A stretch of 33,711 bases of DNA from the NCBI RefSeq assembly GCF_004010195.1, contig NC_057718.1, positions 53,880,720 to 53,914,430 of the forward strand. The letters are read 5' to 3'. The stretch comes from Chiloscyllium plagiosum (taxonomy: Eukaryota). The notes beneath the pieces were generated by a model, which was not told where the DNA came from, searched no databases, and saw only the letters and a program-made list of their open reading frames with translations. Below are positions 1-33,711 of this stretch, one piece after another; position 1 is the first letter of the stretch, and the number at the start of each line of letters is the position of its first letter. The translations under genes were made by a program, and so were the position numbers.

Positions 1-177
1 TCTCTGGATTCATTTAAGAAAGTGTTGGATAGAGCTCTCAAGGATAGTGGAATCAAGGGTTATGGAGATAAGGCAGGAACAGGATACTGATTAAGGATGA
101 TCAGCCATGATCATATTGAATGGTGGTGCAGGCTGGAAGGGCAGAATGGCCAACTCCTGCACCTATTGTCTATTGTC
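1..177 (+). mobile_element. CR1 LINE 3' end (ORF2 C-terminus + 3' UTR), runs off the window start
   Basis: Encodes ...SLDSFKKVLDRALKDSGIKGYGDKAGTGY* and ends in a (CTATTGT)n tail; about 94-95% identical by eye to 1667-1843 and 2824-3000. Confidence 0.93.
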
Positions 178-397
178 CGCCTTTCCTGACTGCCACCCGC
201 AGACAGCGTGCAGCCCCAATCCCTTTCTTTCCGCCTTTCTTGCTGATTTTGGCAGCGCTCCGCTCTCCTCCCCTCCGTGTCTCGTGCCTGCAGGAGACTG
301 ATGCCAGGCACAGCAGCAGCAGCAAAAATAACCTGCCGCTCCATTGCCTGGCACAAGACAAGTGCAGAGGGGTGACTTGAGCAGCCACTGCTGGCGG
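178..397 (-). other. 5S rDNA downstream non-transcribed spacer (GC/CpG-rich, with (GCA)n microsatellite at ~309-323)
   Basis: GC-rich, CpG-retaining sequence directly downstream of the 5S terminator, unlike the AT-rich background; short trinucleotide tract. Confidence 0.65.
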
Positions 398-402
398 AAA
401 AA
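398..402 (-). terminator. RNA polymerase III terminator (T5) of the 5S gene
   Basis: aaaaa on + strand = TTTTT on minus strand at the 3' end of the 5S sequence (...GTAGGCTTTTT). Confidence 0.85.
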
Positions 403-520
403 GCCTACTGCACCTGGTATTCCCAGGCGGTTTCCCATCCAAGTACTAACCAGGCCTGAGTCTGCTTAGCTTCCGAGATCAGACGTGATCGGGCGTTTTC
501 AGACTAGTATGGCCGTAGGC
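401..520 (-). rRNA. RNA5S: 5S ribosomal RNA gene (full 120 nt; variant, possibly pseudogene)
   Basis: Reverse complement: GCCTACGGCCATACTAGTCTGAAAACGCCCGATCACGTCTGATCTCGGAAGCTAAGCAGACTCAGGCCTGGTTAGTACTTGGATGGGAAACCGCCTGGGAATACCAGGTGCAGTAGGCTT. Colinear with vertebrate 5S, with box A, intermediate element and box C; helix I GCCTAC/GTAGGC and helix II AGTCTG/CAGACT pair. Confidence 0.97.
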
Positions 521-805
521 GCTGGCCCCTGCCTTTTCTCCCTACTTCAAGGCGTGCTGGCCAGCCACATTTTCTTTCTTGCTCTTTCTCTTTATCCCCT
601 TTGGCTTTTTTTTCTCTTTTCTCTTTGCTCTTCCTCCTCCGTGCGTGCTTCCCTCCCTCCGTCCCTCCAGCTGCCTTTCAGGCCAGCCCTTGCCCACCAG
701 GCTCCTGTAGTCTCCCACATCCCCACACAGGCGAACTGCAAGCCCTCCCCCTGCTTCATAGGGCCGCCGCCTGCATTCTCTCATCCTTCCACACTCCTCC
801 ACCCC
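521..805 (-). other. 5S rDNA upstream spacer (TTGAAGT at about -30; purine-rich tract on minus strand)
   Basis: GC-rich flank contiguous with 5S +1; AT-rich element at the usual -30 position; CT-rich low-complexity tract ~570-680. Confidence 0.6.
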
Positions 806-1852
806 TCCATTTCGGAATGCCGGGCACTGGCCAGTGGGGTACCGCACGGATCAGTACTGGGACCGCAGCTTTTTACAATCTATCTTCAGGATATACAAGA
901 TGGTATTAGCAATAACATTCGCAAATTTCATCAGCTGGGTGGCAGGGTGAAATGTGATGAGGATGTTAGGAGATTACAGGGTGACCTGGACAAGTTAGGT
1001 GAGTGCTCAGATGCATGGCAGATGCACTTTCACGTGGATAAATGGATCCTTATCCACTTTGGTGGCAAGAACAGGAAGGCAGATTACCACCTAAGTGGAA
1101 TCAATTTAGGTAAAGGGGCAGTACAGAGAGATCTGGGGGTTCTTGTACACCACTCAATGAAGGTAAGCATGCAGGTACAGCAGGTAGTGAAGAAGGCTAA
1201 TAGCATGCTGGCCTTCATAACAAGAGGGATTGAGTATAGAAGCAAAGAGGTTCTTCTGCAGCTGTACAGGGCCCTGGTGAGACCACACCTGGAGTACTGT
1301 GTGCAGTTCTGGTCTCCAAATTTGAGGTGAGACATTCTGGCTATTGAGGGAATGCAGCGTAGGTTCACGAGGTCAATTCCTGGAATGGCGGGGCTACCTT
1401 ACGCTGAAAGACTGGAGCGACTGGGCTTGTGTACCCTTGAGTTTAGAAGACTGAGAGGGGACCTGATTGAGACATATAAGATTATTAAAGGTTTGGACAC
1501 TCTGGAGGCAGGAAACATGTTTCCGCTGATGGGTGAGTACCGAACCTGAGGACACAGCTTAAAAATACGGGGTAGACCATTTAGGACAGAGATGAGGAGA
1601 AACTTCTTCACCCAGAGAGTGGTGGCTGTGTGGAATGCTCTGCCCCAGAGGGCAGTGGAGGCCCAATTTCTGGATTCATTTAAGAAAGAGTTGGATAGAG
1701 CTCTCAAGGATTGTGGATTCAAGGGTTATGGAGATAAGGCAGGAACAGGAGACTGGTTAAGGATGATCAGCCATGATCATATTGAATGGTGGTGCAGGCT
1801 CGAAGGGCAGAATGGTCTACTCCTGAACCTATTGTCTATTGTCTATTGTCTA
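806..1852 (+). mobile_element. 5'-truncated CR1 LINE (RT C-half, ORF2 tail, 3' UTR), inactivated
   Basis: SGVPHGSVLGPQLFTIY (RT motif), LYRALVRPHLEYCVQFWSP, RRLRGDLIETYKI, RNFFTQRVV; stops at 1328-1330 and 1547-1549; FADD motif lost; (CTATTGT)3 tail. Confidence 0.95.
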
Positions 1853-2637
1853 AAACATCAGACAGGGCAAAGGAGTTCATAGAATCTTATGAAATAGTTT
1901 ATTCCAACAGCATATTCTGGGATTGTTAAAAGAAGGAGGGATTTATGTAGAGGGTGCATAAACTCACTGTAACTGTCAAGAGGAATTCCCAAAAGTGTTA
2001 AGAAAAATTGTCAAGATGAACTGCCAAAGGAAACTATCAAGCAAGACATTTAATTCTCCTGTTCTTTAAATGTGCAAAACCAAACTCTGCATGGAGTGTT
2101 AACAAAAACTCATTACATACTATTTCACTCTGTTTGTTGACATAACCCTGAGGGTTATTATTATTGGATTAGTTCTGCATGACTTATTTCATGACTTCCT
2201 TTGCACTAGCAATGTTACACTTCCCTCATTGACACGTTTGTGTAATTATCAAGGTTTAAGTTGTCAAATTGTACTGTGCACATGTTTAGTAAAGGACAGC
2301 TTTACAATGTATGTATTATTTGTATGCAGTTTTAAAAAGTAATTAAGTTACCAGCTCCTTACGTAGAAAATACTCTCAATGTAACTTTCAGGAGGAAAAA
2401 ATCTTAAGCGTGAATTGAAGTTGAAGTTGGGACGCATTTTGTTTTTGGACTGGAGTCTGTCTGGTATCCACAATAAACAAAAGTCAATGCCAAGATTGCA
2501 TGTAGTTTTAAGAATGGCCTGAAGGCTTTAAATGAAAGGTAAATAAAAGATACAAATTAATTTTCAGTTTTTTTGCCAAAAGTGAGCAGTCTTCCTATCA
2601 GTCAATTGAAAATATTTTGGTAGAGGTGAATGGTTGT

Positions 2638-3002
2638 GTTATGAAAGGATTGGATACTCTGGCAGAAGGAAACATATTTCCACTGATGGGTGAGTGCCGA
2701 ACCAGAGGACACAGCTTAAAAATACGGGGTAGATCATTTAGGACAGAGATGAGGAGAAACTTGTTCACCCAGAGAGTGGTGGCTGTGTGGGATGCTCTGC
2801 CCCAGAGGGCAGTGGAGGCCCAGTCTCTGGATTCATTTAAGAAAGAGTTGGATAGAGCTCTCAAAGATAGTGGAATCAAGGGTTATGGAGATAAGGCAGG
2901 AACAGGATACTGATTAGGAATGATCAGCCATGATCATGTTGAATGGCGGTGCAGGCTCGAAGGGCTGAATGGCCTACTCCTGCACCTATTGTCTATTGTC
3001 TA
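2638..3002 (+). mobile_element. 5'-truncated CR1 LINE 3' end (same family as 1-177 and 806-1852)
   Basis: MKGLDTLAEGNIFPLMGECRTRGHSLKIRG...FTQRVVAVWDALP; same 3' UTR and (CTATTGT)n tail. Confidence 0.93.
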
Positions 3003-6000
3003 ATCAGATATGGACTGAATGCTGTAAAAACTGTACACAGCAGGGAATAAAAATAAGACCTCCACAGGAATCTTTGTGTTTGCCAAGTTATAGTGTTTGT
3101 CAGAAGATGTTTGTCAGGAGTGAAAGTTAGAAGTTGAGACATGACCAGTCGATGTTTAATTGTCATATTTTGGGTTGGTTTTGCTAAGAACTGGAAATTG
3201 TGTTGTCACAATTTTGCGGGTTACTGTAAAAATCCAGAAGGGACTAAAGTAATTGTCACACATTTGGTGTTCGCTGTAAGAATCTAAAATTAGTGTGAGA
3301 ATGCAGGATTGGGTCGAAAGATGATTTCTTTAAGAAAAATGTGCAGCCATTGTTAGGAATCAGCAGATAGCACACAGCGACAGTGGCAAAGTGTATAAGC
3401 ATTAAAGAGAACAAACAGCTTGCAATAACAGGAAAAGGTGCAGCTCAAGCAGTTAAGATGGCCTCAGAAATTAGAGTTGCCTGATAGGACATAGATTGGT
3501 TGGGGAGAGTGAAGGATCCTGGAGTGGGTGGTGGTGATGAGATTAGCATATATGGGGCATGATAAGAATGGTTCGGGATAATTTGTGAGGATTGGAGAGC
3601 TGTTTCACATTGTTTTTAAAAAATACTTCCACACAGAGCTGGAGCCCTAACACAGGTCTTCAGCCTAGACTTCTCTTGTACTTGGAAACCTCTACCCTCG
3701 TTCTGCAACACCCAGACCAACTGCCAGGGGAGACAATCATGACCAATTGAAAGCCCAAGGGACTTCTCCCAAGCTGGGTTTATGGTGCCAAGAAATACCC
3801 TGACTCTGGGAGTGTTCCCGACCTGGGAGTGTAAATTCAGCCCTTAAGAGTACACTCCTCTCCACAGAAAGGTACCTTGCATTCTTATTCAACTTCAACT
3901 GATGTGCACAACATGGCAAAAGATTGGTCTTTTGGCATATACCAGCACTTCCACAAAACGTAAGCACTACTTAGCTCATGATTCCAGTTGTTTGTATCTT
4001 ATTTTTAGCTGTATACCAGCGTCAATCAGTGTCCCTATTTTCTGTTGTGAATCTTGGTTTTCAACTTTCCTGTTGCTTATAAGAATAATAATTGACCAAT
4101 TCTCACCCGTATACCATATTTCTGTCTAAACATCCAAGGAAGGATCCCAAAGAACCTACCTTTGTGCAGAAATCCACTGTGGCAGCAATGAAGAGAATCT
4201 GTGCAGAAACCACACACTCCATCCATTGTATTCTGGAACATATTTAAAAGTCTAAAAGCTTCTCAGTGCATTAAAGAGTGAGTCCATGAATAAAAGGTTG
4301 AGTGGAGAAGTGAACGAATACTTTGTGTAAACAGTAAATGTTGAAGTACAGAGAGAAGTGGGTGAAAGAGTTAGTGAAAGTGTGCTACATTTTCAGAATG
4401 CCCGAGGGAGTACAGGAATTGCCCACCAGAAGTTCACACCTCCCAGGCAATTTGCACAGAGTCAGTGCATTGGGATCTCTGTGGGGTCCTAACACACATC
4501 TTGGATGGTATATCCTGTCTTCAATGATCTAGAGACAGGAAAATCTAGGCTAATGTGAACTTACAACATTCAACCATTGTAATTTCCAATTGCAAATGGA
4601 ATAGTGTCCAACCCACTTTACATCAAACCACAATAATTTCCCATTTAATGTTGTAGTTCTTGAAAAATGTAAGTTTAAGTCAAATGACTTTGAGCAAATC
4701 AGATTTTCCCATTTCAACCAATGTAAAAACTATAGTTAGGTTCCGAAGGGCATTTACACTCAGAAAAAAAAAATTAATACATTATATTACATAAGTTAAA
4801 ACATTTTACATCCCTTAATTCATATTTACATAAATGAAATAATCTCCAAAATGAAATAAAAGAAATGCGCTGACTCCTTCTATTTACTTCCCACTAACCA
4901 CCTCTCCTGCTCATCAGTCTCTCCCACTCTTCAACTATTTCCCAGTTTCTATCCCTCTCCTGCTCCCCAAATGTCTTTCTATACCTTGACTCATCTGCTC
5001 CTGCTTCCCTCTTGCACTTCCTCATGCTTTCTGCCTCTCCTGCTGATTGACCCTCCCTCTCACTGCCTCTCCCAACTGCTGCTGCTCTTTCCTGAGTGAG
5101 AGAAGGGGAAGCAAACGGAGTTGTGAATGGGAGGACAGGGAGGGAAATGATAAGGTGAAGGATTGAGTAGAGAAGTGTCAAGTGAGAAAATTCAGGAGTT
5201 GGAGAGAGCAAGGGAGTAGGCCAGGTAGTGGGGGGCCACTCTAAAATGGGACCAATTGGTTCACGTCACTCTATGTGGCCTCAGAATGAAACAGTGTTCC
5301 ATGTGAAGTATACAAATTGCCTCTGTTATACCCAAAATATTAAAATGAAATTTGGATGAATGAGGCTGAACTTAAAATTGGAAAATTTTGAATAAATTCT
5401 TAAAACAAAAACATTAAGCTATTTTCATTCACTCTTAAGTTTGAGATGTAAGGGATAATTTCACATCTTCCACATTGAAAAGGCTGCACTCATCTCAATG
5501 TGCAAGTTAGAAATAAGTCAGTAACTCCGTTGGCCCCATGATCTGATTCTCACTCCCTCAGAACATGATTCTCATGTGCAATGTGAAATCCTGGAATATC
5601 CACAGTGGAACAGGCTTATGGAATACTGTTTGACCTTTAAGGTGCAGTCACACAGCATCTCAAGACTGCAAGGACAGAAGCAGCTCAAGCAAATTTAAAG
5701 AATTAAAAATAAATCTGGAATGCTTTGATTTGTCTCGCTTCAGGTTCTCAATGTAGTTTTGTAGTGGATATTTCGCCATAGCAACCATACTTTTGAGCCC
5801 ACTGTTGTTGCTGAGTACTGTTTGGGTTTTGCGACAGGATGCGTGGGGATGTGCTGGTGGAAGACATCAATCTGGCTTAAGGCAAGTTTCTCCCCTCACA
5901 ATGAATAATAGTGACATGCTATAAAAGTAGTTACCTTAAATTATAATATTCTTACAATTCTGTTGTTCAAATTGAATTTTGTGAGTTGAATAAAACCTGT

Positions 6001-6769
6001 AACCTATTTAAGGCAATATTATATCCAAGCCTGAGGCTGTATACTATGCCAAAGCTAAATCTTTGGCCAGTTGCTTTTCATGATGCATGCTAATGACTTG
6101 CCATCTGTGTTAAGCTGGATATAAGTTTACATCAAGGGAAATCTTTTCATTAAATGTCAGCACTTTATCCTTGCAGTTTGGTGTAATTTCCAACTGGCTA
6201 AGGAATAGCAATTTATCCTAAAACATTAAGAAAACTAATTCATATCTTTGTACATATGCCCATGAAATGTAATGATCCTGAATTTTGTATTAGCTGTAAT
6301 GGCATCACATTTAATAAAGTTAAAATATTAAATATTGTGGAAAGTATTTACTGAGAATTCAATAAAATGACTGCACTTTTTAAAATGGGTCTCTCTCTTT
6401 GAATCAGTGCTGCCTGCTTTCAGAACTGCAATTATCCTTGACCACTTTTTTTTTCAAAGTATTCACTTATGTTCCCTCTGTCATTGCAAACTACTGCCCT
6501 CTCACAAACCTTCCTTTTGTATTTAAAATCCTTGAACATATTTCCCTTCAATATCTGTGCACATCTCTCATATGATTCCCTGTTTGAAAATCTGCAAACA
6601 AGTTTCTGACGTGCTAATAGTACCAAATTGAATCTGATTTTAACTCTGTGTAATCAAGTAGGTATTAAATGCATCAAAACTAACTCCTTGCACGTCAGCT
6701 TTGGTTAAAATTGTGAGAGATATTTTCTGGTGGCCATGGTCATGATGCATTATCCTTTTTTGTAATTCA

Positions 6770-7200
6770 CAGGCACTCTCTGCAGCTAATGACATTCCTA
6801 GCCTCCTCCTCCTTCTTCGTCACTACCCCCTCATGAGTCTTCTCAGGCAGCCTGTTCTGAGATAGTTCCATTCCACATTTATAGCCAGAGCATTGCCTGC
6901 AATGGTTTCCCTTCCTGTTCCACATTATGAAGCTCCCCAGATCTATCCTGGAAAACTTACATATCTGCAACAATATCTGATGCAGAAGTGAAGTTAGCAT
7001 GTAGAAAGAAACTTATGATACCTAGTACTAGATCTCCACCTCCTGACCCCTCTGCTGCTTCTGGGCTGTCATTCATCTGACATCCAGGCTTCATCAAATC
7101 CTCTACCATACGTTCACTCATCACCATTGTCATCTCAGTCTACCTACTTTAAATCATCATCCATAATTTGCTAATCTTGATTTCAGTGCACTCCTTGCCT
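6770..7200 (-). mobile_element. Possible heavily deleted Harbinger transposase remnant
   Basis: Minus ORF fragment contains WNRKGNH (cf. HARBI1-type NRKGFHS) and an acidic EEEAR tail; weak. Confidence 0.3.
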
Positions 7201-7605
7201 CAATAAATACTGCATCATTCTCAGCTTGCTGTCAGATCCTGCTAGTGACAATGCCGTAATCAACCCTTTCCTCAGTAAATTCCCCAGAAGTTCAAATCTC
7301 TGAAGGGAACTGTCCGCCTGTTTCTTTGTAAACATCCCACAGCATGAAATCTGCATCCCCCATTCTCACCAGCCCAAACTCTCCAGTGCCCCAACGCTGG
7401 GGGAGATTTCAATGCAGCAAAAATGTGGAATATGAGGGATCCTGGCATCACACAAGGAACAAGGAAGTAAATGCAATCCATCTGTTCGTGGCTTTTTAAT
7501 CCAGCTATTGTTTTTGTATCAGATGTTCAGGTTTCCTGAACAATTCATTCTCATGGCTCAAGGACTGATCAGATCAGTCAATGTCAATAGAACTAGAATC
7601 ACATA

Positions 7606-7911
7606 ATAGAATAGAACAAGAATTCCTTCAGTGTGGAAGCAGGCCATTTGGCCCATCGAGTCCACACCAACCCTTCAAAAAGCATCCCATCTAGACTCAC
7701 CCCCCCTCTACCCCATCCCTGTAACCGTGCATTTCCCATGTCTAATCCATCTAACATGCACATCTTTGGGGAGTAAACCAGAGCATCGGAGGAAACTCAT
7801 GCAGACACAGGGAGAATGTGCAAACTCAACACAGACAGTCACCCAAGGGGGGAATCCAGGTTCTTGGCAATGTGAGGCAGTGGTGCTAACCACTGAGCCA
7901 GCATGCTGCAC
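7606..7911 (-). mobile_element. HE1-type tRNA-derived V-SINE
   Basis: Reverse complement has a TGGCTCAGTGGTTAGCAC A-box head, the V-domain TTTGCACATTCTCCCTGTGTCTGC, and a CR1-like tail with (TTCTA)n. Confidence 0.92.
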
Positions 7912-7916
7912 TACCT

Positions 7917-8830
7917 GAAGGGATATTGAAAAGTTAATTGTGAAGATGGGGAAGCAGAGGAAGATCATGCAATTGCAATGTGGCAGAGTCACACCTAATA
8001 CTGCAACCTGGAAGGAGCCACTACGAGGTAGCAATTCCTGCTAAAAATGGAAGAAATGTGTCAAAGACAGATTGCCAATAGCTAAGCAACAGGACCTTGG
8101 TGTCATGTTCCTGGAAAGAGTGCCAGCAGTAATTTAATGATCTAATCAGTGTAGGAGAACAGTGAGTACAATGACAAACTCAACTACATCATGCTATACA
8201 TCACATAACACCAACCTCTTCACTCTGCCTTCCCAAGTCTGCTCCTCCACATCAACCCTCACATCAACTTACCTTGTAGCTGCATCCAGTGCTTTGTCTT
8301 TCACTTTGTCAAAACCCATCTGTCCATCCATCTACCTTCCATTATTCTTCTTCCCTATTTTTCAGGATGGGAGAATACAAAAAGCCAGAAAGATACAGAG
8401 AAACAGAGATGACCCTCTATCTATTTAGAGTTTTCAATCTTCTACAGGACCCATTGTGTCCCACAAACTGGGCACCAGCTCAGATAATAACACTTTGGTA
8501 AAACCAGCATGTCAGATCGGTAGGTTTTCAGCTGAACAACAGCAGCTGCTGGAAGACAGAGACCACAATGCATCAAAGAACACAGGATAATCCAGTTCTG
8601 GTCAGCAACAGGCAAATATTGAATTTTAGAGGTTATTCCTGAAGAGCTAACTTCTGGAGCAACAGCAATACGCAGGCAGATGCTTTACTTGCATCATGCA
8701 GACCTTCAGAGAGACTGGAGGAGTCTGAGTGAAATATTGGAGACATGGTCTTCACATGGCATTGCAATGAACTTTGTTCATGGAAAACATCACCACTACC
8801 TGAAGTATTGAATATGGGTGTCATGGCTGG
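7917..8830 (+). mobile_element. Decayed Harbinger Myb/SANT-like accessory gene remnant
   Basis: DIEKLIVKMGKQRKIM ... SCSWKECQQ*FNDLISVGE followed by a GTGAGT donor (~8162) resembles the W.QCRKKFNDL Myb/SANT motif and its intron in vertebrate Harbingers; 3' boundary uncertain. Confidence 0.5.
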
Positions 8831-9707
8831 TCTGCCTTTACTAATAACTTATACTTCTGCATGTCCCCTTCAATAGAAAATCTCAATCTTGACTGTTCAG
8901 TATTTCACAGATGTCTAGCAAGGTGACCTTTAGCTCACTGCTTGCAGGGAGTTCTAGTTGGACCATGAGAGAGAAAATGGTGAAAGAGGCTGTGGCCATG
9001 GAAGTGTCAAGCATGTTTTATTTGGATGAAGTGAGTGGAGTTGGAAAAAAAGTTGTTCAATGAGCGAATAAATACAGAAGGTGGCTAGTGGGGATGTGTT
9101 GGGTATCCATTCAAGGGAGAGGTGGTGATCTCTCAGAACATCCTGCTAGGTGCTGGTGATATACAGGGCTTGGCTGAAGGATTACTATGGGAATCTGCAT
9201 GAGTTCTAGCACTACCTGCTTTTCATGGAATATTTTGAACATTTTGTTTCAGTTCTGCTCAGGCCTAATCTCTCAACCCTTTTTCTGGTACATGATGACT
9301 GGATCCAAAATGTTTCCTGTTCTATTCTGAAGTGGAAAGTTTTGACAACTTTGCTTCCAATTTCCCCTGCTCTTTAATTTCACATGGTCTATTTCCAACT
9401 TTTTCTCTCCTTGATATCTCTTTCCATTTCTGTGGCTGGTTGTTGTGAAGATGCAGAACTTACACTACCATCAAGCATTATTACCACAGCAGGACATGTT
9501 GTATTCATTGTATAATTTGTAGCCAGTCAGTTAGCAACAGTGATTAAGGGCAGACATATATTTTGCAGCACTGAGCACTATCCATATGTAGTCTTCAAAT
9601 AAAGAACCCATGTTCATTTTTCACCAATCCTTGTGTATGATTGGTGCATTTGCATCAAAAAATAAGAATGTAACTTAAACTATGAATCACTATTTATTCA
9701 TATATAA

Positions 9708-10018
9708 GGGGAATCATGGTGGCTCATTAGTTAGCACTGCTGCCTCACAGTACTAGGGACCCAGGTTCGATTCCAGCCTTGGACAATTGTCTGTGTGGAG
9801 TTCGCACATTCTCCCTGTGTCTGCGTGGGTTTCCTCCAGGTGCTCCGGTTTCCTCCCACAATCCAAAGATGTGCAGGTCAGGCGAATTGGTCATGTTAAA
9901 TTGCCCATAGTTGTAGGTGCAGTAGTCAGAGGGAATTGGGTCTGGGTGGGTTACTCTTCGGAGGGTTGGTGTGGACTTGTTGGACTGAAGGGCCTGTTCC
10001 TACACTGTAGAGAATCTA
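9708..10018 (+). mobile_element. HE1-type V-SINE
   Basis: GGTGGCTCATTAGTTAGCACTGCTGCCTCACAG head, B-box GGTTCGATTCC, V-domain, tail GAAGGGCCTGTTCCTACACTGTAG. Confidence 0.93.
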
Positions 10019-10019
10019 C

Positions 10020-10820
10020 CTTGACTCCACATCCTTATATTTCACTCCCTGGAAACCTCTACTCCATTCTCCCAATTGCTCTGTCATCATTGCTTCTGAT
10101 CAAATGATGCAACCTTTTCAGCAACTTGATTTGTATGCCCTCAATCACATCCATTCTATTTCACACAGTTCTGTTCTCTCCACTTCCCCTCCTAATGTCA
10201 CAAAAGTGTTCATCCTGCCCTGACCTTCCAAGCAAAAAATATATTTAAAGATCATTGTCCACCATTTCTGCTGAATCTGGCATGATGTCACCACTAAACA
10301 CATTTCCTTTATCCTCACTTTTCAGCATTGTGAAGGGATCATTTCCTTACTGAACCCCTGGTCCACTTCTCAGTCATTCACCATGTTCTCTCATTTTCCT
10401 AAAGAACTCTTCTGTGCAAGTACAGGAAATGCAACACTGGTCCTTTTAATTCCTGCCTTCTCACTGTGTAACAGCCCAGATATTCCTTCCATGTGAAACA
10501 CTGATCTAGAAGCACTAAATTTCTCAACTTAGTAAAGTGAATTCATCACTCACGATGTTGTCTCCTCTACACTCAGAAGACCAAATGCAGACTGAGAGAC
10601 TAGAACATTTTGCAGAACATTTTCATTCAGTCCTAAAGTGTGACCCTGAACTTCAAATCCCTTTACAATTTAATTTGCCATCTTACTCTCACTCTGACTT
10701 TGCTGACCTTGGTTCTGTACTGTTTTAATAAAGCTCACTTCAAACTTGAGGTACAGTACCTCATCTTTCAACTGGCTACTTTACAGACTTCTGAACTCAA
10801 TATTGAGTACAACAGATTGA
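10020..10820 (+). mobile_element. Old Penelope-like element, C-terminal linker + GIY-YIG remnant
   Basis: Decayed CxRxxCxTC linker (tgcaagtacaggaaatgcaacact) and CCLLYTQKTKCRL...FAEH (cf. CGLLYIGETKR.L..RFAEH). Confidence 0.65.
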
Positions 10821-11914
10821 GATCAAGATCTCTGTCTTAATTTTGCTTTGTGTTTCTTCTGTTTTCCCTTCCTCATTTAAATTTTGCTTTTTTCACCATA
10901 CAGTCAAATGTCAAGCTTTCTGTTATTCAAACCTCTTTTATTTCTTTATCTCTGGCCTTGCCAAATTCTTTTATCACTTATGTTGTATGCTGCAGACCAG
11001 CCCACTGCACTCATGATAATGGTTCTTGCATCCATCCTCTTTAGATATAGTCATCTACAGAACTTGCTTGGTTGAGTGTGGCAGAGGAAAACCACTTCCT
11101 GGTCTAAAGAGAAGGGTCTCTTGTGGCTTTCAAGACATAGATCTGAATCTTCCAACTACTGCATGATGACAGCAAAGGCAAATCAGTTGGGAAAATTTGA
11201 CAAAATTGAAAAAAAATTTGATTTTCAATGTCAAGAAAGAAAGGTCCATTTTGCAATGTCTTTTGAACATGAATCTTACTAGTGAACTTTGAGATGTCTA
11301 TGTAATGCTTTAATGTGTTATCAATCTAATCACACCCTGTTGGTATGCAGTTTCCTGTACCCCCATGCACTGGAGAGAAACTAGATGGTGACAGTTCCTG
11401 ACATGGAAGTCAGAGTGGGTACCTAGAAACTCCAGCTTGCTGCTTGTACCTCCAGGCTTCCATCATGGACAACAGTGCCTGACATCTCAGGTTAAGTTTC
11501 ATGTATGGCAACCAGCTATGCCCCTTGTTCACAGTGATTAGCATAGGATAGTCACCATCTCATCACATCCTCATGGCATATCCTCATGGCATCATGCTAC
11601 ATCAGTGTTACATCCTCAGCATGTGGTAGCAGCTTACTGCATGTGCTCCAACCAAATGTCCCAATGTTGAAGTGAAATAGTCAGAGAGGACTCTTGTCAG
11701 TCCACAGTTAGTCAAGGGCAGTGTCCAATCCCTTAGTCCAGGTGTTTGACACAGTGAGTTTGATACTTAGGCAGTCAGGATCAGGGTTCTGGATCATTAA
11801 ATTTAGAAGAGTGGGACACAGTCAGTCCCGCAGTGAAACCCACCCAAGGATTTTGATGTTAGTCATGGAGCTGTACTAAAATCAGTCAGGCCCCCAAGTC
11901 ACTGATCAATCAGG

Positions 11915-12137
11915 GCGTCTATCTATTGCCTTCCCAGCTATCTTCCCCCAACCCCCACCCCCAACCCCACTCTCTATTTATCTCTCAGCCCCATTTCCCC
12001 TCCATATTCCTGATGAAGGGCACATGCCGGAAGCGTTGATTCTCCTGCTCCTCGGATATGCCTGAACTGCTGTGCTTTTCCAGTGCCACACATTTTGACT
12101 CTGACTCTCCAGCATCTGCAGTCCTCACTTTCTCCTA
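11915..12137 (+). mobile_element. Penelope-like terminal repeat (pLTR) with degenerate hammerhead
   Basis: TTCCTGATGAAGGGCACATGCCGGAAGCGTTGA...GCTGTGCTTTTCCAG...GCATCTGCAGTCCTCACTTTCTCC; same family as the copies at 19013-20370. Confidence 0.85.
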
Positions 12138-12399
12138 GTCACAGAACTAGTCATGTTAAATATTAAAACTTCCATGACTATGTTTGTTAACTATGAATAA
12201 TTTACACAGACCCATTTATGATATTGCTGAGGAAACCGAACATAAGCTATAACAAAATATTAGCAATGATAGAAAATCAATTTATAATTGAGAGAGCTTG
12301 AAACTATCCCATAAAAGAACAGCTAATATTTAATTTTAGATTTTGTACAAACTGTACAATATTTTTCATGGAAGTATAATTGTATACATGTCGATTTTG

Positions 12400-14067
12400 G
12401 GACTGAATCTAACTCTAAAATGAAGTCAGTCCTGTTTGAGTAATCATTCATTGGAATAACATCACCAATGACAAAGATCCATACTGAGGTATTCTGTGAC
12501 TGCCCTTCTTGGAGTCTTCATGTCTCACTGTATGGAGGATGTGGATGTTGACTGACCACATTACCAACAATCTGTTTCATTTCTGATGTTCCCCATAGAG
12601 ATTCATTGGAACCATGTCCAATGGATCCAGGCTCAGCAGGGGTCATTGTCACGCTTGCTGTATGTATTGCTGCAAAGGCACACAGAGGAATGCAAGAGGA
12701 ACAGATGTACCAAGAAGCCACAGACCAGCAGCAACTTCCAGCATTGTCAAACATGAAGAAGTCAAAGCTGAAGGATCCCTCAGGATGGCAAGGAGATGGA
12801 GGAGGGCCAGAGTCTGTCATCCACAATGTCATTTCATCCACATGACTGAGGTTCAATGCCACCGTAGACCGAGGAGGTCCAAGGACACTGTCACAAAACT
12901 ATGCCATCTGCTGGAGTTGGGATTTATGAATTGAAGGGCTATCCAGACTGCCGGCAGTGTTGAAGCTTTCTGCCACTGGCTGCTTCCAGGGATCCATGGG
13001 CATCTCTGTAGGATCCCACCAATACGTTGAGGCTGTTACTGGTGCAGTTTGTACCAGATCCCACTGCTTCAGCTCATTTCCCCAAAGCCGTGACGGTGCT
13101 GCAGCCCGGCAGTAGGTTTTGCCTCCTGAGGATGAAGTTCTGATGCTGCAATGGTCTGAACGATGGAGAATTTGCAGTACAGTCCAGCCAGAATATGCTG
13201 AATAGCTAGAGCATGCTGGGCTGTGCACAACTGGGATGTGCAAACAGGTGAATTAATGGATGCTGGAGGGTACGGAGAGTGACAGCTCCCTACTTACAAG
13301 GAGCTACTTCGAAGGAACATCATCTTCTGCGTGACAGAACGCTGCAGCATTGAGCACAATGAGCCAGACAGGACTTAATTTGCAGCTTCTTCCAATTCAT
13401 CAGAGCTGGTGCAGTGATCACTTATTGACTGTCAATTTGTTGCTGCTCAAAAAGCAAGCAGTCTCTGTATACTCCTAGCAGCAAATTCAGCATTTCTTTG
13501 CTTGTTCTTTCTTCATGTTTGTAGTTGATGAATAAAAGCAAACATTTTCAATCATTTGAAGGCTTTCCATTATATGATGTTTGCAAGTTGAAGGATGGAA
13601 AGACATTTGGCAGCACCAGACAAGAGGCCAAATGCTAAGATGGGGGATGAGCTTCTAAGATGGGGTAACACAAAGGAAGGGTAAACTGTGTAGCTTGTTT
13701 CTTAAATAGCAATACATTTATGAAAGTGCACTTATTTCACAATGAAATATCAACCTAGCCACCGATGTGCCCTCAGAAGCGTTTATATTTAATTCCTTCC
13801 CATTATGTGGACTGTGAGGACAGATCCTGGCTGACAGTGCGTGACCAGTGCTTCAAATATTGTGCTTGACTTCAAGGATCCCAGAAAGTTCCAACAGTGG
13901 CAAGTATTTCCGTCACTGTTAAGTGGATGATACCATGAGCATGGTGTCATAGTAACATGAAGCATCATTAATGAGGCAAGCTACAGAGAACAGAGTAAGA
14001 AAACTTGCCAGAGCTCATGGAATTTGCCAATATTGACACTCAGTCAATCCCTGATAAGGTTTAGCCC
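12400..14067 (+). mobile_element. Harbinger (PIF/HARBI1-like) DNA transposon remnant with internally deleted transposase (~12606-13420)
   Basis: RVCHPQCHFIHMTEVQCHRRPRRSKDTVTKLCHLL (N-terminal HTH region), FSATGCFQG, LRMKF*C, LQYSPARIC*IARACWAVHNW (cf. LQYSP..V..I...CCALHN). Tentative imperfect TIRs GGACTGAATCT (12400) and AGGTTTAGCCC (14057-14067). Confidence 0.7.
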
Positions 14068-14068
14068 A

Positions 14069-14145
14069 TGAACTCTATTTCTCTCCATAGGTGTTGCCAT
14101 TTCTGCTGAGTATCACTAGCATTTCCTGTTTTTGGTTTTGGTTTT
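14069..14145 (+). mobile_element. Old Penelope-type pLTR tail fragment
   Basis: aactctatttctctccataggtgttgcc...ctgctgagtatcactagcatttcctgttttt resembles the GATGCTGCC.GACCTGCTG...TCCAGCA tail of the other pLTRs. Confidence 0.5.
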
Positions 14146-14786
14146 GTTACCTACTCTCTTTACCTGACTTGAGCTATGTGTGACTCCAGTTCTGTAACAA
14201 TGTGGTTGGCACTTCACTTTGGCCTGAAGGAAAAGAACACACGTGTATTTATACCAGTTGCTGTCATCCTATTTTGTTGTATCATACAGCCTATTTTTTG
14301 TTCTGATTTTATTATGAGGCCATACCATAAATTAGCACCTAGCTAAAATAGAATTCTTTCTCTGCAAAATTGTAAGATTTTTTTCTCAGGTAAATATATA
14401 TTTTCCAGAATATAATCAAATACCTTATCATAAAATGCAGATGGAAGATATGCCAAAACAGATTAAAAGATTCTAATATGAAAAATATAAAGAGCTTTCT
14501 CAGATCAGTGATTCATTCATTTGAAAGAATAAACTGGCAAGGGATTTGAATGACTTCGCCTGCTGAGTGTGACAGCTTGCTTTTGACAGCAAAACTGCTT
14601 GGTGCAATTTCGAGCTGAAAATTCAAAGATGTTTAGAGACCAAACCTAGACTTCTAACTCTCTTCAAACATTAATAACTCAGTTTAAGGTGGCTGCTGTG
14701 ATGCTTTAGTCATTACATCATTGAAAATTATTTTGCACTTTTCAATTTTCTACATCAACATGTTCCTGTTCTGAAAAACTTAATGC

Positions 14787-14981
14787 ATAGAGTCATACAG
14801 ATGTATAGCACAGAAAGAGAACCATCAATCCAACTCATCTATGGTGACCGGATATTCAAAATTAACCTCGTCCCATTTGCCAGCATTTGGTCCATATCCC
14901 TCTAAACCCTTCCAATTCATATACCCATCCAGATGCCTTATAAATTTTGTAGTTGTACCAGCCCCCATCACCTCCTCTGGC
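14787..14981 (-). mobile_element. CR1 LINE 3' end
   Basis: Reverse complement matches 33560-33711 and 23604-23730; ends in a CTGTATGACTCTATG tail. Confidence 0.88.
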
Positions 14982-15086
14982 CCCTTAATAGTGCCAAATG
15001 TTCTTCAGTACCTTCAGGACATTATTCATGGGTAAACCTTGAAAATGGATTTTGGTAGGATTTATAATTTTGCAGGTTATCTTGCC

Positions 15087-15740
15087 TTCAACAACAATGA
15101 CTTGTACTTGTGGAATGCCTTCAATTTGAAAAGATTCCAAGGAGAACCAAGATAAAAGTTGAGAAAATGGATTAAAGAAGCAGACATTGAGCCCTGGAAG
15201 AGGCCTTGGGAAATATGTCAAAGCATTTGGTGAAAAACCTGAATGTTTAGAAGATTTCTTAAGACAGAAAAGAGTTTTAAAGATGGAGTTATAGTGCTGA
15301 AGATCAGCTGTTAGTGTTGAACTAGAGGGTTGTGATGAGCAGGAGTCTAGAACAGTGGTGGACCAACATTACAAATGGTGCAAGATGGGATGTAAATTGG
15401 AGAGCTGGGCAAGCTGAGCCCCTTAAATTCATTGTGATGGGTTTAGGCAGCGAATGGCAGGCAAGTGACCTAAGGAAGTAATAGTCAAATTTTGTACCAG
15501 TTTGAATTCATGAACAGCTCAGATTGAGGGTCCAGCAAAAAGGACTTTGGAGGAATTGTGAAGTTGCAGCACTAATAGGAATGCAATAAAGGCAAAGCTA
15601 AGCAATGCTTTGGAGGTGAATAAATTATATCTATGTATTCGTGTAATAGGGAATTTGAAGCTCAGCTCAAGATCAAATGGAACAGATTTTATACAGTATG
15701 GTACAACCTCAGTGAACGGTGGAGAAGAGGAAGTCCAGTG
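15087..15740 (-). mobile_element. Old L2-clade LINE 3' remnant
   Basis: acaacaatgacttgtacttgtggaatgccttcaat resembles the reverse complement of L2-type 3' tails; followed by purine-rich decayed ORF sequence. Confidence 0.45.
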
Positions 15741-15939
15741 AATTTGATCACACACTACTTAGCAAGAGTTAAGATAAAAATTGAGAAAGGTATGAATAAG
15801 ACAAATTATTGAAAAAAAAAGTTATTTTAAGCTGATAAGATACATTGAGAGAAAACAGACTGGAAACATCTATTGTCTAACAAAATAATAGAACTGTAGC
15901 AAAAGTAATTTAAAATAGAGTATAGGAAAAGAACATATA

Positions 15940-16500
15940 TAACATTAAAAATAAGAACAAGATAGCCAATAATGATGTACCACAGATAAATAGAGAAACG
16001 AAGGCAGCGTTGAAACTAAGTACATTAGCAATATGGGGAATTTTAAAAGGAATTGCAAAAAAGGTTATAAAACATTTTTTTACAAATAGGAAAGAAGAAT
16101 TGCACAATTAAATTATCAGGGAATTTAAAACTAAATAAAGTATTGTCCAGACACATAAATAACAAGGCCTATGAGAATAAGAATAGGGCCATGGAATGAG
16201 AGACAAAATAAACTCACAGGCACAACACAAAGACTGTGAAGCTGTTAAATCACCACTTTGTCTTGATCGCTACCAGTAAGATTAACATAATACCATGGAG
16301 AAGAGATTAACAAAGATATTGAGATAGAAAGTTAAAAAAAAGTTGATGAAAAAAATTAGAATGAGATATTTGGCGTGGATGTCAATTTATTGGAATTCTG
16401 CCAGAGGTGTGTTGGTCCTCTATTTAAAATCAGAATCAGAACAAGTCCAGGAAACAAGAGACCAATTAAATTAAGGTCAATGGTGGGAGAGAGAATGAAA
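15940..16500 (+). mobile_element. Highly decayed CR1 ORF2 fragment
   Basis: cctctatttaaa...ccaggaaacaagagaccaattaaattaaggtcaatggtggga corresponds to PLFK...PGNYRPISLTSVVG. Confidence 0.55.
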
Positions 16501-17642
16501 TTCTAGTCCTGTCTTGAATGTGTTGTCAGAGACCTGTTTCACTTAGTGCTGGGAAATGGCACTTGCACCTCAACAGTATCGACTGACTAAACTGTTACAT
16601 TGACTCACTAAGAAAGGAGGTCATTGCAAGGTTAATAAACATAAAAGCATGACTTACTTTCAATTTTATAATGGCAACATACTATGTTTACTAAACAGAG
16701 CTGTAATTCTATGTAAAATAGCTGAGGTTGGGCATTTTATAAATACTTATTTAATATCAAGTGAGATACTTAAGATGTTAAGCCAACCTTCTATGGAAAA
16801 GACAGAACGTAATTTGATATGGAACATAACAAGGCAATTGAGTTTGGCAAGTCAGTGGATCTGCAATTTATCGAATCAGGACATTATTGCACCTCTAAAT
16901 AGAAGCCAAATTTTCTCATCAGTATATTGGGAAAAAAGTAATAACGACATTGGGTGATAAAATATGGATTGACAAAAAATCAAATTGTCTTCAAGTCACA
17001 TTGACAACTTGCTTTGTAAGTTAACTTTAGTTATTGGACACTCAAACCAGTCTAGAAATTGGCCTTGGTATATATGAGTTAAATTCTATGATGAAGTACT
17101 CTGAAGTAGGGAATTACTTACGAGCAACCAAAACAAATCCCCACCAAATATTTGATCCATTCATGTTCCAAAGAAATTAAGCTTTTTTTCAACACTTCAC
17201 AATCTAATCTTCCTGGCAGATAGTTTAATACAACTAGTTTTTTTTAATGGGTGAAAACAGTAAATGTACTAATCCTGGTAAGTTAAGAAAATGGAAAGAG
17301 GTTTGTTAAAAAGTACTTAGGCTGCTGATGCACTGATTCTTAAGGATATGGTATTCTACATGTCAGATATTTCAGTGAGATCCTGTACCTGGGGCATACT
17401 ATAGATGACTTGAATGCCGATTGAATGTTATTGGATATTCATTTGTTGTGGGTTAATGCACTCTATGCAAACTGTGAGTGAAGAGTTTACAAAGTGATCC
17501 TCCTGAAACACATGATTGAGAGAAAGGAAACTGTAAAAATTAAATAACTGAATGTGAGTCATCATCTGATTGATTGCTTTGCAAAATGAATATTAGTGAA
17601 GGGAATGTAGTGGATGTGAATAATTCGTTCTGAGTCATTTTC

Positions 17643-17930
17643 TGGGAAGGTGATGGCTGAGTGGAATTATTGGTACATTAGCAATCCAGAGACCCGTAAT
17701 GGTCTGCCACCCAGCTTTGAATCCTGTCATGGCAGGTGGTTAAATTTGAAACTGCTGTTTGGTGTCTGGTTCCTTCAGGGAGGAAAACTGCCATATTTCC
17801 TGGTGTGGCCTATATGTTATTCCAGACCCTCCACTATGTGGTTCACTCTTAACTGCCTTCCAGGCAATAGGGATGAGCAATAAATGCTGGCCTAGCCAAT
17901 GATGTCCATATCCTGTGAATGAGTGAAAAA
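17643..17930 (+). mobile_element. tRNA-related shark SINE (non-HE1) with LINE-type tail GCAATAAATGCTGGCC...TGAATGA(A)n
   Basis: Pol III-like head (GGTGATGGCTGAGTGG...TTTGAATCC); homologous to 30128-30455 (minus) and 19958-20030. Confidence 0.75.
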
Positions 17931-18594
17931 AGGATTGTCTATATTAATTCTATTTTTTACTCAGAGAGAAGGGAATCTGTTAATTATATATTAAGATATT
18001 TAATATTATGCAAATAGTAGACTTTGACTGGGGAATAATTTGACCTCCCCCCCCCTATAAAAATAGACAGTTGAAAATTGTGGTCATTGTGTGAAGGAAT
18101 CTGTGTGATATGACCACAATGAAGGTTTTATGAGTAAAGTACTTATGTTTCTATGTAAAAAAAACTTGCAAAAGTTTTAAAAGCGTCTTTTTTGAAATAA
18201 TAGCAGGGCAAAAAGAGTTCACTAATAAAAGTTTAGGACCAAAATTAGTATGGATTCACCAATGAGAGAAAAACACGCAGAAAATATGCTACAATGTATT
18301 TTTTTAAACTTATATTGACATGAAAGACAGCACAATGCAGGAATTTATGACTAAACTGTGTGCACAAAGAAAATGCTAAAATTTAGAGTTATATTCTAAC
18401 CTTACAAAACAAAACTCACTCTCACTAAGGAAAGACTTGACCAAGCATGATTATTCAGCAATATTTACCTTCTGGGATATGTGAGGCACAGGTAACAAGG
18501 CATTTGGCATTCCATTACATTTCTTAAAATTACAGGAATTTGAAGGGATCAAAACCAAATTAGGTTATTAAGAGGAGACATCTCATTACACATT

Positions 18595-19003
18595 AGGAAT
18601 ATTCCTCTGAATTCTGGTCTCCTTCCTAGAGAAAGGATGTTGTCAAGCTTGAAAAAGTTCAGAAAATATTTACAAGAATATTGCCAGAGTCGGAGGGTTA
18701 GAGCTAGAGGAAGAAACTGATTAGACTGAGGGTATTTTCCCTCGAGTATTGGAGACTGAGGGATGACCTTATAAAAGGTTGTAAAATCATGAAGTGCACA
18801 TTTAGGCTGAATAGCCAAGGTCTTTCCCTAGACATAGTGGAGTCCAAAACTAGAGCGCATAGGTTTAAGGTAAGAGTGGAAAGATTTAAAAGGGACCTAA
18901 GGGCAACATTTTCACACAGACGGTGATGCATGTATTGAATGACCTGCCAGAGGAAGTGGTGAAGGTTGGTACAATTACAACATTTAAAAGGCATCCAGAT
19001 GGA
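18595..19003 (+). mobile_element. CR1 ORF2 C-terminal fragment, cut at the 3' side by a Penelope fold-back element
   Basis: FWSPS*RKDVVKLEKVQK.FTR.LP and NDLPEEVVKVGTITTFKRH; 3' UTR missing. Confidence 0.88.
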
Positions 19004-19012
19004 AATAAGAAT

Positions 19013-19277
19013 AGTCAAAAGGTGTGGCACTGGAAAAGCAAAGCAGGTCAGGCAGCATCCGAGGACCAGGAGAGTAAACCTTTCTGGCATAAGCCCTTCA
19101 TCAGGAATGTGGAGGAAGATGGGGGCTGAGATGGGGGTGGAGGACAGGCAATGAAGGGCTTATGCCTGAAACGATGACTCTCCTGCTCCTTGGATGCTGT
19201 CTGACCAGCTGTGCTTTTCCAGCATCACTCTTTTTGACCCCTACTCTCCAGCATCTGTAGTCCTCACTTTTTTCTAG
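19013..19277. mobile_element. Inverted pair of Penelope-like pLTRs (fold-back mini-element 1)
   Basis: 19013-19101 is approximately the reverse complement of 19151-19240; ~50-nt G-rich loop; the plus arm extends to the pLTR end GTCCTCACTTTTTTCT. Confidence 0.88.
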
Positions 19278-19645
19278 TTGCTGCTTTTCAACTGAAGCCT
19301 GGATATTGTCCAGACATTTCTGCATTTATATATGGACTGCTTCAGTATCTGAGGAGACATGAACAGTGTTGAACATTGTGCAATCTGAAGAACTTCTGCA
19401 GAAGTGTTCTGAAGCTGAGATGACTGATTTCCAACAATCACAACCAATTTCCTGTGTGCCAGGTATGATTCCAATCAGTGGAGAATTTTCCCCTGATTCC
19501 CATTGTTTCCCATTTTGTTAAGGGATCCTGAACGCCCCATTCAATCAAATGGGATCTTGATGTCAAGGGCAGTCACTCTCACCTCACCTCTGTCATTCAG
19601 CATTTCTGTCTATATTTGAACCAAGGCTTTAATAAGGTCAGGCTG
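19278..19645 (-). mobile_element. LINE (CR1/L2 clade, second family) RT fragment
   Basis: Minus strand reads VRVTALDIK and LESYLAHRKLVVIVGNQSSQ, followed by decayed RT sequence. Confidence 0.8.
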
Positions 19646-19662
19646 CGATAAAAGAACATTGG

Positions 19663-19945
19663 AAGAAAGTGAGAACTGCAGATGCTGGAATCAGAGTGGA
19701 AAGTGAGGTGCTGGAAAAGCGCAGCAGGTCAGGCAGCATCCGAGGAGCAAGAGAATTGACATTTCGGGCATAAGTCCTTCATCAGGAATGAGCACTGACC
19801 TATGTGGGGATGCGAGCATTGATCAGACCAAAACCAATCCAAGCTTGCCAAAGGTCATTCTTGATGAAGGGCTTATGCTGGAAACATTGATCCTCCTGCT
19901 CCTCTGATGCTGCCTGACCTGCTGTGCTTTTCCAGCACCACACTC
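19663..19945. mobile_element. Inverted pair of Penelope-like pLTRs (fold-back mini-element 2) with 15-bp TSD
   Basis: Arms 19702-19791 and 19855-19945 are reverse complements around a 63-nt spacer; flanked by perfect ATAAAAGAACATTGG at 19648-19662 and 19946-19960. Confidence 0.92.
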
Positions 19946-19957
19946 ATAAAAGAACAT

Positions 19958-20030
19958 TGGGCAATTAGGAATGGGCAATAAATGCTGGCCCAGCCAACAA
20001 CACCCCTATCCCATGAATGAATAAAAAAAA
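19958..20030 (+). mobile_element. SINE/LINE 3' tail
   Basis: GGGCAATTAGGAATGGGCAATAAATGCTGGCCCAGCC...CCCATGAATGAATAAAAAAAA, the same tail as 17860-17930. Confidence 0.8.
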
Positions 20031-20149
20031 GTGGTATCCTTTGGAAGGAAATATGAGAAGAGCACATGCTCCTTGGAGAGTAAGTGTCAAACTATAATGC
20101 AGAATCAGAGGGATCGGGTGTAGAGATGTACAGAAAGTAACAACATAGG

Positions 20150-20370
20150 CTTCTCAGCCCTATCTTCACCAACCTTTCCCCTAGCCCCACCCCTCTTCCT
20201 CTCATTTATCTCTCAAACCCCTTCCTCCTGCCCTGACCTGAAGAAGGGTTATGCCCGAAATGTCGACTCTCTTGCTCCTCAGATACTGGCAGACCTGCTG
20301 TGCCGTTTCCAGCGCCACGCTTTATCAATTCTGATTTCTCTAGTATCTGCAGTCCCCATTGTCTCTTACT
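20150..20370 (+). mobile_element. Penelope-like pLTR with hammerhead core
   Basis: CTGAAGAAGGGTTATGCCCGAAATGTCGAC...GACCTGCTGTGC...ATCTGCAGTCCCCA. Confidence 0.82.
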
Positions 20371-20399
20371 TAAAACTAGAAGGTTGGTTAGACTCCATT

Positions 20400-20905
20400 G
20401 AATTGTGAACAAGCCTGGTGTCCATAATGTAAGGAGTGGACATTGAGGCTCTGGAGAAAGAGCAAAAAGATTTACCAGCATTATATCAGGATTATTCCAC
20501 TCAAGATACATTGAACATGCTGGGACTTTTTTTCTCTAGAAAATAGACCTAAGTGCGACCTGACAGTGGGTCTTTAAGATTATGAAAGGGCATGATTGGA
20601 TAAGCATAGAGAAGATGTTTCCAGCTGTGGAGACAGTTTCAGAACTATGAGTCATTAGTATAAGATAGTCAAAAATAAATCTCAAAAAATTCAGGCAAAA
20701 CATCTTTAATCGGAATGGTTAGAATACAGTAACCAATATAACAACGCGTTACTGAATGAGCTCGATATATAAATGTATTTAGGAGAAATTTAAATAAGAA
20801 TGTTAGGGAGAAAGAACTGTAAGCATATGTTAATGGGGTTAAATCAAGTACAGTGAGAGAAAGCTGATGGAAAGCATAAATATCTAACCTGTATCTGTGC
20901 TATAA
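20400..20905 (+). mobile_element. Old CR1 3' region
   Basis: Decayed ALE..QKRFT, VFKIMKG.D and EKMFP motifs. Confidence 0.6.
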
Positions 20906-21277
20906 ATAGTGTATAAGGTTACATGCTATGTAGCTGAAGGTAAAAGAAAAATAAAATGTTTTTTGATTAGTGAAGGAAAGCAAGGGTCCAGAGATAACTT
21001 TCTCAAAAGAAGCTCATTGTTGAATGATCTGGAAAGAAGCAGGAATCTGTTGCTTCAGATCTTTAAAGATTTGCTTCATTTGTACATCTTGAAGTGTTCA
21101 TTGATAAGGCTAATCACATAAAATGAAAGAAACAATTGTTGTGTGAAACAATGATTAAAGATTGGAAGAATAAAATAAAATTGCATGAAAATATTCTCAT
21201 AAAAGGAAACAAATCAAGAAAGTAGGAAATTTTTATAAAGGACATATATTGAATTAGAGTGTGTAAGAGATATATGC

Positions 21278-21402
21278 TTTTTATTCATTCCAGAACTGTG
21301 AGCATCACTGGCAAGGCCAGCATTCATTACGTATTCCCAACTGTCCTTGAGAAAGTGATGGTGAATCATCTTGAACTGCTGCAATCTATGTGGTAAAGGT
21401 TA
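21278..21402 (-). mobile_element. LINE (CR1/L2 clade) 3' end
   Basis: ttttattcattcc...ggccagcatt...ccttgagaaagtgatggtg is the reverse complement of the tail type shared with the non-HE1 SINE. Confidence 0.65.
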
Positions 21403-21699
21403 TGCAAATATTTAAAGCAGTAAGACACCTTATACAGTTATGTTTTGTGAGCAGTGAGTTTGCCATGTTTTTTGGGCCACTGGGTAAATATAAGCAAAGC
21501 AAAGTACCCCAGCCTGTCCTGATTCTTAAACAATGTTGTTCATTTATGATTCTTTAAGATGGCATTAATACACCTTGATACATCAATACATTTTAATTAT
21601 GACAAAATGATGTTCAAAAATCTACATTAACATTATATTGTTCTGCAAATTTCTTCTGCACCCACTTCCAGATTTATGTTAAAAATGAAATGGCATCAA

Positions 21700-22180
21700 G
21701 GTACAGGGAGACCAGAGGTTGGCTAATGTGATGCAACTATTTAAGTATGGTGGTAAGGAAAAGATGGAACTAGAGACCAGTGAGCCTGACATCAGTGATG
21801 GGTAAGTTTGGAAAGGCAAGGACTGATTAGGGATAGTCAGCGTAACTTTGTGCATGGGAAATCATGTTTCACTAAATTGATCGAGTTTTTTAAAGGAGTA
21901 GCAAAGAGAATTGTTGAGGGCAGAATAGTGGACGTGATCTATATGGACAAAGTTCCTCCTGATAGACTGGTTAGCAAGATTACGTCACATGGAATACAGG
22001 AAGAACTAACCATGACGCTATGACTCTATAATATAGTTCTTAGGGCTAAAGGGATCAAAGGGAATCGAACAAAAGCAGGAACAGGGTATTGAGCATGATG
22101 ATGAATCATGATCGTATGGAGTAGGAGAGCAAGTTCGAAGAGCCGAATGGCCTACTCCTGTTCTTATTTTCTATATTCCT
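21700..22180 (+). mobile_element. Two adjoining CR1 fragments (RT N-half with internal deletions; a separate 3' UTR)
   Basis: LERQGLIRDSQRNFVHGKSCFTKLIEFF...VDVIYMD, then a ctatgactctat tail, then a GAATGGCCTACTCCTG-type 3' end. Confidence 0.82.
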
Positions 22181-23234
22181 CTTACTATCTTGTAGTTGTA
22201 TTGCTTTGGCAGTACTTTTGACTGAAGGGTGCCCTGTTGATACTTCCTGCAGAAGTATCACCAAAGCAAATGTGCCTCAACCACTGTACCCTGATTATCC
22301 CATCTTTTAATTTCACAGCCAATTTTCCTTTAATATAACTGGCACCAATCGCAAGAGATTAGCAACTGCATTATGATATTAACCATGAACCTTTTAAGAG
22401 TCAAGTACATTAACATGTGCATTCTTTTAACGTACAGCTGGTTTCCATTACACTCCACAAGGGGGCGAATATATACTTAGCATTAGACCATCCCACTGGC
22501 ATAACACTATAGTTTGTTATTACTTAAACATTGCCCGCCAGATAAAGATCTAGCTCTCAAACATATCAAAGTCTGTATGAACCTACAAGACTTGGTTTCC
22601 TTCACAGATTTGCAGAACAATCTGTGGTATTTGTGGTTAGAAGGATGCAGTTCCTATTTCTCTTTCCTTGACTGGGTCTAAGGGCCTATTTGGTTTACAG
22701 CAGCAGCGCAGCAACCACTAGTGTGTCTTAACCAGCAGATGCTCTTGTCTAAACAAGATAGAATTAATTGCATGCTAACAATCAGGTACAAGTTGCACAA
22801 GTAACGTAAATATTATTACTATAGATATAGGCCTACACTCCATTAGATACAAAGATGTTCTGCCTTATCCCTGCCCATTCATTCACCCTCTGGTAGGTAC
22901 TCATGTGACTCGGTCAACATTGTCTATCTCATACGCTGCAGGCAATGATGCCTGGAGGCATAATACATTGGTGAGACCAAACAGACACTACGACAACTGA
23001 TGAATGGACACTGCGCAACAGTCGTCAGTAGGAATGTTCCCTCCCAGTCAGGGAACACTTCAGCAGTCAGGGACATTCAACTTCAGATCTTTGGGTGACC
23101 ATCCTCCAAGGCGGACTTCGAGATACACAACAATGCAGAGTGACCGAGCAGAGGCTGATAGCCAAGTTCGGAACCCACGTAGATGGCCTCAACCTGGACT
23201 TGGGGCTCACATCACACTACACGTGACCCCACTA

Positions 23235-23572
23235 CACTATACACTCTCTCTCTCTCACACACACACACACACTACATACTCACATGATCATATAGACCCT
23301 GTCACATACACATGTTCTCTCTCAGACACACACACATACACACCCCCACACTCACACCCACGCGAAACTTCTTCCACGCGCACACCCTCTCATGGGCTTA
23401 TACTCCATCGGACTCATGCACATACTCTACCAAGCACACACATACACTCACACTTGCACTCTCTCTCACAAACACACACGCGCAGACACACACACACGCA
23501 CACACTTTCTGTCTCTCTGTCTCTCTCTCTCTCCATCCCCCACGCCCCCTCATGTGCACGCACACACACATA
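23235..23572. repeat. Compound (CA)n/(CT)n microsatellite-rich tract inside Penelope A
   Basis: Interspersed CACACA and CTCTCT runs. Confidence 0.9.
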
Positions 23573-23730
23573 TAAGAATGAATTTGCATTTGCCGAATTG
23601 TAGTTATAGAGATGTACAACATGGAAACAGACCCTTCGGTCCAACCCATCCATGCCGACCAGTTATCATAATCTAATCTAGTCCCACCTGCCAGCACCCG
23701 GCCCATATCCCTCCAAATCTTTCCTATTCA

Positions 23731-24177
23731 TTGCTGTGGTTCTGTTCGCCGAGCTGGAAGTTTTTGTTGCAAACGTTTCGTCCCCTGTCTAGGTGACATC
23801 CTCAGTGCTTGGGAGCCTCCTGTGAAGGGCTTCTGTGGTGTTTCCTCCGGCATTTATAGTGGCCTGTCCCTGCCGCTTCCGGTTGTCAGTTTCAGCTGTC
23901 CGCTGTAGTGGCCGGTATATTGGGTCCAGGTCGATGTGTTTGTTGATGGAGTTTGTGGATGAGTGCCAAGCTTCTAGGAATTCCCTGGCTGTTCTTTGTT
24001 TCGCTTACCCTATAATGGTAGTGTTGTCCCAGTCAAATTCATGTTGCTTGTCGTCTGCGTGTGTGGCTATTAGGGATAGCTGGTCGTGTCGTTTCGTGGC
24101 TAGTTGATGTTCATGGATGCGGATCGTTAGCTGTCTTCCTGTTTGTCCTATATAGTGTTTTGTGCAGTCCATGCAAG
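23731..24177 (-). mobile_element. Penelope-like element B (GIY-YIG C-half + terminal repeat), CpG-rich and young
   Basis: CMDCTKHYIGQTGRQLTIRIHEHQLA...FDWDNTTIIG*AKQRTAREFLEAW; TATAAA box followed by a hammerhead motif. Confidence 0.9.
23769..23808 (-). ncRNA. Minimal hammerhead ribozyme in Penelope B
   Basis: GCA-CUGAGGA-U-GUCACC(UAGACA)GGGGAC-GAAAC-GUU^UGC: CUGANGA and GAAA core, stem I GCA/UGC, palindromic stem III ACGU. Confidence 0.75.
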
Positions 24178-25125
24178 GACCCTTCGGCCAGGGAAAACAG
24201 CCCTAGCCTGTTCAGCCTCTCCCTATAGCTCAAATCCTCCAACCCTGGCAACATCCTTGTAAATCTTTTCTGAACCATTTCAAGTTTCACAACATCTTTC
24301 TGATAGGAAGGAGACCAGAATTGCTTGCAATATTCCAACAGTGGCCTAACCAATGTCCTGTACAGCCGCAACATGACTGCCCAACTCCTGTACTCAATAC
24401 TCTGACCAATAAACGAAAGCATACCAAATGCCTTCTTCACTATACTATCCACCTGCAACTCCACTTTCAAGGAGCTATGAACTTGCAGTCCAAGGTCTCT
24501 TTGTTCAGCAACACTCCCGAGGACCTTACTATTAAGTGTATAAGTCCTGCTAAGATTTGCTTTCCCAAAATGCAACACCTCACATTTATCTAAATTAAAC
24601 GCCATCTGCCACTTCTCAGCCCAATGGCCCATCTTATCAAGATCCCATTGAAATCTGAGGTAACCTTCTTCGCTGTCCACTACACTTCCAACTTTGGTGT
24701 CATCTGCAAACTTACCAACTTTTATGCTCGCATCCAAATCATTTATATAATTGTAGATACATTCTATTTTGTTTAAAAAGCCTGCAATCTGTAGGCAGTC
24801 AATTCATGTGACATTCTGTAAATTCCTACTTTGTAAGTAGAACCAGTCTGACTCAAGGTTGGAATACAGGCAGACGCTAACCTTACACCTTTAATGCATT
24901 GTCTGAGCTGAGATGTCACCTTTTTTAATAAAATCTTAAGTTATCTTGGCAATGTGACTTGAAAGAAGTTCTGTGATTTACATATTAATTAATCAAAACT
25001 TGAAACCCATTCTAAAAGATGAAGGACTTTACAGTAGTCTATGTTTGTTTAGTATATTATATCAGTTGCATGATGCTATGATCTTGTGCTATAAATTCTG
25101 TGTCCTATGATCCTGCCCCACTAGC

Positions 25126-25160
25126 TACCTGATGAAGGAGCAGTGCTCCGAAAGCTAGTG
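25126..25160 (+). ncRNA. Minimal hammerhead ribozyme in Penelope A pLTR
   Basis: UAC-CUGAUGA-A-GGAGC(AGU)GCUCC-GAAAG-CUA^GUG: intact core, 5-bp stem II, palindromic stem III AGCU. Confidence 0.8.
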
Positions 25161-25250
25161 CTTCCAAATAAACCTATTGGATTATAACCTGGTGTTGTGT
25201 GATTTTTAACTTTGTCCACTCCAATCCAACACCAGCACCACCACCTCAGA

Positions 25251-25340
25251 ATCCACGCAGACAGTCGCTTGAAGGTGGAATCAAACCTGGTCCCTGGTGC
25301 TGTGATCAGCAGTGCTAACCACTGACCCAACATGCCACCC
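25251..25340 (-). mobile_element. HE1-type SINE 5' head fragment
   Basis: Reverse complement GGGTGGCATGTTGGGTCAGTGGTTAGCACTGCTG...CCAGGTTTGATTCC. Confidence 0.82.
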
Positions 25341-26266
25341 AATGATAAAGATGTCACCAATGGTATAAATGCCACAAAGTCCCAGAAGTGGCAAGTCCTT
25401 CTACATCTCTTGCTGTATTACCCCAGGAGAGGGGCATTGACTAACCCAGTTGCTCTCTGGCTGCACATCTCCCACGATAGACATGTCTTATCGTGTTCAT
25501 GTGATAGCTGCAATGCTTATTGTGAGTTGTAAGTATCCTGTTGTTTTAAATTCTAGCCATTAATTTGGAGTTCCTCCCCTTGCCCCACGAAGATTGCTTC
25601 TTAGATGAATCCCTAACCAGGAATTCTAGGACAAGTCTTTGTGTCTTTATGAAGTCTGTAACTGCCAGGTATGACTTGTCTTTCTAGCCCACATTGCTAC
25701 CTCTGCATTTTTAGCTCAGTCTGAAATTAAGACATTAAGCCTGGTATGCTGTTTCTCCTTTGTTAATCTTTTTCATCAGTTCTTGCTGACTGCTTGTTTG
25801 TTCAAGCACTTGCAGCAACTGACTATCTACATGTGCAGTTTTTAAAGCTGTACTTTCACTTGGTCTTCCGGAAATGTCTTTTCCAGTATCTTATTACCAT
25901 TTTACCTTGTGCAATTAAGTAACAATGTCCCATGCTGATTATTATGTGGTATTTGGGTGGAAGGGTTCTGCAATCATTTCTCTTTCCTTTTTGTTAACTT
26001 AATCACTTTTTTTCAGCGGCGGTTGGAGTGGGAGGAGGGACAGCGAGGACCGGAGGCCCGACAGGAAGGTATATTGGTGAAGCCCACACTGAGCAGGTGC
26101 GGACATGGGACCGCTGGGTAAGTGAAGCTTTATATTTGGGTATTGCATTTCCTGAAACACTCATAATGTCCTCCTCCTCTAACCAAAAAATAGGTTCGGT
26201 GTGTCAATTGGTAAGGTAACTAGATTTTCTTTAGTGTTTTAGTCGGCTCATTGGGAATTTAGAATA

Positions 26267-27190
26267 GTGGGAATGGAGGTTAGGGCAGTTGAATGTTCCT
26301 CCTCCAGGATGTGGGTGGTAAGGGTCACTAGTTGTGTCCCTGCTGACCACACCTGTGGGAAATGCACCCAACTCCAACTCCTTGAAAATCGGATTAGGGA
26401 ACTGGAGTTACAGCTGGATGAATTTCGGATCATTCAGGAGGCAGATGGGAGCTACAGGGAGGTAGACACACCTCAGGTAAAAGAAGAAGGTAGATGGGTT
26501 TCCATCAGAGGACAGAAAGGGAACCGGCAGGCAGTGCAGGGATCCCCTGTGGCCATTCCCCTCAACAACAAGTATACTGTTTTGGATACTGTTGGGGGAA
26601 ATGACTTACCGGGGTAAGCAATGGTGCACAGGTCTCTGGCACAAAGTCTGTCCCAGCTGCTCAGAACAGAAGGGGGAAGAGGAGCAGAGCATTAGTTATT
26701 AGGGTCTCCATAGTTAGGGGGACAGAAAGAAGGTTCTGTGGGAATGAGAGAGACTCATAGTTGGTGTGTTGCCTCCCAGGTGTCAGGGTTTGTGATGTCT
26801 CTGTTCGTGTTTTCGGATCCTTGGTGACGAGGGTGAGCAGCCCCAAGTCGTGGTCCACACTGGCACCAATGATATAAATAGGAAGAGAGATGGGGATTTA
26901 AAGCAAAGATTCAGGGAGCTAGGGTTGAAGCTTAGAGCTAGGACAAATACAGTTGTTATCTCTGGTTTGTTGACTATGCCATGTCCTCGCGAGGTGAGGA
27001 ATAGGGAGAGAGAGAAGTTGAACTCGTGGTTACAGGATGGTGCAGGAAGGAGGGTTTTAGATTCCTGGATAATTCGGGCTCTTTCTCGGATAGGTGGGAC
27101 CTCTACAAACAGGATGGTCTTCATCTGAACGAGAGGGGTACCAATATCCAGGAGATATTGCTAATACACTTCGGGTGGGGTTAAACTAAT
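26267..27190 (+). pseudogene. CR1 ORF1 pseudogene (zinc finger + coiled coil + SGNH esterase)
   Basis: CSSSRMW...CGKC, LENRIRELELQLDE, ALVIRVSIVRG (decayed GDS), VVVHTGTNDI, DGLHLN; stops and frameshifts. Confidence 0.88.
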
Positions 27191-27289
27191 TCAGCAGGGG
27201 CATGGGAACTGAAATTGGAGTTCAGGAGGTTGAGAGTAGTGAGGTCAGAACTAAGATTTCAAGATCGCAAGAAGGCACTGGCAGGCAAA

Positions 27290-30045
27290 ATGTTGGTTTG
27301 AAGTGTATGTACTTCAATCCCAGGAACATCTGGAATAAGGTGGGTTAACTTGCAGCATGGGTTGGTACCTGGGATTTCGATCTTGTGGCCATTTCAGAGC
27401 CATCTGTAGAGAAGGGACAGGAATGGTTATTACAGGTTATTGCAGATGTTTGAATAAGAACAGAGAAAATGGTAAAAGAGGGAATAGTGTGGTACTGTTA
27501 GTCAAGGATAGTATTACGGTGGCAGAAAAGACATTTGAGGACTCCTCTGCTGAGGTAGTATGGGTTGAGATTAGTAACAGAAAAGGAGTGGTTACCTGTT
27601 GGGAATTTTCTATAGACCTCCGAATAGCTCCAGAGATGTAGAGGATAGGATAGCAAAGATAATCGTCGATGGGAGCAAGAGTGACAGGATAGTTATTATG
27701 GGGGACTTTAACTTTCCAAATATTGACAGGGAATACTATAGTTCAAGTAGTTCAGATGGGTCAGTTTTTGTCCAATGCTTGCAGAAGGGTTTCCTGACAC
27801 AGTATGTAGACAGGCCAACAAGGGGCAAGGCCACATCAGATTTGGTACTGGGTAATGAACCCGGCCAGCTGTTAGATTTGGAGGTGGGTGAGCACTTTGG
27901 TGATAATGATCACAATTTGGTTATGTTTACTTTGGTGATGGAAAGGGATAGGTATATACTGCAGGGGAAGAGTTATAGCTGGAGGAAAGGCAATTATGAT
28001 GTGATTAGGCAAGATTTAGGATGCATAGGATGGGGAAGGAAATTGCAGGGGATGAGCACAATACAAATGTGGAGCTTATTCAAGGACCAGCCAGTGCGGG
28101 TCCTTGGTAAGTATATACCGGTCAGGCGGGAAGGAAGTGGTCGAGCGTGGGAACCGTGGTTCACTAAGGAAGTTGAATCACTTGTCAAGAGGAAGAAGAA
28201 GACTTATGTTAGGATATGATGTGATGGCTCAGTTAGGGAGTTTGAGAGTGACAAGTTAGTCAGGAAAGACCTAAAGAGAGAGCTAAGAAGAGCTAGAAGG
28301 GAACATGAGAAGTCATTGGCGGATAGGATCAAGGAAACCCCTAAGGCTTTCTATAGCTATATCAGGAATAAAAGAATGACTAGAGTAAGATTAGACCAAT
28401 TAAGCATAGTAATGGGAGGTTGTGCATGGAGTCAGAGGAGATGGGGAAGCGCTAAATGAATACTTTTTTCAGTATTCACACTAGAAAAAGACAATGTGGT
28501 TGAGGAGAATACTGAGATACAGGCTACTAGACTAGATGGGATGGAGGTACATAAGGAGGAGATGTTAGCAATTCTGGAAAGTGTAAAAATAGATAAGTCC
28601 CCTGACCGGATGGGATTTATCCTAGGATTCTCTGGGAAGCTAAGGAGGAGATTGCCGAGCCTTTGGCCTTGATCTTTATGTCGTCATTGCCTACAGGAAT
28701 AGTGCCAGAAGACTGGAGGATAGCAAACGTTGTTCCTTTATTCAAGAAGGGGAGCAGAGACAACCCTGGAAATTATAGACCTATGACCCTTACTTCGGTT
28801 GTGGGTAAAGTGTTGGAAAGGGTTATAAGAGATAGTATTTATAATCACCTAGAAAGGAATACGTTCATTAGGGATAGTCAACACTATTTCGTGAAGGGTA
28901 GGTCATGTCTCACAAACCTTATTGAGTTCTTTGAGAAGGTGACCAAACAGGTGGATGAAGATAAAGCAGTTGATGTGGTGTATATGGATTGTAGTAAGGT
29001 GTTTGATAAGGTTCCCCACGGTAGGCTATTGCACAAAATGCAGAGACATGGGATTGAGGGTGATTTAGCGGTTTGGATCAGAAATTGGCTAGCTAAAAGA
29101 AGACAGAGGGTAGTGGTTGATGGGAAATGTTCATTCTGGAGTTCAATTACTAGTGGGGTTCTGTAAGAATCTGTTTTGTATCCACTGTTGTTTGTCATTT
29201 ATATAAATGACCCGGACAAAGGTACAGAAGGGTGGGTTAGTAAATTTGCGGTTAACACTAAGGTTGGTTGAGTTGTGGATAGTGACAAAGGATGTTGTAG
29301 GTTACAGAATAAGCTGCAGAGCTGGGCTTCGAGGTGGCAAATGGAGTTTAATGCAGAAAAGTGTGAGTTGATTCACTTTGGAAGGAGTAACAGCAATCCA
29401 GAGTACTGGACTAATGGTAAGATTCTTGGTTGTGTAGATGAGCAGAGAGATCTCGGTGTCCAGGTACATAGATCCTTGAAAGTTACTACCCAGGTTGATA
29501 GGATTGTTAAGAAGGCACACAGTGTGTTAGCTTTTATTGGGAGAAAGATTGAATTTTGGAACCATGAGATCATGCTGCAGCTGTCCAAAAGACTGGTGTG
29601 ACTACATTTGGAGTATTGTGTGCAGTTCTGGTCACCACATTATAGGAACAATGTGGAAGCTTTGGAAAGGGTTCAGAGGAGATTTACTGGGGTGTTGCCT
29701 GGTATGGAGGGAAGGTCTTACGAGGAAAGGCTGAGGGACTTGAAGCTGTTTTCGTTAGTGAGAAGACAGTTGAGAGGTGACTTAATTGAGACATATAAGA
29801 TAATCAGATGGTTAGATAGGGTGGACAGTGAGAGCCTTTTTCCTCAGATGGCGATGGCTAGCACAAAGGGATATAGATTTAAATTGAGGGGTGATAGATA
29901 TAGGACAGATGTCAGAGGTAGTTTCTTTACTCAGAGAGTGGTAGGGGTGTGGAACACACTGGCTGCAATAGTAGTAGACTTGCCAACTTTAAGGACATTT
30001 AAATGGTCATTGGATAGACATATAGATGCAAATGGAATAGTTTAG
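27290..30045 (+). pseudogene. CR1 ORF2 pseudogene (APE endonuclease + reverse transcriptase)
   Basis: LKCMYFN, YRPPN, MGDFNFP, DLVLGN, NDH, PGNYRP, VDVVYMD..KVFDKVPH; catalytic FADD reads FAVN (~29245-29256); many stops and frameshifts. Confidence 0.93.
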
Positions 30046-30127
30046 GTTAGATGGGCTTCAGATTGGTTCCACAGGTCAGCGCAACATAGGAGGCCAAAGG
30101 GCTTGTCCTGCACTGTGATGTTCTATG

Positions 30128-30455
30128 TTAATCACAGGATTTGGCCATTGCTGACTAAGCCAGCATTTATTGCTCAACTATAATTGTCCAGTTAGGGTAG
30201 TTAGGAGTCAATGGTGTTGCTGTGGTCTGGAGTCACATGTAGACAAGACCAGGTCAGGATGGCAGTTTTCTTCCCTTAAAGAGCATGAGTGAACTAGTTC
30301 GGTTATTTTGACAATCAGTAACAGTTTCATAGTCAGAATTAGACTCTTAATTCCAAATTTATACTTTATTGAATTCAAATTCCAACATCTGACATAGCAG
30401 TGTGTAATCCCTGATCTACAGGATAGTAGTCTGGGTCTTATGATTGATTAATAGC
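30128..30455 (-). mobile_element. Non-HE1 shark SINE whose tail was the CR1 insertion target
   Basis: Reverse-complement homolog of 17643-17930; the T-rich remainder of its tail lies at ~25975-26006. Confidence 0.75.
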
Positions 30456-30959
30456 CAAAAGGTAAGAATCCTAAACTATCATTTCCCCTTGAGAATGTCT
30501 ATAGACTTACTTGATCTATCTTGCCAGAAGAACAACTGTTTGTGAGTCTTAGTAAGAAGAGGCATGTGCCTTAATTAAATGTAGTTAGGTACAAGTTATA
30601 TAAATTCAGGAGACATTGTTACTAAGACTATGACGGGGCTCCTCTGATTCAGCAGTGCTTGTAAATATTTTGAGTAATTAGAATAATGGGATTTAGTAGT
30701 CAAAAAGATTTTCAGAGGTGTGTGAAATTTCTTGTGAATAGTAAAAAAGACTGATGAGACCAATGGATATTGGTCTTCAATCCACAAGATCCCATAATGT
30801 TCTGCATTATCCTCATCCAATTATGTCAATCCAACCATGACACTATTTACTGCCTTACTTATGATATCATCAAACTGGATGGGTCTAAATGCAGTGTCAA
30901 ATATTCATCTTATCACAACCATTACCTTATACAACACAATCTACCAACACCTATACATA

Positions 30960-31280
30960 ATGAAAATAATGCAGATCCATTGACAACAATTTTTTTTGGA
31001 TGACCATTTAACTAAACTTTCAATGCATAAAGGTAGATTATTTCAGAATTCCTGTCAGTAAATCACTTATGAGGTAACTTGTTAAAGGTTTTCACAAAGT
31101 TTGGACAGACAATATCTACTGAGTTCCCTCATACCTCAGTCTGGTAACTTCTTTAAAATGTAATCAAATTTGCAAACTATTATTTCTTTTCAAATCACAG
31201 AGGACTTCTTTAACGATTGTTTAAAGGATCTTATATTTTACTGAAGTCAAGGTATGTACCTTAAAGTTCCTGGTTCTGCT
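30960..31280 (-). mobile_element. Highly decayed CR1 RT fragment
   Basis: Reverse complement resembles L..F.KEVT....NSVDIV..F.K.F.K.PH. Confidence 0.5.
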
Positions 31281-31576
31281 TATTCTAAATATATATCTTG
31301 CCAATGAACTAAATACAATGGTTATTGTAATTTATATCCAATTTTGGATGTTTTAAAGTTATCATGTTGATCTATCTGTGAAACTATTCATTTCCTCCAT
31401 TATGTATGCCATATGAGCAGTCTGTACCACTACATATTATGGTGTCTGAGCTCTGTTCATTGCTCACTATAAGCTAGATTTGCTGCCACTATCCTCTTTC
31501 AGGGTAATGATCTACAGGGCCTCCTTGAGTTATCATGGTAGAGGCGAATCACTTGGTGTCTAACAAGAGTAATTTC

Positions 31577-31916
31577 TTAGAATCCCTACAGTGTGGAAAC
31601 AAGTCCTTTGGCCAACACGTCCACACCAACTCTCCGAAGAATAACTCACCCAGACTCATTTCCCCAACTCTATTATCCTATATTTACCCCTGACTAATGC
31701 ACCTAATCTACACATCCCTGAACACTATAGGCAATTTAGCATGGCCAATTCACCTAAACTGCACGTCTTTGAATTGTGGGAGGAAACTGGAGCACCGGAA
31801 GAAAACCCATGCAGAGACGGGGAGAATATGCAAACTCCACACAGACAGTTGTCCAAGGCAGGAATCGAACCCGGTTCCCTTGCACAGTGAGACAGCAGTG
31901 CTCACCACTGAGCTAC
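31577..31916 (-). mobile_element. HE1-type V-SINE
   Basis: B-box GGTTCGATTCC, V-domain and CR1-like tail on the minus strand. Confidence 0.92.
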
Positions 31917-32937
31917 TCTAATTCAACTTTCCCACTCTTAGTTCATAAGTCTGGAGTTTATGGCCGAGCAGTTGTACTTCCAAGGATTTTCTAAATACAA
32001 TGAGGGTTTCTGTCTCTGCTACAGACAGGTAGTTCCAGATTCTCACACCCAGCCACCCCCCTCAACGTACTTTGGGCTCAACCATATCCTTATACCTCAG
32101 ACAATGCTTCACCTCCATCCATTTCCACGTGACAGCAGTTACTGTTGAAGTGTTGGCTTTTTGAACAAGTTTTCCACTTTATCCAATTTGCTTTTGGAAT
32201 GTTGTGATTAAACCTGCTCGAATAACCCTTTCAGGTAGTGCTGCATTCCAGATTTTTCTCTTGGTTGATCTCATAATCACATTCTGCAAAGACAGGTGCA
32301 TAAAAATACTTTGAATGATATGCTTGATTTAACACTTTCTTTGAGCTAGAAAACTGGCTGCTGTGATTGTTAGCTGAGAGAAATAAACTACTATTGCTAT
32401 AATTGGCTTAATCGGGTTCTGCTCTGTGAAGTTGTTAGATACAAAATGGAAGTTTGACAATAAACTAGTGATTGTTAGCTGGTGATCACAATCTCACTGA
32501 AAATTTCCAAAAGGTTACTGTGCATTAAGTTCTGTTCTATTTCAATTCCATGATATGCCCCTTTGCCTCACAAACAATTACTTTACACAGAAAATATTAA
32601 CAGTATAAATTCATTGCAACTATTAAAAATTAACCAGTTTTAACCTTGTGAAAATCTAATTTTTTGATCTTTCTAATTCAAGCTTGATTTCTATTTGGCT
32701 TCCTGTTTGATTATTTCTAGATTGAAACTAATATCAATACTTTGACATTATAGTGCCAGACTTCCCAAAGTGCAGGATCAGTTCATAATATCACTCTCAG
32801 CTTCTTCATTCAATCAGGTTCATCAACCTAACCTTTGTGATTATCTGCAGTCGCTCTCATGGATGTCTACTCAGGGTTGCGAGTTTCTACCATGGGTCAT
32901 CATGTGACTGAACAGGCCGATTAACAATCTCCAAACC

Positions 32938-33231
32938 GCACGGTGGGCGGCACGGTGGCACAGTGGTTAGCGCCAGAGACCTGGGTTCAATTCCTGCCTC
33001 AGGCGACTGACTGTGTGGAGTTTGCACATTCTCCCCGTGTCTGCGTGGGTTTCCTCCCACAGTCCAAAAATGTGCAGGTTAGGTGAATTGGCCGAGCTAA
33101 ATTGCCCGTAGTGTTAGGTGTAAGGGGTAAATGTAGGAGAATGGGGTCTGGGTGGGTTGTGCTTTGGCGGGTCAGTGTGGACTTGTTGGGCCGAAGGGCC
33201 TGTTTCCACACTGTAAGTAATCTAATCTAAT
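32938..33231 (+). mobile_element. HE1-type V-SINE with (TAATC)n tail
   Basis: GGCGGCACGGTGGCACAGTGGTTAGC head, GGTTCAATTCC B-box, V-domain; candidate TSD CAAACC at 32932-32937 and 33232-33237. Confidence 0.94.
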
Positions 33232-33354
33232 CAAACCAGTGAACACATGGAGGAGAATGTTCCACAAAGTAGTGAGATCTAGAGAGCAGGCTTTGCACCC
33301 TTTTCTTTCCCTTTCTGCTGGAAGGTAAGGAAATTGTACCGAGACTGGAAATGT

Positions 33355-33379
33355 GGCAGCATGGTGGCTCAGTGGTTAG
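33355..33379 (+). mobile_element. HE1 SINE head (A-box only)
   Basis: GGCAGCATGGTGGCTCAGTGGTTAG directly joined to CR1. Confidence 0.7.
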
Positions 33380-33711
33380 GTGACCTTATAGAGGTTTACA
33401 AAATTATGAGGGGCATGATAGGATAAATAGACAAGGTCTTTTTCCTGGGATCAGGGAGTCCAGAACGAGAGGGCATAGATTTAGGGTGAGAGGGGAAAGA
33501 TATAAAAGAGACCTAAGGGGCAACTTTTTCACGCAGAGGGTGATACATGTACGGAATGAGCTGCCAGAGGATGTGGTGGAGACTGGTACAATTGCAACAT
33601 TTAAGAGGCATTTGGATGGGTATATGAATAGGAAGGGTTTGGGGGATATGGGCCGGGTGCTGGCAGGTGGGACTAGATTGGGTTGGAATATCTGGTCGGC
33701 ATGGACAGGTA
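33379..33711 (+). mobile_element. 5'-truncated CR1 3' region, runs off the window end
   Basis: GDLIEVYKIMRG and DLRGNFFTQRVIHVRNELPEDVVETGTIATFKRHLDGYMNRKG; same family as 23604-24750. Confidence 0.93.

Follow-up and report, generated by a model that had tools for sequence, protein, structure and literature searches.

Transposon insertions in the spacers of 5S rDNA are described as 'relatively frequent', with LINEs among those known from fish, and LINE and Ty3-gypsy pieces are tabulated for the 5S non-transcribed spacer of Diplodus sargus (accessible part of PMC10946416). The same source lists SINE3, OS and 5S-Sauria as 5S-derived SINEs and Mutsu as a 5S-inserting LINE. CR1 pieces have been recorded in a crocodilian 45S spacer (available sections of PMC8961926 and PMC8789306). 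The 5S rDNA of elasmobranchs falls into classes I and II, and a long class of ~1,700 bp, with an only partly sequenced spacer, occurs in the stingray Paratrygon aiereba, the GC content of stingray 5S spacers being 56–60% (Pinhal et al. 2011, PMC3123226, in its accessible sections); the term 'CR1' has 0 occurrences in the text of that paper. In human cells, 5S circles exist, and their reintegration as orphons has been proposed (PMC3225859, accessible part). A literature search over listings and the openings of abstracts, with few subscription papers among them, found no description of a CR1-bearing shark 5S unit.

The locus described here stands at the start of a 33,711-nt stretch of shark DNA (Chiloscyllium plagiosum), hereafter the window. 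In order along the window, it consists of the 3' end of a CR1 element (copy A, 1–177, + strand), a GC-rich spacer (178–401), a 5S gene in antisense orientation (402–520), a further spacer (521–805) and a 5'-truncated CR1 element (copy B, 806–1850, + strand), with 628 nt between A and B made up of 224 nt of spacer, the gene and 285 nt of spacer. Both CR1/spacer junctions are direct, without background DNA in between; GC content in 100-nt bins is 0.53–0.62 over 101–900 and 0.32–0.38 over 1801–2300. Copy B is followed by AT-rich background DNA (1851–2638, GC 0.34) into which the 5S unit does not continue, and then by a short 3' fragment of the same CR1 family (copy C, 2639–3000, + strand), used as a local control. 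The three CR1 3' ends are co-oriented and in register; that of A starts at 1, that of B at 1667 and that of C at 2824, giving spacings of 1666 and 1157. The original prediction had given this order with its coordinates, had placed the two flanking CR1 3' ends 1,666 bp apart in the same orientation and had seen no AT-rich DNA between CR1 and spacers, and Rfam, blastn and the GC bins agree with it throughout. As in the fish 5S spacer insertions, a retroelement piece abuts the spacer and the gene is intact; unlike those cases, which are cloned amplified units from bony fish, the element here is of the CR1 clade, the host is a shark and a single unit is seen.

The 5S gene was identified by Rfam model RF00001, which matches the minus strand from 520 to 402 over model positions 1–120 (108.2 bits, the gathering score being 38). 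No other Rfam match was obtained in the window, and in the same scan a second 5S gene was absent from the 33,711 nt, so that no tandem repetition is visible there. The gene is directly followed by a terminator of five T (402–398), in line with the earlier claim of a complete gene with terminator. It is of elasmobranch type: a comparison by eye with the genes in PMC3123226 shows no difference between its 3' 77 nt and two class I clones of Paratrygon aiereba, and a single-base difference from Rhizoprionodon class I, the alignment used covering these 77 nt while the 5' 42 nt lie outside it. A non-standard pair in helix I, flagged by Rfam, was considered as a sign of decay and this was rejected, since the base is common to elasmobranch 5S genes. 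Judged by its sequence the gene is undamaged, not decayed, and Pol III could still transcribe it.

Both spacers, assigned to the minus strand with the gene, are GC-rich. The one downstream of the gene (178–401) has 59% GC and contains a second run of five T (328–324) by a short GCT repeat; the one upstream (521–805) has 58% GC and is pyrimidine-rich on the + strand. Compared with the classes in the accessible part of PMC3123226, the locus has a gene whose 3' 77 nt match class I and spacers of 58–59% as against 56–60% GC. By eye and without statistics, the first ~20 nt past the terminator (381–401) look like the start of a stingray class I spacer, and the second T-run with the GCT repeat (310–328) looks like the start of a class II spacer. 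The ends of the two spacers do not overlap each other, the only matches being of <=19 nt (E 0.09–0.32). A search with a 22-base motif from the spacer found 0 matches among contigs from metagenomes, prokaryote genomes and viruses, collections that are poor in shark DNA. In addition, blastn of both spacers gave 0 matches against 48 metagenome loci retrieved with the reverse transcriptase (RT) fragment, which are distant CR1s with 29–83% identity over short stretches. An open frame of 286 codons (470–1330) extends from 5S sequence across the spacer and into the RT frame of CR1; it was taken as chance, protein matches being confined to the RT part. Likewise, frame 524–1075 has matches via the RT part only, the best identity among the 150 matches listed being 66%, and none of the 150 profile matches listed covers the spacer-coded part at high identity. 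For the antisense frame across the junction of spacer and B, a search with five candidates ended in 0 matches.

Copies A, B and C belong to a family for which we take CR1 to be the proper clade name. The frame at 806–1327 has as its closest relative an ORF2 protein of Chiloscyllium punctatum (P0121, 84% identity), followed by ENA proteins and ray proteins at 66–76%; most relatives of this frame carry PF00078, and three Pfam queries with the CR1 fragments themselves gave 0 matches. The ORF2 RT is homologous to that of CR1 elements, and the 5' truncation together with a 3' tail of short tandem repeats is as in a CR1-clade LINE. B starts at residue 287 of P0121, aligned from its first residue, and its tail ends at 1850 with three units of 7 nt, as against two each in A and C. 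Copy A, cut by the start of the window, holds the last ORF2 codons, the 3' UTR and its two tail units, and is without any CpG. From 1052 to 1850, B is an ordinary young dead copy with stop codons at 1328 and 1547. Copy C is 92.6% identical to B over 364 nt. Family copies above 85% were found in the window only at 1–177, 806–1850 and 2639–3002, with none in the remaining 30.7 kb; the other three of the six blastn matches in the window are at 65–75%.

Older CR1-like sequence is present elsewhere in the window. A long broken element lies at 26243–30045 on the + strand (48% identity to B over 29143–30039), and its pieces resemble what we take to be ORF1, endonuclease and RT. Fragments occur at 18591–19028, 22031–22174, 24111–24803 and 33331–33711, with the window ending inside the last. 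Two pairs of one ~90-nt repeat, inverted and 49 and 63 nt apart, at 19014–19238 and 19700–19944, may be short inverted-repeat elements or head-to-head SINE pieces. The stretch 12501–13500 is GC-richer (0.48–0.49), has three overlapping frames of 111–126 codons and is possibly an exon or a repeat. CR1-type RT proteins P0001, P0226 and P0239 (51–69% identity) are filed under Aeromonas cavernicola, Carnobacterium maltaromaticum and Klebsiella pneumoniae; they come from short contigs and are probably animal DNA in bacterial assemblies.

SINE3-type elements have a CR1-like 3' tail. Like the 5S-derived SINEs and Mutsu, the shark locus links 5S sequence to a non-LTR element; unlike the 5S-derived SINEs, its 5S gene is complete, antisense to the tail and uninterrupted, with 285 nt of upstream spacer. 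A SINE3-type element was rejected on account of the antisense orientation of 5S to the CR1 tail and the retained upstream spacer, and a Mutsu-type insertion because the gene is uninterrupted and separated from the CR1 ends by 224 and 285 nt. A processed 5S pseudogene was also rejected, given the upstream spacer at 521–805 and a gene that matches those of elasmobranchs. The earlier statement that the gene is not a retroposed 5S transcript is accordingly upheld, given the antisense orientation of the gene to CR1 and the presence of a spacer on either side.

We propose, with a probability of about 0.5, that a single CR1 insertion took place in a 5S spacer and that recombination with a genomic CR1 supplied the 3' end of B, either at the edge of an array or in an orphon that popped in. 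In this scheme, 178–805 would be one near-intact unit of the shark's multicopy 5S rDNA; the gene, its terminator and both spacers are seen in the window, and the multicopy state is inferred. The non-transcribed spacer of such a unit would have received a 5'-truncated CR1, and the junction of A's tail with the spacer and that of the spacer with the 5' end of B would accordingly be the two ends of a single insertion, circularly permuted. The 3' end of B would have been acquired by homologous recombination with another, genomic member of this young family, for B's tail runs into unique DNA and its 3' end should hence derive from a CR1 outside the array. The dead CR1 would serve as spacer filler and as homology only. 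Two routes to this arrangement, which we rate about evenly, may be envisaged. Either an array extends to the left of the window and the locus is its last unit, or a one-unit circle of 5S plus CR1 recombined into a genomic CR1, leaving a CR1-spacer-5S-spacer-CR1 orphon. Like the orphons treated in the accessible part of PMC3225859, the locus is one unit, flanked by its two spacers, with no array in view; that text proposes illegitimate or array-homologous integration, whereas in the shark the homology would be a LINE within the spacer. The hypothetical unit of 1.67 kb, suggested originally as a possible composite repeat, has the size of the stingray long class (~1,700 bp in the accessible part of PMC3123226), a match that may be coincidence. 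The original prediction had offered an array edge and recombination between CR1 copies as separate options; of all the readings these two agree best with the anatomy, and they are treated as one here.

Several features of the junctions bear on this proposal. Both are direct although the family is otherwise absent above 85% from 30.7 kb; a single insertion with one crossover explains the two of them, and chance would need two exact hits. Non-overlapping spacer ends are expected if these ends adjoined before the insertion. TCC (3 nt) stands both to the left of B, where it overlaps the spacer, and at the 3' junction of A, and no duplication is found between B's own flanks. CR1-clade elements have a target duplication peak of 3–5 bp (accessible part of PMC4245944), and the TCC match lies within this range; it speaks at most weakly for one insertion, being a short match in C-rich DNA that may well be chance (estimated at ~1/3). 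Over the 177 nt shared by all copies, A and B differ at 10 positions, A and C at 9 and B and C at 13, close to the 10 or so of 177 first reported. That figure had been entered as a caveat, strong homogenisation not being evident; it does not weigh against the array-edge option, because a last unit borders unique DNA at its 3' end and must there have taken its CR1 from outside the array. An A–B divergence like that between independent copies is also expected if B is a recombinant.

The same observations were weighed for two independent CR1 insertions into a 5S orphon or the end of an array, by chance or through a liking of the family for 5S spacers. The family is young and locally clustered, with three copies in 3 kb, and the distance between A and B is that of independent copies, as two insertions would have it. 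B would, however, have had to hit the exact border between 5S and unique DNA, its left flank being spacer and its right flank background with no duplication between them, and copy C lies in ordinary DNA; we therefore consider two insertions very unlikely. The preference of this family for 5S spacers, raised originally as a further option, finds no support from a single locus.

Alternatively, a single retrotransposition event could have built the locus, B being primed in the tail of an older A and a 628-nt 5S piece being captured at the 5' junction, as DNA or as antisense read-through RNA, with error-prone fill-in; the result would be a single-copy orphon, and the standard unit would be free of CR1. 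The last 17 nt of A recur at the end of B, as a duplication with the tail as target would give, and this is also simply the end of the family. TCC would then be microhomology at B's truncated 5' end, which is typical of LINE 5' junctions (PMC4245944, accessible part), A and B would again be as different as independent copies, and a tract of unusual substitutions described below adjoins the 5' junction. Against capture, extra 5' nucleotides at fish LINEs are several in number and largely copied from the flank, not hundreds from elsewhere (same accessible part of PMC4245944), and a gene-centred piece no longer than one unit would have to be chance. Capture is thus thought unlikely, although it is also compatible with the data from sequencing runs that follow.

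The stretch 150–960 was sampled as 83 words in public sequencing runs; overlapping words are not independent, the kinds of library are guessed and one of the runs holding the stretch may be the source sample. It was held wholly or partly by 20 of the 24 runs listed, from nine studies, and 17 of the 24 hold half or more of the words. Ten runs under four organism labels, deep and shallow alike, have shares of 0.69–0.72, two of them with only 77 million letters, and four runs of 34–140 million letters have shares of 0.46–0.60; the maximum share in any run listed is 0.72. Two runs with small shares (X13, 0.25; X14, 0.19) were left out of the argument, X21 and X22 hold none of the words, and X23 and X24 are absent from the index. 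As words wholly in 5S or wholly in CR1 supply just 0.27 of the stretch, spacer words must be held by the runs. The 17 of 24 runs with half or more of the words are the basis for inferring that the spacers are multicopy, and a high spacer copy number is suggested by the small data sets that already hold spacer words; the 5S spacers are thus probably multicopy rDNA.

Whether the CR1 junctions share this copy number bears on the single-insertion proposal. The ceiling for a run without any CR1 or junction word is 0.766 +/- 0.046, and the plateau of 0.69–0.72 close to it fits gene and spacers without CR1 words; this favours a standard unit free of CR1, which speaks against a single insertion, and is compatible with the captured orphon, in which no CR1 word need be held. 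The same plateau is given equally by ~1.1% of scattered private differences over a stretch that is multicopy throughout. Contigs made from runs drop rare variants, which is enough alone to explain shares below 1. The missing tandem neighbour also counts against the single-insertion proposal. The 0 matches of the spacer motif in three collections, the 150 listed profile matches without high-identity cover of the spacer-coded part and the 0 of 240 proteins with the coding lesion discussed below do so weakly, these collections being poor in shark DNA.

The 5' part of copy B in the RT domain (806–1051, + strand) departs from the rest of the element. Where columns are conserved among relatives, 19 of 59 within 806–1075 and 13 of 152 beyond show a difference in B, and the best split point of B is near 1052, a split matched by none of 300 shuffles. 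Compared with P0121, which is of the same family, B differs at 20 of 82 residues in the tract and at 23 of 233 downstream (p 0.002). Counting only changes without a match in any close relative and dropping two deletion codons, 15 of 82 codons are changed in the tract as opposed to 12 of 233 downstream (p 0.0008). With ancestral codons inferred from protein, the tract has 14 single-step changes, of which 13 are transversions and 10 replace a purine by C on the + strand; the downstream part has 11, with 4 transversions and 1 purine-to-C change. Against an expected purine-to-C share of ~0.10, taken from the window's own repeat pairs, 10 of 14 has p ~5e-8 (5e-5 with the expectation doubled), the category having been picked post hoc. 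No frameshift is present in 806–1051.

An older CR1 relic was rejected as the origin of this tract, as ageing gives transitions (109 of 156 changes in the other repeat pairs of the window) and the tract has 1 in 14; its composition, without drift toward the C-rich makeup of the spacer, was counted against the same reading. A naturally variable stretch of RT was rejected as the full cause, since it explains only part of B's excess: between P0121 and seven intact relatives, this stretch differs at 17–25 of 85 residues as against 14–29% downstream, which is similar or somewhat higher. The pattern points to an assembly error patch or to error-prone synthesis, rather than ageing, in view of the 109 of 156 transitions in other repeat pairs. 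REV1-like polymerases are error-prone and insert C, and one could speculate that such an enzyme made the + strand. If the changes are real, A should share the damage at the 5' end of B under the single-insertion proposal, and this counts against it: A has 3 private changes in 177. The KFHQLGG lesion originally noted is indeed present, as a three-codon deletion in frame at the FADD motif, and lies inside the tract. FADD or FVDD is present in 84 of the first 120 related proteins and the KFHQLGG pattern in 0 of 240, from collections poor in shark DNA. Its proposed use as a marker for related loci is doubtful, owing to its position within a tract of error-like substitutions.

These substitutions also bear on an assembly artefact, in which a collapsed 5S unit would have been joined here via CR1 homology or gap filling and 806–1051 would be poorly supported consensus. 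Transversions (13 of 14), purine-to-C changes (10 of 14) and the intact frame of the tract are as such an error would leave them. The differences between A and B include 7 transversions of 10, compared with 47 of 156 across ten further pairs of repeats in the window (p 0.014); the 3 private changes of A relative to B and C are all transversions and 5 of the 6 private to C are transitions, the difference between A plus B and C in transversions alone not being significant (p 0.12). Both ends of the window sit in 3' parts of CR1, as is often seen at contig breaks, and no run exceeded 0.72 of the words. However, junction homology of <=3 nt is too short for an overlap mis-join, so that the junctions are probably present at some place in the genome; the gene, at a distance of 300 nt, is free of such errors, and the loss of rare variants from run contigs can by itself account for the shares. 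We judge an artefact decidedly unlikely.

Wider movement of the unit is conceivable in two forms. In one, a dispersed composite retroelement of an antisense 5S unit and the 3' kilobase of CR1 would be spread by CR1 reverse transcriptase; this was the retrotransposition variant of the recombination option in the original prediction and is kept here only as a rival. An intact CR1 tail, one repeat longer than that of A, terminates the unit, which retains the 3' end thought to be needed by CR1-type enzymes. Set against this, the + strand shows no evident promoter, the Pol III gene faces the opposite way and a second locus was not found in metagenome, prokaryote, viral and protein searches, making such an element highly improbable. 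In the other, a 5S class with a 1-kb piece of a still-abundant CR1 family in its spacer would, through its intact genes, seed new loci genome-wide as dispersed CR1-5S-CR1 cassettes with the same two breakpoints, by homology or by means of the CR1 tail and enzyme, and to this we give only a small chance.

The meaning of the locus depends on the copy number of its junctions. Should they be single-copy, it would be an ordinary orphon, and should the tract at 806–1051 be an error, it would be a caution about the assembly. If both junctions prove to be multicopy, a CR1-bearing class would be added to elasmobranch 5S rDNA, and the locus would provide a sequence-level case of 5S genes reaching new chromosomal sites in fishes; the LINE piece in the spacer would offer homology to many genomic copies, and its breakpoints would let the route be counted and dated.
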